DNA of 64,000 nucleotides, taken from NCBI GenBank assembly GCA_023473585.1, contig JAMCYU010000004.1, positions 1,682 through 65,681 on the forward strand. Reading direction: 5' to 3'. This document shows, one piece after another, positions 1 to 64,000 of the stretch. The position numbers and the translations under genes are program-made. Origin of the DNA: Patescibacteria group bacterium. GTDB lineage: Bacteria > Patescibacteriota > Microgenomatia > JAMCYU01. Under the pieces are notes generated by a model. That model had not been told where the DNA came from. It did no database searches and saw nothing but the letters and a program-made list of their open reading frames with translations. Positions within the stretch are counted from its first letter, which is position 1. Every line of letters begins with the position of its first letter.

Positions 1-32
1 AAATCTTTGGACATAGAATCCAACAGATTATT

Positions 33-893
33 ATGCCAATTTTTGCCATTGCCGAAGGAGATATTATTCCGTTGGGAACAGGATTTATTATTTCTCAAGA
101 CGGATTTATGATAACAGCAAAACATGTTATAGATGAGGTTTTTGAAAAAAGGTTTAAAAGAAGAGACGGAAGTGGAAGGCTTTATAAAAACGTAGAGCCT
201 TATGCGTTATATGTCACTAATGCCAAAAATAAAGACTATCCAGGGAATTTTATCGGTGGTAATTGGCCAATAGACAGAGCATGGTATAAAAACGAATTGG
301 ATATTGCTTATTGTTGGCTTAGACCAGCAATTGTTGATGGACAACCTTTTAAATTTCACTCAAGTTTATCCCTTAGTCCTGGGATACCGAAGATTGGTGA
401 ACATGTATTAGGTTTCGGTTATTATAAAGAACAATCCTTTTTCACAGGTGAAATAATAAAGGGAAGGAAAGTTGTCAGTTATTCTCAAGAAACCGCTTTC
501 ACGCAAGGTTTTGTTAAAGAATCATTTATTCCTCAAAGGGATAATTTTCATATGAATTTTCCATGTTTTCAAACTGATGCAAGATTTGAAGGTGGGATGA
601 GCGGTGGTCCAATCTTCAACGGCTCAACCGGAGGAGTTTGCGGCGTCATTTGTGATTCATTCGGCGAAACTGATGAACACGGCGAATATACCTCGTATGG
701 TTCATTAATTTGGCCGTCATTAGCAATAAACATAGAAACAAAGATGGAAAACGACCCCTCAATTGACAAACTCACAGTTTACGAAATGATTCAGCGCAAA
801 TTTATCAGAGCAGACGATACTTTTAAAAACATTGAGATTGTTAAGAACAAAAACCTCATTTCTATAATACATAAAAATAGCCAGGGTTCTTGA
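33..893 (+). CDS. trypsin-like (chymotrypsin-fold, S1) serine protease with no evident signal peptide
   Basis: Catalytic-triad-like motifs are present in order: TAKHV (His), ELDIAY (Asp) and GGMSGGPIF (GDSGGP-like Ser). The start lies near the window edge. Confidence 0.55.
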   Translation: MPIFAIAEGDIIPLGTGFIISQDGFMITAKHVIDEVFEKRFKRRDGSGRLYKNVEPYALYVTNAKNKDYPGNFIGGNWPIDRAWYKNELDIAYCWLRPAIVDGQPFKFHSSLSLSPGIPKIGEHVLGFGYYKEQSFFTGEIIKGRKVVSYSQETAFTQGFVKESFIPQRDNFHMNFPCFQTDARFEGGMSGGPIFNGSTGGVCGVICDSFGETDEHGEYTSYGSLIWPSLAINIETKMENDPSIDKLTVYEMIQRKFIRADDTFKNIEIVKNKNLISIIHKNSQGS

Positions 894-1043
894 TAAACTT
901 ACCTACCCTTCCCCAGGTTTTTTGTTTATTACCTCTTTATCTTGACTTCGTGGTAAATTCCTGTTAAATTTTCTCTAAAGACTTAAAAAGGAAATAATTC
1001 TTTTGGGGTTATTTGGTTTAGGCTGAAGCTAAAAGATAAGGTT

Positions 1044-2558
1044 CTATCTAAAAGTAATCCCTGGGTCGATGGCCGGATCGAAACTAACTTCGGTTTCTTC
1101 TTTTTTCAAATTATATTTATATATTTTATAGCCGTTGGAAAAAGTTTTTATCGAGATCGGTTTAACCTTGATCTTTACCTGATTTTCAATCCACCAATTT
1201 TCCGTCATATAGGGAAGATCCGGTGGCGGCGGTTGAGCGACCACATAAGTAACCGGCATTTTTTTAAAATAGTGTGCTTTTTTTGGGGAATTCCTGCTTT
1301 GATAATACATGGCGTATTTGCCATCGTAGGCAAACGCATCGGGCGCATAGACGAAATAACCGAATTCGTTTTCTTTCCCCTGAAAGACTGTCTTTGACAT
1401 CTGCTCTAAAAATTTCCAGGAGTAGATGCTCTCCCCAAAGTGCTTAGCGGAGGTGTTTATTTCACTGACGGCGGCTTTTATATTCATGCCCATAATAAAT
1501 AAAAATAATCCGTAGATAATTAATTTATAGCGGGTTGTGATCAGAGAAGCGGCGGCTAATAATAAAAGAGGCGACAAGGGAAAAACGTAAAAATATAAGA
1601 TCGGCCCTTTATCAATAAAACTTAAGACGAAAAAGCCAAAATAAAAATAAAGAACGGAAGTATAAAAAAGTTTATCTTTATTAGCTTTGATCTGAAAGTA
1701 AAGAGCAACCAGAAGGCCAAGGAATAAAAATAAATTAGCCTGACCCAGATTGGTAGTTATAAAATTTACCGTAGAAAAAGCAAAATCCATCCGATTATTA
1801 ATTAAACCTAAATAATTAAAGATTTGATTATTGCTCTTTGGGGAGATAAATTCCAATATCCGGCGAAAAATTAAGAAATCGTGTCTCAAATCAAAAATAA
1901 TAAAATTCGAAAGCATTAAAGGGATGACGGCATAAGCCAAAAGATGATTCAGCTTTTTCTTCTTAATAACGGTCATAAGGATTATCGGGAACGAAAGAAT
2001 AACAATTGGAGTCCCAATCGCAATTTCGATATTGGTTATGGCGCCGATCGTCAATAAAAAAAAGATCAGGAATTTTACTTTCAAAGTCTTTAAGTATTTA
2101 ACAAAAAAATAAAGATAAAGAGGAACAAGAACCATGGCTCCATGGGGATTGATCATAAATTTAGTATAGGAAGCAAAATACAGGGTAGCCCATGAAGTAA
2201 ACACTAAGGCGACTTTTTGTCCAAACAAATCATCGGCCACCAAAAAGCAAATTAAGGTAAAAATAGCCCATAACAAAACCCAGTTCCAACCGACAGTGAT
2301 CGGGTTTCCCTGCCCCAGTGCGAAAGCCGGGTAATTCATATAAAGCCATAACGGACCGTGGAAAAGATTACCGCTGGCTCGGGGCCCGATTAAAACGAAT
2401 TTTTTTTCATCAATTTCACGAAGCAAATTAAAATCCCTGGCACTGTCTGCCTGAAAACTGATATCACCGTGAGAAACATACCAAGAGGCGTAAATAAAGC
2501 TTATTATTAAGACGAAGAAAAAAAGAATTTTTAAGGAATTTGCTTTTAAAAAATTCAT
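1044..2558 (-). CDS. polytopic membrane protein, putative GT-C-type glycosyltransferase (ArnT/PMT-like)
   Basis: 504 aa with more than 10 predicted TM helices. The hydrophobic N-terminal two-thirds and soluble C-terminal domain are typical of GT39/83-like proteins. Confidence 0.4.
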   Translation of the reverse strand: MNFLKANSLKILFFFVLIISFIYASWYVSHGDISFQADSARDFNLLREIDEKKFVLIGPRASGNLFHGPLWLYMNYPAFALGQGNPITVGWNWVLLWAIFTLICFLVADDLFGQKVALVFTSWATLYFASYTKFMINPHGAMVLVPLYLYFFVKYLKTLKVKFLIFFLLTIGAITNIEIAIGTPIVILSFPIILMTVIKKKKLNHLLAYAVIPLMLSNFIIFDLRHDFLIFRRILEFISPKSNNQIFNYLGLINNRMDFAFSTVNFITTNLGQANLFLFLGLLVALYFQIKANKDKLFYTSVLYFYFGFFVLSFIDKGPILYFYVFPLSPLLLLAAASLITTRYKLIIYGLFLFIMGMNIKAAVSEINTSAKHFGESIYSWKFLEQMSKTVFQGKENEFGYFVYAPDAFAYDGKYAMYYQSRNSPKKAHYFKKMPVTYVVAQPPPPDLPYMTENWWIENQVKIKVKPISIKTFSNGYKIYKYNLKKEETEVSFDPAIDPGITFR

Positions 2559-2573
2559 AAATTGGTAAACAAA

Positions 2574-3176
2574 TTATATCATGTCAGAAGGAGAAGATAA
2601 TTCCTTAGAGGAGGAAATTCTTTTTATTAATTCATCGTTTTGGTTTCTTTCTTTTGAGGAATACGGGATGACTTCGGAATTTTGACAGTCACTTCGTATT
2701 TTCGCCAACTGTTTTTGTTTTTGACCAATCTTTAATTTATCCACTTTATTGGCCACAATCAGATGATCGATCTTGTATTCCCGGAAGGTTTTGACCATAT
2801 CTAAATCGTAAGGGGTCATTCCGACTTTGGCGTCAATAACAAGAACGACAAGCCTCTTTTTTACCCCCGAATACATGAGATACCACAGGATCATTTTCGC
2901 CAGTTTTTCCCTTCGATCTTGGGAGTGTTTGGCATAGCCGTAGCCGGGAAAATCGACAAAGTAAAAAGAGCCGTTGATCAGGAAAAAATCCATCCTGATG
3001 GTTTTGCCCGGAGACGAGCTTGAACGGGCCAGATTTTTTCGCATCACCAGTGAATTAATGAGAGTGGATTTGCCGGTATTTGATCTTCCCATTAAAGCGA
3101 CCTGGAATTTCCCATCATATAAGATTTCGTCGGTCCCGCTAATGCCCTTGACAAAAACGGCTGATTTTATTTTCAT
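2574..3176 (-). CDS. engB: ribosome-biogenesis GTPase EngB/YsxC
   Basis: G1 motif GRSNTGKSTLINSL and the typical length (200 aa). Confidence 0.8.
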   Translation of the reverse strand: MKIKSAVFVKGISGTDEILYDGKFQVALMGRSNTGKSTLINSLVMRKNLARSSSSPGKTIRMDFFLINGSFYFVDFPGYGYAKHSQDRREKLAKMILWYLMYSGVKKRLVVLVIDAKVGMTPYDLDMVKTFREYKIDHLIVANKVDKLKIGQKQKQLAKIRSDCQNSEVIPYSSKERNQNDELIKRISSSKELSSPSDMI

Positions 3177-3318
3177 CTTTGGAGATTATAACATTTTCTT
3201 CATTTGTGATAGAATGACTTATTCATGAAAAAATTGTTGGCCAAAATCAAAGCTTTAATCGAAAATTTTATCATTAAGTACTAGAAGCTGCGGCTTGAAA
3301 AACCGCAACTTTATGAAT

Positions 3319-3346
3319 CGTCCTTTAACTAGAGGACGATTTTTTG
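3319..3346 (+). terminator. hairpin plus T-run in the ileS 5' leader (possible attenuator)
   Basis: cgtcct-ttaactag-aggacg followed by atttttt, 18 nt upstream of the ileS SD/ATG. Only the + strand has the T-tract. Confidence 0.3.
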
Positions 3347-3363
3347 TACAATAAGGGAAGATC

Positions 3364-6183
3364 ATGTTTAAAAGTGTTTCGTCAAAAGTTAATTTCCCCA
3401 AGCTTGAGGAAGAAATTCTTGAGTTTTGGCAGGAAAACCAAATTTTTGAAAAATCCATAAAGCTTCGGCCGGAAAACAAAACCTGGACTTTTTTGGACGG
3501 TCCGCCTTTTATTACCGGCTTGCCCCACTACGGCAGTTTACTTTCCAGTATCCCCAAAGATGTTTTCCCCCGTTATTGGACGATGAAAGGCTATCGGGTA
3601 AGAAGGGTTTGGGGCTGGGATTGTCACGGTTTGCCGGCGGAAAATAAAGTCGAAGAGAAATTAAAGATTAAAAGAAAACGGGACATTGAAGAAAAAGTCG
3701 GGGTCAAAAAATTCATTGACGAGTGCAAAAGTTATGTTCAAAATGTTTCTCATGATTGGGAATGGTACGTTGACCATATCGGCCGCTGGGTTGATTTTCG
3801 TCATGCCTATAAGACCATGGATTTGTCATACATGGAAACGGTGATGTGGGTTTTTCAGCAAATGTATAAGAAGGGTTATGTCTATAAGGGCTTGCGCATT
3901 TCTTTATATTGTCCTCATTGCGTGACGCCGATTTCCAATTTTGAAGTCGCCATGGATGCCGATAATTACAAAGACCTTACTGAACCAACCGCGGTTTTCA
4001 AATACGAGTTGCAAGATCAAAAAGACACCTATTTTTTAGCCTGGTCAACGACACCCTGGAATAAAATTGCGACCATGGCTTTGGCCGTTAACCCAAAACT
4101 TAAATACGTTAAGGTTAAACAGGGTCAGGAAAAATATATTCTGGCCAAAGAGACAATGGCGATTTTGAAGGATGAGACCTACGAAATTCTTGAAGAGTTT
4201 GAGGGCACCAAGCTTCTTGAGCAAAAATTTGTGCCGCATTACGATTTTTATCCCATCAAAAAAGACAAAAAAGCTTTTCTGGTTTTGGGCGGGGATTTTG
4301 TGACGGCGAATGAGGGGACGGGCATTGTGACGATTGCCGCTTACGGCGAGGAAGACTTAAGCCTTATGCTTAAGGAGAACGTCCAAATTGTTCTGCATGT
4401 TGACGAGGAAGGGATCGTGAAAAAAGAGGTGCCGAAATGGGCCGGGAGGTACTACTTGGACGTTGATCCTTTGGTCGTTGAAGATCTAAAATCCCGAAAT
4501 CTTATCTATCGCGTTGACCATTATACTCATAGTATCCCAACGTGTTGGCGCTGTCACACGCGTCTTCTTTATGTTCCCCAAAACGCCTGGTATGTCAACA
4601 TCGCGAAACTTAAAGGCAGGATGAAAAAAACCAATGAGTCGGTTAACTGGTTTCCGAAGCATTTTAAGTACGGCCGTTATCTTAAGAGTTTAGAAATGGC
4701 TCCTGACTGGTGTATTTCCCGGAGCCGTTATTGGGGTTCGCCGGTGCCTGTCTGGGAATGCGTTTGCGGGGAGCGTTTTGTTCCCGGTTCGATTGCCGAA
4801 CTGGAAAAAGCTTCGGGCGTTAAAATCAAAGACCTTCATAAACCCTTAATTGACGAAGTTACCGTTCCCTGTCAAAAATGCGGTCAAAAAGCCAAGCGCG
4901 TGCCCGAGGTTTTGGACAGCTGGATTGAAGCCGGGTCAGCCTCTTTTGCCGAGCGTCATTATCCTTTTAACAAAGAGATTAAACTGGAGGATTTTTTCCC
5001 GCCGGATTTTATTGTTGAATATACCGGTCAAATAAGAGCCTGGTTTTACGTTCTCCATGTCATCGCCACGGCTCTTTTTGATTCTGTGGCCTTTAAAAAT
5101 GTCGTTGTCACCGGCGTTATTTTAGGGACCGACGGCCGGAAAATGAGTAAAAACTACGGTAATTATCCTGACCCTAAAGAAATGCTGACGAATTTCGGGG
5201 CAGACGCCCTGCGTTTGTATCTTATGGGCAGTCCGGTTATGAAAGGCGAGGATATCAGAATTTCCGCGGAAGAATATCGGGATCAAGTCCGGGGTTTAAT
5301 GCTGATTTTATGGAATGTTTACAGCTTTTTTATAAGTTATGCCAATCTTGACAAGTGGTTTCCTGTAAAAACAAAATTTTCCGTAAAAGCTGATAATGTT
5401 TTAGACCAGTGGATTCTTCGTCTTCTTAATAGTTTAATCAGTAATCTAACCAAGGATTTGGAATCATACAACACTGTTTCGGCGGTTCACGAAATTGAAA
5501 TTTTTGTCGCTAACCTTTCGACCTGGTATTTAAGGCGTTCAAGGGACAGAGTCGGCCCTGCGGCTCATGAAAAAGACGATAAAAGGGCTTTTTACGAAAC
5601 TCTTTATGAAGTCTTGGTGACTTTAGCCAAATTAATGGCTCCTCTGACGCCCTTTTTAGCTGAAGAGATCTATAAGAATTTAACCGGGGAGGAGTCGGTT
5701 CATTTAAAAGACTGGCCCTCCTTCGCTCAAGCTTCGGAAGGGCAAGCCCCATTGATTTCTAATATGGACTTGGTCCGGAAGATTTGTGAATTGGGACACG
5801 CCGAAAGAAAAAAGCTGGGGATTAAAGTGAGACAGCCGCTTGGCCAATGCCAAGTCGTAGATGCCGAATTGCCGATCGCCGGTGATTTACAGCAACTTAT
5901 CAGGGACGAATTGAACGTTAAAGAGATTGTCATCAAGGTCGGCAAGGGGGAATTAAGAGTCGAGTTAGATTCAGAAATAACCCCGGAACTTAAGGCCGAA
6001 GGAGAAGCCAGGGATTTTATCCGCCAAATTCAGGAATTAAGAAAGGAAAAAAATTGCCGGATTGATGAAGAAATCACCATTTATGCTCCGTCATGGCCGA
6101 AAGAATACGAAGCTTATATTAAAGAGCAAACTTTAGCGAAAAAAATCGTATGCTCAGAATTTTTAAAAATCTCGACTGGTTAA
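3364..6183 (+). CDS. ileS: isoleucyl-tRNA synthetase, type 2 (eukaryote/archaeal-like)
   Basis: PPFITGLPHYG (HIGH-region variant of type-2 IleRS) and the KMSKN motif; 939 aa. Confidence 0.9.
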   Translation: MFKSVSSKVNFPKLEEEILEFWQENQIFEKSIKLRPENKTWTFLDGPPFITGLPHYGSLLSSIPKDVFPRYWTMKGYRVRRVWGWDCHGLPAENKVEEKLKIKRKRDIEEKVGVKKFIDECKSYVQNVSHDWEWYVDHIGRWVDFRHAYKTMDLSYMETVMWVFQQMYKKGYVYKGLRISLYCPHCVTPISNFEVAMDADNYKDLTEPTAVFKYELQDQKDTYFLAWSTTPWNKIATMALAVNPKLKYVKVKQGQEKYILAKETMAILKDETYEILEEFEGTKLLEQKFVPHYDFYPIKKDKKAFLVLGGDFVTANEGTGIVTIAAYGEEDLSLMLKENVQIVLHVDEEGIVKKEVPKWAGRYYLDVDPLVVEDLKSRNLIYRVDHYTHSIPTCWRCHTRLLYVPQNAWYVNIAKLKGRMKKTNESVNWFPKHFKYGRYLKSLEMAPDWCISRSRYWGSPVPVWECVCGERFVPGSIAELEKASGVKIKDLHKPLIDEVTVPCQKCGQKAKRVPEVLDSWIEAGSASFAERHYPFNKEIKLEDFFPPDFIVEYTGQIRAWFYVLHVIATALFDSVAFKNVVVTGVILGTDGRKMSKNYGNYPDPKEMLTNFGADALRLYLMGSPVMKGEDIRISAEEYRDQVRGLMLILWNVYSFFISYANLDKWFPVKTKFSVKADNVLDQWILRLLNSLISNLTKDLESYNTVSAVHEIEIFVANLSTWYLRRSRDRVGPAAHEKDDKRAFYETLYEVLVTLAKLMAPLTPFLAEEIYKNLTGEESVHLKDWPSFAQASEGQAPLISNMDLVRKICELGHAERKKLGIKVRQPLGQCQVVDAELPIAGDLQQLIRDELNVKEIVIKVGKGELRVELDSEITPELKAEGEARDFIRQIQELRKEKNCRIDEEITIYAPSWPKEYEAYIKEQTLAKKIVCSEFLKISTG

Positions 6184-7253
6184 TTTTTCTGCCGATCATT
6201 TTTTTGGGAGGTTTTTCCTTAAGTCTTTTAGCCTCTCCGGGAGAGAATCTTTTTCTTTCGCAATTGGTTTTTTTCGTTGTCGGGCTTTTCTTTTTTTTCC
6301 TTTTTTCGCAAATTGATTGGCAGCTCTATAAGAGCCTTTCTAATCTTCTTTATCTTTTATCCCTGTTTTTGTTGCTGATAACCTTTTTGGGGCCGCAAGT
6401 TCGGGGAGCGACCCGTTGGATTGATCTTTTTGGTTTTCGTTGGCAGCCTTCGGAAATGATTAAACCTTTAATGGCGGTTGTGATCGCTAATTTTTTTGCC
6501 GAGAACGAACCGCGCGATCTAAAAACCATTTTTTGGGGTTTATTATTTTTAGTGCCCCCGCTTTTTTTTATTTTTCGCCAACCCGATTTGGGGAATGCGA
6601 TTATCTTGTCGGGAGTTTGGCTGGGGATTGTCTACTCGGCCGGTCTTCCCTTTCATTTAGGCTTATTGGGGCTTTTTACCTTTTTTTTCTTTCTGCCTTT
6701 TGGTTGGTTTATCTTAAGAGATTATCAGAAAGCCAGGATTGTGCATTTTTTAAATCCGTTTTTGGATCCCGGCGGGGCAGGGTACAACAGTATTCAGGCG
6801 ATGATTGCCGTAGGCAGCGGTCAATTTTTCGGCCGGGGATTGGGTCAGGGAACACAATCACATCTTTTATTTTTACCGGAATACCACACTGATTTTATTT
6901 TTGCCTCTCTGGTTGAGGAGTTAGGCTTTATCGGCGGGTTCTTGGTGATTTTAGCTTACGCTGTTTTACTTTTCAGAATTTTACAAATTGCCAGGCAGAT
7001 TCATGATCCTTTCGCCTCCCTGCTTTTGGTCGGTATTTTTTCCCAGATTGCCCTGCAGGTTTTTATCAATATCGGCATGAATCTAGGGATTATTCCGATT
7101 ACCGGGATTACACTCCCGCTTTTATCTTATGGGGGCAGTTCGGTTCTTTCCATGATGATAACTTTGGGGATTGTCGCTAATGTTTCCAAAAGCATCAGGA
7201 AAAATCGCGCTCTTGATATTTTACCCTCTCTTCGATATAATGAGCTATCCTAA
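6150..7253 (+). CDS. SEDS-family peptidoglycan glycosyltransferase (FtsW/RodA/SpoVE)
   Basis: Polytopic protein with the conserved C-terminal motif NSIQAMIAVGSGQFFGRGLGQG...LPEYHTDFIFA. Confidence 0.85.
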   Translation: MLRIFKNLDWLIFLPIIFLGGFSLSLLASPGENLFLSQLVFFVVGLFFFFLFSQIDWQLYKSLSNLLYLLSLFLLLITFLGPQVRGATRWIDLFGFRWQPSEMIKPLMAVVIANFFAENEPRDLKTIFWGLLFLVPPLFFIFRQPDLGNAIILSGVWLGIVYSAGLPFHLGLLGLFTFFFFLPFGWFILRDYQKARIVHFLNPFLDPGGAGYNSIQAMIAVGSGQFFGRGLGQGTQSHLLFLPEYHTDFIFASLVEELGFIGGFLVILAYAVLLFRILQIARQIHDPFASLLLVGIFSQIALQVFINIGMNLGIIPITGITLPLLSYGGSSVLSMMITLGIVANVSKSIRKNRALDILPSLRYNELS

Positions 7254-7274
7254 AAAGGAGTCAAAGCTTATCTT

Positions 7275-7643
7275 ATGTATGCAGTTATCAAAACCGGCGG
7301 CAAACAATATAAGGTTTCTGAAGGCGAAATCTTAGAAATTGATAAAATTGAAGGTAAGAAAGATCAAAAAATTGATTTTAGCGACGTTTTGCTCGTTGCG
7401 GACGGCGACAAAGTCGAAATTGGTCAACCAATGGTTCCGGAAGCGAAAGTGACGGCGAAAATTATCGATCAGGTTCAGGGAGAAAAAATTCGGGTGGCCC
7501 GCTTTAAATCAAAAGTCAGATACCGAAAAGTCAAAGGTTTTCGTGCTCAATTAACCAAAGTTCAAATCGAAAAGATCGAGACTTCAAAAGCGCAAAAGAC
7601 CAGCGACCGACCACGGAAAAAATCCAGCAAAAAGAATGGCTGA
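7275..7643 (+). CDS. rplU: 50S ribosomal protein L21
   Basis: MYAVIKTGGKQYKVSEGE N-terminus. Confidence 0.9.
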   Translation: MYAVIKTGGKQYKVSEGEILEIDKIEGKKDQKIDFSDVLLVADGDKVEIGQPMVPEAKVTAKIIDQVQGEKIRVARFKSKVRYRKVKGFRAQLTKVQIEKIETSKAQKTSDRPRKKSSKKNG

Positions 7644-8811
7644 ATACATTTTTGTTCTTGGGAGAACCGGCGATCTTTGTCGTTGGGAGTTGGTCAGTGT
7701 TCTCGCCAGAAAGAAAATCTCCTACCAGACGATTTTCTCGTCTTCGGACATTTTTCATCTTTCCACCACCACACCTCTTGATTTAGGGGTACTTATGGGG
7801 ATACTTGGGGGAACGGTTAAAATTGCCGAAGTCTTCGGTAAAATTGAAAATTCTAACGAGAACTCTTTGATTGACAAAATAATCTCTCATTTTCAAGAAA
7901 CGGAAGAAAGGAAAATTATTTTTGGTTTAAGCGGCTATCAGACTGTCAGCTTTCATGTTTTAAAACAATGGAACAAAAGCGTTAAGGAAGGATTGGAAGA
8001 ATTAAATTTAATAGCTAGATATCTTTTGCCTACCGAGGGGACAACTCTTTCTTCGGTGGTTCTGAAGAAACAAAAAGCCAGAGAAATTCTTGTGGTTGGG
8101 GAGGGCGAAAATTTTGTTTTGGCCCAAACTTTGGCGATTACGGATTTTGAAGATTGGGGGAAGAGGGATTTCGGCCGGCCCGCCGTTGATCCCGGCCACG
8201 GCATGTTGCCTCTTAAGGTGGCCCGGATGATGATTAATCTGGGCGGCTCGGAATTTCACGTTCCGAATTCGGAATTATCCCTTCTTGATCCCTTTTGCGG
8301 GGTAGGGACGATTTTACAAGAAGCCATGTTTTTGGGCTTTAAAGTTTTAGGCAGCGATCAAAGTCGAGAAGCTTTGGAAAAAACAAGAAAAAACCTCGAT
8401 TTTTTAAAAAATAATTTTAAACTTCAAAATCCAAACGATCAGCTTTTTCAACTGGAAGCGACCCAATTAACTCAAAAAATACCGAAAGAGTCAATTGACC
8501 TTATTGTTACCGAGCCTTATTTGGGACCGATGGAGGGGGAAACTCAAAACCTAAAAAATATCATTTTGGGTTTAGAAAAACTTTATCTTGGTTGTTTCCG
8601 CGAGTGGCTGTCCCTTTTGACAAATGATGGCAAAATCGTCATCGCTTTGCCTTCTTTTAAAGTCGGCAACCAGCAAATTTTCGTGAAAAAACCCATTGAC
8701 ATCTGTGAAACCTTGGGCTATACTCTTTTCGCCGGACCGTATCCGTATAGTCGGCCACAGGCTAGAGTTATTAGAAATATTTATATCTTAAAAAAACATG
8801 GCTCACATTAA
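7636..8811 (+). CDS. THUMP-MTase-like SAM-dependent RNA methyltransferase (Trm11/RlmL-like, UPF0020)
   Basis: N-terminus [14 protein letters not shown] resembles the UPF0020/Trm11 start. C-terminal MTase motifs LDPFCGVGT and [10 protein letters not shown] (a DPPY-type motif IV). It sits between rplU and rpmA. Confidence 0.5.
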
Positions 8812-9043
8812 ATCAGGCGGCACAACTAAAGGTAATCGTGATTCAATCGCCAAACGTTTGGGCGTTAAGGTTTATGCCGGCGAAAAAGTCATTTCCGGAA
8901 ACATCATCGTGAGACAAAGAGGCACCAGATTTCATCCGGGAGAAGGCGTTGACATGGGTAAAGATCATACTATTTTTGCCGTCAAAGAAGGCACGGTTAA
9001 ATTTACACAAAAAAACGAAGACAAGTTTATTTCCGTAGTTTAA
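8798..9043 (+). CDS. rpmA: 50S ribosomal protein L27
   Basis: [17 protein letters not shown]-terminus. Confidence 0.9.
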
Positions 9044-9060
9044 AGAAAGAGAAGTAATTT

Positions 9061-9873
9061 ATGGCCGACGAACCGACTACCGAACTGGAAATTAATCTTT
9101 TGGAACCAAATCCTCTTCAGGCGCGCGCTGTTTTTACGCAAGAATCTTTGGAAGAATTAAGCAGTTCGATTAAAGAGCACGGCGTTTTGGAACCCATAAT
9201 CGTGGCTAAAACCCCAGCCGGTTATCAGATTATTGCCGGTGAAAGACGCTGGCGGGCCTCGAAATTAGCCGGTTTAAAAAAAGTCCCCGTGGTTATTAAA
9301 GAAACGACCAGCAAAGGGATGCTCGAGATGGCTTTGGTTGAAAACGTGCAACGAGAAGACTTAAATCCGATTGACCGAGGTCAAGCCTTTCAAAGGTTAA
9401 TTGATGAATTCGGCTTGCCGGTTTCGGAAGTCGCCAAGAGAATCGGGAAGAGCGAATCCTATGTTTCCAACACGATGAGACTTCTGAATTTGCCCGACGC
9501 GATTAAGGATGGTTTAATTTCCGGAGCAACGACCGAAGGACACGCGCGAGCGATCTCCGGTTTGGGCGAGACGAAATTAATGGTTGAGGCTTACAAGATT
9601 TTATTGTCGGAAAACGCTTCGGTTCGAAGAGCCGAAGAATTGGCTCGAAAAATGAAGGCCCAAAATTCTCAAGGTCCACGGGGAGTGACGGCCAAGATTT
9701 ACAGCGATGAATTAGAAAAAATGGAACAGGACATTACCGCCAAAATTGACGGAAAAACCAAAGTGAAAATTACGCAATCAAGCACCAGTGCCCGGTTGGT
9801 TATTGTGATCACCGAAAACAGAGTTAAAACAACGGAGCTTCTTCGGGATATTCACCGGAAATTAACTTCTTAA
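9061..9873 (+). CDS. parB: ParB/Spo0J-family partition protein
   Basis: ParB box IIAGERRWRASKLAGL and an HTH region. Confidence 0.8.
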   Translation: MADEPTTELEINLLEPNPLQARAVFTQESLEELSSSIKEHGVLEPIIVAKTPAGYQIIAGERRWRASKLAGLKKVPVVIKETTSKGMLEMALVENVQREDLNPIDRGQAFQRLIDEFGLPVSEVAKRIGKSESYVSNTMRLLNLPDAIKDGLISGATTEGHARAISGLGETKLMVEAYKILLSENASVRRAEELARKMKAQNSQGPRGVTAKIYSDELEKMEQDITAKIDGKTKVKITQSSTSARLVIVITENRVKTTELLRDIHRKLTS

Positions 9874-10424
9874 TACTTAACGTTGGCCAAAATTCCTAAA
9901 TTCGGTGGAGGCCAATATTTGAGCCAGGCTTTGCCGATAATGTCTTCCCGAACCACGGTTCCCCAGTCCCGAGAGTCGGAACTGTAAGGGCGGTTATCGC
10001 CTAAGCAAAAATATTCGTTTTCGCCGACCGTATATTCTTTACCTTCCGGTAAAAAGGAGCCGGGAGAAGTGATCCTTCCTTGAAGATAATCTTCTTTAAG
10101 TTGTTGGCCGTTTATAAAAACTTTGCCGTTAGTAATTCTGATCTTATCTTTGGGTAAGCCGATAATTCTTTTAATGTAATCTAATTCACGATTTTTAGGC
10201 GCCCGAAAGATAACAATATCGCCCCGTTTTGGGGGACTGAAACGATAAGAGATTTTATCGGTTAAAATATATTCGGCGTCGTGAAAATTGGGTTCCATCG
10301 AGCTTCCCTTGACCTGGTGCGGTTGAAAAAAGAAAAGGTAGCCGACGACGAAAATCGCCATGGCGACGACGAAAATCTCGATTAAATCAAAAAAGAAGGT
10401 CGTGAATTTTTTTATAAGCTCCAT
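9870..10424 (-). CDS. lepB: signal peptidase I
   Basis: GSSMEPNF (Ser box), RGDIVIF, KRIIGLPKD and GDNRPYSSDSRDWG. Confidence 0.85.
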   Translation of the reverse strand: MELIKKFTTFFFDLIEIFVVAMAIFVVGYLFFFQPHQVKGSSMEPNFHDAEYILTDKISYRFSPPKRGDIVIFRAPKNRELDYIKRIIGLPKDKIRITNGKVFINGQQLKEDYLQGRITSPGSFLPEGKEYTVGENEYFCLGDNRPYSSDSRDWGTVVREDIIGKAWLKYWPPPNLGILANVKY

Positions 10425-10483
10425 AATTTATAGTATAATAAAGGATAAGTTATTCTGCAAGAGTTTATTGAGGAAGTTTTTCT

Positions 10484-10555
10484 GGGTGGTTAGCTCAGCG
10501 GTAGAGCGCTACGTTCACATCGTAGAAGTCAATGGTTCGAATCCATTACCACCCA
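10484..10555 (+). tRNA. tRNA-Val (anticodon CAC)
   Basis: Cloverleaf folded by hand: acceptor GGGTGGT/ACCACCC, D GCTC/GAGC, anticodon stem CTACG/CGTAG with loop TTCACAT, T-loop TTCGAAT. No encoded CCA. Confidence 0.8.
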
Positions 10556-10747
10556 CTAATTTATTTTCTTGTCTCCGGATGGATCTTACGGCCATTTTGC
10601 TTTTGAACAAAAACTGTTTCTTTTAAAGGCTTGCTGGGCGGCTTTACTCCCGGCCTTTTTTCATGATTAGACATTTTTTCCTTTCCGGACAGAATTAGAT
10701 GATTGTAGTCCATTATGATTAATAGTCAAGGGGAATTTTTTAATTTT

Positions 10748-10773
10748 GATACCATGATTTAAATCATAGTATC
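10748..10773. repeat. 26-bp palindrome copy 1 (gataccatgatttaaatcatagtatc)
   Basis: Near-perfect inverted repeat centred on TTTAAA, upstream of a candidate promoter and the ORF at 10866. Confidence 0.7.
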
Positions 10774-10789
10774 AGGAGAAGGAATATTT

Positions 10790-10817
10790 TTGACAAACAA
10801 TGATTTAGTGCTATAAT
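10790..10817 (+). promoter_or_regulatory. sigma70-like promoter TTGACA-N16-TATAAT
   Basis: Consensus hexamers at 10790-10795 and 10812-10817, upstream of the ORF at 10866. Confidence 0.45.
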
Positions 10818-10865
10818 ACAACCCAAACACAAGACTTTTTAATTAACCGATTTATAAAAACAATT

Positions 10866-11333
10866 ATGAACATAAGACACGAAACAGAAACTGGACAATC
10901 CGGACAAAGACGAAAACCTGTATTGCCAGGTTTTCCTCTATCTCCCAGAAAACCAGGAACTGGAGAAGCCCTTCCTAGTCGCCAAAGTCTTAGAGAAAAT
11001 AATGTTATTTTAAGAATATATATGCCGGCTTATGGGCAAATTGCCCAAAGGCTGACGGAAGAAGGGTTGGGAAAATACAGCGTAAGAGAAACAAGAGAAC
11101 AAATTACTCCTTATGGGCAACCTTTAACAAATCCTCTTTTGGTTGTGGTTCGCTTCCGAGGTCAGAAAGATTGGGGACCATTTTGGCAGGTAGCTTATCC
11201 GACAAAAAGAGCCATTGATGAAGCCTATAGGCAAGGCAAAGGACAATCAGAGATCAATAAAATAGTTGAGGAGAGGATACAAGTAGGAATCAAATCAGTA
11301 GCAACACTGCAACAAACGAGGAAATCAATATAG
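10866..11333 (+). CDS. hypothetical protein (orphan, 155 aa)
   Basis: ORF bracketed by palindrome copies. No recognisable domain and no SD; the start is uncertain. Confidence 0.35.
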   Translation: MNIRHETETGQSGQRRKPVLPGFPLSPRKPGTGEALPSRQSLRENNVILRIYMPAYGQIAQRLTEEGLGKYSVRETREQITPYGQPLTNPLLVVVRFRGQKDWGPFWQVAYPTKRAIDEAYRQGKGQSEINKIVEERIQVGIKSVATLQQTRKSI

Positions 11334-11422
11334 ATTCGGTTTATAAAAACCTTCCCAACTAAATTTTAAAGCCACTCTTCTTCGAAATTCTTATACTTAC
11401 AGAATGTTTTTCCTCCACCTTT

Positions 11423-11448
11423 GATATCATGATTTAAATCATAGTATC
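11423..11448. repeat. 26-bp palindrome copy 2 (gatatcatgatttaaatcatagtatc)
   Basis: 24/26 identical to copy 3. Lies immediately upstream (8 nt) of the ORF at 11456. Confidence 0.7.
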
Positions 11449-11455
11449 GGGAGAG

Positions 11456-11884
11456 TTGATGTCCTGCTGTTTTTATGGTATAAGATTTGGCGTGACTGAT
11501 CTTGAAAACGAAACTGCTCCTCGTCAGGTAAAATATGCTCTTTTTGCCCATGAAAGGGGAACCGATTACTATGTTTTAGTTACAGAGAATGGGAATTTGC
11601 TGGCGTGCGGCCAGGAATTGATAGAGAGGCTTAGATTTTCCGAGAGTTTAATTTCTTTTGATACAGTTGCTGAAAATATACTTAAACAACAAGAAGAAGC
11701 TGAAAGAATGAAGATAGTTCCACCGGGTACCGTACCAGATCACTTTGCAAGACAAATAAAGGGTCTTCTTGAAGATGCTCTTCGCCTTCTGGATTTGCCG
11801 CCCAAGGAAAATGTTGACTTTTTCAGTTTACCGCAAGATATTGTAGAAACCCTTCATTGGACCCCAAGACAAAAAACGAAATAA
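11456..11884 (+). CDS. hypothetical protein (orphan, 142 aa)
   Basis: ORF between palindrome copies 2 and 3, preceded by gggagag. No recognisable domain. Confidence 0.4.
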   Translation: MMSCCFYGIRFGVTDLENETAPRQVKYALFAHERGTDYYVLVTENGNLLACGQELIERLRFSESLISFDTVAENILKQQEEAERMKIVPPGTVPDHFARQIKGLLEDALRLLDLPPKENVDFFSLPQDIVETLHWTPRQKTK

Positions 11885-11910
11885 ATTATCTCATTAATTC
11901 ACCTTGTTTT

Positions 11911-11936
11911 GATACCATGATTTAAATCATGGTATC
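11911..11936. repeat. 26-bp perfect palindrome copy 3 (gataccatgatttaaatcatggtatc)
   Basis: Perfect dyad symmetry, 27 nt after the stop of the ORF at 11456..11884. Confidence 0.75.
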
Positions 11937-12108
11937 AGGAATCTTCCTTGGGATTCTCCGGATCAAAATCCACAAGGCCGAAGCCTGAGCCCTTTTTAGT
12001 TAGTTTATACTTTATGGTTCTTGACACCCTATAGAAAATTATGTTAATGTTGGTCTTGTGAAAAACTATTGGGAAAAAATTAGTATTTCACGAAAAAACA
12101 AATTAAAG

Positions 12109-12130
12109 ATCCGCCAGTGGGCGGATTTTT
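12109..12130 (+). terminator. rho-independent terminator
   Basis: atccgcc-agtg-ggcggat followed by ttttt. Confidence 0.5.
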
Positions 12131-12163
12131 AATGGAAATTTTTAAAAAGAGAGGGGGTGAAAA

Positions 12164-12754
12164 ATGAAAAAGATTCTAACAATTATAACTTCTTTTGTTC
12201 TCTTGACAGTGTTTGCTGCGGGATCAGTTTATGCCAAAGAAAGTTGCGCAACCATCAAAGACGGAACAATAACTGACAGTGCAGGCAATCCTGTTGTTTC
12301 TGGTTATGATAAATATGGCTATAACTATCAAGCACACATGTTTAATGGGACCTATGATAGTTCAGACAGGAAGATAGACGGAACTTACTGGGGAGACACT
12401 GGTGACTATGTAGACGACAAGTTAATGATGAAGTGGAGCGATGCTTGGCTAGCTAATGTCGATTGTGATGGAGACCATAAGCTAGATCGAGGATTAGTTG
12501 ATGGAGTAGTTAGGGGAATAAGCATGGGATGGTTGACAAACCATGTTGTAGGAGATTACACCGATGCAGAGGGAAACCCTCAAAACTATACAGACTTTGT
12601 AAAGATTGTATGGACAGGACCAGGAAGTCCGCTTTGGGGTCAATACACCATAATTCAAGAGGTATTGAATGATCCGTCGGCAGGTCATAACGGACTATTT
12701 AGTAAAATTGGGACACCAGGATTCGGTCTAAATGACCACTGGACTACTCTTTAG
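12164..12754 (+). CDS. secreted hypothetical protein (signal peptide)
   Basis: N-terminal MKKILTIITSFVLLTVFAAGSVYA with a strong SD gagggggtg. Confidence 0.5.
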   Translation: MKKILTIITSFVLLTVFAAGSVYAKESCATIKDGTITDSAGNPVVSGYDKYGYNYQAHMFNGTYDSSDRKIDGTYWGDTGDYVDDKLMMKWSDAWLANVDCDGDHKLDRGLVDGVVRGISMGWLTNHVVGDYTDAEGNPQNYTDFVKIVWTGPGSPLWGQYTIIQEVLNDPSAGHNGLFSKIGTPGFGLNDHWTTL

Positions 12755-12855
12755 TCTGATTATTCAAATAACCCATTGAAAGAAATTTCGGTAGGTTGTT
12801 TGTTTTATGCTTTCGCAAATTTTATAATTGATTGTGGCTTCTTTAAAAAAAATTC

Positions 12856-13884
12856 ATGAAAAAGATTTTGTTTTTAACGAGACTTTTTTATCCGCATATC
12901 GGTGGGGTAGAGAAACATGTGCGCGAAGTAGGCAAGCGATTAGAAGAAAAAGGATATAGCGTCAGTATTATTGCAGAAGGAAGAGATGAAAAAATTGCTA
13001 GTAAAGATGGATTAAAAATCTACCATATCCCGATTTCTAGAAATGAAAAACTTAAGAAATTTCAGATTTGGGTTTGGCTTTTTAAAAACAGAAGACTAAT
13101 CGAAGAAGCCGATATCGTTCACGCTCATGACGTTGCCTTTTGGTATTTCCTTTGCCGTTTTTTATATCCCAGAAAACGATTTTTCGTTACCTTTCATGGA
13201 TATGAACAGTATCCAATCTCAAAGAAGGCAATTTTCATAAGAAAAATCTCCGAAAAAATAGCCAAGGGAAATATCTGCATTGGTAATTATATTCCCAAAT
13301 GGTATGGAACAAAACCCAGTTATTTGATTTGCGGAGCAACAGACATTTCTTCTGATTTGGCGTTACCTAATAATAATCAGGCTGTTTTTATAGGCAGACT
13401 TGATAAAGGGACAACGATCATGGCCTATCTTGAAGCTTTAAAATACCTTAAACAAAAGGGGGTGGCCATCAATTTAACTATTTGTGCTGATGGTCCATTC
13501 AGAAAAAAAGCAGAGGATTATATTAAAAAACACGGACTTGAAGTTAAAATTTTAGGCTTTGTCTCTAACCCGGAAAAATATTTAGCCAAAGCTCATTTTG
13601 CCTTTGTTTCCAGTTATTTAGCTATCTTAGAGGCGATGGCAGCTAAAAAACCCGTTTTTGCTGTTTATAATAATCCTTTAGAAAAAGATTATTTAGGATT
13701 AACTCCTTTTAGTCGGTGGATTATAAGTGAAGAAGATTCTGAAAAACTTGCCGACAAAATAAAACAATCTTTGTCTAATCCCATGATAGACAAGAAAAAT
13801 ATTGAAGGTGGTTTTAATTGGGCTAAAGATCAAACTTGGGAAAAAATGACTAATCTTTATCTTAAACTTTGGGGTTTACCATGA
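12856..13884 (+). CDS. glycosyltransferase, GT4-like (group 1)
   Basis: N-terminal LFLTRLFYPHIGGVEKHV is Glyco_trans_4-like; 342 aa. Confidence 0.65.
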   Translation: MKKILFLTRLFYPHIGGVEKHVREVGKRLEEKGYSVSIIAEGRDEKIASKDGLKIYHIPISRNEKLKKFQIWVWLFKNRRLIEEADIVHAHDVAFWYFLCRFLYPRKRFFVTFHGYEQYPISKKAIFIRKISEKIAKGNICIGNYIPKWYGTKPSYLICGATDISSDLALPNNNQAVFIGRLDKGTTIMAYLEALKYLKQKGVAINLTICADGPFRKKAEDYIKKHGLEVKILGFVSNPEKYLAKAHFAFVSSYLAILEAMAAKKPVFAVYNNPLEKDYLGLTPFSRWIISEEDSEKLADKIKQSLSNPMIDKKNIEGGFNWAKDQTWEKMTNLYLKLWGLP

Positions 13885-14834
13885 AAATTTCGTTTATTAC
13901 GACCGTTTTGAATGAGGAGAAGACGATTGATCTTCTTTTTAATTCTTTGCTTTTACAAACCGAAAAGCCGGAAGAGGTCGTGATTGTTGACGGCGGATCA
14001 AAAGACAGAACGTTACAGATATTGGAAAAGAGGAATTGGAAATTAGCTAAACAGGGGATTAAGGTTTTAATTATCGTTAAAAAAGGGAATCGGGCGGTCG
14101 GCCGCAATGAGGCCGTAAGACAGGCAACAGGCGAAGTTATCGCCCTAACTGACGCCGGTTGTGAGCTTGACCGTAATTTTTTAAAGCAGATCACCGGTCC
14201 TTTCGGCAATCCGAAAGTCGAAGTTGTCGCCGGTTATTACAAGGCCAAGACAAAAACGATTTTTGAAAAATGCGTTGTTCCTTTTGTTTTGGTCATGCCC
14301 GACAAACTTAAACCGGAAAGTTTTTTACCTTCTTCAAGGTCCATGGCCATTAAAAGAAATCTTTTTCTTAAACTGGGTGGTTTCCCCGAAGAATGTTCCG
14401 ATAACGAAGATTATGTTTTTGCCCAAAGATTAGTCAAAAAAGGGATAAAAATTCATTTTGCCAAAAACGCCTTGGTTTATTGGCTGCCCAGAACCAATTT
14501 ATTTTCCTTTTTCCTCATGATTTATCGTTTTGCCAGAGGCGATGCACAAGCCCGTTTAAGGCGTAAAAAGGTCTTGACCGTTTACTTGCGTTATCTCCTC
14601 GGGCTTATTTTTCTGGTTTTATATTTTCTTCCTTTCAAAAAACCAATCCGTCTCGATTTAATTTTTCTTTTCTTAATTTTTGCTTATTTTCTCTGGTCGA
14701 TTAAGAAAAATTACCGTTACGTTAAGCATTGGCTGGCTTTTCTTTATTTACCCCTTTTGCAAATAACGGCTGACTTAGGAGTTATGACTGGGTCGTTGAG
14801 AGGATTTTTTAAAAAAAGAGTAAAATTAAGTTAA
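13869..14834 (+). CDS. glycosyltransferase family 2 with C-terminal TM region
   Basis: ISFITTVLNEEKTI...VVIVDGGSKDRT (GT2 DXD context) and C-terminal hydrophobic helices. Confidence 0.7.
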   Translation: MGFTMKISFITTVLNEEKTIDLLFNSLLLQTEKPEEVVIVDGGSKDRTLQILEKRNWKLAKQGIKVLIIVKKGNRAVGRNEAVRQATGEVIALTDAGCELDRNFLKQITGPFGNPKVEVVAGYYKAKTKTIFEKCVVPFVLVMPDKLKPESFLPSSRSMAIKRNLFLKLGGFPEECSDNEDYVFAQRLVKKGIKIHFAKNALVYWLPRTNLFSFFLMIYRFARGDAQARLRRKKVLTVYLRYLLGLIFLVLYFLPFKKPIRLDLIFLFLIFAYFLWSIKKNYRYVKHWLAFLYLPLLQITADLGVMTGSLRGFFKKRVKLS

Positions 14835-14839
14835 AGTTA

Positions 14840-15601
14840 ATGATATCAGCCATTATCCTAACGAAAAACGAAGAAAAAAATCTTGAAGACTGTTTAAAAA
14901 GTCTTGCCTGGTGTGACGAAATTATAGTGGTGGATGACTACTCACAAGATGAGACGGAAAAGATTTTGAAAAAGTTTCAGGTAGCAAGTATCAAGTATCA
15001 AGTACACCAAAGGCATCTTGATGGGGATTTTGCGAGGCAGAGAAATTTCGGGTTAGAGAAGGCGACAGGGGAATGGGTTTTATTTGTTGACGCCGATGAA
15101 AGAGTTTCTCCAACGCTTCGTGAAGAAATAATTAAAGAAATTAATGATCCTCAAAATAAATTTAACGGTTTTTTCCTAAAACGACGCGATTTTCTTTTCG
15201 GCAAGTGGCTGGAGTATGGAGAGACAAGCAAGGTTAAACTTTTAAGATTGGCCAAAAGGGGGACGGGGAATTGGCAAAGACCCGTACACGAAATTTGGCA
15301 AGTTAATGGCCCGGTCTCTACCCTCGCCTCTCCCCTTTTGCATTTTCCGCATCCCACCGTCACGGAATTTTTAAAAGACCTCAATTTCTATACCGATTTA
15401 AACGCGCAAGCTTTTTACAAAGAAGGAGTCAAAGTTGACTTTTGGCAGATTATTATTTATCCGTTGATTAAATTTATGAAGAACTATTTTTTTCTTTTGG
15501 GTTTTTTAGACGGAACAGCGGGTTTGTTGCAGGCGATGTTTATGAGTTTTCATTCGTTTATGACGCGAGGTAAATTGTGGCAGTTATGGCAAAAGCGTTA
15601 A
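14840..15601 (+). CDS. glycosyltransferase family 2
   Basis: ISAIILTKNEEKNLEDCLKSL...IIVVDDYSQDET. Confidence 0.7.
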   Translation: MISAIILTKNEEKNLEDCLKSLAWCDEIIVVDDYSQDETEKILKKFQVASIKYQVHQRHLDGDFARQRNFGLEKATGEWVLFVDADERVSPTLREEIIKEINDPQNKFNGFFLKRRDFLFGKWLEYGETSKVKLLRLAKRGTGNWQRPVHEIWQVNGPVSTLASPLLHFPHPTVTEFLKDLNFYTDLNAQAFYKEGVKVDFWQIIIYPLIKFMKNYFFLLGFLDGTAGLLQAMFMSFHSFMTRGKLWQLWQKR

Positions 15602-16785
15602 AAATCCTTATTTTTTGTCTTTTTTTCTTTCTGCCGTTTGGTCAATTGACCAAAGTGCCCCTGGGAGTAACGGAAGTTTCTCTTTATTTTCAGGATATTA
15701 TTATTGTTTTTCTTGTTTTGTTTTATTTAACAGGGTTAATTTTTAAAAAAATTCCCCGGCCAAAAGCTCTGCTTACCAAACCGCTTTTAATTTTTGGCAG
15801 CATCGGGCTGATCTCGCTTTTTTTCAATCTCGGCAATTATTCCGTAAGAGAAATCGGTATTGCTTCTCTTTATCTTTGGCGCTGGCTTTTCTATTTTGGT
15901 CTTTACTTTGTGATTGGGGAATTGGCAGGCAAAAATAAAAACGAAGCGGAGCAGTTTAAATCGGGCTTAATCCTGGCAGGGACGGCGACGGCTTTTTTGG
16001 GTCTTGCTCAGTATTTCTTATATCCTAATTTGCGCAATTTAGCGTATTTAGGCTGGGACCCGCACTTTTATCGGAGCTTCGGGACTTTTCTGGATCCTAA
16101 TTTCTTGGGTCTTTTTTTGGTTTTAACTTTAATTATGGTTTTCTTTCGGCTCGAGGATGAATCTAAACGTGGTAACATGTTAACACGATACGCGATGATT
16201 TTGGGGCTTATTCTCTGTTATTTGGTTTTGGCTTTAACTTACTCCCGCAGCAGTTATTTGGCTTTTTTGGCGGCCGGAGTCGTGATTGCCCGGTTTAAGA
16301 AGTCTTTAAAATTTTTACTCGGACTCGTTTTAATCGGCCTTTTAACGGTTCTTTTTCTGCCCCGACCGGAAGGCAGTCTCGGGGTTAAACTGGAAAGGGA
16401 AGACACCATTCGCGCCAGAATCATCAATTGGCAGCAATCTTTAACGATTTTTAAAGGTAGTCCTCTTTTGGGAGTCGGTTTTAACACTTATCGTTACGCG
16501 CAAAGGAATTACGGATATCTACAGGAAAACTGGCAGGAAAGTCATGCCGGGGGAGGAGCTGACGCGAGTCTTCTTTTGGTTTTGGCGACAACGGGAACGA
16601 TCGGTTTTTTAAATTTCGGTTATCTTATCTTACAAATCCTTAAATATCACCTTAAAAAAAAGAACGTGGTTCTCCTTGCCAGTTTAGCCGCGGTTTTTAT
16701 TCATTCTTTCTTTGCCAATAGTCTCTTTTATCCCGAAATTACGATTTGGCTCATGTTTCTTTTAGGTCTTACGGAGAATAATTAA
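15577..16785 (+). CDS. O-antigen ligase/polymerase-like polytopic membrane protein (Wzy_C-like)
   Basis: 402 aa with more than 10 TM helices and a periplasmic loop containing YSRSSYLA, typical of O-antigen ligase-like proteins. Confidence 0.5.
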   Translation: MAVMAKALKILIFCLFFFLPFGQLTKVPLGVTEVSLYFQDIIIVFLVLFYLTGLIFKKIPRPKALLTKPLLIFGSIGLISLFFNLGNYSVREIGIASLYLWRWLFYFGLYFVIGELAGKNKNEAEQFKSGLILAGTATAFLGLAQYFLYPNLRNLAYLGWDPHFYRSFGTFLDPNFLGLFLVLTLIMVFFRLEDESKRGNMLTRYAMILGLILCYLVLALTYSRSSYLAFLAAGVVIARFKKSLKFLLGLVLIGLLTVLFLPRPEGSLGVKLEREDTIRARIINWQQSLTIFKGSPLLGVGFNTYRYAQRNYGYLQENWQESHAGGGADASLLLVLATTGTIGFLNFGYLILQILKYHLKKKNVVLLASLAAVFIHSFFANSLFYPEITIWLMFLLGLTENN

Positions 16786-17509
16786 CTTTTTTTTCAACCG
16801 TGGTTTGATTGCCGGCTTTATCGGTGGCGATAATCTTTAAAAGATTTTCCCCGGAATTTAAAGGGTAGGAATAAGAAAAACTGCCGTCATTTTTAACCAT
16901 GACAAAGCGGTTATTAACGGTCACGACGGTTTCCGTATCGGTTAAACCGACAATCGATGCGTTTTTCTTCTCGCCGCTAAAATTTTCTCCATCATTGGGC
17001 TGGGTAATTTCCAATTTAGGCGGCGTTTTTTTATAGATAATAATTAAAGGATCGGCCGGTTGGCTTTGATTATTAGCCGCATCTTTAGCCTGAGCGGTGA
17101 TTTTATTTTCTCCCTCCGAAAGGTTTATGTTTGGGAGAATGAAGTTGCCGTCATTGCCGATCAGAATTTTTTTGAAAGTTAGGCCGTTAAGAAAAATTTC
17201 CACCGAAGTATTGGGTTCAGCGTAGCCGCTGATGGTGATCGTAGCGCTGTTTGTCGCCGTATAAGGGGCCTCAAGACGCGGGGTATAAGGCGGAGTCGTG
17301 TCTTGTGTCAGGTCGCTGCCCCCTCGTAAATTAGCCATAAAAAGGCTGAATTCTCTTAAAGCCGGAATCCCTAAAAAAAGGAAAGAAACGAGGATGATAA
17401 TGGTGCCCAGGACACTAAAAATAATCCGGCGATAGGCTCTCCGTTCTTCAAAACGCGCCAATCTTGAGATGGGTTTTCTCATAGTAAAAAGCGTTGCCCC
17501 GCCTGCCAA
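16769..17509 (-). CDS. membrane-anchored surface protein with Ig-like/beta-sandwich repeats
   Basis: N-terminal TM anchor followed by T/N/S-rich beta-strand repeats. The start is uncertain because the annotated ATG lies 6 nt from tRNA-Thr. Confidence 0.4.
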   Translation of the reverse strand: MAGGATLFTMRKPISRLARFEERRAYRRIIFSVLGTIIILVSFLFLGIPALREFSLFMANLRGGSDLTQDTTPPYTPRLEAPYTATNSATITISGYAEPNTSVEIFLNGLTFKKILIGNDGNFILPNINLSEGENKITAQAKDAANNQSQPADPLIIIYKKTPPKLEITQPNDGENFSGEKKNASIVGLTDTETVVTVNNRFVMVKNDGSFSYSYPLNSGENLLKIIATDKAGNQTTVEKKVNYSP

Positions 17510-17515
17510 AGCTTG

Positions 17516-17588
17516 AGCCGCCTCTGGGAGTCGAACCCAGGACCTCTACTTTACGAAAGTATTGCTCTACCAACTGAGCTAAGGCGGC
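17516..17588 (-). tRNA. tRNA-Thr (anticodon CGT)
   Basis: Reverse complement folds as acceptor GCCGCCT/AGGCGGC, D GCTC/GAGC, anticodon loop TTCGTAA, T-loop TTCGACT. The anticodon stem has one mismatch. Confidence 0.7.
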
Positions 17589-17703
17589 AACTTGATATTA
17601 TTTTACTCTAAAAGGAAACATAAATTCAAATAAAAGTGCCGAAAGTATTTATCAACCGACAGCAGAAGATTTAAAAGGCAAGTAAATCTTATCCTTCACG
17701 ATA

Positions 17704-18048
17704 TTATCTTTTCTCGCTTTTTAAAGAATTTAAAAACCAAGAAACAAGACTAAGAACCAAACTGAAGATGATGGCGGTGCCGATATTGCTGACGAAAAAT
17801 CCCGGGACGATGGCGCTTGCCAAAATAACCATAAGTCCGTTTAAAATTAAAATAAACAAGCCCAGGGTCATAATGGTAATGGGCAAAGTTAACAAAACCA
17901 GAATAGGTTTAATAATGGTGTTGGCAATACCCAAAACAACGCTGACCATAATGGCTGAGAAAAAATCTCTAATAACAACCCCTGGAAGAATTTGGGAAGT
18001 AATAAAAACCGCTAAACCATTAACTAATAAATTTAAGAACAGTCTCAT
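17704..18048 (-). CDS. DUF360/YvlD-like small membrane protein (phage-holin-4 superfamily)
   Basis: 114 aa with 4 TM helices and a PGV...LLTLPIT...LNG pattern. Confidence 0.45.
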   Translation of the reverse strand: MRLFLNLLVNGLAVFITSQILPGVVIRDFFSAIMVSVVLGIANTIIKPILVLLTLPITIMTLGLFILILNGLMVILASAIVPGFFVSNIGTAIIFSLVLSLVSWFLNSLKSEKR

Positions 18049-18079
18049 GAAATTAAAATAGCAGATTAGTTAACTAACG

Positions 18080-18868
18080 TCAATTGCTTTTTGATTCCTG
18101 ATAACCCGCGACTCTTTCGTAAAGTGGCCTTCCCGGACAAGGAGTAAACAAGACCGTATCTACTTGAAGACCGAAATCTCGAGAAATTAAAGAACTAATT
18201 TCTCCCGCGAGTTCTCGGTTTTTAATTCTTAAAATTCCCCCGCGGTGGCAAAAACCCGTGCAGCCGTTTTCGGCATAAATACCCAAAACAACCGGTTTTC
18301 TTTCTTTGCTTTTTAGACCTGTACGAGGCGCCACAAACAACGGCAAGGTTTCAATAAATCCGTTAACCCTTAAGGGATAATAAACAACTAAATCCTGTGT
18401 TTCTGTTTTGTATCCTTGTATAAATTCTTCAGCGGAAACTCTTTGATAAGGGAAATCAGGCCGACAAGTTTTTCTCTGATCGACAAATCCCGGTTTAGCC
18501 TCTAATTCTTCCCAAACTTCCAGATATGATTTTTGGCTTGAAAAAGTATGAATGTAAATATCGAGATATGAAACACCCTTCTTTTTTAGAGCTAATTCCA
18601 GTTTCTTTTCGTAAGCAAGCCACCAGTTATAGGAAAGCTTGTACCAAAAATAATGGTTACCTCTTTGCGACGAAAGTAATCCCCGGATATGAGGGAAAAA
18701 ATGATCGAGTAAGTCAATTTTTCCTCCTTGAGCGATAAAGGATTGAAGTTTGGGAATTGATGGTAAAGCATCAATCTGCCCAATATACGTATGTCTTGAA
18801 AAGGTTTCTTTAGGACTATAAGGTCTTGCGGTGACCATAAACTGCAGAGGAGAACCGTCAATTTCCAA
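18080..18868 (-). CDS. hypothetical protein (262 aa), possibly continuous with the upstream ORF fragment at 18880..19161
   Basis: No confident domain call. The preceding minus-strand ORF ends 11 nt upstream. Confidence 0.35.
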   Translation of the reverse strand: MEIDGSPLQFMVTARPYSPKETFSRHTYIGQIDALPSIPKLQSFIAQGGKIDLLDHFFPHIRGLLSSQRGNHYFWYKLSYNWWLAYEKKLELALKKKGVSYLDIYIHTFSSQKSYLEVWEELEAKPGFVDQRKTCRPDFPYQRVSAEEFIQGYKTETQDLVVYYPLRVNGFIETLPLFVAPRTGLKSKERKPVVLGIYAENGCTGFCHRGGILRIKNRELAGEISSLISRDFGLQVDTVLFTPCPGRPLYERVAGYQESKSN

Positions 18869-19190
18869 ATCAAGAACGGTTATCGGGGAACATGGGCGCC
18901 ACGGTATACATAAGCCTCACGATCGTCAGGCAGTTCCCTCATTCCTGCGGAAATCGCAAAGCGCCATGCTTTACGGGTCGGTATTTCCCCAAGGTAAACG
19001 AGACGTTTTTGGAATTGTTCAAAAGGTAAATATTCTCTTGGATCAGGTGCGTAATCCGTACTCCACCAATGAGGAGATGTCTGCTCAATAAGTCCTTTTG
19101 CTTTATACCCCTTAAGGATAGTTAAATAATCTACGCCGTTTGATTCAAATTCTGCGCTCATAAAATTGACTACATTTCGACAAGCAAAAT

Positions 19191-19380
19191 GCCCAATTGG
19201 AGCTCCTTTTATCAAAAAGCTCGAACTTATTTTACCAAAAATCTGTAACAAATCATAGCGCGTCGGCGGCTGCGGCGAGGAAAAGGGATTTAAGGGGAAA
19301 GGGAATCGCCGCAGCCGCCTCCGCTTTTCGCTCAGCCGCCATTCGGCGGGGCTCTCTTCCCGCAAAATTTTTCGCACCAT
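19191..19380. repeat. GC-rich structured repeat R1 (about 190 bp, + orientation)
   Basis: Contains a 13-bp-stem hairpin GGCGGCTGCGGCG...CGCCGCAGCCGCC and the hairpin gccgcc-attc-ggcggg. The reverse complement recurs at 24485..24670 and a partial copy at 21249..21343. Confidence 0.8.
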
Positions 19381-19418
19381 TAGAAAATTAAAAACAGGAG
19401 AAGAAAAAAACTATGAAT

Positions 19419-20810
19419 TCAATTATCCTTTATTCGTGGTAAAACTCGCATTAGATCAACCACGTTATCATAATCAGCCAAAGTTAGTAAATTTTCAAAA
19501 TTTTTAATTCCTTCACTTTCTATTCCCATTTCTTGACAAAGTCTTTTTAGAATTTCTTTCATTCTTTTTTCATCGGGATGGACCCTCTTAACCATTTCCT
19601 TAAAAAGATTACGAACTGTTGTCTTTTGGCCTTCATTGGCTGGTTTGGGAAAATTGAAATAAGCTAAGGGAATATCATGGTCTTCCCCTAAGATTTTTTG
19701 AGTAAGATTAACAAATTCTTGATACTCATCATTATAGTCTCTGGCTGGTATGTTAATTGAAGGCTTTTCTTTACCCCATTTTTTCTCCGCCGCTTTTCTA
19801 ATTTTCAAATTCCGAAGGGCTCTTATGATTGGCAAGGAAAATGGACAGACCTTTTCGCAATGACCGCAAAAAAGACAAGAAGCTGGCTTAACCGGTGTTT
19901 TATTATAGACCTCCATCAGCCAATCTTTTGGCCCAAATTTTTCAAAATATCCCTCAAGCCGCAAAAATAAAGTAATGTTGATTCTCGCCGGACAACCGCC
20001 GTCGCGAGTAATACAATAACCGCACGCCCGACAGAAAGGAAGACCGATTTTTTTCACCTCTTTTTTTAATTTCTCCTTATCTTCTTTAGTAAAATTCGGA
20101 TTTTTCAAAACTTCAACCACATCTTCGTTAAGTTCTCTTTCATTTAAAATTCCCGGAATAACAGTGGAAATAGTGGGGTTGATCAAACAAAACCGTATGG
20201 CGGCAGCCGCATTTTTAAAAGTTCCTCCAGCCAAAGGCTTCATCACAATAACGCCAATGTTTTCTTTTTGGCAAAATGGCAAAAGAACTTTGGTTGCCTC
20301 TTGCTCTTTGAAATTAAAATTGACCATTAAAACATCAAAAAGCCCGGTTTTAGCCACTAAAAGAAGGGTTTCAAGATTGTGTCCAGAAACACCGATAAAT
20401 TTAATTTTCCCTTCTTTTTGAGCTTCTTTTAAAGCTTTTAAGGCTCCATTTTGTGAAAGAACCAAATCCAGCATCTTTTTATCTTTAAGATGGTGAATCA
20501 TGTAAAGCTCAATAAAGTCGGTTTGAAGGTTTTTAAGACTTTGGGTGATTTCCTCTTTCATTTCCTTGAAAGTAAGCACCGGACTTTTAGAAGCAATAAT
20601 CCACTCCGAGCGGCAAGATTTAATTATTTTACCGACTTTTAGCTCGGAGTCGGTCCAGGCCCTGGCAGTATCAATAAAGTTTATTCCACATTGGTGAGCT
20701 TTATTAATAATATCAGCCGCCTCTTTAAAGGAAACTCTCTGGATAGGAATTGCCCCAAAACCGATCTCGGAAACTCTTAAATTGGTTCTGCCTAAAATTC
20801 TAAATTTCAC
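19419..20810 (-). CDS. aldo/keto reductase-family oxidoreductase with C-terminal 4Fe-4S (ferredoxin-like) domain
   Basis: AKR N-terminus (GFGAIPIQR...) and C-terminal CRACGYC...CLFCGHCEKVCP cysteine clusters. Confidence 0.7.
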   Translation of the reverse strand: MKFRILGRTNLRVSEIGFGAIPIQRVSFKEAADIINKAHQCGINFIDTARAWTDSELKVGKIIKSCRSEWIIASKSPVLTFKEMKEEITQSLKNLQTDFIELYMIHHLKDKKMLDLVLSQNGALKALKEAQKEGKIKFIGVSGHNLETLLLVAKTGLFDVLMVNFNFKEQEATKVLLPFCQKENIGVIVMKPLAGGTFKNAAAAIRFCLINPTISTVIPGILNERELNEDVVEVLKNPNFTKEDKEKLKKEVKKIGLPFCRACGYCITRDGGCPARINITLFLRLEGYFEKFGPKDWLMEVYNKTPVKPASCLFCGHCEKVCPFSLPIIRALRNLKIRKAAEKKWGKEKPSINIPARDYNDEYQEFVNLTQKILGEDHDIPLAYFNFPKPANEGQKTTVRNLFKEMVKRVHPDEKRMKEILKRLCQEMGIESEGIKNFENLLTLADYDNVVDLMRVLPRIKDN

Positions 20811-21208
20811 TTTTTTGTTAAAGAGATAACACTACTTATTAAATCAGAAATCTTATCGGTTTTTTGGGCCATTTTTTCTAACTGGCATTGGTTTCCCTTT
20901 TTGTTGTCGTAAATTTTCTCGACAATTTTTTCTGCATATAAAGGAATTTTTCGTTCTTGGCAGAAAACGAGAGCTAAACTACTTGCTAAGAGACTAAAGA
21001 TTTCCTTAACTCCGGAAAAAACAGCAATTTTTGCCGCGGCCAAACCGATTGTTTTATCATAAATAGTTGCCTGTTTAAGAAAACCTTTTTTAGAAGCAAT
21101 GACTAAATCCAAAATCCCTTGATGATTTGATCGAAAAACTACGCTCCGACCGCTTTTAATAATAAGAGTATATTTTCCTTCTTTAATTTGTTGTAAATAT
21201 GTAGTCAT
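20807..21208 (-). CDS. hypothetical protein (133 aa), translationally coupled to the oxidoreductase
   Basis: 4-nt ATGA overlap with the downstream gene. No confident domain. Confidence 0.4.
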   Translation of the reverse strand: MTTYLQQIKEGKYTLIIKSGRSVVFRSNHQGILDLVIASKKGFLKQATIYDKTIGLAAAKIAVFSGVKEIFSLLASSLALVFCQERKIPLYAEKIVEKIYDNKKGNQCQLEKMAQKTDKISDLISSVISLTKK

Positions 21209-21248
21209 ATTCTAAATATAGCATATTATATTGATTTTTTATAGTTTG

Positions 21249-21343
21249 CGAAAATTTTGCAGGAAGCGCAGCCGCCTCCACATTTGCTCGCCCCGCCATT
21301 CGGCGGGGCTCGCTTCCCGCAAAATTTTTCGCGCCAGAAATAA
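21249..21343. repeat. partial internal copy R2 of the GC-rich repeat (self-complementary hairpin)
   Basis: cgaaaattttgcaggaagcg...gccccgcc-attc-ggcggggc...cgcttcccgcaaaatttttcg. About 85% identical to the 3' part of R1, in the same orientation. Confidence 0.7.
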
Positions 21344-21485
21344 AAAATAAGAAGGGAAGACACGCTTGGCTCAAGTCACCCATCCGCGCGTGTCAAAAAT
21401 GTAGTCCCTAAAAAGCAGGGGTATTTTGTTAAGAACCCATTGACATTCCATAAAAATTTCTCTACTCTAAAGATAGAGAAAATTT

Positions 21486-22343
21486 ATGAAAAAACATCTT
21501 CCCCAAAGCCATCAGGCTATAAGTAGTAAATTAAAATATCTACTTCCTGCACTCATTTTTTCTCTTGTTTTCTTCGGCACTGTAACTGCTGTCCAGAACC
21601 AAAACTCTACCCGCGTATTAGGAGAACAGACTGAACAGAAAGGAAATCAAGAAAACAAAGAAGGCACTGAGCCAAAAGAGCAAGTTGAACAGGCTGAGCC
21701 AACAGAAGCACCGGAGCCCACCGAAACTCCCGAGCAAGAACAGGAACATGAACAAGAAGCAGAAAAAATCCATCAGGAAGTGCAAAAGGAAATACAAAAT
21801 AATAATGTGGATAAAGTTGAACTTCATCCAACTTCAGAAAAACCTGGGGAAGGAACGTTAAAGATTGAAAAAGTAAATGGTTCCTCAACCGAAAAAACAG
21901 TCCCTTCTTCAGTCGCATCTCTTATTAGCATTCAAAATAGTCAGGCCGGAAGTGTTTCTATTAGTGTCAGCAAAAATGGTACAGTCACATTGGTTAATGG
22001 AGGTATTACAGTCCAGACGAATTACCCCGTTGTTATTGATCCTCAAACTCAAACAATTGCAATTAAAACAACAAACGGCGTGACTGTTATCAACTCACTT
22101 CCTTCGCAGGCACTAAACGGTGTCCAACCTATCGATAAGCCAACTACCATACAATCAGCGGTACTCGGGACACAAAATGGGCAAGCCTATTATGATGTAA
22201 AAGGAGTGCAACAGAGAAGGTTTGTTGGCTTGGTGCCAATTAAGGCAAACGTTGAAACAAAGATTGATGCGCAAAACGGATCAACAATATCTGTCAACAA
22301 ACCGTGGTATTTAAATATCTTTGGCTTTCTTTACTCCATATAG
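21486..22343 (+). CDS. secreted/membrane-anchored protein with E/P/T/Q-rich low-complexity linker
   Basis: N-terminal hydrophobic segment, an acidic EQ/EP-repeat linker and a T/V/N-rich beta-rich C-terminus. Confidence 0.5.
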   Translation: MKKHLPQSHQAISSKLKYLLPALIFSLVFFGTVTAVQNQNSTRVLGEQTEQKGNQENKEGTEPKEQVEQAEPTEAPEPTETPEQEQEHEQEAEKIHQEVQKEIQNNNVDKVELHPTSEKPGEGTLKIEKVNGSSTEKTVPSSVASLISIQNSQAGSVSISVSKNGTVTLVNGGITVQTNYPVVIDPQTQTIAIKTTNGVTVINSLPSQALNGVQPIDKPTTIQSAVLGTQNGQAYYDVKGVQQRRFVGLVPIKANVETKIDAQNGSTISVNKPWYLNIFGFLYSI

Positions 22344-22399
22344 CCAAAACTGTAATTCCCCATTTTCTTCCCATATTTCTTCCACTATAATACCTCTGT

Positions 22400-23083
22400 A
22401 TGCAGATTCTGATTGTGGAAGACGAGGAAAAAATCGCCAATTCCTTACGACGGGGGCTCTTGGAAGAACGCTATACTGTTGATCTGGCCCGCGACGGCGA
22501 AGAAGCGCTTTACAAACTTGACATCAACGAGTATGACCTGGTTATTTTGGATTTAATGATCCCCAAAGTGGACGGTATTACAGTTTGTCGCCAAATTCGC
22601 CAGACCAACTCTCATCTTCCCATTCTTATATTAACAGCTAAAGATGGGACCGAAGACAAAATTACGGGGCTTGACGCGGGCGCCGATGATTATATCACTA
22701 AACCTTTTTCTTTCTCGGAACTTTCGGCAAGGATAAGGGCTCTTTTCAGAAGGGGTCGCAAAGCGGATCCCACGATTCTTGTTTTTGATGATTTATCGCT
22801 TGACCCGGCCACGAAAACCGCCAAACGTAAAAATAAAGTAATTACCCTAACCGCAAAAGAGTATGCGCTTCTGGAATACTTTATGCGCTATCCAAACAAG
22901 GTTTTAACCAAGACAGAGCTATTGGAGCATATCTGGGATTATAATTATGACGGACTTTCCAACATGGTGGAAACGTATGTTAAATATTTGCGAAAAAAAA
23001 TAAAAGTGGACGGGCAAAGCCGTGAACTTATCCATACCATGCGGGGCTCAGGTTATATCTTAAAGAAAGACGATCATGTTTAA
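22400..23083 (+). CDS. OmpR/PhoB-family response regulator
   Basis: Receiver DEEK...D...ILDLMIP...K and a winged-helix output domain (LTAKEYALLEYF). Confidence 0.85.
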   Translation: MQILIVEDEEKIANSLRRGLLEERYTVDLARDGEEALYKLDINEYDLVILDLMIPKVDGITVCRQIRQTNSHLPILILTAKDGTEDKITGLDAGADDYITKPFSFSELSARIRALFRRGRKADPTILVFDDLSLDPATKTAKRKNKVITLTAKEYALLEYFMRYPNKVLTKTELLEHIWDYNYDGLSNMVETYVKYLRKKIKVDGQSRELIHTMRGSGYILKKDDHV

Positions 23084-23993
23084 AAAAGCGCGTATACAAC
23101 TGATATTTTTTTATTCTCTTGTTTTTCTCTTCTTCTTCTGGCTATCTAATACAACTTTATATTTATTGGTGGGTCAATCCTTAGGAGGCGACCCATCCTT
23201 AATAGTGTTTTGGGATACTTTATTTCTATTAAATATTGTCTTCATTTTTTTAGTACCCTTTATTGCCTGGTTTTTCACTTTGTTAACTCTTAAACCGGTA
23301 CAGAAAATTCATGAGCAGCAAAAACAGTTTATATCTGATGTGTCCCATGAATTAAGAACTCCTCTTTCCATATTAAGTAGCGAAATAGACGTAGCTTTGA
23401 AAAAAAATCGCCGGACAACATTTTACAAACAGATTCTGACCAGCAATAAACAGGAAGTGGGCCGTTTGGCAGCTTTAGTCGAAAACCTGTTATTTCTTGC
23501 CAGAGAAGATGAGGGGCAACAAACTGTAAAGTTTGAAAGAGTAGACATTACTGATCTTCTGGGAAATGTCACTGCTTCACTGAAGGACAAAAGCGTTAAA
23601 AAGAAAATCTCTATACATTTTGAAGCGGCAGAGGAGGCGGTGGTAGTTTCGGGACAACCAACAATGCTAAGACAACTTTTTCTCAATATTATTGACAATG
23701 CCATCAACTACACACCAATAAACGGCGCTGTGTGGGTTAGTTTGAGAAGCCAAAAGCAATATGCGCAAATAAAGATAAAAGATACAGGGATTGGTATATC
23801 AGAAGGGGATCAGAAAAAGATCTTTGAACGTTTTTATAGAGTAGATTCTTCCCGTTCTCAAGTAAGCGGTTACGGACTCGGCCTTCCTATCTGCCAATCT
23901 ATTGTTCGGCTTCATCAAGGAAGTATTATGGTTCACTCTCGTTTAGGAAAAGGGTCGGTATTTACCGTTCTACTTCCCAGAGCTTCCCGCTAA
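23076..23993 (+). CDS. sensor histidine kinase (2 TM, HisKA + HATPase_c)
   Basis: H-box VSHELRTPL, N-box IIDNAINYT, and G-boxes DTGIGI and GYGLGL. Confidence 0.8.
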   Translation: MFKKARIQLIFFYSLVFLFFFWLSNTTLYLLVGQSLGGDPSLIVFWDTLFLLNIVFIFLVPFIAWFFTLLTLKPVQKIHEQQKQFISDVSHELRTPLSILSSEIDVALKKNRRTTFYKQILTSNKQEVGRLAALVENLLFLAREDEGQQTVKFERVDITDLLGNVTASLKDKSVKKKISIHFEAAEEAVVVSGQPTMLRQLFLNIIDNAINYTPINGAVWVSLRSQKQYAQIKIKDTGIGISEGDQKKIFERFYRVDSSRSQVSGYGLGLPICQSIVRLHQGSIMVHSRLGKGSVFTVLLPRASR

Positions 23994-24081
23994 ATACCAG
24001 GTTTCTTCCACAGTCTTCCCATATCTCATTTTATATACTGACGTTGTTATTTATTTTTAATAAGAAAGGGGGTGAAAATAT

Positions 24082-24387
24082 ATGAACATCAAAAAAACAG
24101 TACCACTTGCTGCTTTGGCGTTGGTGCTTTTGGGTGGCGGTGCTTTTGGGATAAGTAGGGTGAAAGCAGCTCCTGTCCACGCTCAAACTCCAACTATCCA
24201 GTCTCAAAGTGCAACGCAGCAAACAGCTGATAAAGAAACCAACGATGGTGCAACTGAAGTAAAAGAGGCACGAGAAGGAGTTGAAAGTGTTGAACCCGCC
24301 AACGAACAGGCGCAGGAGAAAAACCTGCCAGGCGGCGGACACCAGGATCAAGGTCAGGCAGACCACCAGTTTGAAGGCGTTGAGTAA
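24082..24387 (+). CDS. small secreted protein (101 aa, signal peptide, Q/E-rich)
   Basis: Signal peptide MNIKKTVPLAALALVLLGGGAFG and a strong SD aagggggtg. Confidence 0.5.
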   Translation: MNIKKTVPLAALALVLLGGGAFGISRVKAAPVHAQTPTIQSQSATQQTADKETNDGATEVKEAREGVESVEPANEQAQEKNLPGGGHQDQGQADHQFEGVE

Positions 24388-24413
24388 TCTAGCTAGGAAC
24401 TGGGTGTGAAAGG

Positions 24414-24446
24414 AACGGAGGCATAACGCCTCCGTTTTCTTTTTAA
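24414..24446 (+). terminator. rho-independent terminator
   Basis: aacggaggc-ataac-gcctccgtt followed by a T-run. Confidence 0.6.
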
Positions 24447-24484
24447 AAACTTTTATTTTCTTTTTTCCTTCCTAATATCTAAAC

Positions 24485-24670
24485 GGCGCGAAAAATTTTG
24501 CGGGAAGCGAGCCCCGCCGAATGGCGGGGCGAGCAAATGAGGTGGCGGCTACGGCGATTCCTTTTCCCCTTAAACCCCTTTTCCTCGCCGCAGCCGCCGA
24601 CGCGCTATGATTTGTTACAGATTTTTGGTAAAATAAGTTCGAGCTTTTTGATAAAAGGAGCTCCAATTGG
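24485..24670. repeat. GC-rich structured repeat R1' (inverted copy of 19191..19380)
   Basis: About 90% identical to the reverse complement of R1. Ends in ggagctccaattggg. Confidence 0.8.
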
Positions 24671-24752
24671 GAAATCGCGGCGCTCGCTTTGCGAGCGCCC
24701 ATTCGTTTAACGCCTCAAATCGGACTTTTTTATCACAGAATTGCCAGTTCGT
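24660..24752. repeat. about 90-bp inverted repeat B (left arm) flanking the recombinase
   Basis: gctccaattgggaaatcgcggcgctcgctttgcgagcgcc... is the reverse complement of 26422..26513 (about 90% identity). Contains the hairpin GGCGCTCGC-ttt-GCGAGCGCC. Confidence 0.75.
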
Positions 24753-25036
24753 TTGTGCGAAGCACAAAATCAAACTTCGTTTGACATCCAATTTTTTGCC
24801 TTTCGTCAAAGACGAAAATTCCAGATTTTCAGAAAGAAAGCGCCAATTTACTCAGCCTTTGGCGGAGCTGCCCAAAAGCGAAAAGAATTTTTGCGATGCT
24901 ATTGAAAAAGTTTTGTAAAACTTGTTATACTAATGCTGGTTTCAGCATTAAAGGTCGTCCTTTTTAGTAGCCGTCTCGGACAATTCAGGGCGACTTGAGT
25001 TGAGACCACCGGGGCGGCTATTTAAGTTTTACAAAC

Positions 25037-26612
25037 ATGACTAACAACTTTCCGCAAAAATTCTTTCTCTATGCCCGCAAATCTACAGATGAAGCGGACA
25101 GGCAAGTTTTATCAATTGAAGCGCAACTAACTGAAGTCAGAGAGTATGCTCAAAAAGAAAATCTGTTGATTGTTCGTGAGTTTATTGAGACAAAATCAGC
25201 CAAACAACCAGGCAGAGAAATTTTTGAGAAAATGTTAGCGGGCATAGAGAACGGTGAGGCAAATGGAATTTTAGCGTGGCATCCGGATAGAGTCGCCAGA
25301 AATGCGGTTGACGCTGGAAAAATTATTCACCTTCTCGATAGAGGATTTTTAGCCACGCTAAAATTCCCCACTTTCTGGTTTGACAAAACTCCTCAAGGAC
25401 TTTTTATGCTCTCAATCGCTTTTGGGCAGAGCAAATATTACATCGATAATCTTTCGGAAAATATCAAGCGGGGCATACGCCAAAAACTACGAAAAGGAAT
25501 TTATCCAGGGGTGTGCACCACTTGGTTATGTTAACGAATTGAAAAATCACACCATTCTTAAAGACCCGGAAACTTGGCAAAAAGTCAGAAAACTTTTTCT
25601 GGCGTGTGCCGTAGGTAAATATACGCTTGATCATTTGCAAAAATTGGCGCTTTCTTTTGGCTTGGTGAGCCCAAGATCGAAAAGAAAATTATCAAACGCT
25701 ACTTTACAGCGATTGCTCCAAAACCCCTTTTACTATGGCTGTTTTCAATACAAAGGTGAGCTTTACGAAGGAGTCCATGAGCCAATAATTTCCCAGCAAC
25801 TTTTTGAAAAGGTGCAGCGGGTAATGAGTGATCGCGGAAAACCAAAGAAAGAAAATCAGGATTACAACTTTATTTACACTGGAATTTTTAAGTGTGGCGA
25901 ATGTGGTCGAGCTATCACCGCTGAACAGCATACTAAAAAATCTGGTTTGGTTTTCCGCTATTACCGTTGCACCAAAAAGGACACTGATTGTCAACAAAAG
26001 TTTCTCAACGAGAATGATTTATTTGCTCAACTCAACGATATTTTTCAAAAAGTTGCTTTACCAGACGGCTGGTTGAAACCAATCTTAAATAAACTTGACC
26101 AAGAGGAAAAAGAAATCAGCCAGTCGTCAAAATCTTTCGCCCAAAATCTCCAAAGAGAAATCGGTGAAATTGAAGTCAAGCTCTCCAAAGTCCTTGATAT
26201 GCAACTAGATGGTTCAATTTCTCTTGAGGAATACAAAAAGAAAAAGGAAGAACTTATAAACCGAAAAACCGGACTGAAACAAAAATTAGCTGATTTTGAG
26301 CGAAAGGGAAATTATTGGCTCGAACCGATGAGGAATTTCATTTTAGCCGCTCACCAAGCCAATTTATTAATAAATTCTGAAAATTTGGAAGAGAAGCGTA
26401 GCTTCCTGCAAAAAATTGGCTCGAACTGGCAACTCTGCGATAAAAAAGTCAGATTTGAGGCGTTAAACGAATGGGCGCTCGCAAAGCGAGCGCCGCGATT
26501 TCCCAATTGGAGCGGGATAGCGGAATCGAACCGCCTTCTCTACCTTGGGAAGGTAGCATACTACCGGTGTACTAATCCCGCACTAAAAAATCTAAACGAT
26601 TTTTCAGTGTAA
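25037..26612 (+). CDS. large serine recombinase (resolvase catalytic domain + recombinase domain + zinc ribbon + coiled coil), interrupted by a +1 frameshift
   Basis: Catalytic domain YARKSTDEADRQVLSIEAQ with the Ser nucleophile. After the break the frame continues ...PG/CAPLGYVNE, with zinc ribbon CGECGRAIT...YYRCTKKD. Frames 25037..25534 and 25380..26612 join at the G4 run 25508-25511. The ORF's 3' end reads through repeat B' and antisense tRNA-Gly. Confidence 0.75.
26422..26513. repeat. inverted repeat B' (right arm), immediately 3' of tRNA-Gly
   Basis: Reverse complement of 24660..24752. Confidence 0.75.
26508..26581 (-). tRNA. tRNA-Gly (anticodon CCC), CCA encoded
   Basis: Reverse complement: acceptor GCGGGAT/ATCCCGC, anticodon stem CTACC/GGTAG with loop TTCCCAA, T-loop TTCGATT, 3' TCCA. 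Confidence 0.75.
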
Positions 26613-26680
26613 ACACTAAAAAATTCTGAATCTAGTTCAGGTTGATTTTTTTAATTAAGCTTTTGAAAATATCCAGATTT

Positions 26681-27229
26681 TTATCTTGGCAAGGTTAAGA
26701 CATTGCCGGCGTGAATCAGGTTAGGGTTTACCAAATTATTCGCCTGGGCAATTTTTGACCACTGATAACCATCGCCATAAGCTCGAACCGCAATGTCCCA
26801 AAGGTCGTCACCCGTAACGACCGTATAACTTCCGCCGGTAATCGAAGGTGTTGCTGCCTCGGTTATGCCTGTTAAGGGAAGGATCGGTTCGACTTTGGGA
26901 ATCTTAAGCTGTTGTCCCGCCTCGAGATAATCAGGATTAGAGAGTTGATTTTCTTTAGCAATATCTGACCAGTTATAACCGGATTTGAAAAATTTTTCAG
27001 AAATTGACCAAAGAGTGTCTCCTTCGGCGACGGTATAGGTCGCTGGTAAAGCAACTTGTGCTTCTTTCTTTTCTTCGGTTTGTGATTGTCCCGCCTGACT
27101 GCCATTTTTACGACCTCCGGAAAAGAAATTGAAAAGCAAAATACCGATGACAATAACGACCAATAAACCCAAAGCCATGGAGACGTAAGATTCAGAGAGT
27201 TTTAAGCTTTTAAGAAATTTTTTCCACAT
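26681..27229 (-). CDS. LysM-domain protein (TM anchor + 2 LysM repeats)
   Basis: Two repeats of YTV..GD.LW.I.......W..I...N.L.NP..I..G..L.IP. Confidence 0.75.
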   Translation of the reverse strand: MWKKFLKSLKLSESYVSMALGLLVVIVIGILLFNFFSGGRKNGSQAGQSQTEEKKEAQVALPATYTVAEGDTLWSISEKFFKSGYNWSDIAKENQLSNPDYLEAGQQLKIPKVEPILPLTGITEAATPSITGGSYTVVTGDDLWDIAVRAYGDGYQWSKIAQANNLVNPNLIHAGNVLTLPR

Positions 27230-27280
27230 AACTTAATCTTCCCTCCTTTCCAGGCAGAAATTCAGGCAGATTCAGTTTAG

Positions 27281-27353
27281 CGGACCCGGCCGGGATCGAA
27301 CCGGTGATCTCGTCCTTGACAGGGACGCGTGTTAACCGCTACACCACGGGTCC
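27281..27353 (-). tRNA. tRNA-Asp (anticodon GTC)
   Basis: Reverse complement: acceptor GGACCCG/CGGGTCC, anticodon stem CGTCC/GGACG with loop CTGTCAA, T-loop TTCGATC. Confidence 0.7.
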
Positions 27354-27430
27354 AAAAAAAGAAACTGCCAGAGCCATAATAATAGATTATTGTCAAATAG
27401 TCAATCCTTTGCTATGATTTTAAGTGTCAT

Positions 27431-29215
27431 ATGACCAATCAGGAAATCGCCCGGCTTTTAAAGAAGATTGCCGCCGCTTATCTTGTTAAAAACGAGAATC
27501 GCTTCAAAATTATGGCTTACGAACGGGCGGCCGATAGTCTCGAAAATACCCCCATTGAAGCTAAAGGTCTTTGGCAAGAGGGAAAATTAGACGAAATCCA
27601 AGGCATCGGTCCTTCAATTGCCGGTCATCTTGATGAACTTTTCAAAAAAGGCAAGATTCGTCATTTTGAGCAGGTTTTAAAAGGTCTGCCCGAAGCGATG
27701 TTTTCTCTTTTAGCTTTGCCCGGTTTTGGCCCCAAAAAAGCTTATAAATTAGCTAAGGTTTTGAAATTAAAAAGCGCCAAGACCGCCATTACCGATCTTG
27801 AAAAGGCAGCTAAAAAAGGGAAAATAGCCGTGATTGAGGGTTTCGGAGAAAAATCCCAACAAGATATTCTTGAGAGCCTGAAAAGCTTTAAAAAAGGACA
27901 GCTTAAAGAAAACCGCATCAATTTGCCACTAGCTTCAGCTTTGGCTACGGAAATAATTAGCTATCTTAAATTATGCCCGCAAAGTTTACGGATCGATCCG
28001 TTAGGTTCTTTGAGAAGACAGGTGGCGACAATCGGAGATATTGATATTGCCGTGGCTACCCAAGACCCCCAAGAAGTTATCGATTGGTTTATTAAGTATC
28101 CCCGAAAACAAAAATTAGTGGAAAAAGGGCCAACCGGCGCCAGTTTGCTTCTTCATAACGGCCGGCAGGTTGATTTGCGGGTGCAAAAACCCAAAGCCTA
28201 CGGGGCGATGCTTCAATATTTTACCGGTTCGAAAAACCATAACGTTCATTTGCGCGAATTAGCCTTGAAACATGGTTTGTCGTTATCCGAATACGGCATT
28301 AAAAAACTGGGGAAAAACCATAAAATAAACGAATATAAAGACGAGGAAAGCTTTTATCAGGCCGTCGGTCTTCCCTTAATTCCCCCGGAATTGAGAGAAA
28401 ATACCGGAGAGATTGAGGCGGCTTTGCGACAAGCTCAAAACAAACCCGATGGTTTACCCAATTTAGTTAAACTCGACGATATTAAAGGAGACCTGCATCT
28501 CCATTCTGATTTTCCCATCGAACCTTCTCATGATCTGGGCGTCTCTTCCATGGAAGAAATTATCGAAAAAGCCGAAAGTTTGGGGTACGAATATCTGGCT
28601 TTTTCCGAACACGCACCCAGTGTCAGTCAACATTCAAAAGAGCAGATCTTCAGTATCTTATCAAGACGGAGAGCGATAATTGAGCAATTAAAATTGACTA
28701 CTAAAATTGTTCGAGTAATAAATTTACTTGAAGTGGATATTCTCACTGACGGCAATTTATCAATCGAAAAGAGAAGCTTGGCTTTACTTGACGGAGTCAT
28801 TGCCTCGGTACACAGCGGTTTTCAACAAAACAAGGAGCAAATGACCAAAAGAATTTTACGGGCTTTGGAAAATCCCCAGGTTAAGATTTTAGGGCATCCG
28901 ACCGGGAGATTACTCGGACGAAGAGAGGGTTACGAGGTTGACTGGGAAGAAATTTTTGCCTTTTGTCAAAAACACGGCAAGGCGCTGGAGATTAATGCCT
29001 GGCCGGAAAGACTCGATCTTCCGGATTTTTTGGTTCGTCAAGCCATCGCCAAAGGAGTCGGTTTAATTATCTCAACCGACGCCCATAAAGTTTCGGAAAT
29101 GGATCTTATGTCCTATGGAGTTGCGGTCGCTCGCCGGGGATGGGCGGAAAAAAATGACATTTTAAACACTTTAGACTATAATGAATTTTATCAATGGTTA
29201 AAAGAGAGGAGGTGA
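27431..29215 (+). CDS. DNA polymerase X family with C-terminal PHP phosphoesterase domain
   Basis: HhH motifs GIGPSIA/GFGPKKA, pol-beta palm IGDIDIAV, PHP motif DLHLHSDFP...SEHAP. Confidence 0.8.
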   Translation: MTNQEIARLLKKIAAAYLVKNENRFKIMAYERAADSLENTPIEAKGLWQEGKLDEIQGIGPSIAGHLDELFKKGKIRHFEQVLKGLPEAMFSLLALPGFGPKKAYKLAKVLKLKSAKTAITDLEKAAKKGKIAVIEGFGEKSQQDILESLKSFKKGQLKENRINLPLASALATEIISYLKLCPQSLRIDPLGSLRRQVATIGDIDIAVATQDPQEVIDWFIKYPRKQKLVEKGPTGASLLLHNGRQVDLRVQKPKAYGAMLQYFTGSKNHNVHLRELALKHGLSLSEYGIKKLGKNHKINEYKDEESFYQAVGLPLIPPELRENTGEIEAALRQAQNKPDGLPNLVKLDDIKGDLHLHSDFPIEPSHDLGVSSMEEIIEKAESLGYEYLAFSEHAPSVSQHSKEQIFSILSRRRAIIEQLKLTTKIVRVINLLEVDILTDGNLSIEKRSLALLDGVIASVHSGFQQNKEQMTKRILRALENPQVKILGHPTGRLLGRREGYEVDWEEIFAFCQKHGKALEINAWPERLDLPDFLVRQAIAKGVGLIISTDAHKVSEMDLMSYGVAVARRGWAEKNDILNTLDYNEFYQWLKERR

Positions 29216-29218
29216 GGC

Positions 29219-29764
29219 ATGTTGCCTGTTTTATTATTAGGAATTGTTCTTCTCGTCGTTTTTGTCTGGGGTTTATACAACGGTTTAGTGACAGCCAAAG
29301 CCCGTGTTGATGAGTCCTGGAGCGGCATTGACGTTCAGTTAAAAAGAAGAGCCGACCTAATTCCCAATTTAGTGGAAACCGTTAAGGGTTATGCGACTCA
29401 TGAAAAAAGCGTCTTTGAAAATGTGACTGAAGCCAGATCCGCCCTAATGGGAGCGAAGACCCCGAAAGAGAAAGCGGAAGCTAACAATCAGTTAAGCGCC
29501 GCTTTAAAAAGTCTTTTTGCCGTGGCTGAAGCTTATCCGGATCTTAAAGCGAGTCAAAACTTTGCGGATTTACAACAGCAATTGGGGGATACCGAAGATA
29601 AAATTGCCTATTCACGACAATTTTACAATACGAACGTGCTTGATTATAACGTCAAAATTAAGGTCTTCCCCAATGTTTTATTGGCCGGACCGTTAGGATT
29701 TCGCGAAGTCGAATTCTTTAAGGCGGCGGCGGAAGAAAAAGAAGAAATTAAAGTTAAGTTTTAA
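29219..29764 (+). CDS. LemA-family protein
   Basis: N-terminal TM plus the conserved LemA region YN.LV....V.E.WS.ID.QLKRR.DLIPNLV. Confidence 0.75.
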
Positions 29765-29779
29765 TTCCGCTTAAAAAGT

Positions 29780-30676
29780 ATGTCAATTTATTCACAGATT
29801 GACTCTAACCGACGTCGAACTTATTTAGTGATGGTCTTTTTTATCGCCTTTATAACCCTGACGGCTTATATTTTCGGTCGGGCCTCGGGTTATGGTTTGT
29901 CTTACGCCGGAATAGCTTTAATCATTTCCGGTTTTGTTTCCTTTGGGAGTTACTATTGGTCGGACAAGCTCATTCTTCTTATGTCCCAAGCAAGAGAAAT
30001 TAACGAAAAAGACAATCCTCTCCTTTTTCGGACTGTCGAAAATCTTTGTCTTGGCGCCGGTTTACCAAGGCCAAAGATTTATACAATTGACGATTCGGCT
30101 CCCAACGCTTTTGCGACCGGTCGCGATCCTCAACATGCCGTTATCTGTGTAACCTCCGGACTTCTAGGCAAACTGGAAAAAATAGAATTGGAGGGTGTTA
30201 TCGCTCATGAATTATCACATGTTAAAAATTACGATACGCGGCTCATGGGCATTGTGGCGATTTTGGTAGGCATGGTGGCTTTTTTAGCCGATTGGTTTAT
30301 GCGTTCGCTTTGGTGGGGTGACCGGAGTGATCGTGAAGAAAAAGGAAGTGTGCAAGGCCTTTTCCTCATCTTGGGGATTGTTTTTGCCGTTCTTTCGCCA
30401 ATTATTGCCACTTTAATCCAGTTAGCGATCTCCCGCCGGCGGGAATATTTGGCTGACGCCTCAGGCGCGCTTTTAACTCGTTATCCGGACGGGCTCGCCC
30501 GGGCTTTGGAAAAAATTGCCCGCGACAAAGAGGTCCTTGAAGCGGCGACCAATGCGACCGCCCATTTATATATTGTTAATCCGTTTAAGGATAAAAGTTT
30601 TTCGGCTTGGTTTTCGGGGCTTTTTGATACTCATCCTCCTTTGGCGGAAAGAATCAGACTTTTGCGCGCCATGTAA
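29780..30676 (+). CDS. htpX: M48 zinc metalloprotease HtpX-like
   Basis: HELSHVKNYD (HExxH), 4 TM helices, C-terminal EYLADA. Confidence 0.8.
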   Translation: MSIYSQIDSNRRRTYLVMVFFIAFITLTAYIFGRASGYGLSYAGIALIISGFVSFGSYYWSDKLILLMSQAREINEKDNPLLFRTVENLCLGAGLPRPKIYTIDDSAPNAFATGRDPQHAVICVTSGLLGKLEKIELEGVIAHELSHVKNYDTRLMGIVAILVGMVAFLADWFMRSLWWGDRSDREEKGSVQGLFLILGIVFAVLSPIIATLIQLAISRRREYLADASGALLTRYPDGLARALEKIARDKEVLEAATNATAHLYIVNPFKDKSFSAWFSGLFDTHPPLAERIRLLRAM

Positions 30677-30692
30677 ATTGGCCATTTTAAAA

Positions 30693-31991
30693 ATGAAAAG
30701 ACTCCTTGCGATTTGGTTAGGGAAAATCATTAACTTTATAAGTTCCATGGGTAAGTTTGGCGCCGGTTCGACGTGGCCGGGGCATGTTTCTTTAAAAATT
30801 AATCCCCAAATAATCTCCCAGCTGACTTCACAATTGAAAAAAGGGACAATCCTGATTGCCGGGACAAACGGCAAAACGACGACGGTTAAATTAATCTACC
30901 AAATCCTTAAAGAGGAAAATCCCGACATTATTATTAATGACAGCGGGGCGAATCTTCTCAATGGCTTTGCCTCAACTCTGATCAACAAAAGCGACTGGTT
31001 GGGAAAGATTAAGGCGTCATGGGCCGTTTTTGAAACCGACGAGGCGACATTACCTTTGGCTCTTGCGGAGACAGAGCCCAAAATTGTCATCATTCTTAAT
31101 TTATTTAGAGACCAATTGGATCGTTACGGAGAAATTGATTTGATCGCCGAAAAGTGGCAACAGGCGCTCAAAAAACTAAGCCTAGAGACAACGGTTATTT
31201 TAAACGCCGATGATCCCCATGTTGCCTTTTTAGGAAAAGGCCTTCGCAGTCGCGTTTTCTATTTTGGTCTCAACGATAAAAATCTTTTTTTGGCGAAAAT
31301 GGAGCATGCCGTTGACACCGTTTATTGTCCTTCGTGTAATGCCAAACTCGATTTCGAGGGCGTCTTTTTTTCTCATTTGGGATTTTGGTCTTGTCCCGGT
31401 TGTCGGTTTAGCCGTCCCACGCCAAATCTTTTTGTCTGGGATTATCCTTTGCCCGGGACTTATAACCGATATAATACCTTAGCCGCTGTTTTAGCGGCTA
31501 AAATTCTTGGGGTGGAAGATCAAAAAATTAATTTGAGTTTGCAAAAATTTAAACCCGCCTTCGGCCGTCAGGAGAAAATCAATTTGAACGGCAAAAATGT
31601 CCAAATCCTTTTAAGTAAGAATCCGGCCGGTTTTAACGAATGCCTAAGAACCTTAAAAGATTTTCCCGGTCAAAAAAAGACCGTTTTATTGGTTCTTAAT
31701 GACCGCATCCCCGACGGCCGGGACATTTCCTGGATTTGGGACGTTGACTTTGAGATCATTAAAGAAAACGTTAGTTCTTTGCTTGTAAGCGGTGATAGAG
31801 CTTTTGAATTGGCTTTAAGATTAAAGTATGCGGATTTTCCTTTGGAAAAAACCGAAGTCAAGACCGATCTAAAAGAAGCGCTTCAAAAGGGATTAGCGGA
31901 AATCCCCAAAAAAGAAACTTTTTATATCCTGCCTACTTATTCGGCCATGCTTGAAGTGAGAAAAATCTTGGGAGGCAGAAAGATTTTATGA
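30693..31991 (+). CDS. murT: Mur-ligase-family lipid II isoglutaminyl synthase MurT-like
   Basis: P-loop IAGTNGKTTT, Cys4 ribbon CPSCNAKL...CPGC, C-terminal DUF1727-like region. The start is moved to the ATG at 30693; the upstream in-frame extension overlaps htpX. Confidence 0.7.
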   Translation: MKRLLAIWLGKIINFISSMGKFGAGSTWPGHVSLKINPQIISQLTSQLKKGTILIAGTNGKTTTVKLIYQILKEENPDIIINDSGANLLNGFASTLINKSDWLGKIKASWAVFETDEATLPLALAETEPKIVIILNLFRDQLDRYGEIDLIAEKWQQALKKLSLETTVILNADDPHVAFLGKGLRSRVFYFGLNDKNLFLAKMEHAVDTVYCPSCNAKLDFEGVFFSHLGFWSCPGCRFSRPTPNLFVWDYPLPGTYNRYNTLAAVLAAKILGVEDQKINLSLQKFKPAFGRQEKINLNGKNVQILLSKNPAGFNECLRTLKDFPGQKKTVLLVLNDRIPDGRDISWIWDVDFEIIKENVSSLLVSGDRAFELALRLKYADFPLEKTEVKTDLKEALQKGLAEIPKKETFYILPTYSAMLEVRKILGGRKIL

Positions 31992-32788
31992 AACTTGTTA
32001 TCGGTTGGCTTTATCCGGATTTAATGTCAACTTATGGCGATCGGGGCAATATTATAAGTCTTCAAAAAAGATGTCAGTGGCGTGACATTGAAGTTGAAAT
32101 AAAATCAATTACTTTGGAAAGTAAGGGAGAAGAACTTTTAGATTGTGACTTTCTTTTTATGGGCGGAGCTCAAGACCGCCAGCAAAAAATCGTGAGTGAG
32201 GATTTAAGAACAAATAAGGGGCCTATTATTAAGCACCTGATTGAAGGGAATCTTCCCGGTCTTTTTGTTTGCGCCGCTTATCAATTTTTCGGACGATATT
32301 ATCGGTCGGCAGAAGGCGAGGAAATCCCGGGCCTGGGAATTTTTGATTTAGAAACGGTTCACCCCGGAAAAACAAAAACAAGATGCATTGGCAATATTGT
32401 TGTTCGAATAACCAATAACTCCGCCAAAGGCGGATCCGCCTCTGGAGGACAATTACCAATAACTAATTACCTGGTGGGGTTTGAGAATCATGGGGGAAGG
32501 ACTTATTTAGGGAGAAATTTGAAACCGTTAGGGGAGGTGGTAGTGGGATACGGCAATAACGGGGAAGACAGAAAAGAGGGCTGCGTTTATAAAAATGCCA
32601 TTGGAACCTATCTCCACGGGCCAGTTTTGCCGAAAAATCCTCATTTGGCCGATTTCTTAATCAAACTCGCTCTTTCCAAAAAAGCCGGTGGTGAGGTAGA
32701 ATTGAAAAAGCTTGAAGATAGTGTAGAATGGAAAGCCCACGAGAGTCTTTTGGCAAAACTAAGTTTAAAAGGAAATAAAAATGAATAA
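31988..32788 (+). CDS. gatD: CobB/CobQ-like glutamine amidotransferase GatD (MurT partner)
   Basis: Class-I-like GATase of CobQ type, translationally coupled to murT (ATGA overlap). Confidence 0.65.
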   Translation: MKLVIGWLYPDLMSTYGDRGNIISLQKRCQWRDIEVEIKSITLESKGEELLDCDFLFMGGAQDRQQKIVSEDLRTNKGPIIKHLIEGNLPGLFVCAAYQFFGRYYRSAEGEEIPGLGIFDLETVHPGKTKTRCIGNIVVRITNNSAKGGSASGGQLPITNYLVGFENHGGRTYLGRNLKPLGEVVVGYGNNGEDRKEGCVYKNAIGTYLHGPVLPKNPHLADFLIKLALSKKAGGEVELKKLEDSVEWKAHESLLAKLSLKGNKNE

Positions 32789-33074
32789 GCAAAAAATAAC
32801 GACAGCTGAGATTGAACATATTGCCGCCCTGGCTCAACTTAAATTGACCCGCCCCGAGATTGAAAAATTTCAAAAACAACTTTCCCAAGTTTTGGCTTAT
32901 GTTAGTCAATTGGCTAAGGTTAAAACTCAAAACGTTGAACCGACAAGTCAGGTTACCGGTTTGGAAAATAGCTTTCGCGAAGACGAAATTAAAGATTCTT
33001 TAACCCAAAAAGAGGCCTTATCCTTTGCCGGAGAGGTTAAAGACAATCTTTTTAAAGTTAAGGCCATTTTTTAA
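32781..33074 (+). CDS. gatC: Asp/Glu-tRNA(Asn/Gln) amidotransferase subunit C
   Basis: ITTAEIEHIAALAQLKLT...KFQKQLSQVLAYV. Confidence 0.8.
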   Translation: MNKQKITTAEIEHIAALAQLKLTRPEIEKFQKQLSQVLAYVSQLAKVKTQNVEPTSQVTGLENSFREDEIKDSLTQKEALSFAGEVKDNLFKVKAIF

Positions 33075-34508
33075 ATGAATTTAAATGATTTAACCGTTCA
33101 GGAAGCAATTTTCGGTTTAACCTCTAAAAAGTTTTCCGCCAGAGAGGTTACCTCGGCGTGTCTGGAACAGATTAAAAAATTAAACAAAGAAATCAAGGCC
33201 TATCTTACCATTAGTGAAAAAGAGGCTTTAGAAGCGGCGGAAAAAAGCGATCAGGAACGAAGGGAAAACCCTCTTTTAGCTCAAGAAAAGCCCCTTTTAG
33301 GGATTCCGGTTGCCCTTAAAGACCTTTTTTGCACTAAGAACATGAAAACAACGGCGGCATCCAGGCTTTTGAAAGATTATTTTCCCCAATATGACGCGAC
33401 CGTCGTTTCGAAACTGAAAAAAGCCGGAGCCGTCATTTTAGGGAAAACCAATTGTGACGCCTGGGCTCACGGTGCCAGCGGCGAAAATTCCGATTTTGGT
33501 CCGACAAAAAATCCCTGGAACAAACAACTCGTGCCGGGCGGGTCTTCTTCCGGTTCGGCCGCGGCCTTGATTAGTTCTCAGTGTCTGGCAGCCACCGGAA
33601 CCGATACCGGCGGTTCGGTACGACTTCCGGCCGCTTTTTGCGGCGTGGTGGGTTTAAAACCGACTTACGGCCGAGTTTCCCGTTACGGGATTATCGCTAT
33701 GGCTTCATCCATGGACGCGATCGGTCATTTTACCAGAACGGTTTATGACTCGGCTCTTCTTTTAAAAGTCACGGCCGGCAAGGATAATTTTGACGCGACG
33801 ACACCAAACGTCGCCACGGAAAATTTTACCGCTTCTCTTGATCGGGGAATTAAGAACCTAAAGATTGGTATTCCCAAAGAATATTTTGGCAAAGGAATTG
33901 ACCGAAGAATTGAAGAAACAATTAAAAAGGCCGTGAAAAAACTGGAGGCCTTGGGAGCCAAAATTATTGAGGTGTCTTTACCTCACACCGAATATGCCCT
34001 GGCCGTTTATTATATCATTCAACCGTCAGAGGTCTCCTCGAATTTAGCCCGTTACGACGGGATTAGATTCGGACTAACGAGAGACGAATTCGGCGACGAA
34101 GCGAAAAGAAGAATCATGTTGGGAACATACACGCTTTCGGCCGGTTATTATGATGCCTATTATTTAAAAGCGATGAAAGTCCGAACGCTAATTAAAAAAG
34201 ATTTTGCCGAGGCTTTCAACAAAGTTGATGTTCTGATTGCGCCGACTTCACCAAATCTTCCCTGGAAACTAGGTGAAAAAGTCGCCGATCCTTTAAAAAT
34301 GTATCTGGCCGACATCTTAACGGTAACGGCTAATTTAGCCGGTATTCCGGGGTTGTCTTTGCCTTGCGGCTTTGTGGAAGAAAAGGGTTGTCAGTTGCCG
34401 GTGGGAATGCAGATTTTAGGTCCCCATTGGTCGGAAAAATTATTGTTTCAGGTCGGACATGCTTATGAACGAGAAACAAACTTTTTTAAAATCAAACCCA
34501 AATTATAA
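33075..34508 (+). CDS. gatA: Asp/Glu-tRNA amidotransferase subunit A (amidase signature)
   Basis: Amidase signature GGSSSGSAAA; 477 aa. Confidence 0.9.
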   Translation: MNLNDLTVQEAIFGLTSKKFSAREVTSACLEQIKKLNKEIKAYLTISEKEALEAAEKSDQERRENPLLAQEKPLLGIPVALKDLFCTKNMKTTAASRLLKDYFPQYDATVVSKLKKAGAVILGKTNCDAWAHGASGENSDFGPTKNPWNKQLVPGGSSSGSAAALISSQCLAATGTDTGGSVRLPAAFCGVVGLKPTYGRVSRYGIIAMASSMDAIGHFTRTVYDSALLLKVTAGKDNFDATTPNVATENFTASLDRGIKNLKIGIPKEYFGKGIDRRIEETIKKAVKKLEALGAKIIEVSLPHTEYALAVYYIIQPSEVSSNLARYDGIRFGLTRDEFGDEAKRRIMLGTYTLSAGYYDAYYLKAMKVRTLIKKDFAEAFNKVDVLIAPTSPNLPWKLGEKVADPLKMYLADILTVTANLAGIPGLSLPCGFVEEKGCQLPVGMQILGPHWSEKLLFQVGHAYERETNFFKIKPKL

Positions 34509-34517
34509 TTATCGGTT

Positions 34518-34537
34518 TGATACTATGATTTAAATCA
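34518..34537. repeat. partial copy of the 26-bp palindrome (tgatactatgatttaaatca) overlapping the gatB start
   Basis: 19/20 match to the left arm plus centre of the 10748/11423/11911 palindrome. Confidence 0.5.
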
Positions 34538-35887
34538 ATGAATCAAACAAAGCTAAAAGTAAACAAAAAAACAAAATATCTGCCGATTATAGGTTTGGAG
34601 ATTCATGTGGAGTTGAAAACCAAGTCCAAGATGTTTTGTGGCTGTTCGGCCGATTATTTTGGTCATGAACCCAACAGCCAGTGTTGTCCGATTTGTTTGG
34701 GTTTGCCGGGAGCCTTACCTTTTCCTAACAAAAAAGCGATTAGAGACTGTTTAGTAATCGGCCTGGCCTTAGATTGTCAGGTTGTCGAGACTTCGCAATT
34801 TGACCGGAAAAACTATTTTTATCCGGATTTAGCCAAGGGTTTTCAGATTTCCCAATACGCAAACCCCTTTTGTCTTAACGGAAAATTGGGAGAAATTCGG
34901 ATTCGTCGGGTCCACATGGAAGAAGACACCGGCAAGCTTTTACACGCCCAAGAAGGGACACTGATTGATTTTAATAGAAGCGGCGTGCCTTTGGTGGAGA
35001 TTGTGACCGAGCCCGATCTTCATACCGCTTCGGAGGCTAAAATTTTCCTGCAAAAACTTCAGCAAATCATCCGTTACTTAGGCGTTTCTGATGCGGATAT
35101 GGAAAAGGGGAGTATGCGTTTGGAACCGAATATTTCCTTAATAAAGACCAATACTACCAATAAATACCAATTACCAAGTTATAAAGTCGAGGTTAAAAAT
35201 ATCAATTCTTTTAAGTTTGTCGAAAAGGCCATTAATTTTGAAATTGAAAGACAACAGGCATTATTGGAAAAAGGCGAGGTTATTCATCAGGAAACCAGAA
35301 GATTTGACGCCGATAAAGGTTTAACGCTCCCCCAGCGGAGTAAAGAGGAGGCTAAAGATTATCGCTATTTTCCGGAACCGGATATTCCGCCCATCAAATG
35401 GACAAAAGAAGAAATTAACAATCTTAAAAATAAAATCCCGGAATTACCGGAAACCAAACTTAAGCGCTTTATAAAAGAGTACGGGCTTTCGGAGTATGAC
35501 GCCACGATTTTGACGGTTTCCCTAGCGGTTGCCGATTATTTTGAAGAAAGTATTAAGTATTTAGTATCAAGTATTGAGTCTAAAGAGATAACGCCAAAAA
35601 TCATTGCCAATTGGCTTATTAATAAAAAAGTTGATATTGATAAAAACTCACCAGAAGATTTAGTAGAAATGATTGCTCAAAAAAGTCAACAAGCAACAAT
35701 TTCTGACGAAGAACTGGAAAAAGCGACGCTAAAAGTTTTGCTTGACAATCCAAAGGCGGTCAGCGATTATAAAGCGGGTAAAGAGCAGGCCTTAATGTTT
35801 TTGGTCGGTCAGGTTTTAAAAATGGTTAAAGGTCAGGCCAGCGGGGAAGAGATTAAAACATTAATAAAAGAGGAGCTTATAAAATGA
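34538..35887 (+). CDS. gatB: Asp/Glu-tRNA amidotransferase subunit B
   Basis: IGLEIHVELKTKSKMFCGC N-terminus and C-terminal YqeY-like domain. Confidence 0.9.
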   Translation: MNQTKLKVNKKTKYLPIIGLEIHVELKTKSKMFCGCSADYFGHEPNSQCCPICLGLPGALPFPNKKAIRDCLVIGLALDCQVVETSQFDRKNYFYPDLAKGFQISQYANPFCLNGKLGEIRIRRVHMEEDTGKLLHAQEGTLIDFNRSGVPLVEIVTEPDLHTASEAKIFLQKLQQIIRYLGVSDADMEKGSMRLEPNISLIKTNTTNKYQLPSYKVEVKNINSFKFVEKAINFEIERQQALLEKGEVIHQETRRFDADKGLTLPQRSKEEAKDYRYFPEPDIPPIKWTKEEINNLKNKIPELPETKLKRFIKEYGLSEYDATILTVSLAVADYFEESIKYLVSSIESKEITPKIIANWLINKKVDIDKNSPEDLVEMIAQKSQQATISDEELEKATLKVLLDNPKAVSDYKAGKEQALMFLVGQVLKMVKGQASGEEIKTLIKEELIK

Positions 35888-36570
35888 CGGAACAAAACGC
35901 TGAAATTTCTCATGGAAAAAGTATCCCAGAAAGACAAAAACATATTAAAGATCGAATCGATCAAACTAAAAAGTGGCTTGTTGGTTTAAGACAACAAACT
36001 CAAGAAGGTCAATTATCTTGGGAGCAATACGATCATTTAATCGCTAGGGCGATGGTTGCCAGGGAAAGATACGCTGACCTTTCAAGGAGACATTCCCTTA
36101 TAGACAGACTAACGCAAATTCCTAATCGAAGATGGTTAGACTTGGAAATCCAAAGAGAGACGGAAGAAGCCAAGCGTTCCGGACAACCCCTAGGCCTTTT
36201 AATTATAGACATTGATCATTTTAAAAGGATAAACGACCTTCATGGTCACCCTAAAGGTGACCAAGTTTTGCAAGAAACTGCGCGAACTTTACAACAATAT
36301 TCTCGGGCTGAAGATTTTTTAGCCAGATACGGCGGCGAAGAATTTGCCGTTTTAGTTATTAATTCTCAACCGGAAAAACTTTCGGAGATTGCCGAACGGT
36401 TGCGTTTGCAAATAGAAAGATTACAAATAGAAGGTATCTCGCCGCTAACCATCAGCCTGGGTGGCACGTCATTTAAAAAAGGAGAACAAATTAAAGATTT
36501 TTTTGCGAGAGCCGACAATGCCTTATATCAGTCAAAAGAACGCGGAAGAAATAAAGTAACAATTTCTTAA
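35884..36570 (+). CDS. GGDEF-domain diguanylate cyclase (no sensor domain)
   Basis: RYGGEEFAV (GGEEF active site) and DIDHFKRINDLHGH. Confidence 0.75.
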   Translation: MTEQNAEISHGKSIPERQKHIKDRIDQTKKWLVGLRQQTQEGQLSWEQYDHLIARAMVARERYADLSRRHSLIDRLTQIPNRRWLDLEIQRETEEAKRSGQPLGLLIIDIDHFKRINDLHGHPKGDQVLQETARTLQQYSRAEDFLARYGGEEFAVLVINSQPEKLSEIAERLRLQIERLQIEGISPLTISLGGTSFKKGEQIKDFFARADNALYQSKERGRNKVTIS

Positions 36571-36574
36571 ATTT

Positions 36575-39500
36575 ATGGCTGATTTTGTTCATCTTCATGT
36601 TCACACGGAATATTCTCTCCTTGACGGGTTAGCGAAAATTCCCGAGCTCTTAGCCCGGGCTAAAGAACTGGGAATGACTGCTTTGGCCATTACCGATCAC
36701 GGAACGATGTACGGGGCTTTTAAGTTTTATCTAGCCGCCCGTGATTTAGGCGTTAAGCCGATTATCGGCATGGAAGCTTACGTTGCTTCCCACTCGCGTT
36801 TTGATAAGCAACCCGGTTTGGATAAAGATCAATTTCACTTAACCCTTTTAGCCAAAAATGAGCAAGGGTATAAAAATTTAATGAAATTAACGACCATCGC
36901 TCATTTGGAAGGGTTTTACTACAAACCCCGAATTGATCTGGAGGTTTTAAAGACCTACTCGGAGGGTTTAATTGCCCTTTCCGGTTGTCTGGAAGGAGAA
37001 ATTCCTCATCTTTTACGGATCGGGCAGGACAACAAAGCCGAAGAAAAAGCCAGACAATTTACGGAAATTTTTCCAGAGGATCATTTTTATTTAGAAATTC
37101 AGGCTCATCCGAAAATTGAAGATCAGAGAAAAGTTAACGAGAAAATTATCGCTCTTTCCCAAAAAATCGGCTTACCGCTGGTGGCGACGAATGACAGTCA
37201 TTATGTCAATCCCGAGGACGCCGAAGCTCAGGAAATTTTGCTTTGTGTTCAAACCCAACACACGCTTTTGGAAAAAGACCGACCCTTGTCCATGATTAGT
37301 TCGCCTGATTTTTATTTACGCTCACCCGAAGAAATGAGCGGCCTATTCATCCGTAATCCGGAGGCCATCGCCAATACCGTAAAAATTGCCCAGATGTGCG
37401 ATGTGGAAATTGACATGGGTAAATGGATTTTGCCGCATTTTTCCGTTCCCGACCAAAGCTCCGCAGGCGACTACATGAAAAAACTCTGTGAGGAAAGACT
37501 TCTGGAAAGATTTGCCAAGGTTACGCCGGAAATACGGCAACGTTTGGATTACGAACTTTCGGTCATTTCCCAAAAGGGCTATTCGACTTATTTTTTAATT
37601 GTCCAGGACTTTGTCAATTGGGCCAAAAAACAAGAGATTGCCGTGGGTCCCGGTCGGGGATCCGTGGCGGGTTCCTTGGTTTCTTATATTTTAAAAATTA
37701 CCGAGCTTGATCCCCTTTTCCATAATCTTCCTTTTGAAAGATTTTTGAATCCGGACAGGCCTTCACCGCCAGACATTGATTTGGATTTTGCTGATGATCG
37801 GCGAGACGAAGTCATTGCCTACGTAACGCAAAAATACGGTAAGGACAAAGTGGCGCAAATCATTACCTTTGGGACCATGGAGGCCAGACAAGCCGTCAGA
37901 GACACGGGTCGAGCTTTGGGGATGCCTTACTCTCAACCGGATCGCATTGCCAAGCTTATTCCGCCGGGAGTCCAGGGTTTTCCCATGACGATTTCTCGGG
38001 CGATTGAGATTACGCCCGAACTGGCCGCGGCTTATCAAAGCGAGCCGGAAACTCACAAACTTTTGGATTTATCCCGTAAGCTTGAAGGCGTTTCACGCCA
38101 CGCTTCGACGCACGCCGCCGGCGTGGTGATTGCCGATAAACCACTGGTTGAATATACGCCGCTTCAGAAAGAGGTCAAGGGCGAAAAAATTATCACGCAA
38201 TATGACATGTATTGTCTTGACTTAAATGCGGCCGCCGAGGGCCGGGCTGTCGGTCTTTTGAAAATGGATTTTTTGGGACTGCGAAACCTAACCATTCTGC
38301 AAAATACGATTAAATTTATTAAAGTAACCCGACAGGAAGAAATTAAACTTGATAAAATTCCCCTTGACGACCCGGCGGTTTTTAAAATTATCGCTAGCGG
38401 CGACACAACCGGCATTTTTCAAATGGAATCTTCGGGGATGAGAAGACTGGCCAGGGATTTAAAGCCGACAAAATTTTCCGATCTTTCCGCGATGGTCGCT
38501 CTTTATCGGCCCGGGCCGATGGAGTGGATCAACGATTTTATTGCCGCCAAAAAAGACCCCAGCAGTATTAAATATCCCCATCCTGATCTTAAGTCCATCT
38601 TGGCCGAAACATACGGGATTGCCGTTTATCAGGAACAATGCATGCAAATTGCCAACAAAATGGCCGGTTACAGTTTGGCCGAAGCGGATCGTTTTCGTTT
38701 GGCCATCGGCAAGAAAAAACGGGGTTTAATGGAAAAAGAAAAAGAAAAGTTTTTGGCAGGTTGTAAAAAACAAGGATATACGGAAAAAGTGACTGAAAAG
38801 ATTTTCTCCTTAATTGAAAAATTTGTCGGGTACGGTTTTAATAAGGCCCACAGCGCTTCTTATGCCATGATTGCTTACCAAACGGCCTACATGAAAGTCC
38901 ATTACCAGGTGGAATTTATGACGGCCGTTTTGACCGCCGAAAGCCGGGGGAGTTCGGGACCGGCCAAAGACGAAAAATTGGCTTTGGCGGTTGAGGAATG
39001 TCGCAAAATGAAGATTAATCTTTTACCTCCCGATATTAACACTTCCAATATCGAGTTTACCATTGAAGGAAAACAAATCCTTTTTGGTCTTTCCGCCATT
39101 AAAAACGTGGGCGAAGCGGCGATCGAAACTATTTTGTCGGCCAGAGAAAAAGATGGTCGTTTTATCTCTTTGGCTAATTTTTGCCAACGGGTTGATCTTC
39201 AGAAAGTGAACCGTAAAACCCTGGAAAGTTTAATCAGGGCGGGAGCCATGGATGCTTTTGGAAAAAGAGCTTCGATGCTGGCCTCACTTTCGAAAATTAT
39301 GGACGACAGTCATAAGGAACAAAAACGGCAAACCTCTGGTCAAACAAGCCTGTTTGACGGTTCATCTGACCGAGAGGTTGAGGATTGTCTGGTTGATATG
39401 GAAGAATTGTCAAAGGCGGAGCTTCTGTCTTTTGAGCGGGAATTATTGGGATTTTATTTAACCGAACATCCCTTACGTCCCGTTCTGGCTTCATTAGCTA

Positions 39501-39799
39501 ATCGCATTAGCCATCAGATCAGCGAATTAGACGAAGCTGCTTCCGGTTCAAAAGTCTTAATAAGCGGCGTTGTCAGCCAAATTAAAAAAATTTTAACAAG
39601 ACAAAGTAATGCCGAAATGGCTTTTATGAAAATAGAAGACCTAACCGGTTCCATTGAAATCGTGATTTTTCCGAAAATCTATGCGCAAACAAAAGACGAT
39701 CTTGTTAAAGATCAGGTTGTTTTAGTCATCGGCCGGTTGGATTTTAAAGACGAAAAACCTGTGGTTTTGGCCGAAAAAATTGAAAATATCAGTGCTTGA
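36575..39799 (+). CDS. dnaE: DNA polymerase III alpha subunit
   Basis: PHP HLHVHTEYSLLDG; 1074 aa with polIIIa core and OB fold. Confidence 0.9.
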   Translation: MADFVHLHVHTEYSLLDGLAKIPELLARAKELGMTALAITDHGTMYGAFKFYLAARDLGVKPIIGMEAYVASHSRFDKQPGLDKDQFHLTLLAKNEQGYKNLMKLTTIAHLEGFYYKPRIDLEVLKTYSEGLIALSGCLEGEIPHLLRIGQDNKAEEKARQFTEIFPEDHFYLEIQAHPKIEDQRKVNEKIIALSQKIGLPLVATNDSHYVNPEDAEAQEILLCVQTQHTLLEKDRPLSMISSPDFYLRSPEEMSGLFIRNPEAIANTVKIAQMCDVEIDMGKWILPHFSVPDQSSAGDYMKKLCEERLLERFAKVTPEIRQRLDYELSVISQKGYSTYFLIVQDFVNWAKKQEIAVGPGRGSVAGSLVSYILKITELDPLFHNLPFERFLNPDRPSPPDIDLDFADDRRDEVIAYVTQKYGKDKVAQIITFGTMEARQAVRDTGRALGMPYSQPDRIAKLIPPGVQGFPMTISRAIEITPELAAAYQSEPETHKLLDLSRKLEGVSRHASTHAAGVVIADKPLVEYTPLQKEVKGEKIITQYDMYCLDLNAAAEGRAVGLLKMDFLGLRNLTILQNTIKFIKVTRQEEIKLDKIPLDDPAVFKIIASGDTTGIFQMESSGMRRLARDLKPTKFSDLSAMVALYRPGPMEWINDFIAAKKDPSSIKYPHPDLKSILAETYGIAVYQEQCMQIANKMAGYSLAEADRFRLAIGKKKRGLMEKEKEKFLAGCKKQGYTEKVTEKIFSLIEKFVGYGFNKAHSASYAMIAYQTAYMKVHYQVEFMTAVLTAESRGSSGPAKDEKLALAVEECRKMKINLLPPDINTSNIEFTIEGKQILFGLSAIKNVGEAAIETILSAREKDGRFISLANFCQRVDLQKVNRKTLESLIRAGAMDAFGKRASMLASLSKIMDDSHKEQKRQTSGQTSLFDGSSDREVEDCLVDMEELSKAELLSFERELLGFYLTEHPLRPVLASLANRISHQISELDEAASGSKVLISGVVSQIKKILTRQSNAEMAFMKIEDLTGSIEIVIFPKIYAQTKDDLVKDQVVLVIGRLDFKDEKPVVLAEKIENISA

Positions 39800-39824
39800 C
39801 TTATCTTCGCTAAATAGATAAAAT
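39796..39824 (+). promoter_or_regulatory. candidate sigma70 promoter of the atp operon (TTGACT-N17-TAAAAT)
   Basis: Hexamers at 39796-39801 and 39819-39824, about 30 nt upstream of atpB. Confidence 0.4.
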
Positions 39825-39854
39825 TTAACTGAAAAATAATTAAGAAAAAGAAAA

Positions 39855-40827
<973 letters not shown>

Positions 40828-40849
40828 AAGAAGGAGAAAAGGAAAGAGC

Positions 40850-41329
40850 ATGGAAAGCTTAGGTCTTGATATTAAATTACTTTTAGCTCAAGTCGTCAAT
40901 TTCTTAGTTCTTTTGTTTGTTCTCAAGAAATTTCTTTACCGGCCGATCTTGAAGGTTTTGGACGAACGGAAGAAAAAAATTGAAGACAGTTTAGCTAATG
41001 CCGAGAAGATCAACAAAGAATTAGTCAAACTTGAAGAGGAAAAGGCAAAAATTCTTAAAGCCGCCCAAACCGAGGCGGTTAAACTTATCGCTGAAGAAAA
41101 GAAATTCGCCGAAGAACAAAAAGAAAAAATCATTGAAGAGGCAAAGATGAAGGCCGTTGAAGAAGTTGCCAAGGGAAGTGTTTTAGCCAAACAAGAACTT
41201 GAGAAGGCCAAAAAAGAACTTCGGGAAGAAGTTTTGAGACTGACCGAAGTTATGACCAGAAAAGTTTTATCTCGGGGACTTTCCGATCAGGAAAAGCACG
41301 AATTAATTAAAAAGGCGATTGAGGAATGA
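40850..41329 (+). CDS. atpF: F0F1 ATP synthase subunit b
   Basis: N-terminal TM plus a long charged coiled coil. SD aaggag precedes the ATG at 40850. Confidence 0.75.
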   Translation: MESLGLDIKLLLAQVVNFLVLLFVLKKFLYRPILKVLDERKKKIEDSLANAEKINKELVKLEEEKAKILKAAQTEAVKLIAEEKKFAEEQKEKIIEEAKMKAVEEVAKGSVLAKQELEKAKKELREEVLRLTEVMTRKVLSRGLSDQEKHELIKKAIEE

Positions 41330-41652
41330 AAAAAGCCGAAGATATCGTTGAGGGTTTTTTGCACTTTTTATCTTCAAGTCGGAATCTTGATCTTCTCCCT
41401 CAGATAATTTCGCTTTTAAGCCAAGAACAGGAAGGAAAAAAAGACGAAGCCAAGATCATTTCGGCCGTCGTTTTAAACCCCGAAGAAGAGGAAAGAATAA
41501 AGCAATATTTAAAAAGAAAATTCGGCAAAAATTTTGTTCTTAAAATCGAAATCAACGAAGAAATCATGGGAGGATTAATTATTAAAGTCGAAGACAAAGT
41601 TATTGACTTAAGCCTTGACGGCAAACTGAAATCTTTAAAAGAACAATTGTAA
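41326..41652 (+). CDS. atpH: F0F1 ATP synthase subunit delta (short form)
   Basis: C-terminal GGLIIKVEDKVIDLSLDGKLKSL is typical of OSCP/delta. Only 108 aa. Confidence 0.6.
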   Translation: MKKAEDIVEGFLHFLSSSRNLDLLPQIISLLSQEQEGKKDEAKIISAVVLNPEEEERIKQYLKRKFGKNFVLKIEINEEIMGGLIIKVEDKVIDLSLDGKLKSLKEQL

Positions 41653-41661
41653 TGTAAAACC

Positions 41662-43170
41662 ATGGATATTAAGATTAAAGACATTTCTACTCAAATTGCC
41701 CAGGAAATTGACAGGGTTAAACAAGAAACCCAGTTTGTTTCCACGGGAAAAATTTTAAAATTAAGCGACGGCGTGGCTTTTATTTCCGGCCTTTCGGATG
41801 TAGCCTCAAGCGAGCTTTTATCATTTCCGGGAAAAATTTTAGGCGTCGCTTTAAATCTTGAAGAGGATAAGGTCGGAGCGATTATTTTAGGGGATTATTT
41901 ATCTTTAAAAGAAGGGGACGAGGTCCAAGCTACCGGACGGCTTCTTTCCATTCCGGTAAGTAAAGAGATTATCGGGCGTGTCGTCAACCCCCTGGGCATG
42001 GTTTTGGACGGGAAACCGGAAATAAAGAAAGACAAATACTACCCGATTGAAAAAATTGCTCCCGGAGTAACCTTACGGCAGCCGGTGGATACACCGGTCC
42101 AGACAGGAATTAAAGCGATTGACAGCATGATTCCCATTGGTCGAGGACAACGGGAATTGATTATCGGCGACCGGGGGACGGGAAAAACGGCGATTGCCCT
42201 GGATACGATTATTAACCAAAAGGATAAAGATCTTATTTGTATTTACGTGGCCATTGGTCAAAAGGCTTCAAAAGTTGCTCAGGTTATTGATCTTTTGGAA
42301 AGATATGGCGCTATGTCGCACACGATTATTGTTTCCGCCAGTGCTTCGGATCCGGTTTCCTTACAATATCTGGCGCCCTACGCCGGCTGTGCTATCGGTG
42401 AATTCTTCATGGATCAAGGAAAGGATGCCATTGTTTTTTTTGATGACCTTTCCAAACACGCTTGGGCCTATCGGCAGATTTCTTTGGTTCTAAGGCGGCC
42501 GTCAGGTCGTGAAGCCTACCCGGGTGATATTTTTTATGTCCACTCCCGCTTATTGGAGCGGGCCTGTCGTTTATCAGAAGAAGAAGGCGGCGGGAGTTTA
42601 ACCGCTCTGCCGATTATTGAAACCCAGGCCGGCGATATTTCCGCTTATATTCCGACGAACGTCATTTCGATTACCGACGGGCAAATTTACCTGGAGCCTG
42701 ATTTGTTTTACGCCGGGGTCAGACCGGCCGTCAATATCGGCCTATCAGTTTCGCGTGTCGGTGGGGCCGCTCAAGTTAAGGCGATGAAACAGGTTGCCGG
42801 CAAACTAAGAATGGATCTGGCTCAATATAGAGATTTGGCGACTTTTGCTCAGTTTGCCACTGATCTTGACGCGGCAACCAGATCGCAGCTTGATCGGGGA
42901 ATAAGGATGACTGAAGTTTTGAAGCAGCCGCAGTTTTTACCGGTCAAACTCTCCGACCAGGTCCTCATTATTTGGGCCGGAACAAACGGCTTTCTTGATG
43001 ATCTGCCGGTTGAAAAAATTAAGGAATTTGAAGAAAAATATCTTGACTACATGAAAAAACATCACGCAAAAATTATTGAAGAAATAGACAAAGAGAAACA
43101 ACTAAGCAATGAGTCCGTAGAAAAAATGAAAAAGATTATTGAGGAGTTTAAAACTAAATTTTTTAAATAA
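41662..43170 (+). CDS. atpA: F0F1 ATP synthase subunit alpha
   Basis: Walker [10 protein letters not shown]. Confidence 0.95.
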
Positions 43171-45820
<2,650 letters not shown>

Positions 45821-45891
45821 ATACTTTCATTAACCGCCCCCACCAAATCTTCCCCTTGACAAGGGTTGGAATAATCTCCTATACTTAAATC

Positions 45892-45916
45892 CCAGAGCCA
45901 CCGCTCTGGTTTTTTT
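45892..45916 (+). terminator. rho-independent terminator after the atp operon
   Basis: ccagagc-cacc-gctctgg followed by ttttttt. Confidence 0.6.
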
Positions 45917-45921
45917 AATAT

Positions 45922-47544
45922 ATGGAACAACAACATTACGTTAAGGTTTCTTCGTATGAAGGAAGAAAAGGAGAGGTTCGGAGAGTTATTCTTCTTTATT
46001 CCGGTGGATTAGATACCTCGGTCATGCTTAGGTGGATTCAAAATGAATATAAAGCCAAAGTAATTGCCTTAACCATTGATATTGGTCAGCAAACTGATAA
46101 TCTGGAAGAAATCAAAAAGAAAGCCCTAAAGCTTGGAGCTATTAAAGCTTATATTATTGACGCCAAAAATGAATTTGCCGACGATTATATCTCTAAAGGA
46201 ATTAAAGCTAACGCTCATTATCAGGGCAAGTATTATTTGAGTACGCCTTTAGGCAGGCCGCTTTTAGCTAAGTGGGCGGTGCAAATTGCTCAACAAGAGG
46301 AGGCCGATTGTTTTGCTCATGGTTGTACCGGAAAAGGGAATGATCAAGTAAGACTTGAAGGAACAGCTTTAACCTTAAATCCTGACATAAAAATTATTGC
46401 TCCGGTGCGAGAATGGAGTATGGGAAGAGACGAAGAGTTGATTTACGCCAAAAAGCATGGAATTCAGGTTAAACAAACCGTAGCCCGTCCTTATTCTTAT
46501 GATGACAATATGTGGGGAGTAACTGGAGAGTCGGGTGAGATAGAAAATCCGGCTCTTATCCCTCCTCTGGAGAAAATTTTGCAAGTTTGCCAACTTCCTG
46601 AAAAAGCTCCTAACCAACCAGAATTTATTAGCCTTGAATTTGTTAAGGGTTTACCGGTTGCACTTAATGGGGAAAATTATAAACTTGTCGATTTAATTAT
46701 CAAACTCAACAAAATTGGAGCAAAACACGGAGTAGGAATTACCCATCATCTTGAAGACAGAGTGGTAGGACTCAAGGTAAGAGGAATTTACGAGGCGCCG
46801 GCGGCTGAGATAATTATTACTGCTCATTGGAGTTTGGAAAAATATGTTTCCAGCAGAACGGAGAATGAGTTCAAGGAAATTATTGATGAACGCTGGGGAT
46901 ATCTTTGTTATGGAGGATTATGGTATGAACCGTTGATGGAAGACTTAAATGCCTATATTGATAAGGTTAACGAAAAAGTAACAGGAAAAGTGACACTGAA
47001 ACTATATAAAGGGACGGCTATTGTGGTTGCTCTAGAAACTCCCAACACCATTTTTGATGAAAAATTAGCGACCTTCATGAAGTCGGCGGCTTTTAATCAA
47101 AATGCTAGTTCGGGCTTTATTGAAATTTATACTTTACAAATGAGACTAGCTCAACAGGCAGAAAAAACGGCCCTTCTGGCTATTGGAGAAATGATTGATA
47201 AAAAGCGACTTTCGCCAGCGGCGCAAAAACTCACAGAATTAAAATATAAACTTTACGCTACTCCGAAAACTCACTTTTTCCTTAAAGAGATTGGAATTCC
47301 CAGTATTATGGTTTACAAGATCAGTCAAAAAGGAGAGCCTAATCTTTTAGACCAGTTGGTGCAAAAGAGATTCGACTTAATTATTAATATTCCGCATGGT
47401 GGCAAAGTTAAAAAAGAAATGACCGACGGTAAAATCATTCGTCAAAAAGCGATTGAGACCGGAACGACCTTAATTACAGAATCCGAAGTAGCCGAACATC
47501 TGGTTGAAAAACTTTATCACGCGAAATTCGGTAAAAAACAATGA
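45922..47544 (+). CDS. argG: argininosuccinate-synthase-like PP-loop ATP pyrophosphatase fused to a C-terminal MGS-like domain
   Basis: PP-loop VILLYSGGLDTS; ArgG-like for about 400 aa. The extra C-terminal 120 aa (LKEIGIPS...ISQ...DLIINIPHG) resemble the methylglyoxal-synthase-like allosteric domain of CPSase. Confidence 0.65.
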   Translation: MEQQHYVKVSSYEGRKGEVRRVILLYSGGLDTSVMLRWIQNEYKAKVIALTIDIGQQTDNLEEIKKKALKLGAIKAYIIDAKNEFADDYISKGIKANAHYQGKYYLSTPLGRPLLAKWAVQIAQQEEADCFAHGCTGKGNDQVRLEGTALTLNPDIKIIAPVREWSMGRDEELIYAKKHGIQVKQTVARPYSYDDNMWGVTGESGEIENPALIPPLEKILQVCQLPEKAPNQPEFISLEFVKGLPVALNGENYKLVDLIIKLNKIGAKHGVGITHHLEDRVVGLKVRGIYEAPAAEIIITAHWSLEKYVSSRTENEFKEIIDERWGYLCYGGLWYEPLMEDLNAYIDKVNEKVTGKVTLKLYKGTAIVVALETPNTIFDEKLATFMKSAAFNQNASSGFIEIYTLQMRLAQQAEKTALLAIGEMIDKKRLSPAAQKLTELKYKLYATPKTHFFLKEIGIPSIMVYKISQKGEPNLLDQLVQKRFDLIINIPHGGKVKKEMTDGKIIRQKAIETGTTLITESEVAEHLVEKLYHAKFGKKQ

Positions 47545-48965
47545 AGTCGATTTTAATTAAAAACGCTGATTATTTGGTGACGATGGATAAAGACCGGCAT
47601 GTTTTAAGAAACAGTTCGGTTTACATTGAGCCTCCAAAGATTGTTAAAATTGGTGGTCTTGGACAAAAAGCCGACAGGATAATTGATGCTAAAGGAAAAA
47701 TCGTTTTCCCTGGTTTTATTAATACCCACCTTCACACGCCGCAAGTTTTTCATCGACATTGTCCGGCACAACAAAACAAACCGATCGACCAATGGATACA
47801 AATTACCACTTCGATTAACAGAGAAATTGATGAAGAGTCTATGTATTTGGGGGCACTTATTTGCTTTGCTGAATTGATATATTCAGGTGTAACGACTACT
47901 TCCGATTATTTTTACCCTTATCCAAAGGGGAAAGAAAAAATTAACGAATCAACAATTAAAGCAGCCCAAAAAATTGGCTTACGCTTTACCAGTATTAGGG
48001 GAAGCATGACCTTGAGTCGTAAAGATGGTGCTCATTATCCTGACGATGTGGTTGAAACTAGCGAAGAAATTGTCGAGAGAAGCCAGCGGTTTATTGAAAA
48101 ATATCATGATAATTCGCCTTTTTCGATGATACGAATTGGTATTGGTCCATGTCTTCCTTTTGCCAGTACCCAAAAAGATTTCCAAAATGCCGCCGCCTTA
48201 GCAAGAAAATATCGAGGAGTAATTCTACAGACACATGCCGCAGAGTCTTTATGGGAAGCCGAATACACTCGAGAAAAATTTGGCGTTTCACCAATTGGCT
48301 TAATGGAAAAAACGGGTTTTTTAGGGAAAGACGTTGGTTTAGCACACTGTAACGTTTGTAATGATTCCGAAATAGATTTGCTTGCCGAAACGAGGACCAA
48401 CGTTATTATTACGCCGGTCTGTAATACTCGTGATGCCGCTGATGGAAATTTAATTGCCCCGATAAATAAACTACTGGCAAAAAAAATAAATATTTCTATT
48501 GGAACCGATGGGCCAGCCAGTAATGACTCAATGAACTTTTTAGAAGAGATGCGTTATTTACGGGTTGTTTCGATGGGGAAGCTTGGTTTGGATTATCTTT
48601 CTCCTTCAAAAGTTTTTGATATAGGGACTTTAGGAGGAGCTAAAACGCTCAATAGGCAAGACATTGGTTCAATAGAAGAGGGGAAAGCGGCCGATTTAGT
48701 AGTTTTTAATCCCGAAGATGAATTAAACCATGCTGGGGCAATCAATAAATGGGGGGCCCTAATCTCTTGTCAAGCAATTAAACCAGAATATGTAATAATT
48801 AACGGGCAAGTAATCGTTGATAAAAAAGAACTCATAACCTTAAATTTAAACACGGCCCTAAAAAAATTCCAAAAGCGACATCACGTGGTGATAAAAAGGG
48901 CTCAACAAAAATTAGCATGGAATTTAAACGAATATTCTTTTTGGGAGCGTTCAATTTGGAGTTGA
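47541..48965 (+). CDS. metal-dependent amidohydrolase (cytosine/guanine/MTA-deaminase-like, ATZ/TRZ/SsnA family)
   Basis: GFINTHLHTPQ (HxH), HAAES, TDGPASN (Asp). Confidence 0.7.
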   Translation: MKSILIKNADYLVTMDKDRHVLRNSSVYIEPPKIVKIGGLGQKADRIIDAKGKIVFPGFINTHLHTPQVFHRHCPAQQNKPIDQWIQITTSINREIDEESMYLGALICFAELIYSGVTTTSDYFYPYPKGKEKINESTIKAAQKIGLRFTSIRGSMTLSRKDGAHYPDDVVETSEEIVERSQRFIEKYHDNSPFSMIRIGIGPCLPFASTQKDFQNAAALARKYRGVILQTHAAESLWEAEYTREKFGVSPIGLMEKTGFLGKDVGLAHCNVCNDSEIDLLAETRTNVIITPVCNTRDAADGNLIAPINKLLAKKINISIGTDGPASNDSMNFLEEMRYLRVVSMGKLGLDYLSPSKVFDIGTLGGAKTLNRQDIGSIEEGKAADLVVFNPEDELNHAGAINKWGALISCQAIKPEYVIINGQVIVDKKELITLNLNTALKKFQKRHHVVIKRAQQKLAWNLNEYSFWERSIWS

Positions 48966-48967
48966 AG

Positions 48968-50131
48968 ATGATGAAATCTAAAGACAGATCAGGACCTACA
49001 CCTCCCGCTACCGATCATATGGAATTCACGATCACTGATCAATGTGGATTAATTGCTGCTGGAAAGGCCTGTCCCGGTTGTACTGCCATTAACGTTCAGA
49101 ATCGAGGACAAAGAGAACCACAAATGGATGCCTCTAAAATTATTTCCACCTTGGAAAAAGACGCAGCCAATGGCGTTAATTTATTTACCCTTCAAGGTGG
49201 GGAGCCGCTAACCGTTAAGGGTATTCATCAAATTCTGCGCTATTTATCCCAATCACCCAAAATTGATGCGTTAGTTTACACCTCGTCATATGGTTTAATT
49301 ACCAAAGAAGGTAAATTTACGGATTCATTTTTTAAACTTAAAGCGGCTGGTTTTTTGAAGCTTTATCTTTTGGCTAGTGTTGACAAATTAATTCTGAAAG
49401 AGACTGATATTATCAGAAACGACGGTAGTGCTTTTAAATCATTTTATGGACTTAAATTAATGGAGGCTTTGGCTAAAGAAGGATATCGTGATATCGGCAT
49501 TCATCAAACATTAAGATCGGACAATTTAAAATATTCGCTTGATCTTTATAAATGGGCTAGTGAAAGAAATCTTTTATATTCTTGTTGTCCATTAGTTTGG
49601 AAGCCTTATACCAGTAGAAAAAGAAATAAGATTCCTTTGGAAAATTTTTCCAACAGGTTGACTAATAAAAATAAACCTAAATTACGGAAAATTATCAATT
49701 ACCTGGTAGAGACAGAAACAAAAAGATTGAAAAAGGGATTGCCAAGAACCATTGTTCCTTCTTCGGCATTCTTAAGGCTGATTCCGGAATTTGCCCCTAA
49801 TAATCTTATAAGTTGCAGAGAATACAGAAACATGATTAGGCCATTGATGGGACGGGATATTGCGCCGGATGGCAAGGAAAGGTGGTGCGCCGCCCAAGAC
49901 ACCTATCAAGATGCTTTAGTCTGTCAGGGTTGCCATTATATTTGTCTTGATAGAGGGACTCCAGGTGAATATTGGAATTTTGAGCATTTGGCAGGAAGAT
50001 TGAAAGCAGAAGATATTCGTTGGCAGAACTATATTGTTTCAAGAAAAGTACCCGGTTTTGATCAATCTAGAAGAAATCTAATCTTTTATCAAAAATCGCC
50101 CACAGAAGAAAAAGATTTTTTCCAAGCTTAA
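48968..50131 (+). CDS. radical-SAM-like protein with a non-canonical Cys motif and an additional C-terminal Cys cluster
   Basis: ITDQCGLIAAGKACPGC (CX8CX2C instead of CX3CX2C) and LQGGEPL (SAM glycine motif). C-terminal CX12CX2CX3C. Confidence 0.45.
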   Translation: MMKSKDRSGPTPPATDHMEFTITDQCGLIAAGKACPGCTAINVQNRGQREPQMDASKIISTLEKDAANGVNLFTLQGGEPLTVKGIHQILRYLSQSPKIDALVYTSSYGLITKEGKFTDSFFKLKAAGFLKLYLLASVDKLILKETDIIRNDGSAFKSFYGLKLMEALAKEGYRDIGIHQTLRSDNLKYSLDLYKWASERNLLYSCCPLVWKPYTSRKRNKIPLENFSNRLTNKNKPKLRKIINYLVETETKRLKKGLPRTIVPSSAFLRLIPEFAPNNLISCREYRNMIRPLMGRDIAPDGKERWCAAQDTYQDALVCQGCHYICLDRGTPGEYWNFEHLAGRLKAEDIRWQNYIVSRKVPGFDQSRRNLIFYQKSPTEEKDFFQA

Positions 50132-50152
50132 TTTAATAAGGAGGTAACGCGT

Positions 50153-50989
50153 ATGTCTAAAATCGATCGCTTAAATAAGCAGCCTTCACGGGAAGACGTT
50201 CTTCCTTATATCTGGTTATTGCCAGAAAGAAATGATGTTTTTTCACCCATGCAAATTAACGTTATCCTGGCTTCCTTAACAAGGCTTAGGGATAAAAATA
50301 CCGATGTTAGCACCTTCAGACATCATGTTGGTCATTTGACCGATTATCTTCTTCAGGCGATGCTCAAATTAAAAATCATCAAGACAAAAATAATAACTCC
50401 GCTTATGAAAAAAACTGAAGGTTGGGAGTTTGAGGCGCCGGTAGTCATATTTTTTATTAACCGCGCGGGCTTAACCATGGGTTTATCGGCGGCTAGAGAT
50501 TTACCCTACGGTACTCCAATCGGAGAATTTGACGTTCATCGAGATGAAAAAAATCTTGAGGGAATTTTGGAAGATTATAATCTTCCTCCGGATATTTCCG
50601 GGAAAACGGTTTTAATCCTTGATCCCATGAATGCTGCCGGTGGTTCAATTGAGTGTGTCTGGCAAGTAATCAAAAAAGAATATCTGGAAAAAAGGAAGCA
50701 AAAAATCGCCGGTGTTAAAATAGGCAACCTTATTTCGGCTCCATTAGGAGTGGCGGAGTTAAAAAGAATTATTCCCGAAGCGGAAATTTTTACCGTTTCT
50801 TTAGATGAATATTTAACTCAACCGGGAGAAACAAAATTTCCTCCGGGCTACATTATTCCCGGTTTAGGTGATGCCGGTGACCGTCAATTTGGTCATGGAC
50901 GTTCGGAGCTTTTTTTAGGTGCCCAAAAAATGCTTGATAGTTTTGTTAACTTTAAAGATCCCTCCAGAATTAGATTGATAAGGAAATAG
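50153..50989 (+). CDS. upp: uracil-phosphoribosyltransferase-family protein with an about 70-aa N-terminal extension
   Basis: VLILDPMNAAGGS (PRPP-binding) and the C-terminal GYIIPGLGDAGDRQFG Upp signature. Confidence 0.7.
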   Translation: MSKIDRLNKQPSREDVLPYIWLLPERNDVFSPMQINVILASLTRLRDKNTDVSTFRHHVGHLTDYLLQAMLKLKIIKTKIITPLMKKTEGWEFEAPVVIFFINRAGLTMGLSAARDLPYGTPIGEFDVHRDEKNLEGILEDYNLPPDISGKTVLILDPMNAAGGSIECVWQVIKKEYLEKRKQKIAGVKIGNLISAPLGVAELKRIIPEAEIFTVSLDEYLTQPGETKFPPGYIIPGLGDAGDRQFGHGRSELFLGAQKMLDSFVNFKDPSRIRLIRK

Positions 50990-51012
50990 CTTTTTGCTAA
51001 TTTAAATCGAAT

Positions 51013-52635
51013 ATGACAAAATTCATCTTTATTTCCGGCGGGGTTATTTCCGGTGTCGGCAAGGGCGTGACAACGGCCTCAATCGCCCTTCTTCTTAAAT
51101 CCGCCGGTTTAAAAGTTTCGCCGATTAAAATCGACATGTATTTAAACATTGACGCCGGAACGATCAGGCCCCAGGAGCACGGCGAAATTTTTGTGACTGA
51201 CGATGGCCTGGAAACAGACGAAGACATCGGTCACTACGAACGCTTTCTTAATGAATCGCTGAATCGGACCCATTATATTACGACAGGCCAGATCTACCAG
51301 GAAGTTATACGCAAAGAAAGGGCTTTTGAGTATAAAGGCGAAGACGTTGAGGCGATACCTCATGTGACGGACGAGATTATCAGAAGAATTAAAGTTTGCG
51401 GCGAAAAAAACAAAGCCGATGTGGTTTTGATTGAGTTAGGAGGAACAGTCGGCGAATATCAAAACTCCATTTTCTTCGAGGCCAACCGAATCATGAAGCT
51501 CAAAAACCCCAATGACGTTTTTCACCTTCACGTTGCTTATCTACCGCTTTTAGCTTCGGTGGGAGAGTTAAAATCAAAACCAGTTCAGACGTCAGTTCAT
51601 ATTCTAAATTCCCTAGGCATCCAGCCTGATTTTTTAGTTGCCCGTTCCGAGAAGAAAATTGACAAGAAAAGACTGGAAAGACTGGCGCTGTTTTGTAATT
51701 TAAATGAAGAAGAGATTATTGACAACCCAGATTTTAAAAGTATCTACGAGGTGCCCCTAAACTTTGAAAGACAAAATTTCAGCCGAAAGATTCTTGCCAA
51801 ATTCGGAATTAAGAACAGAAAAGCTAATTTAAATGACTGGTGTCTCATGACCAATAAAATAGAAAATTCTCCTAAGGAAGTTAAGATTGCTTTGGTAGGT
51901 AAATATTTTATAACCGGCGATTATTTTTTAATGGATGCTTATGTTTCCGTGGTTGAAGCCTTAAAACATGCCGGCGCTTATTTGGGGGTGAAGCCTCTTA
52001 TTTCCTGGCTGGACAGCGAAGAGATCGAAAAAAAGGGGTCAGATATTTTAAAGAAATTTGACGCCATTTTGGTGCCTCAAGGATGGGGGAGTCGGGGAAT
52101 TGAGGGGAAAATTGAAGCGGTCAAATTTGCCAGAGAAAATAAAGTCCCCTATCTTGGGCTTTGTTTCGGGATGCAGATGGCGGTTGTGGAATTTGCCCGC
52201 AATGTCTGTCACTTAAAAGACGCCAATACCGGTGAGGCGGGCATAAAAACCGCAAACGAGGTTATTCATATTATGCCGGAACAAGAGGCCTATCTTCAAA
52301 AAAAACAATACGGCGGAACGATAAGGTTAGGTTCTTGGCCCTGCCAATTAGTCAAGGGTACGAAAACCGCTTTTTATTACGAAAAAGAAGCCAGAGATGG
52401 ACAAGTTTACGAACGGCATCGTCATCGTTATGAGTTTAACAATAAATATCGCGGGCTTATGGAGAAAAACGGCTTGATTATTGCCGGTTTGTCTCCTGAC
52501 GGGAAATTGGTTGAAGCCATCGAACTTGGCCTACATCCTTTTTTTATCGGGACGCAATTTCATCCGGAATATAAAAGCCGGCCTCTTTCGCCGCACCCTC
52601 TTTTTTTAGGTCTTTTAAAAGCGGCAGCTAAATGA
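51013..52635 (+). CDS. pyrG: CTP synthase
   Basis: FISGGVISGVGKG N-terminus and the GATase domain GLCFGMQ. Confidence 0.9.
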   Translation: MTKFIFISGGVISGVGKGVTTASIALLLKSAGLKVSPIKIDMYLNIDAGTIRPQEHGEIFVTDDGLETDEDIGHYERFLNESLNRTHYITTGQIYQEVIRKERAFEYKGEDVEAIPHVTDEIIRRIKVCGEKNKADVVLIELGGTVGEYQNSIFFEANRIMKLKNPNDVFHLHVAYLPLLASVGELKSKPVQTSVHILNSLGIQPDFLVARSEKKIDKKRLERLALFCNLNEEEIIDNPDFKSIYEVPLNFERQNFSRKILAKFGIKNRKANLNDWCLMTNKIENSPKEVKIALVGKYFITGDYFLMDAYVSVVEALKHAGAYLGVKPLISWLDSEEIEKKGSDILKKFDAILVPQGWGSRGIEGKIEAVKFARENKVPYLGLCFGMQMAVVEFARNVCHLKDANTGEAGIKTANEVIHIMPEQEAYLQKKQYGGTIRLGSWPCQLVKGTKTAFYYEKEARDGQVYERHRHRYEFNNKYRGLMEKNGLIIAGLSPDGKLVEAIELGLHPFFIGTQFHPEYKSRPLSPHPLFLGLLKAAAK

Positions 52636-52676
52636 ATGGCTTGTTTTAACTAGATTTTTTTGGTAAAATACGTTCT

Positions 52677-53018
52677 ATGGCTAATTCCATGAAATTTCAA
52701 GAGACTTCTTTTGCCGTCGGCGATACGGTTAGAGTTGACTATAAAATCATCGAAAAGGAAAAAGTTTCCGGCGTTAAAAAACACGAGGAAAAAGAAGAGG
52801 TCAGAGAAAGAGTCCAGCCTTTTGAGGGCGTGGTTTTATCCGTTCGCGGTAGCGGTGAAAACGCCAGTTTTACGGTGAGAAAAATCGCGGTCGGCGGAAT
52901 TGGGGTCGAAAGAATTTTTCCTCTAAGTTCTCCCTGGATTAAGAAAATTACCGTTAAAAAACCCGGTCATTTTAGACGGGCAAAATTGTATTACTTAAGA
53001 GGCAGGAAAGAGCTTTAA
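52677..53018 (+). CDS. rplS: 50S ribosomal protein L19
   Basis: [15 protein letters not shown]...FEGVV..VRGSG...[19 protein letters not shown]. Confidence 0.8.
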
Positions 53019-53030
53019 GAGATTTTTTGC

Positions 53031-53390
53031 ATGTTTATAAGTAACCTCGGAAAAAGAGGCGAAGACCAAGCCTGTCTTTATCTTCAAAAAAATGGCTATA
53101 AAATTCTCCAGAGAAATTTCCGCAGCCGCCTTGGGGAAATCGACATTATCGCCCTTGAAGAGCAAACCGTTGTTTTTATTGAGGTCAAAACCAGGTTCAG
53201 CAAACAGTTTGGTCCGCCTGAAGAGGCGGTAACGCCCTGGAAAATCAGATCAATTATCAAAACGGCCCAATACTTTCAAATGCTTCATCCCAAACTGCCG
53301 GAAAGTTTAAGAATTGACGTGGTGGCCATCACCCTTGCCCCAAACGGCGAAACAAAGGAAATAAAATTAATTAAAAACGTGACTTCGTAA
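53031..53390 (+). CDS. yraN: YraN-family (UPF0102) endonuclease
   Basis: GE..A..YL...GY.IL.RN.R...GEIDIIA......VFIEVKTR. Confidence 0.7.
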   Translation: MFISNLGKRGEDQACLYLQKNGYKILQRNFRSRLGEIDIIALEEQTVVFIEVKTRFSKQFGPPEEAVTPWKIRSIIKTAQYFQMLHPKLPESLRIDVVAITLAPNGETKEIKLIKNVTS

Positions 53391-53521
53391 AAATTCCGAG
53401 TTGCCTGAAGGCTGGCCTAGATGATATAATAAATTCCATAAATCACACATGGGTCGCTAGCTCAAACGAGAAAAAGAGTTAAAATCTTCAAGGGGAAGAA
53501 TTTTATTTATAAAACAGTTCT

Positions 53522-53596
53522 GGGCCCGTAGCTCAATGGTAGAGCAGCAGCCTTTTAAGCTGTTTGTTGAGCGTTCGACTCGCTCCGGGCTCACCA
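53522..53596 (+). tRNA. tRNA-Lys (anticodon TTT), CCA encoded
   Basis: Acceptor GGGCCCG/CGGGCTC, D GCTC/GAGC, anticodon loop CTTTTAA, T-loop TTCGACT, 3' ACCA. Confidence 0.8.
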
Positions 53597-53712
53597 AGCT
53601 CAATGGTAGATCCGTCAGCTGACGGACTTTAAAGCTTTGGGTTCAGGGTTTCCTTCGACTTCGCTCAGGAGAAACGAATCCCTGGCGACTCACCAAGCTC
53701 AATGGCAAAAAA
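53597..53712 (+). repeat. degenerate tRNA-Lys-like duplicate (pseudo-tRNA with insertions)
   Basis: AGCTCAATGGTAGA (D-arm), TTCGACT (T-loop) and CTCACCA-AGCTCAATGG recur after the CCA end, with palindromic inserts (tccgtcagctgacgga). Confidence 0.35.
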
Positions 53713-53900
53713 GAAAAACTATCTTCTTTTCCTTCCCTTCGTGAAAAAGTTGACAAGCTTCGTGAAAAAACTTAGCATAAAGATGGAAGCATAAAAATAC
53801 GAGCGTTGTCCGCCTCCGCTTTCGATAAGCGCTTCGGCAGGACTAAAAGAAGCTTTAAAACTCGCAAGCTCGTTAAAAGCTTCTAGAGGAGGTGAAAAAA

Positions 53901-54563
53901 ATGCAAGGATTAAGTCAGATTATTTCCAATATCATCACTTCATCGTTGTTCAAACTCGCGTCCTATTTTCCGCAGTTTTTAGGCGGCCTGATTGTTCTAG
54001 TGATTGGCTTAATCGTGGCGGCCATACTGCACCGCGTGGTTTTGGAATTTTTCAAGTTAGTCAAGGTTTCCGAATGGTTGGAAAAAGCCAAAGTTGCCAA
54101 AGCCGGTGACTTTAATGTTTGGCCGGGACTTTTAGCGGAACTGATTCGCTGGACAACGATCATTTTATTCCTGGTGCCGGCGGTTGAAGCTTGGGGAGTT
54201 CCCAGAGTGACGGAAGTTTTGAACAAACTTTTGTTCTATCTTCCCAATGTCTTTGTGGCTGTCGTTATCGGTCTTATCGGGATTGTTATTGCCAACTTAA
54301 CCTACGACGTTGTCCGACACGGAGCCAGGAATTTAGGGTCAACTTCGGCTAATGCCATCGGTGGTATTGCCCGTTATTCCATTTTAATTTTTACGGCCTT
54401 AATTGTTCTTAATCAATTGGGAGTGGCTTCAGTCTTGATTCAGACATTATTTACGGGCATTATCGCCATGTTGGCCTTGGCCGGAGGTTTGGCTTTTGGT
54501 TTGGGCGGACAGGAAACGGCGAAGGACGTTTTAAACGGTCTAAGACAGAAGCTGGAAAGATAA
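53901..54563 (+). CDS. membrane protein with conserved-TM-helix repeats (MscS-like N-terminal region)
   Basis: 5-6 TM helices. SD aggagg precedes the ATG at 53901; the track start at 53892 is a GTG. Confidence 0.45.
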   Translation: MQGLSQIISNIITSSLFKLASYFPQFLGGLIVLVIGLIVAAILHRVVLEFFKLVKVSEWLEKAKVAKAGDFNVWPGLLAELIRWTTIILFLVPAVEAWGVPRVTEVLNKLLFYLPNVFVAVVIGLIGIVIANLTYDVVRHGARNLGSTSANAIGGIARYSILIFTALIVLNQLGVASVLIQTLFTGIIAMLALAGGLAFGLGGQETAKDVLNGLRQKLER

Positions 54564-54582
54564 GTAAAGGATTAGGCTTTTG

Positions 54583-54612
54583 TTGATATCTTAATCTTAA
54601 TTAAGGTATAAT
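54583..54612 (+). promoter_or_regulatory. candidate promoter TTGATA-N18-TATAAT
   Basis: Hexamers at 54583-54588 and 54607-54612, upstream of the hairpin element and the GIY-YIG gene. Confidence 0.35.
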
Positions 54613-54624
54613 ATTTGTTGTTAT

Positions 54625-54698
54625 GCGGCGCCTTCGTTCCCGATGGTAGATTCCATCGGGATCCCGATGACAACGATCATCGGGGCTAGCGGCCAAGG
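54625..54698 (+). other. tandem hairpin element in the 5' UTR of the GIY-YIG gene
   Basis: CCCGATGG-tagattc-CCATCGGG followed by CCCGATGA-caacga-TCATCGGG, flanked by GC-rich gcggcgcc/ggctagcggcc. Confidence 0.3.
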
Positions 54699-54707
54699 AT
54701 AACAAAA

Positions 54708-54959
54708 ATGATTGCCACTTATATTTTACAAAATACAAAGGGAATGTATTATATTGGTAGCACTAGCGATTTAGAGAAGAGATTAGAAAAACATAAAAAG
54801 GGTTATTCCAGATTTACTAAAAGTAAAGGCCCTTTTAAAATTGTATATAGAGAAATTTATAATAATCTTGCAGAAGCAAAGAAAAGAGAATATTATTTAA
54901 AATCCCTTAAAAGTAGAAAATTTATAGAAAAATTAATAGAACGCGCCGCGTTCGTCTAG
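54708..54959 (+). CDS. small GIY-YIG-domain nuclease (URI domain, 83 aa)
   Basis: YILQNTKGMYYIGSTSDLEKRLEKHKKG (GIY...YIG motifs). The last 5 codons overlap the tRNA-Glu 5' end. Confidence 0.7.
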   Translation: MIATYILQNTKGMYYIGSTSDLEKRLEKHKKGYSRFTKSKGPFKIVYREIYNNLAEAKKREYYLKSLKSRKFIEKLIERAAFV

Positions 54960-55018
54960 AGGCCCAGGACGGATGGTTTTCAGCCATCAAATCGTGGGTT
55001 CGAATCCCACACGCGGTA
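54945..55018 (+). tRNA. tRNA-Glu (anticodon TTC)
   Basis: GCCGCGT-TC-GTCTAGAGGCCCAGGAC (Glu-type D-arm), anticodon stem GATGG/CCATC with loop TTTTCAG, T-arm GTGGGTTCGAATCCCAC. G1.U72 wobble. Confidence 0.7.
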
Positions 55019-55134
55019 CTTAATAAAAACGCTATAGAAATAAGAAACTTGGAAAGCCAGTAAATCACCGGTTTACCCCGTAAAATCGTTTTTCCCGATG
55101 CGAAATTGTAAATATTAAGAGGAGGTAAAATTTT

Positions 55135-55161
55135 ATCGTGGTTCGAATCCGGTAGGCACTA
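55135..55161 (+). repeat. degenerate duplicate of the tRNA-Glu 3' end
   Basis: ATCGTGGTTCGAATCCGGTAGGCACTA versus tRNA-Glu ATCGTGGGTTCGAATCCCACACGCGGTA, 117 nt downstream. Confidence 0.35.
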
Positions 55162-55174
55162 CATTAGAACGTCG

Positions 55175-56368
55175 CTAAGAACTAAACCTCACAGGATTCA
55201 TGAAACTGTCGTGGAGAAGATCATATGTCGCTTCCAAAACGTCTTTCACGGAAATATTTTTTAGACCAATTTTTAATTCGTCATCTAAAGTTAAATTTTC
55301 AATTTTGGTACTATAGAGGGGGTTATATTTGCCTGGCGAAGTTATTTTTAAGCCCATTTCGTAATTCTCAATTTCACAATAAGGCTTCGGAGAGCAGATA
55401 GCTACGGTTTTTATTTTTAAAGCGATGGCGGCAAAAAGAGCAAAAGTTGTTGCACTGACAACAACTTCACAGTTATTCAATAGAGCCATAAATTGGCCAA
55501 GTGTATTATTGCATTGGTTTCCTGGAATATTAAATTTACGGAGTTTTTGTACTGCATGGTTATAGATTTCTGTTTCTTCAGGTCCGCCCAAAAGGAATGG
55601 TTTGACGCCTGGAATTTTATTAAGCTCTTCAGCTAGTTTTATAAAGTAGTCTATTGGCCATCTTTTTCTTGCGTGTTTCTTTTTTGAGCCTAAATTCAAC
55701 CCAATAATTTTATACCTTTGAATTTTAAGTTTTTTTAAATAATTCATTGCATATTCGGAGTCGTTTTTATCAAGCAGAAGATGTATGGGTTGATTTTTCC
55801 ATTTCATGCCGACTGATTCCAAAAGAAGCTGTTGTATGGGTTTTTTATTTTCCTCTCTGAATTTATCGTCGATTTGGAATCTATATAAGTCTGTGGAAAC
55901 CGGACTAGCAATTTTTGGCAGGCCGTTATGGTTCATTTCAAAACCGAATTTTATCGGGCTTTCTATCAAGTGAGTTAAACTTAGGGTAACGGGATTTACT
56001 TCGAAATTATAGATAAAGTCAAATTTTTCGGACAGAAGGGTTAAAAGATTTATAGGATCATCGGATAAAATTCTATCAACAGAAGGGCAATATTTTAAAA
56101 TTTGTATGCCTTCTTTGTTGGTCAGAAACGTGATTTGGCTTGGATTATGTTGTCTTTTAAATTCATCTCCCACGATGGTAGTTCTTAATACGCTTCCGAT
56201 GCCTCCCATTTCAATTATCAAGAGCCTTTTACCAATTGGGGTACAGTATGGGCTGGGGCATGTTGTATGATGGGCTAAAGCTACCCTACACGGTTTGTAG
56301 CCGTTAAAAAATCTACAGGTAGGATTTAAGAGATAGCTCAAAGGATAGCGATTTTTTTGAGTATGCAT
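55175..56368 (-). CDS. glycosyltransferase family 9 (heptosyltransferase-like)
   Basis: KRLLIIEMGGIGSVLRTTIV (GT9 N-terminal motif). C-terminal GT-B Rossmann with LGGPEE. Confidence 0.6.
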   Translation of the reverse strand: MHTQKNRYPLSYLLNPTCRFFNGYKPCRVALAHHTTCPSPYCTPIGKRLLIIEMGGIGSVLRTTIVGDEFKRQHNPSQITFLTNKEGIQILKYCPSVDRILSDDPINLLTLLSEKFDFIYNFEVNPVTLSLTHLIESPIKFGFEMNHNGLPKIASPVSTDLYRFQIDDKFREENKKPIQQLLLESVGMKWKNQPIHLLLDKNDSEYAMNYLKKLKIQRYKIIGLNLGSKKKHARKRWPIDYFIKLAEELNKIPGVKPFLLGGPEETEIYNHAVQKLRKFNIPGNQCNNTLGQFMALLNNCEVVVSATTFALFAAIALKIKTVAICSPKPYCEIENYEMGLKITSPGKYNPLYSTKIENLTLDDELKIGLKNISVKDVLEATYDLLHDSFMNPVRFSS

Positions 56369-56375
56369 ACGATTA

Positions 56376-57007
56376 ATGTATAATCGAGATAATTCTACTA
56401 TGAATTATCAGATTGGGCAAATTAAATTTCCGATAATAATTCTTTTGGGAGGCGTTTTTGGAGTTGGAAAGACAACGCTGTCGTATAACTTATCCCGTCT
56501 TTTAGGAATAAAACAGAGAACTTCGGTAGGGGTAATATCTAAAACATTACAGTATTTATATCCTGGAAAAAAGTCTATCCGTACTCTTGACAATCTTGAA
56601 CGGAATGAATGCGATTACAAAACATTTTTAAAACAGAGCCACTTGATGTGCTCTATTGTCAACTACATTATGAGAATTGCTCATGATGATGGGGTTGATT
56701 ATATTATTGATGGTGTTCAGCTTTTACCAACTTTTATAAAGTTTCGGAAAAATGTTCTTTACCTTTTTTTAAAATGTTCGAGCGCAAAAAATTAAGACAG
56801 AGGTTGGTGAATTCTACGTCACACAGAAAAAGATATAGAGAGACGAGTTTGGAGCAAGTCAAAAAGTTAATTTCTTTACAGCAATTTTTTATCGACTCGA
56901 TCAATGAGGGAAAAAATGTCAGAATTATTGATGGAGAGAAAAGCGAAGAAGGGGTGACAAAAGAAGCTTTAGAAGTAATTAAAGAGTGGATAAAAGTTTC
57001 TTTTTAG
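56376..57007 (+). CDS. P-loop kinase-like NTPase, apparently split by a frameshift in a T-run (ORFs 56376..56795 and 56774..57007)
   Basis: Walker A GGVFGVGKTT and DGV (Walker-B-like). The second ORF continues in another frame after ttttttt at 56766-56773. Confidence 0.45.
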
Positions 57008-57719
57008 CATCATCAAAAGTGTTCGTGGATTTTGAAATTTTAAAAAATCTTGAAACCTCTTTCTTTATAAGGCGGTCTTTATTAGATATAATATATATCA
57101 ATCTAAGATAATCTCTATCTTTCGGTGTGATGGATAAAACAAATTTCTTCCGGGGTTTTTTCGGAAAAGGCAAGTGGAAATACATAACTAAATGGTTAAT
57201 GAATTCTGGTCTTATAATTGCTATTTGTAAAAAACAAGAAAGAGTCAGTCTTTCAAAGTTGAAATATCGGTTGACTTTCCAGGAGATTTTCTGATCCCTC
57301 TCGTTTTTTCTTATAAACATCCAATAAAATTGTTTATGATTTATTAAAGGGGGTGTTGCATCAAGATAAATTAAGTTATTGTTAAGAATCGCGAAGTTAT
57401 CAGGTTTAGGATCAATGCTTACGGTAATTTTTTCCTGCGATTTTATTTTTGTTAGTAAATCCAGGAGTTTATTGACATAATTTTTATATTCTTTGAGGTT
57501 ACATTTTGTCATTTCTTGAGAAAGGAGTTTGTTATAAAACGGTTCAATAATCTTAACTTTTTTATTTGTGCACAAAATTTTGTATGGATAGGGTGTTTGG
57601 ATATTGACTAGTTTCAGTTGGGAACGAAAAAGCTTAATTGCTTGACAGAGCTCTCGGACTTTTTGTGGAGATAAATGTCCGTATTTATCGGAGAGAATTT
57701 TGGTGAATTTTTTATTCAT
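56979..57719 (-). CDS. protein-kinase-like fold protein (APH/Kdo-WaaP-like phosphotransferase)
   Basis: IDPKPDNFAIL...LIYLDATPP resembles the HGD..P.N catalytic loop plus the D[F/L]. metal-binding motif of APH/WaaP-like kinases. Confidence 0.4.
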   Translation of the reverse strand: MNKKFTKILSDKYGHLSPQKVRELCQAIKLFRSQLKLVNIQTPYPYKILCTNKKVKIIEPFYNKLLSQEMTKCNLKEYKNYVNKLLDLLTKIKSQEKITVSIDPKPDNFAILNNNLIYLDATPPLINHKQFYWMFIRKNERDQKISWKVNRYFNFERLTLSCFLQIAIIRPEFINHLVMYFHLPFPKKPRKKFVLSITPKDRDYLRLIYIISNKDRLIKKEVSRFFKISKSTNTFDDAKKKLLSTL

Positions 57720-58732
57720 AAAAGTGTTTGAATAATTATGTCTTCTCTTTTTTCCAAAGAAATGAATTCAAGATGGTTTTTTGCCCTTAACATTCCCCTG
57801 ACAATTACCTTATCTCCTGTTTCTACCATTTTTTGGAGAACCCATTCCATACTTATGACAGATACTGGTTGTCCGGCGATATCTACAATATATTCTCTTG
57901 GGAAAGAAGCAGAGTTACGAATATTTATTGCTATTCCTTCTTCGTTTACAGCGTGTATCTTTTTCGAACCTAGAACGGTTTGCATTCGATATTCCTCGCG
58001 GTTAAAGCTTCCCGACAATGCGATTTTTATTATGGATCCTTCTTTCGTCCCTGCTAAATATCTATTGCGAAGCTTGGCAATTCTTTTTGCTTGCTCAAAA
58101 GAAATGTTAAACCTCTGGCTGTAATCTCTGGCATATTCATCTTGTCTTTCTTCTGGTATTGGTTGAAAATCAAGATGCTTCAGAATATAAGGATCTTTTA
58201 ATTTAGAGTCAACTAAGGCAAAATTTTCTCCTCCGTAAACGAAAAGATCAAGGTCTGACTGAGGTTTGGCTAAGAGAAAACCCCAGGAGCCCATTAATCC
58301 AAAGTCTATTCCGGGGAAAAAAACTGTTAATCTTTTAAGGATTTCGGAGTGGGGGGAGTTGGTGTCTAAAACCCTATTTATTATTCTTCTTGCCGAGAAA
58401 ACTCTGTTTTTTTCATCAAGAGGTACGGCAAGAATTGAAATTTCTGCTTCTTCGTCTAGGACGACAAAATCGTCTAGTTTTTGATCTTTTAGATCCTCTA
58501 CTCTTTTATTGTATGGTACGTAATCTTTAACATAAAGCCCGTTTAGAAGAGGTGAACTTCTATCTCCGCTTGGAGATGATCTGAATTCAAAAGTGGCAGG
58601 AACCATTCGTCTCCCTGACTGGGCTATAACTACAAGAGGATCTCTGACTGCAGCTGCTCTTTCATCGGTAATTAACTTATCGTGCGACCATAAATCGTCA
58701 GGTAGGGGCTGGATCTTTTCGAATTTATTCAT
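57716..58732 (-). CDS. pol-beta-superfamily nucleotidyltransferase with a unique N-terminal domain
   Basis: GSWGFLLAKPQSDLDLFVYGG (the GS-x9-DxD NTase signature). 4-nt overlap with the downstream kinase-like gene. Confidence 0.5.
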   Translation of the reverse strand: MNKFEKIQPLPDDLWSHDKLITDERAAAVRDPLVVIAQSGRRMVPATFEFRSSPSGDRSSPLLNGLYVKDYVPYNKRVEDLKDQKLDDFVVLDEEAEISILAVPLDEKNRVFSARRIINRVLDTNSPHSEILKRLTVFFPGIDFGLMGSWGFLLAKPQSDLDLFVYGGENFALVDSKLKDPYILKHLDFQPIPEERQDEYARDYSQRFNISFEQAKRIAKLRNRYLAGTKEGSIIKIALSGSFNREEYRMQTVLGSKKIHAVNEEGIAINIRNSASFPREYIVDIAGQPVSVISMEWVLQKMVETGDKVIVRGMLRAKNHLEFISLEKREDIIIQTLL

Positions 58733-58738
58733 ATTTTA

Positions 58739-59701
58739 TTAGCATAAGGGGGCTATTAATCCTTCTGATGGAATAATACGGACCAATATATTGGTTTCTG
58801 ATTCTAGGTAATTTACAAGTAGCTCATTGGAGTTACTTGTAATTAAGTCTTCCGGATATAAATGAGTGATAAAACAAGCTTTAATTTTAGATCCCTTCAA
58901 AATGTCAACTAGGTCAATTCCTGAAAGATGATATTTGGAGTGTTTTGTGTAGATTGGATCATTGATGCAAACTATAAGAATATCGACTTGAGAAAACTTT
59001 CTTTTTATTATTTGATGAATTGAGGCAATTTTAGCAAACTGATTTTTATAGCTAAATTCTTCCGCATTAAATAACTTACCATTTTGATCTTGGATTTTTT
59101 TCGAATATCCGGTGTCGGGAATATAGCCTATTTTGACGTTTTTGTTTTCTAAGATAAAACCGTAGGTATCTTTTATAGAATGAAAAAGCTTAACCGGAAT
59201 AATATTGATATTATCGAAAGTTATCTCTTTATTCGGCATAATTTCAATTAAAGAGATTCTGTTGTCATTTAGAAAATAATCTCCCACAATTTTTTGTTTA
59301 AACACAGTTTTTGGAGCAATAATGCAGATATTTTTGTCAGGCTGGAGTGTAATAAATTCAAGAGCGGTATTTATACCGGCGGTGTGATCTATATGGTTGT
59401 GAGAGACGAAAACAGAGTTAATAGAGAGGAGATCTTCGATCTTTGAAATTCTTCCGAGAAGCTCTGCGCCGGGGTCGACAAGCAATTTAAGTTTGTCTAA
59501 AGAGATTATAAACCCTCCATAGAGCCATTTTGTTGAAAGGACAAGATCATCCCTCAAGTAATTAGGAAATTTGAAAAAAGAAATAAAATTAGATTTTTTT
59601 TGTTTCTGACTTTTCTTAATTATCTCAAATTTTCTTTTTTTTCTTTCTTGTCTGACTTTTGTGGCGATGTGGGTCATTTGGTCAAAAATTGATTTTTCCA
59701 T
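58739..59701 (-). CDS. metallo-beta-lactamase-fold hydrolase
   Basis: VSHNHIDH (HxHxDH) with later His/Asp ligands; 320 aa and no beta-CASP. Confidence 0.7.
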   Translation of the reverse strand: MEKSIFDQMTHIATKVRQERKKRKFEIIKKSQKQKKSNFISFFKFPNYLRDDLVLSTKWLYGGFIISLDKLKLLVDPGAELLGRISKIEDLLSINSVFVSHNHIDHTAGINTALEFITLQPDKNICIIAPKTVFKQKIVGDYFLNDNRISLIEIMPNKEITFDNINIIPVKLFHSIKDTYGFILENKNVKIGYIPDTGYSKKIQDQNGKLFNAEEFSYKNQFAKIASIHQIIKRKFSQVDILIVCINDPIYTKHSKYHLSGIDLVDILKGSKIKACFITHLYPEDLITSNSNELLVNYLESETNILVRIIPSEGLIAPLC

Positions 59702-59730
59702 GGCCCTATTATATCATTAGGCTGAATATT

Positions 59731-59784
59731 ATGAGAAAAATACTGGTAACTGGTGCTTCCGGTTTAAGTAGATTAGTAATATAG
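59731..59784 (+). pseudogene. remnant of an NAD-dependent epimerase/dehydratase N-terminus
   Basis: MRKILVTGASGLSRLVI* carries the classic MRKILVTGASGFIG Rossmann start, truncated after 17 codons. Confidence 0.3.
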
Positions 59785-60094
59785 TGTTCAAAGAAGTGAA
59801 AGTTAGGGCTACCGCGAGAATTTAGAACCTCTATTCAAAAAGGAGTTTCATCACTGACGATGCTTGTTTGCCCTTAGGGCCAGCATTTGACGTTTTATCT
59901 CCAACCTTTTTTTCGTTTTATGTGAGTGGGATTTATGTCGAGCTCCCACTTTGGTATCTTTTCTTGCCATAAACCTCATTATACAACAAAATTTAGATAA
60001 AAGTACATAGTTTGTTGGTAGATTACCAGGGATTTTGGTATAATAAATAACAGTTATACTTTAGAGGAAAGGAGGTTATAGGGCGGTTTGTAGG

Positions 60095-60260
60095 AATACA
60101 AGCGTGGGGCCCCGAGCGGAGCCAAGTCTGACTTGGCGGTGTCGAGGGGAGACGAGGAGGAGGCCATAGGCCAAAGACCTGTGGGATCGGACTTAATTTA
60201 GGCAAAACCTAAATTAAAGTATCTGCGGAAACCTCCAGGTTGGATTAGCAACCTTAAGAA
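60095..60260 (+). ncRNA. candidate glmS ribozyme (GlcN6P-sensing) in the glmS leader
   Basis: GC-rich structured leader containing AGCG...GACGAGGAGGAGG...CTGCGGAAACCTCCAGGTTGG. These resemble the glmS ribozyme core segments (GACGAGGA and GGCGGAUGCCUCCCGG). It lies 120 nt upstream of glmS. Confidence 0.45.
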
Positions 60261-60382
60261 TTTTTTAAAAAACCTTATCGCAAGATAAGAAACAAAGAGA
60301 AATTTAACTAATAACCGCTAAATAAACTTCAATCTTTTATTTTTATTAATTCAATAATTTTCTTCTCTTAAAGGAGGTTTTT

Positions 60383-62152
60383 ATGTGTGGAATATTTGGT
60401 TATGTTGGTAATAAAAATAATGCAGCGGAGTTAACTCTTGAAGCGCTTAAAAAGCTTGAATATCGTGGTTATGATTCTTGGGGAATAGGCGTAGAAGCCG
60501 GCAGAAAATTTATTATTGATAAACACGCAGGTAAAATCGGTATTGCCAAGACAAATTTACCCAGCAGTAATTTTGCTTTTGGACATACACGTTGGGCAAC
60601 TCATGGTGGTGTTACTGATACAAACGCTCATCCCCATTTGGATTGTACCGGCAAAATTGCCGTGGTTCACAATGGCATCGTCGAAAATTACCAGGAGATT
60701 AAAAATCTACTCGCTGGAAGACATAAAATTGTTTCAGAAACAGATACAGAATTAGTAGCCCATCTGATAGAGGATTTTTATTATCATAAAAAACTTCCTC
60801 TACACGAAGCTGTCAGGCAAGCCTTTTTAAGGCTGCGTGGTTTATCTGCATTTTTAGTCGCCGAAACAAGTAGCAAAACTCTTGTTGCTGTAAAAACAGG
60901 GTCTCCTTTAGTTGTAGGAATCGGTAAAGAAGAAAATATGGTGGGTTCAGATGTTAACTGTTTATTATCTTTAACGAAAAACGTTATTTTTATTGAGGAT
61001 GGTCAGCTGGCGCAGATTACGGATAGCCATATTAACCTTTTTTCCGTCGAGACTGGCAAAGAAATTAAGCCTAAAGTACAAAAAGTCTCCTGGGAAGAGA
61101 CTACTACTACAAAAGAAAACTTTCCTTACTTTATGCTTAAAGAAATTTATGAACAACCAAGAATTCTGACGAATATAATGAATACCTTTGACGATAAGAT
61201 AAATTTTTTTTCGGCAAAGATAAAGAGTTCATCGCAGGTAACTTTTGTTGGTTGTGGTACGGCAAACTATGCTGGACTTAGTGGTACATATTTACTTTCT
61301 CTTTTAGCAAACAAGAAGGCAAATTCTTTTCCAGGGAGTGAATTTCCATATTACCAAAATTTCCTAGATAAGAACAGTTTTCCAATATTTCTATCGCAAA
61401 GTGGAGAGACCATAGATATAGTCCAACCTGCAGTAGAACTAAAAAGAAAAGGTCTGGAAATTGGGGCGATAGTAAACAACCTAGGCTCTACCCTCTATAG
61501 ACTTGCAGATCATAAGATACTTCTTGAAGCTGGTCCGGAAATCTGTGTGTTGTCAACAAAAGTCTTTACTGCCAAACTGGCCATATTACTTCTTGTTGGA
61601 CACGATTTGGGTAAAAACCTAGCTAAAGGAAAAGAAAAGCTACAAAAAGCAATTAGAGTAACGAATAAAATTCTTTCGAAGCAGTACTATAAGAAATATC
61701 TATATAAACTAGTTCAAAGACTGGCAAAAGTGCAACACATATATATTATCGGAAGAGGATTGTCTTATCCTGTTGCCTTAGAAGCTGCACTTAAGATTAA
61801 AGAAGTTTCCTATATCCACACAGAAGGCTTTGCAGGTGGCGAGCTAAAACATGGGGTGATAGCCTTAATCGAGAAAAATACTCCAGTTATAGTTTATGCC
61901 CCCAATGACGAAACATTACTCGAGATGTTGTCAAATGCCATGGAGATTAAAGCAAGGGGCGGATACATTATCGGAATATCTCATACTAACAACAAAATCT
62001 TTGACTGGTATCTGCCTGTGGATGATGCCCAAGAAGCCACAATAATACCCAATGTCGTTCTTGCTCAATTAATTGGTTATCACATCGCTGTTTTGCTTGG
62101 AAAAGATCCAGATAAACCCAGAAATCTTGCTAAGTCTGTCACAGTGAAGTAA
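60383..62152 (+). CDS. glmS: glutamine--fructose-6-phosphate aminotransferase
   Basis: MCGIFGYVG (Ntn Cys1) and two SIS domains, ending ...KSVTVK. Confidence 0.9.
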   Translation: MCGIFGYVGNKNNAAELTLEALKKLEYRGYDSWGIGVEAGRKFIIDKHAGKIGIAKTNLPSSNFAFGHTRWATHGGVTDTNAHPHLDCTGKIAVVHNGIVENYQEIKNLLAGRHKIVSETDTELVAHLIEDFYYHKKLPLHEAVRQAFLRLRGLSAFLVAETSSKTLVAVKTGSPLVVGIGKEENMVGSDVNCLLSLTKNVIFIEDGQLAQITDSHINLFSVETGKEIKPKVQKVSWEETTTTKENFPYFMLKEIYEQPRILTNIMNTFDDKINFFSAKIKSSSQVTFVGCGTANYAGLSGTYLLSLLANKKANSFPGSEFPYYQNFLDKNSFPIFLSQSGETIDIVQPAVELKRKGLEIGAIVNNLGSTLYRLADHKILLEAGPEICVLSTKVFTAKLAILLLVGHDLGKNLAKGKEKLQKAIRVTNKILSKQYYKKYLYKLVQRLAKVQHIYIIGRGLSYPVALEAALKIKEVSYIHTEGFAGGELKHGVIALIEKNTPVIVYAPNDETLLEMLSNAMEIKARGGYIIGISHTNNKIFDWYLPVDDAQEATIIPNVVLAQLIGYHIAVLLGKDPDKPRNLAKSVTVK

Positions 62153-62164
62153 TATATAAGCTTA

Positions 62165-62888
62165 ATGGGTATTCCCAAAGCGAAGATTATTGTGACAGAA
62201 GGAGTAAATAAAACTGATTATTATTCTGATACTCTTTTAGAGTACCTTACTGTCTTTTTAGGTAAAACTCCCAAAATACATTCTTTACTTGAAATCGGAA
62301 CCGGAAGAGGATATTTATCAATTATTCTGGCTAAAATATATCGTCGTATAAATAAAATTATAGCTACCGATATAGATGATAAAGCCGTAAATTTAGCACG
62401 TAAAAATATAGCTATCAATAATTTACAAAAAAAAGATTTTGGTCAAAAAAGGTAGTTTGTTTAATCCCGTAAAGAATCAAAAATTTGATCTTATCGTCTC
62501 GGTTCCTCCGCAAATGCCACTTACAAGACAAGACGTGCAAAACCTTTTTCCCAAAGTTCAACAATACCATCTAACCACCAGTGTTGGTGGCAAAAACGGG
62601 AGGAGCATAGTAGATAAAATCATAAGCAATGCGCCAAAATATTTGCTTCCAGGCGGAATGGTTTGTTTTGCGCACTCTGATATTATTGGCGTCAAACAAA
62701 GTTTAAGAAAACTTAGAGTTCAACAACTTCGTGCTATGATACTGGGAAGCAAAGATAAATTGTTGAGGGAAACAACACTTACTCGCTTATCAAAACAAAT
62801 TATTGAAAGAACAGGATATAGATTTCGTAGAAACGATCAAAATCAGGAATTTTTTTCTATTTATGTAATAGTTGGTATTTATGATTAA
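62165..62888 (+). CDS. SAM-dependent methyltransferase (HemK/PrmC-like), split by a frameshift in an A-run (ORFs 62165..62455 and 62439..62888)
   Basis: Motif I LEIGTGRGYLS in ORF1 and motif IV DLIVSVPPQMP in ORF2. The join lies at aaaaaa 62446-62452. Confidence 0.5.
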
Positions 62889-64000
62889 TTTTCGTCACCT
62901 TACTAAAAATATTATTCCATCAAATAAAAACATCGTTGTCAAAAAAGCGCTGGGTGCCATTTTTTGGGATAGCCAAGGTAAGGATTATATCGATTTTAGT
63001 GCACAGACTCTTAATTTGAGTTTAGGCCAATGTCACCCGGAGATCACAAGGGCAGTTATTACCCAACTTAAGAAATATAATTTTCTTTCTTCACGCTTTG
63101 TTTGCGAACCTTTGATGCAATTGTCAGAGGTAATTATAAACCTAGCCCCCAAAGAATTATCCAAAATTAACATTAAATTAACAGATGGAAGTGATGCAAA
63201 CGAAAGCGCTTTTAAACGAGTAAGGAAGTACCATAAAAAGTTAACGATTGCCTCGTTATACAAAAGTCATTTAGGCGAAACGTCTGAAACTATAGTTGCA
63301 AGTGGAAAAAATTTTGAAAATAGATTTTATATCGGGGGTAGTCAAAAATTTACGTTTTTCCCTCCTCCTCATCCAGACTTTATACCTTCATGTAAAACAA
63401 CCAAAGAGGCAGAAAAAATCTCACTTCTACATCTTAAGAGTTTATTACAAAGGAATAACGATATATGTGCAGTTATTGTCGAACCGATTATGGTAAATGC
63501 TGGAGTATATATATTATCTCCAGATTATCTGCGCGGGCTTCGCGCTCTCTGCGATGAATATCACGTGAGTCTAATTTTTGATGAAATACAGACGGCTTTT
63601 GGATGGATAGGCACCTTTTTTGCTGCTTCAAAATACAAGATTACACCAGATATCGTGACTTTAGGTAAAGCAATTTCTCCTGGATTTCCCCTTGCTGCAG
63701 TTCTCATGCAACCCCAATATGATCTTTTAGAATATGGAGAAGACGAATTTACTAACGGTGGGAATCCTCTTTCGTGCATTGTGGCCTTGAAGAATATAGA
63801 GATTCTTAAACGAATGGGAATTGAAAAAATGGTGTTAGAAAAGAGCAATTTAATATTTAAACTCCTCTCCAATGTTCAAAGGGACTATCCATTTATCAAA
63901 GAAATTAGAGGAGAAGGATTAATTTGGGGAGTAGATTTTGATAAAAAAACTTCTCCATTCAGTACACAACAAATATATAATCGTGCCCTATCAAACGGCC
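62881..64000 (+). CDS. class III pyridoxal-phosphate aminotransferase (3' partial, runs off the window)
   Basis: Hand translation from the ATG at 62881 gives an open frame to the window end, with DEIQTAFGWIGTFFA and LGKAISPGFP (PLP Lys). It is not in the supplied ORF track because no stop lies in the window. Confidence 0.7.
   Translation, partial: MINFRHLTKNIIPSNKNIVVKKALGAIFWDSQGKDYIDFSAQTLNLSLGQCHPEITRAVITQLKKYNFLSSRFVCEPLMQLSEVIINLAPKELSKINIKLTDGSDANESAFKRVRKYHKKLTIASLYKSHLGETSETIVASGKNFENRFYIGGSQKFTFFPPPHPDFIPSCKTTKEAEKISLLHLKSLLQRNNDICAVIVEPIMVNAGVYILSPDYLRGLRALCDEYHVSLIFDEIQTAFGWIGTFFAASKYKITPDIVTLGKAISPGFPLAAVLMQPQYDLLEYGEDEFTNGGNPLSCIVALKNIEILKRMGIEKMVLEKSNLIFKLLSNVQRDYPFIKEIRGEGLIWGVDFDKKTSPFSTQQIYNRALSNG

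Follow-up and report, generated by a model that had tools for sequence, protein, structure and literature searches.

A palindrome that recurs in a 64-kb stretch of DNA (the window, 64,000 nucleotides in all) is probably the operator of a Trp-repressor-family protein (PF01371, TrpR/YerC family) of the Microgenomates. Because the core of the palindrome flanks PF01371 genes, both in four lineages where the two were found near each other and in six of six family members tested in the reverse direction, it is best read as the operator of that regulator. The earlier note on this DNA had taken the dyad for a helix-turn-helix (HTH) operator whose binding protein may be encoded elsewhere, and the flanking of the PF01371 genes by the core supports this. 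The note had also considered a regulon signature, and the same core does recur at about 45 sites and beside PF01371 regulator genes.

In the window, the repeat unit is 34 nt long and carries a 28-bp dyad, TGATACCATGA-TTTAAA-TCATGGTATCA, with three units that are 91 to 97% identical to one another (Table 1). A 26-bp palindrome had been described at 10748, 11423, and 11911. The 26-mer is found there with 1, 2, and 0 mismatches, respectively, and the dyad of copy 3 is perfect as described, but the length given was short of both the unit and the dyad. None of the copies is expected by chance, and 100 dinucleotide-preserving shuffles contained no match to the 26-mer at up to 3 mismatches. The degenerate fourth site occupies the 29-nt gap between gatA and gatB and includes the gatB ATG (34538), bringing the total to 4 sites in the 64 kb. 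It lies where a half-copy over the gatB start had been placed but is a full-length, degenerate site, and it is similar to the site 3' of the regulator gene in the locus L076. The tRNA-Val reported upstream was found as a tRNA-Val(CAC) at 10484-10556, and we concur that the repeats are not CRISPR-like.

Table 1. Palindromic sites, promoters, and reading frames in the window.
Feature	Position	Strand	Remarks
Palindrome copy 1	10744..10777	.	28-bp dyad at 10747-10774, single C/A asymmetry
ORF1 promoter	10790..10817	+	Sigma-70-type consensus TTGACA-16-TATAAT; 12/12 match, TG extension
ORF1	10866..11333	+	155 aa from ATG; probable regulon member
Palindrome copy 2	11419..11452	.	34-nt repeat unit; 26-mer with 2 mismatches
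ORF2 promoter-like element	11456..11484	+	TTGATG-17-(TGg)TATAAG; read from the sequence, block conserved in relatives
ORF2	11492..11884	+	130 aa from GTG; mechanical ORF 11456-11884, 142 aa
Palindrome copy 3	11907..11940	.	Perfect 28-bp dyad at 11910-11937
Degenerate fourth site	34518..34545	.	TGATACTATGATTTAAATCAATGAATCA; left arm and core intact, 3 mismatches in the right arm

The end of copy 1 is separated by 16 nt from the -35 element of the ORF1 promoter, which is present between the two as had been claimed. Copy 2 ends 7 nt before the -35-like hexamer of the ORF2 promoter, while copy 3 lies 26 nt 3' of the ORF2 stop codon, and the next TTGACA hexamer (12021) is 84 nt downstream of it. 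The ORF2 promoter was missing from the consensus scan because its -10 element is without the final T. The GTG at 11492 is likely to be the start of ORF2, rather than the TTG or ATG adjoining copy 2, and since the promoter is then followed by the GTG after 7 nt, the arrangement suggests that the ORF2 transcript is leaderless. The true start of ORF1 may be later than the annotated ATG because the N-terminal ~20 residues are not conserved.

Both reading frames had been called orphan and domain-less. The second description stands, as Pfam and PHROG profile searches with ORF1 and ORF2 gave no match, while strict orphan status does not: among 5.8 billion clusters, ORF1 has 3 close homologues and ORF2 has 4. 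The ORF2 family is small, with members of 110 to 142 aa in 13 clusters at 50% identity. We likewise saw no obvious HTH in either protein; hhalign comparison of ORF1 and ORF2 with the TrpR-like profile gave a probability below 1%, and a PDB sequence search with ORF2 found no match. The AF2 model of ORF1 was of moderate quality (pLDDT 66.7) and had no Foldseek fold match at E<=0.001, and that of ORF2 was unusable (pLDDT 47.5).

The ORF1-ORF2 order is kept in a related 788-kb contig (JBFOMW010000009.1). The two proteins share 67 to 72% amino acid identity with their syntenic homologues and have diverged together with their hosts; their genes form a pair that is conserved yet evolves fast. Copy 1 is retained in place (25/26 identical) in the syntenic relative L067 and so is the ORF1 promoter, the distance between them differing by 7 nt. 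Copy 2 is conserved in L067 and L068 and missing from the more distant L069, copy 3 is shared with L068 but not with L067, and the TTGAxx-17-TATAAG-6/7-GTG block of ORF2 is common to all three. The preservation of sites 1 and 2 with both promoters in L067 and L068 argues for the operator reading, while L069, which retains ORF2 and its promoter without site 2, counts against it.

Beyond these relatives, the same palindrome with unrelated flanks was found at ~45 unique sites in Microgenomates MAGs and metagenomes, and its 12-nt core, TGATTTAAATCA, is invariant among them. Over 61 unique sites, dyad symmetry extends to 14+14 bp. The search pattern left positions 13 and 14 free, and these are symmetric in 97% and 84% of the sites, respectively; by position 17, symmetry is no better than chance. 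The outer arms vary (GATAYC, GTTAC, GATTAA, and an asymmetric CCAT/TTAAAAC type), and the family members P0009/P0025 are candidate regulators for the window-type site and P0037 for GATACAATG. The sites lie between ~10 convergent, 19 co-directional, and 4 divergent gene pairs. A promoter within the palindrome was also considered and rejected, as a -35 (TTGATT) or -10 (TATCAT) element is possible in some lineages and inconsistent across lineages.

The candidate regulator is a YerC/HisR-like PF01371 protein of 146 to 151 aa with a C-terminal extension of ~50 aa, and 723 members of the family were found. When scanned from the side of the palindrome, a PF01371 gene was located near it in four independent lineages: the palindrome is 5 to 20 nt from the start codon of the gene in L016/L049, L025, and L050/L056, and the nearest one is ~1.3 kb away in L065. 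The reverse test used family members picked only for their long contigs (L071, L073, L074, L076, L077, and L078). The exact 12-nt core was present 13 to 32 nt upstream of the start codon in all six, and a second copy of the core (0-1 mismatch) was present 5 to 54 nt past the stop codon, again in 6/6. All exact cores in these contigs (~106 kb) fall within 1.3 kb of the regulator gene, and the association between gene and site is tight. The gene itself sits in conserved chromosomal synteny, either from the CCA-adding enzyme to SecDF or from Obg to Band_7. Pairs of site and gene that survive rearrangement also favor the operator reading: they involve Obg, Exo_endo_phos, and Band_7 (L025, L050, L074, and L078), and DNA_alkylation genes recur beside sites in L001 and L071.

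Among solved structures, the regulator profile matched 3FRW, 3G1C, and 3KOR of the HisR/YerC group best, with E values of 1e-12 to 1e-14, and compared with E. coli TrpR, the value was ~5e-4; the S-x-ATI recognition-helix motif is conserved in the family. By profile similarity, the group is closest to YerC/HisR within the Trp-repressor family and appears specific to the Microgenomates. The core matches neither the TrpR consensus TGTAcTnGTnnACnAgTACA nor the HisR consensus cacTTTAnnnnnnTAAAgtg, and because it departs from both, we regard it as a new motif of the PF01371 family and not the site of a TrpR or HisR orthologue. A literature search turned up no paper with the core sequence and no work that joins Patescibacteria with a Trp repressor. 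An operator is in itself an ordinary kind of element; the pair of regulator and site we could not find described.

We propose that a dimer of the regulator, or tandem dimers as in E. coli TrpR, would bind the core together with the lineage-specific outer arms of the 28-bp dyad. On its own gene, the regulator would bind 13 to 32 nt before the start codon, over the promoter or the transcript 5' end, which would amount to autoregulation; a second site lies directly past the stop codon. In the window, where hmmsearch over all ORFs found no PF01371 gene, the regulator would act in trans, its gene presumably lying elsewhere in this genome. Sites 1 and 2 would then operate directly upstream of the ORF1 and ORF2 -35 elements, site 3 would close the pair, and the gatA-gatB site would be a weak addition. 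ORF1 and ORF2 are thus placed as probable regulon members. We infer physical binding, the sign of the regulation, and a ligand alike: both genes would be under ligand-dependent repression, to which cooperative binding or looping between the three sites would probably contribute.

Several observations count against the operator reading. The lack of a PF01371 gene in the window is one of these; in other genomes, the gene and the palindrome share a contig. Sites 1 and 2 stand upstream of the -35 elements without overlapping the promoters, at a spacing that varies (the 7 nt in L067). Many sites elsewhere lie in co-directional gaps of 20 to 36 nt or in convergent gaps, which are not classical promoter positions, and some lineages have arms of 17 to 19 nt or A7/T7 flanks that look more like a hairpin than a footprint. 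Finally, the genes adjacent to the sites show no obvious common function, and the departure of the core from the TrpR and HisR consensus sequences also weighs against this reading.

Some of these features would suit a hairpin that acts on RNA or single-stranded DNA with no dedicated protein, as a REP-like 3'-end stabilizer, an intercistronic processing site, or a terminator, an explanation that we consider unlikely. The folding energy of perfect copies is -16 to -18.5 kcal/mol (z-scores near -6.5), the outer positions vary symmetrically with arms of up to 19 nt, the A7...T7 flanks of one lineage resemble a bidirectional terminator, and sites are in excess at gene ends and between convergent genes. 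However, pairing alone would not demand that the loop and upper stem (TGATTTAAATCA) be invariant across phylum-level lineages, and the regulator-adjacent sites of L071, L073, and L077 are palindromic in the 12-bp core only. Copies 1 and 2 of the window also carry C-A mismatches on the sense strand. An intrinsic terminator was rejected for the window copies, which have only 4 G-C pairs followed by AGGA/GGGA and no T-run, and Rfam covariance models run on the palindromes gave no match at threshold (the best being mir-459 at 15.6 bits, E 4.7). A hairpin also leaves the PF01371 association in the reverse test unexplained.

REP/BIME palindromes are similar to the sites described here in that they are short, intergenic, hairpin-capable, and often found at gene ends or in convergent gaps. 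They differ in number, reaching hundreds per genome where there are only units here, and the present sites have an invariant core, no RAYT transposase, and linkage to one regulator gene. The earlier note had held that dozens of copies across a genome would indicate a REP/MITE-like repeat. In a scan of a whole-genome collection, one Levyibacteriota MAG had 6 copies and two further ones had a single copy each, far under the tens to hundreds expected of a dispersed repeat. This low number favors an operator, and a dispersed repeat was rejected as a candidate.

A site-specific recombination site is, in our estimate, quite improbable. The palindrome would then be a dif/Xer-like (11-6-11) or invertase-like (12-2-12) site and ORF1 and ORF2 exchangeable cassettes, as in pdif modules, IMEX, or integrons. 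The 28-bp site does parse as 11-6-11, as in pdif modules and IMEX, where such sites surround one or two genes, and copies bracket single genes or gene pairs in several genomes. Moreover, near-identical strains are distinguished by segments whose start coincides exactly with the edge of a palindrome (L047 versus L020, and L019 versus L058/L062), and copy 3 comes and goes among the relatives of the window. Against exchange, ORF1, ORF2, and sites 1 and 2 are syntenic and have diverged with their hosts, and the site-flanked regulator gene is embedded in a conserved chromosomal order. The variable segments are bordered by a palindrome on just one side, reciprocal junctions were not observed, and we noticed no recombinase gene next to the sites. 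Each genome has several copies, and a fully symmetric core (center TTTAAA) would give no directionality. Unlike pdif modules and IMEX, the present sites have no established dif similarity and a symmetric center, the genes they bracket are vertically inherited, and there is no evidence for two-site exchange.

It is very improbable that ORF1 or ORF2 itself binds the palindrome as a local, autoregulated module. The three sites bracket exactly these two genes, neither of which has an assigned fold, and the [site]-gene-[site]-gene-[site] order parallels the surroundings of the TrpR-like gene in L073. A small autoregulated toxin-antitoxin or phage-derived pair had indeed been suggested for them, but the pair is syntenic in the 788-kb contig and has no relation to an HTH or to TrpR. 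Genomes and loci that lack homologues of ORF1 and ORF2 also have the palindrome, the 3 to 4 close homologues contrasting with the ~45 sites, and L069 has ORF2 with no site 2. A phage origin was rejected, as 0 of 2.9 million viral contigs contain the palindrome and no PHROG match was found. A role as non-canonical parS for the ParB encoded 0.9 kb upstream (9061-9873) is extremely improbable: the sites cluster near parB at a per-genome copy number in the parS range, and no canonical parS with <=2 mismatches lies in the window, but over 611 kb of palindrome-bearing loci only those of the window's own lineage have a ParB in the vicinity, the palindromes elsewhere cluster around the PF01371 gene, and their sequence is unrelated to parS (TGTTNCACGTGAAACA).

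Read as an operator, the palindrome can be compared with those of known PF01371 proteins. The sites bound by HisR and TrpR are 20-bp palindromes, and about half of the genomes have such a site ahead of hisR itself (PMC9413887). The HisR (YerC) regulons of Firmicutes and other phyla (PMC9413887) are alike in that a PF01371 protein, there a histidine repressor, has lineage-specific palindromic operators, few sites per genome, and a site before its own gene. They differ in that the present site is a 28-bp dyad with a TGATTTAAATCA core as opposed to the 20-bp cacTTTAnnnnnnTAAAgtg, the regulator is ~50 aa longer, and histidine genes are not among the putative targets; amino acid biosynthesis is absent from these organisms. 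A second site past the regulator stop codon is the rule here, and many sites are in tiny inter-cistronic gaps.

E. coli TrpR, which acts on the trp, aroH, and trpR operators, is also a dimeric HTH repressor with autoregulation. Its operator has an A/T-rich center, and the TTAAAT of the present site resembles the TTAACT -10 hexamer inside trpO. TrpR binds as tandem dimers, and binding of this kind could account for a site longer than 20 bp. The sequence relation is distant, however, and the consensus differs, as noted above.

Microgenomates and other candidate-phyla-radiation bacteria have tiny genomes, are thought to have very few transcription factors, and are not culturable alone, and their gene regulation is almost entirely undescribed. 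With a conserved regulator family and a defined site, a pattern search can list the putative regulon of any Microgenomates genome. This also provides a first functional handle on ORF1 and ORF2, which can be treated as co-regulated putative targets.

Sites were also observed upstream of TrpRS and TyrRS genes, besides the one over the gatB start. As a lead only, they hint that a Trp-repressor relative may be connected with tRNA charging in these amino acid scavengers. More speculatively, and with doubt on our part, the palindrome and its TrpR-like partner could make up a Microgenomates-wide circuit through which an amino-acid-type signal reaches the Trp- and Tyr-tRNA synthetases, GatB, Obg, Band_7, and lineage-specific small proteins, ORF1 and ORF2 among them. 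Such a circuit would use gene-bracketing pairs of operators (for looping, roadblock, or insulation, possibly serving also as hairpins or gene-insertion hot spots) and not single promoter operators.

The palindromic repeat reported in the earlier note is real: the 26-mer GATACCATGATTTAAATCATGGTATC occurs three times in the window with one, two, and no mismatches, and no match with up to three mismatches was obtained in 100 shuffles of the window sequence. The repeat unit is longer than claimed, however, being 34 nt (TTTTGATACCATGATTTAAATCATGGTATCAGGA) with a dyad of 28 bp. Likewise, the site described as a half-copy at gatB is present but is a full, degenerate one (TGATACTATGATTTAAATCAATGAATCA). 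A relaxed search of the 64-kb window with the 12-nt core at the palindrome center revealed no further convincing site. The tRNA-Val gene upstream of the two ORFs and the consensus promoter were found as described, and neither ORF has a domain match.

Coordinates of the palindrome sites and associated features (L-numbers, other genome or metagenome loci; L067, relative of the window lineage)
Feature	Locus	Position	Detail
ParB gene	window	9061-9873	1-2 kb from ORF1/ORF2
tRNA-Val(CAC)	window	10484-10556
Site 1 (26-mer)	window	10748	1 mismatch
Promoter TTGACA-16-TATAAT	window	10790-10817
ORF1	window	10866-11333	155 aa
Site 2 (26-mer)	window	11423	2 mismatches
ORF2	window	11456-11884	142 aa; 130 aa from GTG at 11492
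Site 3 (26-mer)	window	11911	exact
TTGACA/hairpin region	window	12021-12143 (+)	hairpin 12102-12133; next ATG 12164
Degenerate fourth site	window	34518	occupies 29-nt gatA-gatB gap (gatA stop 34508); contains gatB ATG at 34538
GGEEF protein gene	window	35884-36570 (+)	first gene after gatB
glmS ribozyme/riboswitch	window	60090-60314 (+)
Regulator-gene site	L016/L049		palindrome ends 5-6 nt before regulator ATG; second copy over stop codon
Regulator-gene site	L025		20 nt upstream of regulator gene
Regulator-gene site	L050/L056		20 nt upstream of regulator gene
More distant family member	L065		1.3 kb from a site
TTGATT as -35	L073	9967, 10459, 11245
TTGATT as -35	L071	9967
TTGATT as -35	L077	5857
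HTH_7 gene	L047	125-802 (-)	225 aa
Variable segment	L019	2602-2790	189 nt
Variable segment	L058	7367-7765	~400 nt, also in L062
Group I intron	L020	7993-8189	Rfam 75.5 bits
Uninterrupted tRNA-Met(CAT)	L015	2037-2106
tRNA-Val remains	L067	5505-5660	tRNA-Val(CAC) at 5552-5626

Scanning for exact matches to a slightly degenerate pattern placed the palindrome at eight loci in 185,579 species genomes, all in Microgenomates-type MAGs (six contigs of one Levyibacteriota MAG, one Gottesmanbacteria, and one in another MAG), and at 58 loci in metagenomes, while the same scan of viral contigs found none. After duplicate removal, about 45 sites with unrelated flanks were left, which argues that the conserved unit is the site itself and no longer element. 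Among the pattern-scan sites ATGATTTAAATCAT was invariant, a stretch that the search pattern itself fixed; the outer positions vary, mostly symmetrically (variants include GTTAC...GTAAC, GATACA...TGTATC, CATATT...AATATG, AGTG...CACT, and A7...T7). Symmetry is kept to position 14 from the center (97% at 13 and 84% at 14, both unconstrained by the pattern) and falls to chance level by position 17. In the canonical palindrome, each of the six reading frames contains a stop codon, so the palindrome cannot lie within genes; it usually occupies a 20-36-nt gap between co-directional genes, where it sometimes provides the upstream gene's stop codon, or lies between convergent genes (19 co-directional, about 10 convergent, and 4 divergent contexts).

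At loci with two close copies, the enclosed gene encodes a Trp-repressor-family protein (PF01371, E 1e-13; TIGR02531 YerC/YecD), the regulator, whose family comprised 723 matches of 146-151 aa, the named ones being Woesebacteria, Levybacteria, and Microgenomates. As a reverse test, we read the DNA of six family members chosen only for long contigs (P0088, P0109, P0037, P0025, P0121, and P0055). All six had the exact 12-mer TGATTTAAATCA 13-32 nt upstream of the regulator start codon and a second core copy (0-1 mismatch) 5-54 nt past the stop codon, with a third copy one gene further along in L073 and L074. The chance expectation for the 12-mer in a 40-nt window is ~1e-5, so the six upstream cores are no coincidence, and every exact core in the ~106 kb of DNA read lay no more than 1.3 kb from the regulator gene. 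The arms (outer halves of the dyad) are lineage-specific, for example AATGATTAAATGATTTAAATCATTTAATCATT in L078 and GATACAATG...CATTGTATC in L074. In L071, L073, and L077 the regulator-gene site has no palindromy beyond the core; there the core TTGATT reads as a -35 hexamer, with TAGAAT or TATTAT 17 nt on and the ATG 6 nt later. Sites of this type belong to one regulator subfamily. A -10 element ending 6 nt before the ATG implies leaderless regulator transcripts, whose promoter the operator would overlap.

Among solved structures, the regulator profile matched 3FRW, 3G1C, and 3KOR of the HisR/YerC group (E 1e-12 to 1e-14) and E. coli TrpR (E ~5e-4), and the helix-turn-helix (K/R-V-S-x-A-T-I/V) is conserved. 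HisR and TrpR are ligand-dependent repressors acting on 20-bp palindromes, and in about half of genomes a HisR site lies ahead of hisR itself (PMC9413887). The motif described here agrees with neither of the published consensus sequences, and the regulator carries ~50 additional C-terminal residues. A literature search returned no mention of the motif or of a TrpR-like regulator in Patescibacteria.

We hypothesize that a regulator dimer, or tandem dimers such as those in which TrpR binds its operator, binds the core and arms and represses its own gene. No regulator (PF01371) gene was present among the window ORFs within 64 kb; judging from relatives, the window's own genome probably encodes one, which would act in trans on the window's four sites, three strong and one weak. 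The ORF1 promoter has its -35 hexamer 16 nt past the end of site 1, the ORF2 promoter has its own 7 nt past the end of site 2, and 26 nt separate the end of ORF2 from site 3. The two ORFs would be repressed, possibly via cooperative binding among the three sites; the distance from site 1 to the promoter differs by 7 nt between L067 and the window, which speaks against a face-of-the-helix activator. Taken together, these results support a putative operator of the TrpR family; its motif is undescribed, and the way its copies bracket genes is unusual. They bear out the earlier suggestion of a regulon signature, bound by a helix-turn-helix protein encoded elsewhere, and put a family name to that protein. 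The palindrome-regulator pair gives a rare entry point to transcriptional regulation in CPR bacteria, one that can be tested directly.

In the 146-aa subfamily, sites are retained at the same genes despite rearrangement (Obg, Exo_endo_phos protein, and Band_7 protein in L025, L050, L074, and L078), and a site precedes DNA_alkylation-domain genes in L001 and L071. TyrRS (L004), TrpRS (L037), Maf, DprA, HIT, GHMP kinase, and alpha/beta hydrolase genes also lie directly downstream of sites; the site-adjacent genes examined have no common theme. The sites at TyrRS and TrpRS (W/Y-class synthetases) and at gatB fit a TrpR relative, which is suggestive but only a lead.

The window comes from a MAG of Patescibacteria/Microgenomates type. 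Its gene order (IleRS, FtsW, L21, methyltransferase, L27, ParB, signal peptidase, tRNA-Val, ORF1, ORF2, a secreted 196-aa protein, and glycosyltransferases) is shared by L067, a 788-kb contig. Identity between the two is 67% for ORF1 and 72% for ORF2, versus 99% for ParB in protein (94% in DNA), which marks the two ORFs as a vertically inherited, fast-evolving pair, not a recent insertion. ORF1 and ORF2 evolve unusually fast relative to both ParB and the methyltransferase (88%). L067 and a second relative, L068, retain palindromes 1 and 2 along with the two promoter blocks; palindrome 3 is present in L068 and absent from L067. The frame of the ORF2 start adjoining palindrome 2 is not conserved, whereas TTGAxx-17-TATAAG-6/7-GTG is, even in the more distant relative L069; ORF2 therefore probably starts at the internal GTG, on a leaderless transcript. 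Neither ORF could be assigned a fold from sequence and structure comparison. The window-type tRNA-Val appears degraded in L067, with a different tRNA-Val(CAC) within its remains.

The symmetric arm changes, the A7/T7 flanks in one lineage, and the bias of sites toward gene ends would also suit a hairpin element. A hairpin does not account, however, for why the core is invariant, why some sites are asymmetric, or why the sites are tied to a single regulator gene; the window copies have no T-run and carry C-A mismatches on the sense strand, and the palindrome has no Rfam match.

A recombination site would agree with an 11-6-11 parsing and with strain differences that start exactly at the palindrome edge, but the variable segments have the palindrome at one side only, and synteny is kept for the genes that the sites bracket. 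Gene insertion may have hot spots at the palindrome borders. L047 has a gene with a weak resolvase-type HTH (HTH_7) where the near-identical strain L020 has 27 nt, and the segment that differs between L019 and L058/L062, likewise near-identical strains, adjoins an AbiEii toxin gene. The L020 intron lies inside a tRNA-Met(CAT) gene ~80 nt from a palindrome site; strain L015, with the intact gene, is ~95-99% identical.

The adjacent ParB gene and the lack of a canonical parS in the window could suggest that the palindrome is parS, but ParB is near the palindrome only in the window's lineage. The toxin-antitoxin or phage-derived pair proposed earlier is not supported: although three sites bracket exactly ORF1 and ORF2, the palindrome occurs far more widely than these ORFs, which have no HTH signal, and it matched no viral contig.

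Three further features of the window were observed. Downstream of ORF2, a promoter-like TTGACA hexamer is followed ~80 nt on by a hairpin that is rich in G+C and has a T-run. This arrangement is conserved in L067 and directly precedes the SD and start codon (ATG) of the secreted 196-aa protein; the region had only sub-threshold Rfam matches and might serve as a leader, an attenuator, or a small RNA. The 228-aa protein encoded after gatB has a GGEEF motif (RYGGEEFAVL) and, from its translation alone, looks like a diguanylate cyclase domain. The glmS ribozyme/riboswitch is full length and scored 67 bits against an Rfam gathering score of 37.

Follow-up and report, generated by a model that had tools for sequence, protein, structure and literature searches.

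Published work holds that large serine recombinases (LSRs), without a directionality factor, recombine attP with attB only (PMC3783163). The half-sites themselves differ in geometry: in an attB half-site the zinc-ribbon motif sits 5 bp closer to the crossover than it does in an attP half-site (Rutherford 2013, PMC3783163). According to Mageeney et al. (2020), the 3' ends of tRNA genes were not known as a target of serine integrases. Positions 19192-26513 of the window studied here (the whole stretch of DNA that was analysed, 64 kb) are very likely an LSR-mobilised integrative element of about 7.3 kb, located in the 3' end of a tRNA-Gly(ccc) gene. The anatomy of its junctions, the geometry of the half-sites, an architecture common to the family, the variability of the cargo and the occurrence of the same recombinase at different junctions could all be established directly. 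We found no published description of a layout in which cargo and recombinase gene are each bracketed by near-identical inverted repeats. A first-pass annotation had considered the repeats around the cargo as possible recombination sites of the adjacent serine recombinase. This assignment holds in essence, but the 5.3-kb unit was delimited wrongly: the element also takes in the recombinase gene, and the repeat copy R1' is one half of an intact internal attP-like site rather than a terminus.

The inverted repeat itself is real, with 176 of 192 positions (91.7% global identity) matching over the extent originally assigned to it. Its two arms, R1 (19192 to about 19410) and R1' (24453-24671), are inverted and 92% identical, in one block of 137 nt (96%; 19192-19328 versus 24535-24671) and another of 75 nt (80%; 19336-19410 versus 24453-24527). 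Besides the partial copy R2, no further copy of R1 occurs in the 64-kb window. The GC content, given before as about 60%, is 52% overall; it amounts to 61% in the distal 125 nt and 28% in the proximal 47 nt, the window being at 40%. Reading from the core outward on the plus strand, R1 begins with a proximal part (19204-19250) in which a P' half-site mimics the T-arm of a tRNA, with GCTCGAAC at +17 from the divergence point. The same segment encodes the last 15 codons and the stop of the recombinase reading frame in the attP configuration (SSFYQKARTYFTKNL plus stop). It is followed by the conserved arm hairpin H1 (19265-19319), with a GC stem and a purine-rich mirror-repeat loop (AGGAAAAGGGATTTAAGGGGAAAGGGAA). 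The hairpin had been annotated before with a 13-bp stem; the stem in fact has 14 bp (19265-19278 with 19306-19319). The distal part (19336-19410) contains the small hairpin CCGCC-ATTC-GGCGG, a terminator-like stem and then AAAATTTTTC. The small hairpin, too, had been recognised before; its stem is 5 bp long in R1 and 8 bp long in both R1' and R2. R1' (24453-24659 on the minus strand, without the core) is an inverted whole arm, with P' half-site, the H1 twin at 24544-24598, the 8-bp hairpin and the terminator-like end. Judged by sequence, the core-proximal 30 nt or so of R1 behave as the P' half-site of an LSR, and the rest of the arm (natural stop, H1, terminator-like end) would serve as the 3' region of the gene in its unintegrated form and as an accessory site.

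R2 (21249-21355, plus strand) is a partial copy and a long imperfect hairpin, as annotated before (fold z = -4.5). It matches R1' with 96% over 69 nt and R1 with 83% over 63 nt, and consists of 21 nt of inverted arm end joined to approximately 90 nt of direct distal arm. The core-proximal half of the arm is missing, and with it core, P' half-site and H1. In the simplest reading, R2 would be the scar of an older, lost inner recombinase module in a two-element array.

Three features had been missed: a 12-nt core, a second inverted pair and the tRNA gene. The core, CCCAATTGGAGC, occurs at 19192-19203, as reverse complement at 24660-24671, and at 26502-26513. The second pair (24660-24751 and 26422-26513; 92 nt, 97%) is made of the 3' end of the recombinase gene. 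Its minus-strand member, Y' (24672-24751), is an inverted copy of the last 27 or so codons, reads to ALNEWALAKRAPRFPNWSSFYQKARTYFTKNL and a stop, and includes the hairpin GGCGCTCGC-AAA-GCGAGCGCC; the plus-strand member, Y plus core (26422-26513), is the P-side arm within the recombinase 3' end, with a hairpin at 26474-26494. The tRNA-Gly(ccc) gene (26508-26581, minus strand) adjoins the recombinase gene, is the integration target and has its 3' tip within the core. There are three junctions. On the left, host flank (X), core and R1 form an attL-like site on the plus strand, the core of which includes GCTCCA, the displaced 3' tip of the tRNA, as reverse complement. On the right, Y, core and tRNA form an attR-like site, and between cargo and recombinase gene Y, core and R1-type arm are combined, in inverted orientation, to an intact attP-like site. 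The outer junctions are hybrids that recombine attP and attB arms around a common short core. In relatives the junctions share only about 4-8 nt, which in every case are the 3' tip of the tRNA concerned, and in several of them the host-side flank at the left junction starts with the displaced tRNA CCA. The 12-nt core with its CCAATTGG palindrome is lineage-specific and probably not meaningful.

The T-arm motif is located 12 nt from the divergence point in the tRNA of the window and 17 nt in the R arm. In the 40 related loci where a tRNA lies at the junction, the NCGAAC motif is found at +10 to +12 in the tRNA arm and at +15 to +17 in the R arm, and the shift is exactly +5 bp in all 40. The attP/attB geometry described for large serine integrases shows the same shift. 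The shift is visible on the P'/B' side only, as the P-side (Y) and host-side (X) half-sites hold no clear zinc-ribbon motif.

The recombinase gene (25037-26612, plus strand) codes for an LSR of about 490 aa with Resolvase (PF00239, 1.8e-22), Recombinase (PF07508, 1.4e-11) and zinc-ribbon (PF13408, 5.5e-9) domains. The motif YARKST of the catalytic region is invariant in the alignment, and the family has more than 7,500 matches, mostly in Patescibacteria. The gene is preceded by a promoter and leader region (24752-25036; TTGAAA-18-TATACT at 24902-24931), which is 87% identical to the equivalent region of locus L003. At its 3' end the reading frame continues across the core into the tRNA antisense. 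In single LSR clusters of 90% identity, some members have the C-terminal tail from the R arm and others have it from differing tRNAs; protein P0121 carries the R-arm-type tail (SSFYQKARTYFTKNL plus stop).

The cargo is organized in two blocks. Block 1 (19419-21208, minus strand) comprises an aldo/keto reductase with a 4Fe-4S domain (19419-20810) and a DUF1893/TM1506 protein (20807-21208). Block 2 (21486-24387, plus strand) codes for a secreted 285-aa protein, an OmpR-type response regulator (22400-23083), a histidine kinase (23076-23993) and a small secreted protein (24082-24387), after which a canonical terminator follows (24412-24438). Among the related loci the cargo varies, even between close relatives, and often consists of defence genes; GmrSD, type I R-M, a reverse transcriptase and an AbiEii-like ATPase were all observed. 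A small XRE-type HTH gene is the second core gene in 58 relatives; no such gene is among the annotated genes of the window.

The layout of cargo plus recombinase gene recurs in about 140 related loci of ultra-small (CPR) bacteria. An inverted copy of the LSR 3' end was found in 140 of 166 related loci (median length 92 nt, median identity 99.1%), a minus-strand tRNA (Gln, Ser, Gly, Asn and others) abuts the LSR in 104 of the 166, and an outer arm pair encloses a cargo of 0.7-9 kb in 27 of the 36 loci with enough upstream sequence. Tandem arrays of elements occur as well.

The copy in the window is probably inactive and decaying. An extra G in CCAGGGGTGT, at about 25505-25510, causes a +1 frameshift that splits the recombinase gene, and because of it this copy may never move again. 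That the XRE-type HTH gene is missing from the annotated genes and that the repeats are starting to diverge points in the same direction. From R1' through the tRNA, a public MAG contig (GCA_023380895.1) shows the same layout with 100% identity, possibly because it derives from the same reads. For this genome neither an empty site nor an excised circle nor the alternative orientation was recovered; public contigs end at R1, R2 and R1'.

A mode of movement can be proposed from this anatomy, in which R1 is the P' arm, on the element side, of the left, attL-like junction, the 3' end (Y) of the recombinase gene together with the tRNA is the right, attR-like one, and R1' together with Y' constitutes a complete attP-like site, inverted, between cargo and recombinase gene. 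Excision by recombination of attL with attR would then yield a circle in which the cargo and recombinase segments are separated by two inverted attP sites, either of which could be used for integration at a tRNA 3' end. The near-identity of the internal attP to the outer copies may be due equally to homologous recombination of the host or to recent transposition. Excision, the circular form, the enzyme responsible for flipping and the roles of H1 and of the internal attP are what we infer here. The published rule allows LSRs attP x attB only and no directionality factor was identified, hence neither excision nor inversion catalysed by the recombinase is accounted for.

Other explanations of the repeats fit the data less well. 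Inverted repeats of about 200 nt around a gene block of genome-dependent content could be the terminal repeats of a transposase-type transposon or a MITE-like element that brought the cargo, as had been suggested before. Yet neither the segment nor its surroundings contain a transposase, and there is no direct target-site duplication, since the flanking 12-mers are inverted and part of the repeat. Dispersed copies were found neither in the window (three copies in 64 kb) nor outside the arms in 1.07 Mb of related sequence, and the outer ends obey an attL/attP logic with the tRNA, the junctions being attL-, attP- and attR-like. We consider this origin very improbable and rejected it. Inverted chimeras can also arise in metagenome assemblies, and the window and the matching MAG contig possibly stem from the same reads. 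Nevertheless, a fold-back artefact of assembly or amplification can practically be dismissed, as the same architecture was recovered at 140 loci by a range of studies and assemblers, one case (L057, CP174360.1) being a genome deposited as complete, and substitutions and indels distinguish the repeat copies of the window from one another. More has to be said about the idea, likewise raised by the first-pass annotation, that a structured non-coding RNA gene, or else a cis-regulatory RNA, is present here in three copies (R1, R1' and R2), the proximity of the recombinase being incidental. The covariation which that annotation had proposed to look for exists: 9 of 10 pairs of the H1 stem show compensatory changes, and H1, with its conserved loop, is kept across distant lineages. 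In the closest relative extra nested hairpins are found within the H1 loop, as is common in structured RNAs, and the arm has a terminator-like end. On the other hand, such covariation fits a hairpin or cruciform at the DNA level equally well. The H1 loop motif occurs 38 times in 1.07 Mb of related sequence and the occurrences that could be placed are all within att arms, its G-rich and C-rich orientations relative to the core being about equally numerous. R2 is without H1, the first 30 nt of the arm are accounted for by recombinase binding, and the repeat matches no Rfam family, neither at the gathering threshold nor at E <= 5. What stands of this suggestion is a conserved, covarying H1 sub-module that is confined to the arms in either orientation; an RNA gene as such seems improbable.

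The orientation of the modules is more difficult to judge. They could form a regulated switch, in which the recombinase flips the 5.3 kb lying between R1 and R1' and, in the same way, its own module bounded by Y' and Y; flipping would then be what the inverted repeats are for, and integration a secondary activity. Both orientations exist for the recombinase module and the cargo, sometimes in close relatives (L063 versus L081): the tRNA adjoins Y' rather than Y in L044 and L081, its position puts L034, L051, L163 and possibly L048 in the Y'-abutting orientation too, and 5 loci, as against 49, carry the HTH end of the cargo in flipped orientation. By reasoning, any pairwise recombination among three sites with a common core would regenerate the same three site types, Y' is the reason that products and substrates would be of the same kind, and the tandem arrays suggest that Y/core/tRNA is usable as an attB-like target. 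However, the ratio of orientations is about 9:1 and not mixed, and the published rules bar attP x attL and attP x attR without extra factors. RecA could also flip arms of 100-300 bp that are nearly 100% identical, and alternative use of the two attP sites at integration would yield isomers of the recombinase module without any inversion. The earlier notion of an invertible segment is thus borne out at the level of the family, where both orientations are seen, but only between genomes, and a regulated switch appears rather unlikely. Switches of the Hin/Gin/Cin type have an invertase of about 190 aa with a C-terminal HTH, inverted crossover sites of about 26 bp and both orientations in one population. 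With an LSR of about 490 aa, repeats of 92-300 nt and orientations that differ between genomes only, a small serine invertase switch was rejected.

Integration at the tRNA remains the preferred reading. Going further, it is conceivable, though we put it forward only tentatively, that these loci represent an undescribed class of CPR elements with a tRNA-targeting LSR, in which the second, inverted attP is an essential part of the design and the circle consists of two segments. If so, the recombinase could work without a separate directionality factor, integration could proceed via either site, either module could be flipped, and cargo could be stacked or swapped at tRNA genes, with the mirror-loop hairpin H1 as an accessory site of the element. 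Furthermore, single-stranded DNA taken up by naturally competent CPR cells could fold back into a double-stranded att site.

With the large serine integrases of phages and ICEs (A118/LI, phiC31, Bxb1, SPbeta) the CPR elements share the Resolvase-Recombinase-zinc-ribbon set and a short crossover core. In LI integrase the element-side motif is also 5 bp further out than the host-side one (PMC3783163). In contrast to these systems, the CPR elements target tRNA 3' ends, their attP overlaps the stop codon of the integrase itself and a second, inverted attP is constant. They are 3-12 kb in size, with no phage or conjugation genes seen and no directionality factor evident. In Tn4451 and Tn5397 a large serine recombinase (TnpX, TndX) moves a small element with its cargo via a circular intermediate. 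In size and enzyme they resemble the CPR element, for which the circle is predicted; to our knowledge their targets are loosely specific, with no tRNA mimicry and no internal inverted att copy. The predicted circle, with two unique segments parted by inverted repeats of about 300-400 bp that hold a recombinase site, recalls two-micron and plastid-type molecules, and both segment orientations are found in Hin/Gin invertible segments as among the CPR loci. FLP belongs to the tyrosine recombinases and acts on a replicating plasmid, and the Hin and Gin enzymes are small serine invertases that use 26-bp sites together with an enhancer; compared with these, flipping by the recombinase and the circle itself are predictions in the CPR element.

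Islands at tRNA genes and tycheposon-like elements, mostly with tyrosine integrases, are likewise inserted at tRNA 3' ends, with the tRNA restored from the element and the old tip at the far junction. They resemble the CPR elements also in that they accrete in tandem at a single tRNA, are small and carry variable, often defence-related cargo. The CPR element differs by its serine recombinase, a junction repeat of a few bases and long internal inverted repeats. Finally, integration rewrites the integrase reading frame in SSV-type archaeal integrases (PMC7253208), as it does in the CPR element. In the latter, the last codons and the stop come from the R arm when the element is free and from the tRNA antisense when it is integrated. 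Phage Mx8 IntP, like the SSV-type enzymes, has its attachment site inside its own integrase gene. Both kinds of enzyme belong to the tyrosine recombinases, and the SSV-type gene is broken into two parts, whereas in the CPR recombinase the C-terminal tail alone changes.

A repeat search recovered the inverted GC-rich arms R1 and R1' where the first-pass annotation had placed them, as a pair of 137 nt with 96% identity (19192–19328 / 24535–24671), which extends for another 75 nt at 80% (19336–19410 / 24453–24527). Over the coordinates used in that annotation 176 of 192 positions agree (91.7%), close to the 90% it had given. The GC content of about 60% reported there holds for the distal 125 nt (61%) but not for the whole repeat (52%); the 47 nt adjoining the outer end of R1 have 28% and the window has 40%. 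The long hairpin was found with a stem of 14 bp (19265–19278 / 19306–19319), the second, small hairpin was likewise borne out, and the partial copy R2 (21249–21355), 96% identical to R1' across 69 nt and 83% to R1 across 63 nt, indeed forms a long imperfect hairpin (z = -4.5). Besides these three, no additional copy was detected in the 64-kb window. The comparison with Rfam which had been proposed as a check gave nothing on R1, R1' or R2 when the region 18.8–27.5 kb was searched, with either the gathering threshold or E <= 5 as cut-off.

A second inverted pair, missed in the first reading, adjoins R1' (24660–24751 / 26422–26513; 92 nt, 97%). Its right-hand copy, here called Y, is the 3' end of a gene for a large serine recombinase (LSR) with Resolvase, Recombinase and zinc-ribbon domains, and this gene runs directly into a tRNA-Gly(ccc) gene on the opposite strand (26508–26581). 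Alignment of three places revealed one common core of 12 nt, CCCAATTGGAGC, which is followed by R1 at 19192, by an R1-type arm at 24671 (reverse complement) and by the tRNA at 26502. Before the core stands host sequence in the case of 19192 and the recombinase 3' end in the case of 24671 and 26502. Six of the 12 core bases are the 3' tip of the tRNA-Gly, GCTCCA. Therefore, the host–core–R1 site is attL-like and the Y–core–tRNA site attR-like. The third, Y–core–R1, combines the arms as in an unrecombined attP; it is intact and lies, inverted, between the cargo and the recombinase promoter. In the relatives the common core is only 4–8 nt long and always the tip of their local tRNA, and in several of them the displaced CCA starts the host-side flank of the left junction.

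For the geometry of these sites, the internal site was compared with the tRNA junction, and the distance to the T-arm motif NCGAAC was measured from the position at which the two diverge. The tRNA has the motif at +10 to +12, the R arm at +15 to +17, and the offset between R arm and tRNA is exactly +5 bp in 40 out of 40 loci with a tRNA at this place (12 versus 17 in the window). For the zinc-ribbon domain of the Listeria integrase, the same motif is found at positions 16–24 in attP and 11–19 in attB, hence 5 bp nearer to the crossover in attB (Rutherford et al. 2013, PMC3783163). Taken together, the offset and the published shift mark the first ~30 nt of R1 as a P' half-site imitating the T-arm of the tRNA; the crossover falls within the last bases of the acceptor stem plus the discriminator. 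Copying of the T-arm at the offset predicted by the structural model amounts to an independent natural test of this model with 11 tRNA types. A symmetric crossover centred on the palindrome CCAATTGG in the window's core was rejected because the relatives do not have this palindrome and because the T-arm motif would then lie 5–6 bp further out than the published positions allow; the palindrome is probably not significant.

The recombinase has more than 7,500 homologues at E < 1e-30, which belong to Patescibacteria (CPR) wherever a name is given and typically are ~490 aa long, i.e. end at the core. From these, 166 loci were fetched, 6 by exact protein look-up, 80 from species-representative genomes and 80 from metagenomes. 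An inverted copy of the last 41–211 nt (median 92) of the recombinase gene, corresponding to the upstream copy Y' of the window, is present in 140 of the 166 loci; it lies upstream of the gene at a median distance of 95 nt and has a median identity of 99.1% (100% in 65 loci). A minus-strand tRNA adjoins the recombinase gene in 104 of 166 loci; the types are Gln (30), Ser (30), Gly (17) and Asn (14), together with a few Ala, Pro, Glu, Arg, Lys, Trp and Asp. Among the first set, 36 loci extend for 400 nt or more beyond the Y'-type copy on its upstream side, and 27 of them also have the outer arm pair: an arm of 100–306 nt adjoins the inverted recombinase end and recurs as an inverted repeat 0.7–9 kb further outward, mostly at 94–100% identity. 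About 35 contigs begin at most 260 nt from this point, and such breaks would be caused by a repeat longer than the assembler k-mer. An artefact of assembly is excluded by the recurrence of the same anatomy in 140 of 166 loci, including L057, a locus from a genome deposited as complete; the window therefore shows the standard layout of a large family. In IMG/VR one distant relative only was found, and a viral or plasmid form is unsupported. Several species-representative bins labelled as Gammaproteobacteria, Omnitrophota, Planctomycetia, Nitrospirales or Desulfobacterales carry this recombinase family (loci L024, L025, L029, L031, L038, L041, L043, L044, L048, L054 and others), which are either mis-binned CPR contigs or indicate a host range wider than CPR.

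What lies in the arm beyond the half-site can be read from the recombinase gene itself. In the attP configuration its frame crosses the core and continues for 15 more codons (…PRFPNWS-SFYQKARTYFTKNL, then stop), and tails of exactly that kind are annotated in the proteins P0121, P0021 and P0027 from public contigs. This accounts for the small ORFs over the repeats, whose coding capacity had been doubted in the first-pass annotation; the remaining frames are of low complexity, and these ORFs were rejected as genes. Within single clusters of 90% identity, the C-terminal tail stems from the R arm in some members and from the tRNA in others (P0021 versus P0144; P0121 versus P0134 and P0127; P0161 versus P0149-151), and in the P0003 cluster the tails were written by two different tRNAs. 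Therefore, these are the same recombinase at different junctions.

Distal to the recombinase stop, the arm contains the long hairpin H1, whose loop GGA1-4 G3-7 N1-7 G3-7 A1-4 GG is a purine mirror repeat. This loop motif occurs 38 times in the 1.07 Mb of loci plus window; all placed matches are within R-type arms and none was seen elsewhere in this sequence. For 18 distinct examples, selected by the loop alone, the consensus stem has 10 bp with compensatory double changes at 9 pairs, so that the search for covariation among copies suggested in the first-pass annotation had a positive outcome. Relative to the core, H1 occurs in both directions. In L094, the closest relative (1370–1710; recombinase 91% identical), the loop of H1 holds two extra nested GC hairpins of ~38 and ~24 nt, and the stem and the G-tract segments of the loop are retained despite these insertions. 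Read from the core outward, every copy of the arm closes with a weak stem resembling a terminator and AAAATTTTTC. We infer that the arm combines the natural 3' end of the recombinase gene, with its stop, 3' region and terminator, and an accessory structured site, in which H1 may act as RNA or as DNA.

Another GC-rich hairpin is located in the last recombinase codons, ~30 nt from the core (26474–26494 and 24679–24699), with a stem that varies among relatives: GGCGCTGC-TRAC- in L003/L004 versus GGCGCTCGC-AAA- in the window. At the recombinase end, 62 of 140 loci have a perfect hairpin with 6 bp or more, versus 9 of 140 control windows. Read on the tRNA strand, the hairpin lies directly downstream of the tRNA and may thus serve as a substitute terminator that the element provides. 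On the other side of the gene, the non-coding stretch from Y' to the recombinase start (24752–25036) is unusually conserved (87% to L003, 81% to L004) and contains a good promoter match, TTGAAA-18-TATACT, at 24902–24931; its GC-rich leader may be structured, and Rfam gave no match in this stretch.

The cargo varies even between recombinases which are 87–91% identical. L003 carries PEP-utilising enzyme genes and L094 a 395-aa ORF, and in the window there are genes for an aldo/keto reductase with Fe-S domain, a DUF1893 protein, a two-component system and secreted proteins. The cargo includes GmrSD, type I R-M, reverse transcriptase, AbiEii-like ATPase, Schlafen/AlbA protein and multicopper oxidase at other loci. 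A second core gene, present at 58 loci, codes for an XRE-type HTH protein (XRE/HTH_3) of 65–87 aa, which could be a regulator or a directionality factor (for instance, L035 ~9238–9445 and L046 ~1420–1624). As a rule it opens the cargo operon and is oriented divergently to the recombinase, with the inner arm in between.

Tandem arrays are found as well. A recombinase fragment terminates directly at the outer arm in L028, L069 and L085, the recombinase of L082 runs into the arm of a different element type, and in L028 and L068 a decayed recombinase end takes the place of host sequence at attL. Thus, new copies insert between the resident recombinase and the tRNA, which means that the target is only loosely defined on its host side. 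L134 has a decayed recombinase module without R arm (9690–11560) between two tRNA-Gln genes (ctg upstream, ttg downstream), the 3' ends of which face the module; checked as a product of double-site exchange, its two arms were dissimilar. It may have arisen by recombination of the internal attP with a second tRNA, or it may consist of two remnants.

Not all modules have the same orientation. A plus-strand tRNA adjoins Y' upstream of the recombinase in L044 and L081, and the position of the tRNA suggests the same flipped arrangement in L034, L051, L163 and possibly L048. The recombinase gene's own 3' end continues into an R-type arm in L044, and L063, closely related to L081, has the usual arrangement. 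With too few loci sharing cargo for direct comparison, the HTH gene was taken as marker of cargo orientation: it adjoins the inner arm, divergent from the recombinase, in 49 loci and is at the far cargo end on the other strand in 5. Each module is flipped in about one tenth of cases. A flipped recombinase module could simply mean that the other attP was used at integration; cargo flips require inversion between the arms, via the recombinase or by homologous recombination. Because of the inverted copy Y', the same three types of site result whichever two of the sites undergo exchange. LSRs without a directionality factor recombine attP x attB only (Rutherford et al. 2013, PMC3783163), and such a factor is not evident. 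The median repeat identity is 96% in 6 loci with a disrupted recombinase versus 99.2% in 134 with an intact one (p = 0.013), and the 97% of the window fits the former. This difference is consistent with renewal of the repeats depending on recombinase activity as well as simply with age.

In the window's own copy, one extra G in the G-run at ~25505–25510 (25500–25512; CCAGGGGTGT) splits the recombinase ORF where relatives read YPGCAPLGY. An identical public MAG contig, which may derive from the same data, has the same frameshift. The gene is probably a pseudogene, with a common sequencing error as the alternative. The HTH gene of the family is not among the genes annotated between the arms, and R1 and R1' have diverged in their distal parts to the 80% identity mentioned. 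R2 consists of 21 nt of inverted arm end plus ~90 nt of direct distal arm, the latter 96% identical to R1'. By analogy with the arrays of relatives, it may be the scar of a two-element array from which an inner recombinase module with its two inverted flanking arms was deleted; the blocks at 19.4–21.2 kb and 21.4–24.4 kb would then be two successive cargo loads. Exact-protein look-ups with flanking and cargo genes yielded neither an empty site nor an alternative orientation for this genome, and returned only the Logan run SRR10267473 and one MAG contig identical to the window. Contigs of this run break at R1, R2, R1' and the 5' end of the tRNA-Gly (window positions 26586 in L001; 19192, 21300 and 24500 in L090 and L092). 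Short-read assemblies are therefore broken up by the repeats, and some bins may lack cargo. The JGI metagenomes gave no match to a degenerate DNA pattern of the Gly-type P' arm, which is uninformative as the JGI locus L006 contains this pattern. For the window, the repeats mark an element copy that is probably decaying, and the genes in between are horizontally acquired cargo. Elsewhere in the window a 35-nt palindromic motif, TTTGATACCATGATTTAAATCATAGTATCAGGAGA, occurs four times (10745–10779, 11420–11454, 11908–11942, 34516–34550) and looks like an operator just before the ribosome-binding site; a glmS ribozyme/riboswitch (60090–60314; Rfam RF00234, 67 bits) and five further tRNA genes are also present.

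Insertion of large DNA relies mainly on serine integrases as tools, whose targeting rules are based on no more than a handful of enzymes from phages. The family described here is a very large natural one (>7,500 homologues) and targets tRNA genes. Almost no mobile elements of the genome-reduced CPR bacteria were found described in the literature, and no published description of this family was found in full-text literature of partial coverage; the elements appear to be a route by which these bacteria acquire defence and metabolic genes. To our knowledge, an internal inverted attP and an element-specific hairpin are not features of characterised systems, and the constancy of this attP together with the hairpin points to an unstudied step of control or transfer. 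By 2020, tRNA genes had not been known as targets of serine integrases; only 14 of 297 candidates were found, and experimental proof was called for (Mageeney et al. 2020). Judged by enzyme and half-site geometry, the present element falls among the large-serine-recombinase integrative elements, from the known examples of which it is set apart by its tRNA target, an attP over the stop codon of the integrase, an internal inverted attP that is constant, and a hairpin specific to the arm.

Follow-up and report, generated by a model that had tools for sequence, protein, structure and literature searches.

The segment 19192-26513 of the window (the whole 64-kb stretch of DNA analysed here) probably represents an integrated and by now degenerate cargo island, one of a large family of small islands in Patescibacteria (CPR) moved by a large serine recombinase (LSR) at the 3' ends of tRNA genes. 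This extent includes 5.1 kb of cargo and replaces the limits of 24660-26581 given in a preliminary description of the same DNA. The family is widespread in CPR bacteria and apparently undescribed in the searchable literature, where a search on Patescibacteria or CPR together with serine recombinases returned no relevant report. Patescibacteria are regarded as poor in recognisable mobile elements; with cargo that includes restriction-modification, CBASS-like and metabolic genes, the islands would give these bacteria a major means of acquiring such functions.

Recombinase, repeats and cargo in the window

The LSR gene (25037-26513, plus strand) encodes a protein of ~492 residues comprising Resolvase, Recombinase and Zn_ribbon_recom domains, recovered after removal of one G as PF00239 (2.3e-21), PF07508 (1.3e-11) and PF13408 (3.3e-08), with a YARKST motif at residues 12-17 and weak PDB matches to the A118 integrase and SPbeta YokA (E ~5e-8). 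The three domains and the two structural matches bear out the earlier identification as a large serine recombinase. The gene is split into two open reading frames, 25037-25534 and 25380-26612, by a single surplus G in the GGGG run at 25508-25511. At this spot five close homologues read CCN GGY TGY GCN, and the stretch is uninterrupted in each of the 58 homologue sequences read, none of which has the frameshift. The frameshifted sequence is identical in GCA_023380895.1 and in the Logan assemblies of SRR10267473 and SRR10252151, which makes a random assembly error unlikely; the frameshift, already noted in the preliminary description, is genuine. The downstream frame passes through the antisense tRNA gene and stops at 26612, and the family-typical end ...PRFPNWS falls at the core of the recombination site; the readthrough, previously taken as a sign of decay, is normal for an integrated copy of the gene in this family. 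Upstream lie a promoter-like TTGTAA-N17-TATACT and a conserved leader of ~90 nt (24914-25036, plus strand), for which a pseudoknot is predicted. Rfam families gave no match in R1, B or the leader besides tRNAs.

Two pairs of inverted repeats organise the island. The B/B' pair (24660-24751, minus strand, and 26422-26513, plus strand; 92 nt, 97% identity, 3 mismatches) brackets the recombinase, as had been described; the B' arm is the 3' end of the recombinase gene, and the B arm, which includes a GC-rich hairpin, is an inverted, non-coding copy of its last 92 nt. The R1/R1' pair has a stretch of 137 nt (19192-19328 and 24535-24671, 96% identity), beyond which similarity of ~80% extends to 19410 and 24453. 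The B and R1' repeats share 12 nt, 24660-24671, and the corresponding 12-mer CCCAATTGGAGC occurs in exactly three copies in the window, at 19192 (plus), 24660 (minus) and 26502 (plus); allowing at most one mismatch, 0.46 matches are expected, and three or more were reached in 1 of 100 shuffles.

These copies mark three sites: (i) site 1 (19192-19203, plus strand), attL-like, in which the host-side flank is followed by the core CCCAATTGGAGC, with the cross-locus conserved core TGGAGC at 19198-19203, and by the P'-type R1 arm (19204-19410, plus strand); (ii) site 2 (24660-24671, minus strand), internal, inverted and attP-like, in which GCTCCAATTGGG stands between R1', the inverted copy of R1 (24453-24659, minus strand), and B; and (iii) site 3 (26502-26513, plus strand), attR-like and putatively re-usable as a target, in which B', its left arm, is followed by the core and the antisense tRNA-Gly(CCC) (26508-26581, minus strand). 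The repeat covers the last 6 nt of this tRNA gene, GCTCCA, within the core common to the three sites, which agrees with the earlier placement of the element at the tRNA-Gly 3' end. The reverse complement of site 2 equals site 3 on its left side and site 1 on its right side at every base, and the left side of site 1 is unrelated to it; the stretch 24657-24671 is thus a true hybrid of two parental LSR sites, as the preliminary description had proposed. Judged by this identity, site 2 is the attP-like junction expected from excision. The tRNA bases 3' of the crossover, presumably at positions 71-72, and the terminator-like hairpin downstream would then come from the element. R1 contains 15 codons able to extend the recombinase reading frame (SFYQKARTYFTKNL and a stop codon), a CTCGAAC mimic of the T-arm at a distance of 17 nt from the core, as well as two GC-rich hairpins. 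A small protein encoded across site 2 by the minus-strand frame 24615-24809 was considered and rejected, since the equivalent frame in the Ser lineage has no start codon and the seeming homology past B amounts to a few residues at most.

The cargo comprises two modules. Module A (19419-21208, minus strand) contains an aldo/keto reductase with Fe-S domains (19419-20810) and a DUF1893 protein (20807-21208). Module B (21486-24387, plus strand) contains a secreted protein of 285 residues, an OmpR-type response regulator (22400-23083), a histidine kinase (23076-23993) and a secreted protein of 101 residues (24082-24387). Between them lies a partial third copy of R1 (21267-21355, plus strand), comprising its distal part in direct orientation relative to R1, probably the remnant of an older unit whose recombinase would have been deleted.

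Related loci and half-site motifs

Homologues of the recombinase number more than 6,000 at E <= 1e-20, and 83 related loci were surveyed. In 73 of them the 3' end of the LSR gene recurs as an inverted copy on the other side of the gene; a recombinase between inverted repeats is thus the canonical arrangement, and neither decay nor a single inversion, as previously suggested, accounts for it. The suggestion of decay does hold for the window copy itself, where the R1 pair is 93% identical compared to 98-100% elsewhere, the frameshift is reproducible and a remnant third repeat is present; with the LSR inactivated by the +1 frameshift, the window island is probably immobile.

The outer arm ends inside a convergent tRNA gene for Gly, Ser, Gln, Val or Trp. 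Among the 73 repeat-flanked loci, 54 abut a tRNA 3' end by a test of +/-20 nt, the other 19 being contig ends, arrays or tRNAs that this test missed; in 40 of these 54 the distance from the junction to the CCA end is 6 nt. The median identity of the B and B' arms is 100%, and the left arm is closest to its own right arm in 66 of 73 loci. An R1/R1' pair is also present in 22 of the 83 loci, the window included, around variable cargo of 1.3-9.1 kb, and in the window and all 21 other two-pair loci site 2 combines the left half of site 3 with the right half of site 1. Alignments of the three sites show hybrids built in this way in each of the Gly, Ser, Gln and Trp lineages.

The core common to the loci is short, with 4-7 nt (TGGAGC in Gly, TGGCGG in Ser, TGGCTG in Gln and GCAG in Trp), and corresponds to the reverse complement of tRNA positions 71-76 (N71 N72 N73 CCA; GCTCCA in the window). 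The palindrome CCAATTGG with its central AT, put forward earlier as the crossover, does not withstand this comparison: what other loci have in common is limited to the final 4-7 nt of the core, and one of them (L020) reads CCCGACTGGAGC in its place.

The half-sites carry a displaced motif. With positions counted from an inferred site centre, CGAAC occupies half-site index 14-18 (positions ~15-19) in the tRNA arms and index 19-23 (positions ~20-24) in the R1 arms of the Gly, Ser and Gln lineages, the T-arm mimic of R1 thus sitting 5 bp farther out than the tRNA motif, as in attP compared to attB half-sites. For the integrase of the Listeria innocua prophage (LI, A118 family), the ZD motif is reported at positions 11-19 in attB and 16-24 in attP (PMC3783163); the 5-bp shift of CGAAC agrees with this rule and designates R1 as a P-type and the tRNA arm as a B-type half-site. 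The left arm, formed by the LSR 3' end, shows motif spacing that looks B-type rather than P-type, an ambiguous assignment, so that the canonical attP, attB, attL and attR labels fit poorly.

R1 encodes a conserved C-terminal tail of ~15 residues for the recombinase. In the Ser lineage, differences in this stretch number 526 at third codon positions, compared to 122 at first and 137 at second positions, and the ratio of synonymous to non-synonymous codon differences is 313:292 in the reading frame but 71:586 and 51:594 in the other two frames. By this substitution pattern, the R1 tail is coding. Three database proteins, P0021, P0027 and P0037, terminate in the R1-encoded tail.

Mobility, proposed recombination scheme and alternative explanations

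Mobility of the family is backed by indirect evidence, read from sequence comparisons: (i) twelve relatives without any LSR keep the order tRNA-Gly(CCC)-LysM-tRNA-Asp-PolX-LemA, as distant relatives with PolX identity of at most 65%; (ii) cargo and LSR of 99.5% identity adjoin different tRNA-Ser genes in the locus pairs L074/L075 and L087/L089, possibly including assembly chimeras across a multi-copy repeat; and (iii) tandem arrays occur in L082 and L088. In addition, one LSR unit stands between two inverted tRNA-Gly genes (L033), an orphan segment is bounded by R1-like repeats (L020), and the GC skew is reversed over 18-24 kb of the window. The analysis recovered no excised circle, nor did any near-identical genome supply a truly empty site, the nearest relatives having just 65% PolX identity; a search by exact protein for other junctions within this population returned just the identical sequence, broken at repeats. 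A circular reading of the contig L047 was set aside, its end overlap being imperfect and an array the better reading. A prophage was likewise discarded, given cargo of 1-9 kb, no phage genes and a single distant IMG/VR match.

Three parts of the following scheme are inferred: which dinucleotide is the exact crossover, that excision yields a circle, and what site 2 does. The divergent LSR would recombine at the tRNA 3' end, with a crossover within tRNA positions 71-74, the tRNA T-arm serving as B-type and R1 as P-type half-site. Sites 1 and 3 would be direct attL- and attR-like borders whose recombination releases a circle carrying cargo and LSR, and the circle junction, LSR 3' end / core / R1, would complete the LSR reading frame with the conserved tail. 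The same junction is kept permanently, in inverted orientation, between the cargo and the LSR as site 2, which leaves both modules bracketed by inverted sites. In the preferred reading, site 2 acts as a live attP-type site that resides in the island and is able to recombine with tRNA sites; it could also allow the LSR segment to flip and thereby gain a full C-terminus. The tandem arrays in L082 and L088 are part of the basis for regarding site 3 as a re-usable target. An extension of this scheme, which we regard as possible but rather doubtful, is a serine integrase controlled without a directionality factor, in which the LSR would be complete, with its conserved tail, only through fusion of its 3' end to R1. 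Insertion at the tRNA would remove the tail, an inverted spare comprising the gene end together with core, tail and terminator would lie just upstream as site 2, and either excision or a flip of the 1.8-kb recombinase segment would restore the full-length enzyme. With the tRNA-side junction staying a valid target, one chemistry would then serve integration, array building and cassette exchange at the universally conserved tRNA 3' end and T-arm.

A resident inversion switch comparable to Hin, Gin or the shufflons, in which the LSR flips its own segment through B/B', the cargo through R1/R1', or both, would toggle recombinase C-termini or cargo expression and make the tRNA a mere landmark. Such a switch would account for inverted crossover sites and near-perfect inverted repeats around every module, for a B repeat constant at 92 nt across Gly-lineage LSRs that share just 55-90% identity, for the joining of the gene to a conserved R1 tail on a flip of the LSR segment, and for the palindromic contig L041, which fits mixed cargo orientations. 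We consider it unlikely, as no flipped LSR segment or cargo was found among ~70 loci, read as consensus contigs in which minor isomers are invisible, and as a conserved backbone of ~385 nt with an HTH gene always lies beside the LSR in at least 12 Ser-lineage loci, with cargo genes nearly always on the strand opposite the LSR. Moreover, every LSR that reads into R1 and could be placed is the distal unit of a tandem array: P0021 (L110) marks an array junction and not a flipped isomer, and none was seen for P0027 (L109), whose contig is too short upstream for placement. Inversion alone would also leave the absence in relatives, the differing tRNA partners and the arrays unexplained.

It is very improbable that site 2 and B are functionless relics of a second, head-to-head recombinase copy. 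B does copy a gene 3' end, and the window copy is decaying, with its frameshift, 3 and 11 mismatches in the two repeat pairs and a partial third R1; yet the exact abutment, the sharp repeat edge and arm identities of 95-100% recur with LSRs only ~50% identical and at five tRNA types, a recurrence across diverged lineages in which neutral relics would not persist. Hardly credible, too, is an IS-like serine-transposase element, B...LSR...B', with terminal inverted repeats beside a separate R1-flanked passenger element. The single-gene unit of ~1.85 kb between 92-nt inverted repeats invites this view, as do the many contigs of 1.7-2.0 kb that carry just the LSR unit and its isolated occurrence in L033; however, the short contigs reflect assembly breaks at repeats, and the unit is seen only at tRNA 3' ends or within arrays. 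In addition, the inferred central dinucleotide is non-palindromic in the Ser (GG) and Gln (TG) lineages, so that sites 2 and 3 would be truly inverted and unable to excise the LSR unit. Treating the cargo as a simple insertion at a palindromic attP (R1'/core/R1) was rejected as well, the inferred dinucleotides of sites 1 and 2 being opposed in Ser and Gln. Finally, short-read assemblies break at or within repeats, and L041 is palindromic, so the hybrid junction might be an artefact of repeats mis-joined from a mixed population; this was rejected as extremely unlikely, as more than 70 contigs, produced by many studies and assemblers and including some of 90-960 kb, have the same site order, and the window sequence itself recurs in three assemblies.

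Comparison with known recombinase systems

The island recombinases resemble those of phages (A118/LI, SPbeta SprA, Bxb1 and phiC31) in their Resolvase, Recombinase and zinc-ribbon domains, the last with a coiled-coil insert, in hybrid-site junctions and in a half-site motif 5 bp farther from the centre in the element arm. Compared to phage systems, (i) the islands target the tRNA 3' end and T-arm with the crossover inside the integrase reading frame, so that recombination exchanges its last ~15 codons; (ii) the integrated island retains a complete inverted attP-like site, and its tRNA-side junction would remain a usable target, giving rise to tandem arrays; and (iii) no recombination directionality factor is evident in the islands, whose cargo amounts to 1-9 kb and which are not prophages. 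They would offer natural LSRs whose target half-site, a tRNA acceptor and T-arm, is found in every genome, and matched element and target pairs for five tRNA types as a data set on the re-targeting of LSR specificity. An att site inside the integrase frame is of interest for recombinase biology, and the three-site layout with a resident inverted attP-like site is not explained by the current attP, attB, attL and attR rules.

Inverted crossover sites also bracket the segments of Hin/Gin/Cin systems and shufflons, and the recombinase gene lies inside the segment, as in Hin; in the Mu G segment and the R64 shufflon, inversion exchanges alternative gene 3' ends. On the other hand, Hin, Gin and Cin are small serine invertases that use an enhancer and Fis, the shufflon employs the tyrosine recombinase Rci, and these are fixed loci in which both orientations are readily seen, whereas the islands are mobile at tRNA genes and were observed in one orientation. 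The island LSR, by its length and domains, is not a small invertase (~190 residues, with a C-terminal HTH). In SSV1-type archaeal integrases attP lies inside the int gene, so that integration alters the integrase coding sequence; these are tyrosine recombinases whose gene is split in two, whereas in the islands the exchange is confined to the C-terminal tail, with a spare copy of the gene end kept in cis. SCCmec with its Ccr recombinases and Tn4451 with TnpX are LSR-driven cargo elements with circular excision and tandem accumulation at a regenerated target, but they target rlmH (orfX) or GA dinucleotides, have no internal inverted site and keep the recombinase frame off the att site. The low target specificity of IS607- or TnpX-type elements is not seen here, given the share of repeat-flanked loci that abut a tRNA 3' end (54/73).

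A comparable layout is that of the tycheposons of Prochlorococcus, likewise small cargo elements at tRNA genes with an integrase beside the tRNA and with arrays. The tycheposon paper describes a tRNA-adjacent integrase and cargo with a full tRNA on one side and a partial tRNA repeat on the other, adaptive or defence cargo and a minority of elements using large serine recombinases (10.1101/2020.12.28.424599). It also describes mostly tyrosine recombinases, many elements with replication genes and Prochlorococcus hosts, and a term search of the paper found neither module-flanking inverted repeats nor an internal inverted att site (10.1101/2020.12.28.424599). A tRNA-adjacent LSR and cargo are present here as well, in a CPR host, with a direct repeat of just 4-12 nt from the tRNA 3' end.

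Repeat architecture and the three junction sites

The repeat finder detects two inverted pairs in the window, including (i) the arms B (24660-24751) and B' (26422-26513), 92 nt long and 97% identical, and (ii) a second pair, 19192-19328 and 24535-24671, 137 nt long and 96% identical, with a weaker extension to 19410 and 24453, containing the repeat R1 and its inverted copy R1'. Where these pairs overlap they share the 12-mer GCTCCAATTGGG, whose complement CCCAATTGGAGC occurs at only three places in the 64 kb: 19192 (site 1, flank-core-R1), 24660 on the minus strand (site 2, R1'-core'-B, inverted) and 26502 (site 3, B'-core-antisense tRNA-Gly). The tRNA-Gly(CCC) gene (26508-26581, minus strand) contributes its last six bases, GCTCCA, to the repeat. 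In the three-site alignment, the left half of the site 2 reverse complement is identical to site 3 and the right half to site 1; the inverted repeats around the recombinase, the hybrid junction and the tRNA-Gly abutment claimed in the preliminary description are all confirmed.

That description had read the recombinase and its inverted repeats as a possibly decaying integrative or invertible module; the same layout proves widespread among the 83 loci compared (80 from metagenomes, two from encoding contigs and the window). In 73 of them, the 3' end of the large serine recombinase (LSR) gene recurs in inverted orientation upstream of that gene (55-146 nt, median arm identity 100%); the other ten are mostly truncated contigs. 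The downstream arm ends within a convergent tRNA, comprising Gly (tcc, gcc, ccc), Ser (four anticodons), Gln, Val and Trp. The second inverted pair is also present in 22 of the 83 loci, window included (105-281 nt, mostly 98-100% identical), enclosing 1.3-9.1 kb of unrelated cargo, with the inner arm joining the first pair through the common core; all loci with both pairs display the hybrid site 2 seen in the window.

Because sites 1 and 3 are direct repeats, their recombination would yield a circle carrying two inverted copies of a B'-core-R1 site. Site 2 may be a resident attP-type site, and may also be a spare gene end that would let flipping rebuild a full-length enzyme. Identity between the non-coding B arm and the coding arm is kept at 95-100%, and the inner boundary of B is sharp and lineage-specific, with a length of 92 nt throughout Gly-lineage LSRs that are just 55-90% identical to one another; this pattern favours gene conversion or some function. 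Neither a flipped LSR segment nor a flipped cargo was found among the related loci. Cargo genes and the LSR occupy opposite strands in nearly all cases, a conserved backbone of ~385 nt with a 71-aa HTH gene always adjoins the LSR in the Ser lineage, and the LSRs that read into R1 belong to arrays (for P0027, contig L109 is too short upstream to tell).

Several Ser-lineage loci carry an additional perfect inverted repeat of 27-29 nt (L087, 8222-8249 and 9870-9897; also L055, L064, L080, L082, L086, L089, L096 and L102), with one copy in the LSR coding sequence immediately upstream of B' and the other left of R1', near the conserved HTH gene (L087, 7893-8108, minus strand). The contig L041 (1-8610) has perfectly inverted ends of 2,126 nt, each with a whole recombinase unit, reflecting either collapsed repeats traversed during assembly or mixed cargo orientations. 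In L075 (4160-4246), the outer ~25 nt of the recombinase 3' arm match L086 and not the near-identical twin L074, whereas the upstream copy of the arm matches L074, so the element ends are mosaic.

Crossover position and half-sites

Across loci, the sequence common to all three sites is only 4-7 nt: TGGAGC (Gly), TGGCGG (Ser), TGGCTG (Gln) and GCAG (Trp). In 40 of 54 loci, sites 3 and 2 start to diverge 6 nt from the end of the encoded CCA, and where CCA is not encoded the distance is 4 nt from the end; this places the exchange, on sequence comparison, within tRNA positions 71-74. The earlier reading of a hybrid between parental sites stands, but not its crossover at the CCAATTGG palindrome with central AT, which is specific to the sublineage of the window; L020 has CCCGACTGGAGC there. 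The final two common bases of the Ser and Gln lineages (GG, TG), which we infer to be the central dinucleotide, are non-palindromic, and the three sites of these lineages therefore have a true polarity: forward, reverse, forward.

Counted from the junction, CGAAC occupies index 14-18 in the tRNA arm, within the T-arm sequence GGAATCGAAC, and index 19-23 in the R1 arm, within AAGCTCGAAC; the Gly, Ser and Gln lineages agree in this. With the central dinucleotide taken as the end of the shared core, the two CGAAC motifs fall at half-site positions ~15-19 (tRNA) and ~20-24 (R1). In the Listeria innocua prophage (LI, A118-family) integrase, the ZD motif covers positions 11-19 in attB and 16-24 in attP, and its outer ends, 19 and 24, coincide with the CGAAC endpoints in the tRNA and R1 arms (PMC3783163); on this basis R1 is an arm of P' type and the tRNA one of B' type. 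On the left, the arm formed by the LSR 3' end has GGGAAAT at roughly B-type distance; additional coding constraint on this sequence leaves the type of the arm uncertain.

The recombinase gene, its ends and its leader

The gene between the repeats encodes an LSR with Resolvase, Recombinase and Zn_ribbon_recom domains. As previously described, a single additional G in the run GGGG at 25508-25511 breaks the ORF; five close homologues have CCN GGY TGY GCN there. GCA_023380895.1 and the Logan assemblies of two sequencing runs contain the identical frameshifted sequence, so the frameshift is a real mutation of the population, or at least a reproducible call. The repaired LSR retrieves 6,409 database homologues at E <= 1e-20; those named are CPR bacteria throughout, the nearest 87-91% identical, and characterised integrases (A118 and SPbeta YokA, E ~5e-8) are only distantly related. 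PolX and its neighbours assign the window to Microgenomates-like Patescibacteria, with a Gottesmanbacteria genome as top match (65% identity).

Homologues have a natural length of ~491-493 aa and end in ...PRFPNWSG. Read-through into the antisense tRNA had been taken as a possible sign of decay; many annotated homologue ORFs instead continue into the antisense strand of various tRNA genes, and an ORF ending at, often reading into, a convergent tRNA is thus a rule of the family, not a defect of the window copy. When the element is integrated next to a tRNA, this read-through takes the place of a tail encoded by R1. In the recombinase frame the tail reads W-[SRL]-[CS]-x-[YFL]-x-x-[AVI]-R-T-x-F-x-x-N, followed by a stop codon, and proteins P0021, P0027 and P0037 end with it. 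In the Ser lineage, tail differences number 526 at third codon positions versus 122 at first and 137 at second positions, with synonymous to non-synonymous codon differences of 313:292 in frame versus 71:586 and 51:594 out of frame; codon differences in the Gly lineage follow the same trend. This codon-position and synonymous bias indicates that the LSR-to-R1 junction is a translated, selected configuration. For Arg, the codons CGA, CGG and AGA occur; for Thr, all four do.

The motif of the R1 half-site, GGCTCGAAC, occurs twice in the LSR coding sequence (26415-26435 and 26317-26325), encoding KIGSN and WLEP, with one copy exactly at the B' inner boundary; these copies may be coincidental or an extra candidate binding site. 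Eight homologues (P0032, P0036, P0038, P0041, P0051, P0053, P0056 and P0057) are 'fusion' ORFs of ~900 aa in which a complete LSR runs directly into a second LSR truncated at the motif LAFGQSKYY, suggesting a sister lineage that inserts into recombinase genes themselves.

A conserved leader of ~90 nt (24936-25034), present only in the closest (Gly-A) sublineage, separates a promoter-like element from the recombinase ATG and matches nothing in Rfam. Its predicted fold is a pseudoknot comprising P1 (24938-24946/24999-25007), P2 (~24953-24960/24988-24995) and P3 (24966-24979/25009-25022); in seven sequences, 98.4% of cells pair, compared with 30-50% for slid partners, with compensatory changes in nine pairs.

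Probable mobility of the islands, their cargo, and decay of the window copy

The order tRNA-Gly(CCC)-LysM-tRNA-Asp-PolX-LemA is kept in twelve relatives, with tRNA-Thr nearby in some, and the LSR is absent from this locus in all twelve. The pairs L074/L075 and L087/L089 share cargo and LSR at 99.5% identity, yet in the assembled contigs adjoin different tRNA-Ser genes, divergence beginning 19-30 nt inside the tRNA. Tandem arrays (cargo-LSR-cargo-LSR-tRNA) in L082 and L088 imply that the tRNA-side junction is still usable as a target, and in L087 the flank left of site 1 is a remnant of the 3' end of another LSR. It is to the integrative-island mechanism that we commit. Recombination of site 2 with another tRNA site would be expected to yield an LSR unit such as that of L033 (7773-9772), between two inverted tRNA-Gly(TCC) genes (7844-7918, plus; 9628-9702, minus), and an orphan segment such as that of L020 (14801-17942), which has two genes between 205-225-nt inverted repeats related to R1, has no adjoining recombinase and looks like an orphan cargo module. 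The cargo is rich in restriction-modification (type II, IIG) and SMODS + SLATT (CBASS-like) genes, and also comprises Hsp70-like, AlbA_2 and metabolic genes; GC skew is reversed across 18-24 kb of the window.

A search of the full text of open-access papers for Patescibacteria or the candidate phyla radiation with serine recombinases returned nothing relevant, and LSR islands may be described elsewhere, beyond such papers. The nearest concept is the tycheposon of Prochlorococcus; a term search of the paper on it found neither inverted-repeat modules nor an internal site described.

Decay, as proposed earlier, does apply to the window copy, which is degenerate in four respects: (i) the LSR frameshift; (ii) three B/B' mismatches, all within the inner third of the arm; (iii) an R1 pair identity of 93%, versus 98-100% elsewhere; and (iv) a third, partial copy of distal R1 in direct orientation (21267-21355), which suggests that two units accreted and that the distal recombinase was later deleted.

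Among related element-free tRNA-Gly(CCC) genes (L001-L018), 10 of 12 do not encode CCA, in contrast to the window (26508-26513); most element-bearing tRNAs encode it because the element supplies CCA. The two L033 tRNA-Gly(TCC) genes have ~70 nt of upstream sequence in common, and their anticodon stems differ by compensating changes. The interval from tRNA-Thr to site 1 (17589-19191) comprises three ORFs, for a 114-aa membrane protein and proteins of 262 aa and 93 aa; the Pfam scan, covering the latter two, gave no match, and the relatives lack counterparts of all three. In one of these relatives, L008, the distance between tRNA-Thr and tRNA-Gly is 183 bp. The interval in the window may be what remains of an older island.

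What the first reader, a model, noticed from the sequence alone, without database searches (positions are those of the whole stretch)
47541..52635. Cluster of amidohydrolase, non-canonical radical-SAM-like enzyme, N-extended UPRT-like protein and pyrG suggests a pyrimidine modification or salvage pathway
The 404-aa protein (48968-50131) has the SAM-binding GGEPL motif but CX8CX2C (C-GLIAAGKA-C-PG-C) in place of the canonical CX3CX2C, plus a C-terminal CX12CX2CX3C that could bind an auxiliary cluster. It is sandwiched between an ATZ/TRZ-type deaminase-like amidohydrolase and a Upp-family phosphoribosyltransferase bearing an unusual 70-aa N-terminal extension, followed by CTP synthase. Together these could convert or modify a pyrimidine or purine base (deaminate, radical-modify, phosphoribosylate).
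Basis: partly seen in the sequence, partly recalled or inferred. Interest (0 to 1): 0.55.

Follow-up and report, generated by a model that had tools for sequence, protein, structure and literature searches.

The report
Radical SAM–deaminase cassette in pyrimidine operon
In a small group of Patescibacteria, a true but unusual radical SAM enzyme and an isocytosine/8-oxoguanine-type deaminase form a swappable two-gene cassette, always placed behind an argininosuccinate synthase fusion where sister species carry pyrD-pyrE-pyrF, so it may be an undescribed way of making pyrimidines.

Summary
The four genes exist as described. The middle protein (48968-50131, 387 aa) is a genuine radical SAM enzyme. 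Its three cluster cysteines are spaced CX8CX2C. It has GGEPL and four conserved C-terminal cysteines, and its more distant relatives carry the canonical CX3CX2C. Several details were wrong: the protein length, the C-terminal spacing (CX11, not CX12), and the "70-aa N-terminal extension" of the UPRT, which is about 30 aa.

This order holds in 17/17 loci for the pair and 13/13 for the triplet.

In 80 species with the ArgG-MGS fusion, two architectures follow it and exclude each other. One is a CodA-like amidohydrolase with PyrD/PyrE/PyrF. The other is this deaminase with the rSAM, often plus a PyrE-like PRTase. Two genomes about 94% identical in the flanks carry unrelated versions of the cassette.

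The amidohydrolase keeps the isocytosine-deaminase pocket, whose product is uracil-type. My best reading is a pyrimidine-base-forming module that replaces PyrD/E/F and is possibly fed by argininosuccinate. This rests on comparative genomics only. I found nothing in the literature.

The parts
45856..45909 (+). Leader of the operon. It has a promoter-like site (TTGACA-18-TATACT, 11/12 matches, 45856-45885), followed at once by a GC hairpin plus T7 (45892-45909), 12 nt before the ArgG start. It may be an attenuator, or the atp operon terminator.
   Evidence: A hairpin plus T6-T9 run lies just upstream of ArgG-MGS in L064, L020 and L014, and more weakly in L016 and L002. No Rfam family matches here.
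45922..47544 (+). ArgG-MGS fusion. The argininosuccinate synthase part is 45922-47166. The C-terminal MGS-like domain (47167-47541) resembles the allosteric domain of the carbamoyl-phosphate synthase large subunit. The stop codon overlaps the amidohydrolase start (ATGA).
   Evidence: NCBIfam argG scores 506 bits (cut-off 334) and 469 bits (cut-off 268). Pfam MGS hits at 1.9e-13, and the domain matches CarB positions 915-1050. The ArgG part is about 50% identical to T. thermophilus ArgG (1J1Z), with the citrulline- and aspartate-binding residues kept. The fusion occurs in more than 120 clusters and in at least 80 species representatives of Patescibacteria.
47541..48965 (+). Amidohydrolase of the 8-oxoguanine/isocytosine deaminase clade (called AH_ATZ here).
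   Evidence: The best PDB matches are 3HPA (6.8e-96) and the isocytosine deaminase VCZ, 7WW2 (4.9e-83). The metal ligands, the HxxE motif and the VCZ pocket residues Q73, W90, Y130, M159, H234, E237, H271, D322 and S326 are conserved in the window and across 13 cassette loci, except S326, which is Gly in six of them (L016, L031, L045, L049, L064, L086), and M159 (Ile in L045, gap in L016). It scores below every NCBIfam equivalog cut-off (394 against 532).
48968..50131 (+). Divergent radical SAM enzyme, 387 aa, with a twitch-like C-terminal domain.
   Evidence: Only 8 homologues exist among 5.8 billion proteins and 9 representatives at E<1e-30 among 1.84 billion. A family profile hits SkfB at 9e-18 and MoaA at 3e-13 in the PDB. 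The AF2 model has pLDDT 88 and pTM 0.90, and Foldseek ranks CteB, BlsE (TM 0.55/0.63), SkfB, SuiB, MoaA and viperin on top.
49043..49081 (+). Cluster-binding loop C26-GLIAAGKA-C35-PG-C38 (CX8CX2C).
   Evidence: Relatives in the same gene context carry CX3CX2C (P0013, P0015-P0024, L016, L031, L045, L049, L064, L086), and P0008 has CX5CX2C. The window clade therefore carries a 5-residue insertion.
49196..49210 (+). GGEPL SAM-binding motif.
   Evidence: G77 and G78 are invariant across the family.
49814..49933 (+). Four conserved C-terminal cysteines (C283, C307, C319, C322), the candidate ligands of an auxiliary [4Fe-4S] cluster.
   Evidence: They are invariant in the window clade. They are present in three of four family clades and lost in the clade of P0022, L031, L045, L049 and L086.
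50153..50989 (+). Extended uracil phosphoribosyltransferase paralogue (Upp'), 278 aa.
   Evidence: PRK00129 scores 125 bits (cut-off 114), while TIGR01091 scores 125 bits (cut-off 208). The PRPP loop VLILDPMNAAGGS and the base loop YIIPGLGDAGDRQFG are conserved. It belongs to a discrete clade of 24 clusters. It also occurs without the cassette.
51013..52635 (+). CTP synthase PyrG.
   Evidence: NCBIfam PRK05380 scores 686 bits against a cut-off of 308.

Best explanation
The amidohydrolase (47541-48965) and the radical SAM enzyme (48968-50131) are a two-gene metabolic cassette. It works downstream of the ArgG-MGS fusion (45922-47544). It occupies the place that a CodA-like amidohydrolase plus PyrD, PyrE and PyrF hold in sister Patescibacteria. 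The most likely product is a free 2,4-dioxopyrimidine base, which a phosphoribosyltransferase (here Upp', 50153-50989) converts to a nucleotide. The UMP formed would then supply the UTP on which PyrG acts.

Proposed chemistry (inferred, not shown):
1. ArgG-MGS makes argininosuccinate from citrulline, aspartate and ATP. The CarB-type allosteric domain may put this step under nucleotide or ornithine control.
2. The guanidinosuccinate part closes to the known six-membered anhydride. That compound is dihydroorotate with an N-ornithyl imino group at C2.
3. The radical SAM enzyme abstracts a C5 hydrogen and oxidises the ring. In the window clade, which lacks the PyrE-like gene, this probably goes with loss of the C6 carboxylate, as in HemN- or MftC-type oxidative decarboxylation. 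The electron would leave through the auxiliary cluster.
4. The isocytosine-deaminase-like amidohydrolase hydrolyses the C2-N bond, releasing ornithine and leaving uracil (or orotate in the cassettes that carry a PyrE-like PRTase).

Shown: gene identities, the radical SAM fold and motifs, the conserved deaminase pocket, the strict gene linkage, the mutual exclusion with PyrD, and the cassette swap.

Inferred: the substrate, the order of the two steps, and the product. The stated confidence is for the broad claim of a pyrimidine-base-forming replacement of PyrD/E/F. I give the detailed argininosuccinate route about 0.25.
For: 1. Linkage. AH_ATZ lies directly upstream of every family member found: the window, L001-L005, L008-L012, L016, L031, L045, L049, L064 and L086. 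The truncated upstream ORFs in L003, L004 and L008 are amidohydrolase C-termini. ArgG-MGS lies upstream in all 13 loci that extend far enough.
2. Mutual exclusion. Among 80 species-representative loci with ArgG-MGS, the counts are AH_ATZ with rSAM 6, AH_ATZ with PyrD 0, CodA-like AH (PRK06886 family) with PyrD 48, and CodA-like AH with an rSAM-like gene 1. Fisher p = 2.4e-7, not corrected for phylogeny.
3. Patchy distribution. On an ArgG-MGS tree the cassette appears in at least 4 separate places among PyrD-type lineages.
4. Cassette swap. L010 and L016 are 94% identical in DNA over ArgG-MGS and 90% over Upp'-PyrG. Between these flanks they carry unrelated versions: AH + CX8 rSAM (2.4 kb) against AH' + CX3 rSAM' + a PyrE-like PRTase (2.8 kb).
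5. Pocket. AH_ATZ keeps the isocytosine/8-oxoguanine deaminase pocket, and enzymes of that clade convert isocytosine to uracil.
6. Downstream genes. The gene after the rSAM is usually a PRTase or a nucleoside phosphorylase. It is PyrE-like (TIGR00336, 84-97 bits) in L016, L031, L045, L049 and L086; Upp' in the window, L001 and L010; PNP in L005-7; and a Pribosyltran in L003. PyrG is adjacent in the window, L001, L010 and L016, and divergently placed in L045.
7. Sister architecture. The CodA-like AH is fused to DHO dehydrogenase in L035 and L062. ArgG-MGS directly precedes AH-PyrD-PyrE-PyrF in L013 and L017 among others.
8. ArgG function. ArgG keeps its substrate-binding residues, and a DDAH/arginine-dihydrolase-like gene lies next to ArgG-MGS in 31 of 80 loci, including the cassette locus L045.
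9. Operon structure. The window genes overlap or are 2-23 bp apart.
Against: - There are no biochemical data. Everything rests on gene context.
- ArgG-MGS may simply be the arginine-biosynthetic enzyme. An ArgH-type lyase follows it in L043.
- Canonical CarA, CarB, PyrB (TIGR00670, 342 bits) and PyrC sit beside ArgG-MGS and the CodA-like AH in L020, with the same gene order in L021 and L039 (their PyrB/PyrC positions not family-checked) and CarA/CarB-sized ORFs in L026 and L028. CarAB precedes the cassette in L086. An argininosuccinate entry is therefore not needed everywhere.
- The Upp'-PyrG adjacency is lineage synteny.
- I could not test whether cassette genomes lack pyrD/E/F elsewhere. The window covers only 64 kb and shows none.
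- One clade of the rSAM family lacks the auxiliary cysteines and has GGT in place of GGE.
- The Torokbacteria relative (L015) has lost the third cluster cysteine yet keeps the gene position.
- No OMP decarboxylase was seen in the cassettes that carry the PyrE-like gene.
Confidence: 0.42

Rival explanations
1. This is nucleobase salvage or detoxification with no link to ArgG. The amidohydrolase deaminates guanine, 8-oxoguanine or environmental isocytosine-like bases. The rSAM modifies or repairs a base or nucleoside. The genes sit together because nucleotide-metabolism genes cluster in these small genomes.
For: Enzymes of this clade deaminate 8-oxoguanine, guanine and isocytosine. The neighbours include purine PRTases, GuaA, an APRT-like protein and PNP in some loci. 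Upp'-PyrG synteny exists without the cassette.
Against: It does not explain the strict ArgG-MGS-AH-rSAM order, with overlapping or abutting genes, across lineages whose flanks otherwise differ. It does not explain the exclusion with PyrD/E/F. It does not explain why AH and rSAM are exchanged together as a unit.
Confidence: 0.22
2. The cassette acts on arginine, citrulline or argininosuccinate for a purpose other than pyrimidine synthesis. Examples are a catabolic or nitrogen-shuttling branch, or the making of a modified amino acid or guanidino compound.
For: ArgG is bona fide. DDAH/arginine-dihydrolase-like genes lie next to it in 31 of 80 loci. ATZ/TRZ-family enzymes can release alkylamines and hydrolyse acyclic amidines such as HutF substrates (one search lists these families).
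Against: The pocket residues match a planar 2-amino-4-oxopyrimidine binder. The downstream genes are PRTases and PyrG. The equivalent position in sister genomes holds PyrD/E/F, and the CodA-like AH is fused to DHO dehydrogenase.
Confidence: 0.15
3. This is a 7-deazapurine- or pterin-type pathway. The rSAM acts like QueE or MoaA on a GTP-derived intermediate. The deaminase removes the 2-amino group, as isoxanthopterin or 8-oxoguanine deaminases do. The PRTase then loads the base.
For: QueE also has variable cluster-loop insertions, and MoaA and QueE appear among the fold and profile hits. The deaminase clade accepts fused-ring 2-amino-4-oxopyrimidines.
Against: No FolE, QueD, QueC or MoaC genes were found among the neighbours I checked. 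The QueC signal in ArgG is only the PP-loop. SkfB, CteB and BlsE rank above QueE. The context is pyrimidine, not purine.
Confidence: 0.07
4. This is a by-product clean-up pair. The amidohydrolase is a 5'-deoxyadenosine or MTA deaminase that removes the rSAM by-product. The function of the rSAM is unrelated to its neighbours.
For: The NCBIfam 5'-deoxyadenosine deaminase model hits at 227 bits. PNP follows the rSAM in L005-7.
Against: The score is far below the cut-off (522) and below the 8-oxoguanine deaminase model (394). The nearest adenosine-type structure, 4F0R, scores only 105 bits against 325 for 3HPA. The pocket is of the isocytosine type.
Confidence: 0.04
5. The rSAM is a peptide (RiPP) maturase like SkfB or CteB.
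For: The top fold and profile matches are sactipeptide maturases.
Against: The 2-bp and 21-bp spacers leave no room for a precursor gene. There is no RRE domain, protease or transporter. All conserved partners are small-molecule enzymes. The similarity is at the level of the generic rSAM/twitch fold (TM about 0.5).
Confidence: 0.02

Closest known systems
Radical SAM enzymes with twitch/SPASM auxiliary-cluster domains (SkfB 6EFN, CteB 5WGG, BlsE 7VOB, MoaA 1TV7)
   Same: It has a partial TIM-barrel fold, a three-Cys cluster loop after beta-1, a GGE motif and a Cys-rich C-terminal extension. Profile E-values are 9e-18 (SkfB) and 3e-13 (MoaA). BlsE gives the best TM-score (0.55/0.63) and is itself a decarboxylase acting on a pyrimidine nucleoside acid.
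   Different: Sequence identity is only 12-18%. The cluster loop is CX8CX2C in this clade. The Pfam Radical_SAM score is below the gathering cut-off (17.6 against 29.5), and the NCBIfam twitch model scores 28 against 170. The family has no characterised member. Its fixed partners, ArgG-MGS and a deaminase, are not known for any of these enzymes.
Radical SAM enzymes with non-canonical cluster spacing (HmdB CX5CX2C, QueE CX14CX2C)
   Same: An insertion lies between the first and second cluster cysteine while the CX2C end is kept. One family member, P0008, has CX5CX2C.
   Different: There is no specific homology to HmdB or QueE. QueE ranked only 17th in the first fold search. The insertion is a clade-specific five-residue addition to an otherwise canonical family.
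8-oxoguanine deaminase / isocytosine deaminase (Pa0142-type 3HPA; VCZ 7WW2)
   Same: The match covers the full length at E 7e-96 and 5e-83. The metal ligands, HxHxxQ, HxxE and the VCZ base-binding residues are identical.
   Different: It scores below the NCBIfam equivalog cut-off (394 against 532). VCZ F88 is replaced by Asp, Glu or Ala, and S326 by Gly in the non-window clades. It is always operonic with ArgG-MGS and an rSAM. No natural source of isocytosine-type substrates is known for the characterised enzymes (PMC6186785, PMC10481359).
Canonical pyr operon steps PyrC-PyrD-PyrE-PyrF
   Same: The cassette holds the same position after ArgG-MGS and before Upp and PyrG. A PyrE-like PRTase is kept in most cassettes.
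   Different: There is no DHO dehydrogenase and no OMP decarboxylase. An rSAM and a deaminase-type, not DHOase-type, amidohydrolase stand in their place.
HemN / MftC-type radical SAM oxidative decarboxylation; BtrN/anSME dehydrogenation
   Same: The proposed chemistry is H-abstraction beta to a carboxylate or next to a heteroatom, followed by loss of an electron through an auxiliary cluster.
   Different: This is an analogy of mechanism only. No specific sequence relationship was found. BtrN hit at E 4e-4 and HemN did not hit at all.

Membership tests
Radical SAM superfamily | Three-cysteine [4Fe-4S] loop after beta-1 (canonically CX3CX2C) | tested here: met
   C26, C35 and C38 are conserved. 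The spacing is CX8CX2C in the window clade, CX5CX2C in P0008 and CX3CX2C in the other clades. The one Tyr variant is a single-base difference.
Radical SAM superfamily | GGE SAM-binding motif | tested here: met
   GGEPL is at residues 77-81, and G77/G78 are invariant in 27 sequences. One clade has GGT.
Radical SAM superfamily | Partial (beta/alpha)6 TIM-barrel fold | tested here: met
   The AF2 model has pLDDT 88 and pTM 0.90. All of the top 47 Foldseek PDB hits (E<=1e-3) are radical SAM enzymes.
Radical SAM superfamily | Pfam PF04055 gathering score | tested here: not met
   The score is 17.6 bits against 29.5. A family profile nevertheless reaches 9e-18 against SkfB, so the low score reflects divergence.
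Radical SAM superfamily | Reductive cleavage of SAM to a 5'-deoxyadenosyl radical | not testable with these tools
   This needs anaerobic reconstitution.
Twitch/SPASM subgroup | C-terminal Cys motif binding an auxiliary [4Fe-4S] cluster | tested here: inconclusive
   Four cysteines (283, 307, 319, 322) are conserved in 3 of 4 clades and lost in one. NF033640 scores 28 bits against 170. The best fold matches are twitch/SPASM enzymes.
8-oxoguanine/isocytosine deaminase clade of the amidohydrolase superfamily | HxH, His, His and Asp metal ligands plus the HxxE catalytic motif | tested here: met
   H63, H65, H232, E235, H269 and D323 are invariant in 13 cassette amidohydrolases.
8-oxoguanine/isocytosine deaminase clade of the amidohydrolase superfamily | Base-binding residues of VCZ (Q73, W90, Y130, M159, S326) | tested here: met
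   All are conserved in the window protein. Q73, W90 and Y130 are invariant in all 13 cassette loci; M159 is Ile in L045 and falls in a gap in L016; S326 is Gly in the other clades. F88 is changed to Asp, Glu, Ala or Thr.
8-oxoguanine/isocytosine deaminase clade of the amidohydrolase superfamily | NCBIfam NF006055 equivalog cut-off | tested here: not met
   The score is 394 bits against 532.
Argininosuccinate synthase (ArgG) | Equivalog score and citrulline/aspartate-binding residues | tested here: met
   NF001770 scores 506 against 334 and TIGR00032 scores 469 against 268. Y84, T88, R92, T116, N120, D121, R124, S173, E184, E258 and Y270 of 1J1Z are conserved, with S182 changed to Thr. The residue list is from my own knowledge.
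Uracil phosphoribosyltransferase (Upp) | PRPP loop, uracil loop and family score | tested here: inconclusive
   Both motifs are conserved. PRK00129 scores 125 against 114 (met). TIGR01091 scores 125 against 208 (not met). It is a distinct extended clade of 24 clusters.
CTP synthase (PyrG) | Equivalog score and two-domain architecture | tested here: met
   PRK05380 scores 686 against 308. Both CTP_synth_N and GATase domains are present.
RiPP maturase (sactisynthase-like) | Adjacent precursor peptide and RRE domain | tested here: not met
   The spacers of 2 and 21 bp hold no small ORF. The neighbours are metabolic enzymes.

The most novel reading that the evidence does not exclude
Many Patescibacteria may feed pyrimidine synthesis from arginine or citrulline. 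In this reading, ArgG fused to a CarB-type allosteric domain makes argininosuccinate. Its guanidinosuccinate moiety is cyclised, and a deaminase-type amidohydrolase strips off the ornithine. The product is dihydroorotate in the common route (CodA-like AH, then PyrD/E/F). In the window's lineage, an isocytosine-deaminase-like enzyme and a radical SAM oxidative decarboxylase would give uracil directly. That would bypass ATCase, DHOase, DHODH, OPRT and OMP decarboxylase. It would also give a natural origin for isocytosine-type metabolites.
Probability: 0.25. Interest if true: 0.92.

Novelty: new variant of a known kind. Interest (0 to 1): 0.66.

Why it matters
De novo UMP synthesis is among the most conserved pathways known, and no radical SAM enzyme has a role in it. 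If this cassette replaces PyrD/E/F, it would be a new branch of central metabolism. If ArgG-MGS really feeds it, the branch would also have a new entry point.

It would help explain how ultra-small, host-dependent Patescibacteria make nucleotides. It would assign a physiological substrate to the "isocytosine deaminases" used in prodrug therapy. It would also add a new radical SAM reaction.

Even on the conservative reading, three things are defined here:
- an uncharacterised rSAM family with a natural CX3-to-CX8 loop variation;
- a strict two-enzyme co-inheritance;
- a widespread ArgG-CarB-allosteric-domain fusion embedded in pyr operons.

All of these can be tested directly by complementing E. 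coli pyr auxotrophs.

Tried and rejected
- A scan of GTDB genome contigs with the rSAM alignment failed. The first attempt had no conserved stretch to search with, and the second found no relative. The window genome and its nearest kin are not species representatives. The family was reached instead through the MGS domain of ArgG.
- The first AF2 model, built from 8 sequences, was poor (pLDDT 66). A 21-sequence alignment fixed this.
- Seven literature searches on ArgG, MGS, pyrimidines, CPR and radical SAM found nothing relevant. The GapMind 2026 preprint was checked and is irrelevant.
- I rejected the idea that Upp' is a cassette-specific component. It occurs with PyrG right after the atp operon without the cassette.
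- I rejected the idea that ArgG-MGS universally replaces CarAB/PyrB. Canonical CarA, CarB, PyrB and PyrC co-occur with it in L020, with matching gene order in L021 and L039.
- I rejected the RiPP maturase and 5'-deoxyadenosine deaminase readings (see the rival explanations).
- I rejected P0003's Tyr26 as evidence against the first cysteine. It is a single G->A change relative to L010.
- I looked for ArgH by the fumarate-lyase signature. An ArgH-type sequence was found next to ArgG-MGS only in L043.
- I looked for pyrB/C/D/E/F, carAB, DDAH and argH in the window and found none, but 64 kb is not decisive.
- Rfam found no riboswitch in 40-56 kb, only two tRNAs.

Full report
**What is in the window.** From 45922 to 52635 five + strand genes are packed with overlaps or gaps of 2-23 bp.
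- ArgG fused to a C-terminal MGS-like domain (45922-47544). The argG equivalog models score 506 and 469 bits, above their cut-offs. The MGS part matches the allosteric domain of the carbamoyl-phosphate synthase large subunit.
- A 474-aa ATZ/TRZ-type amidohydrolase (47541-48965).
- A 387-aa protein with weak radical SAM signals (48968-50131).
- A 278-aa UPRT-like protein (50153-50989).
- CTP synthase (51013-52635).

Upstream lies the atp operon. Downstream lie rplS and a YraN-family gene. The organism is a Patescibacterium: P0001 and P0247 are 100% identical NCBI proteins from a "Patescibacteria group bacterium".

**Checking the observation.** The CX8CX2C motif (C26-GLIAAGKA-C35-PG-C38) and GGEPL are there. 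Three details need correcting.
- The stated coordinates encode 387 aa, not 404. The 404-aa ORF begins at 48917, inside the amidohydrolase. The NCBI model, a GGAG ribosome-binding site and the homologue alignment all favour 48968.
- The C-terminal spacing is CX11CX2CX3C. The last cysteine is not conserved, whereas C283 is.
- The UPRT-like protein has about 30 extra residues at the N-terminus, about 28 at the C-terminus and two short inserts. It does not have a 70-aa N-terminal extension.

**Is the middle protein a radical SAM enzyme?** Yes. The family is extremely rare. There are 8 homologues among 5.8 billion clustered proteins, and 9 representatives at E<1e-30 among 1.84 billion.
- More distant members (P0013, P0015-P0024) carry the canonical CX3CX2C. 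They hit many radical SAM/SPASM models.
- A 27-sequence profile finds SkfB at 9e-18, MoaA at 3e-13, and PqqE, GDGT-MAS, BlsE, BtrN and viperin in the PDB.
- With 21 sequences AlphaFold gives pLDDT 88 and pTM 0.90. All significant Foldseek matches are radical SAM enzymes. CteB, BlsE (best TM, 0.55/0.63), SkfB, SuiB, MoaA and viperin rank on top.
- C26, C35, C38, G77 and G78 are invariant across the family. The single Tyr at position 26 (P0003/L009) is TAC against TGC in the near-identical L010.

The window clade is therefore a canonical family that gained a five-residue insertion in the cluster loop. One member has CX5CX2C. Four C-terminal cysteines (283, 307, 319, 322) are conserved in three of four clades. 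This fits a twitch-like auxiliary cluster. The clade of P0022, L031, L045, L049 and L086 has lost them and has GGT in place of GGE.

**The conserved neighbourhood.** In every locus that carries a family member, the ATZ-type amidohydrolase is the gene immediately upstream. These loci are the window, L001-L005, L008-L012, L016, L031, L045, L049, L064 and L086. The truncated upstream ORFs of L003, L004 and L008 are amidohydrolase C-termini.

In all 13 loci that extend further, ArgG-MGS precedes the amidohydrolase. L045 has a DDAH-like gene in between. What lies beyond varies:
- atp operon;
- integrase and polysaccharide genes;
- seryl-tRNA synthetase;
- CarAB.

Downstream, UPRT-like and PyrG follow only in the window, L001, L010 and L016. 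Other loci have a PyrE-like PRTase of about 211 aa (TIGR00336, 84-97 bits, cut-off 107), PNP, other PRTases, or unrelated genes.

The extended Upp' is a discrete clade of 24 clusters. In L096 and L098/99 it sits with PyrG directly after atpC, with no ArgG, amidohydrolase or rSAM. The real module is ArgG-MGS, the amidohydrolase and the rSAM, usually followed by a phosphoribosyltransferase.

**The wider pattern.** The ArgG-MGS fusion is widespread in Patescibacteria. More than 120 clusters have at least 69% identity. A search with the MGS domain retrieved 80 species-representative loci. I annotated these by BLAST against seeds and checked the seeds with Pfam and NCBIfam. Two architectures follow the fusion.
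- Architecture A has about 64 loci. It carries an amidohydrolase of about 325 aa from the NCBIfam PRK06886 family, which is related to cytosine deaminase CodA. A DDAH/arginine-dihydrolase-like gene often precedes it. DHO dehydrogenase, PyrE and PyrF follow, and sometimes Upp and PyrG as well (L017).
- Architecture B has 6 loci plus the metagenomic ones. It carries the ATZ-type amidohydrolase, the rSAM and usually the PyrE-like PRTase.

The counts are:

| Amidohydrolase type | Partner in the locus | Loci |
|---|---|---|
| ATZ-type | rSAM | 6 |
| ATZ-type | PyrD | 0 |
| PRK06886-type | PyrD | 48 |
| PRK06886-type | rSAM-like | 1 |
| PRK06886-type | neither | 15 |
| none | PyrD or neither | 10 |

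Seven of the 10 loci without an amidohydrolase have little or no downstream sequence. Fisher p is 2.4e-7, without phylogenetic correction. On an ArgG-MGS tree, architecture B appears in at least four separate places among A lineages. The rSAM clades do not follow the ArgG tree.

L010 and L016 give the clearest evidence. They are 94% identical in DNA across ArgG-MGS and the first 190 nt of the amidohydrolase gene. They are 90% identical across Upp'-PyrG. The 2.4-2.8 kb between these flanks share no detectable DNA similarity. L010 has the amidohydrolase plus the CX8 rSAM. L016 has a 42%-identical amidohydrolase, a CX3 rSAM of another clade and the PyrE-like PRTase. The two enzymes are therefore inherited and exchanged as one functional unit.

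**What the partners say about chemistry.** The amidohydrolase is closest to the 8-oxoguanine deaminase structure 3HPA (7e-96) and to the isocytosine deaminase VCZ, 7WW2 (5e-83). The VCZ paper lists the residues that hold the uracil/isocytosine ring: Q73, W90, L91, Y130, H234, E237, H271, D322 and S326, with M159 at the CodA Gln157 position (PMC10481359). All are conserved in the window protein, with Leu91 as Ile. Most are invariant in 13 cassette amidohydrolases. The exceptions are M159 (Ile in L045, a gap in L016) and S326, which becomes Gly outside the window clade. F88 is replaced by Asp, Glu, Ala or Thr.

[quoted passage not shown] The expected product is thus a 2,4-dioxopyrimidine ring.

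ArgG keeps the residues that I recall as binding citrulline and aspartate in T. thermophilus ArgG. It probably makes argininosuccinate. In architecture A the CodA-like amidohydrolase is fused to DHO dehydrogenase in two species (L035 and L062). That ties it to the dihydroorotate step.

**Proposed mechanism (inference).** Argininosuccinate is known to cyclise to a six-membered anhydride. This is established chemistry from the argininosuccinic aciduria literature, cited from my own knowledge. That compound is dihydroorotate with an N-ornithyl imino group in place of the C2 oxygen. It is therefore a dihydro-isocytosine derivative.

A deaminase-type amidohydrolase that hydrolyses the exocyclic C2-N bond would release ornithine. 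Relatives such as AtzB release alkylamines in this way. The product would be dihydroorotate in route A.

In route B the rSAM would oxidise the ring by abstracting a hydrogen at C5. In the window clade, which has no PyrE-like gene, this probably goes with loss of the C6 carboxylate, as in HemN or MftC. The isocytosine-deaminase-like enzyme would then give uracil, and Upp' would give UMP. From UMP the cell would make the UTP that PyrG converts to CTP.

The CarB-type allosteric domain on ArgG would put the committed step under nucleotide or ornithine control. A promoter-like site followed at once by a hairpin and T7 lies just before the ArgG start (45856-45909). Similar hairpin-T runs occur in L064, L020 and L014. 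That hints at attenuation.

**Caveats.**
- Canonical CarA, CarB, PyrB and PyrC sit beside ArgG-MGS and the CodA-like amidohydrolase in L020. L021 and L039 show the same gene order. CarAB precedes the cassette in L086. The argininosuccinate entry would then be parallel to the canonical one, not a universal replacement.
- An ArgH-type lyase follows ArgG-MGS in L043.
- No OMP decarboxylase was seen in the cassettes that have a PyrE-like gene.
- I could not check whole genomes for pyrD/E/F. The 64-kb window has none, and also lacks carAB, pyrB, pyrC, DDAH and argH.
- The Torokbacteria locus (L015/L067) pairs the CodA-like amidohydrolase with a degenerate relative of the rSAM. That relative keeps CX8C but lacks the third cysteine and the GGE motif. 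I cannot explain this.
- Seven literature searches found no description of the fusion, the cassette or such a pathway.

**Verdict.** The radical SAM assignment is sound.

I put 0.42 on [quoted passage not shown]. I put about 0.25 on the specific argininosuccinate route. As it stands, the thing is a new, uncharacterised variant within known superfamilies. If the pathway reading holds, it would be categorically new central metabolism.

Noticed in passing
window 45856-45909; also L064, L020, L014, L016 and L002 just upstream of ArgG-MGS: A strong promoter-like site is followed at once by a GC hairpin plus a T6-T9 run, within about 7-45 nt of the ArgG-MGS start codon. This recurs in several distant lineages. 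It could be a leader attenuator of the nucleotide-sensing kind, or in the window it could be the atp operon terminator.
   Followed up: partly
L014:9589-12090, L024, L025, L043, L047, L077: An asparagine synthetase A / AsnRS-core-like domain is fused to a second CarB-type MGS domain. In L014 it is also fused to DHO dehydrogenase (833 aa). It sits between the CodA-like amidohydrolase and the pyrD-type gene. An enzyme that activates the aspartate beta-carboxylate inside a pyr operon is unexplained. It could drive ring closure.
   Followed up: partly
L035:11304-13517 and L062:11257-13404: Continuous ORFs of 737 and 715 aa fuse the PRK06886 (CodA-like) amidohydrolase to a DHO-dehydrogenase-like domain.
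   Followed up: yes
31 of 80 ArgG-MGS loci (e.g. L045:6327-7136, L015:4838-5626): A DDAH / arginine-dihydrolase-like protein of about 270 aa (NF045659, 219-275 bits, cut-off 300) lies directly after ArgG-MGS in 26 of the 80 loci and within the locus in 5 more (upstream of it in L015). This suggests that arginine is the source of the citrulline.
   Followed up: partly
L015:9882-10886 and L067 (Torokbacteria): A degenerate relative of the rSAM family follows ArgG-MGS and a PRK06886-type amidohydrolase. It keeps CX8C but has no third cluster cysteine, and it has GGNFED in place of GGEP. It may be a non-radical derivative.
   Followed up: partly
L018:12877-14157 and L077:15958-17268: An aspartase/fumarase-type lyase (GSSIMPGKVNP, 426-436 aa) follows the DHO-dehydrogenase-like gene, and in L018 it lies between that gene and pyrF.
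   Followed up: no
L016-L095 record titles: Many of the GTDB species-representative MAGs that carry the Patescibacteria-type ArgG-MGS locus are titled 'uncultured Gammaproteobacteria bacterium'. Others are titled Sulfotelmatobacter, Acidiferrales or Limisphaerales. These are probably mislabelled or mis-binned records.
   Followed up: no
window 35884-36570: A stand-alone GGDEF diguanylate cyclase (228 aa) lies between gatB and dnaE in an otherwise housekeeping stretch.
   Followed up: no
L064:6491-7678 (- strand): A fusion of nucleoside 2-deoxyribosyltransferase and thymidylate kinase (395 aa) lies close to a cassette locus.
   Followed up: no
L011:3795-4634, L012 and L045:10511-11458: A protein of 279-315 aa follows the cassette. 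Only a faint UPRTase signal is detectable (Pfam 3.8e-8 in L045; no hit in L011). It looks like a very divergent PRTase.
   Followed up: partly
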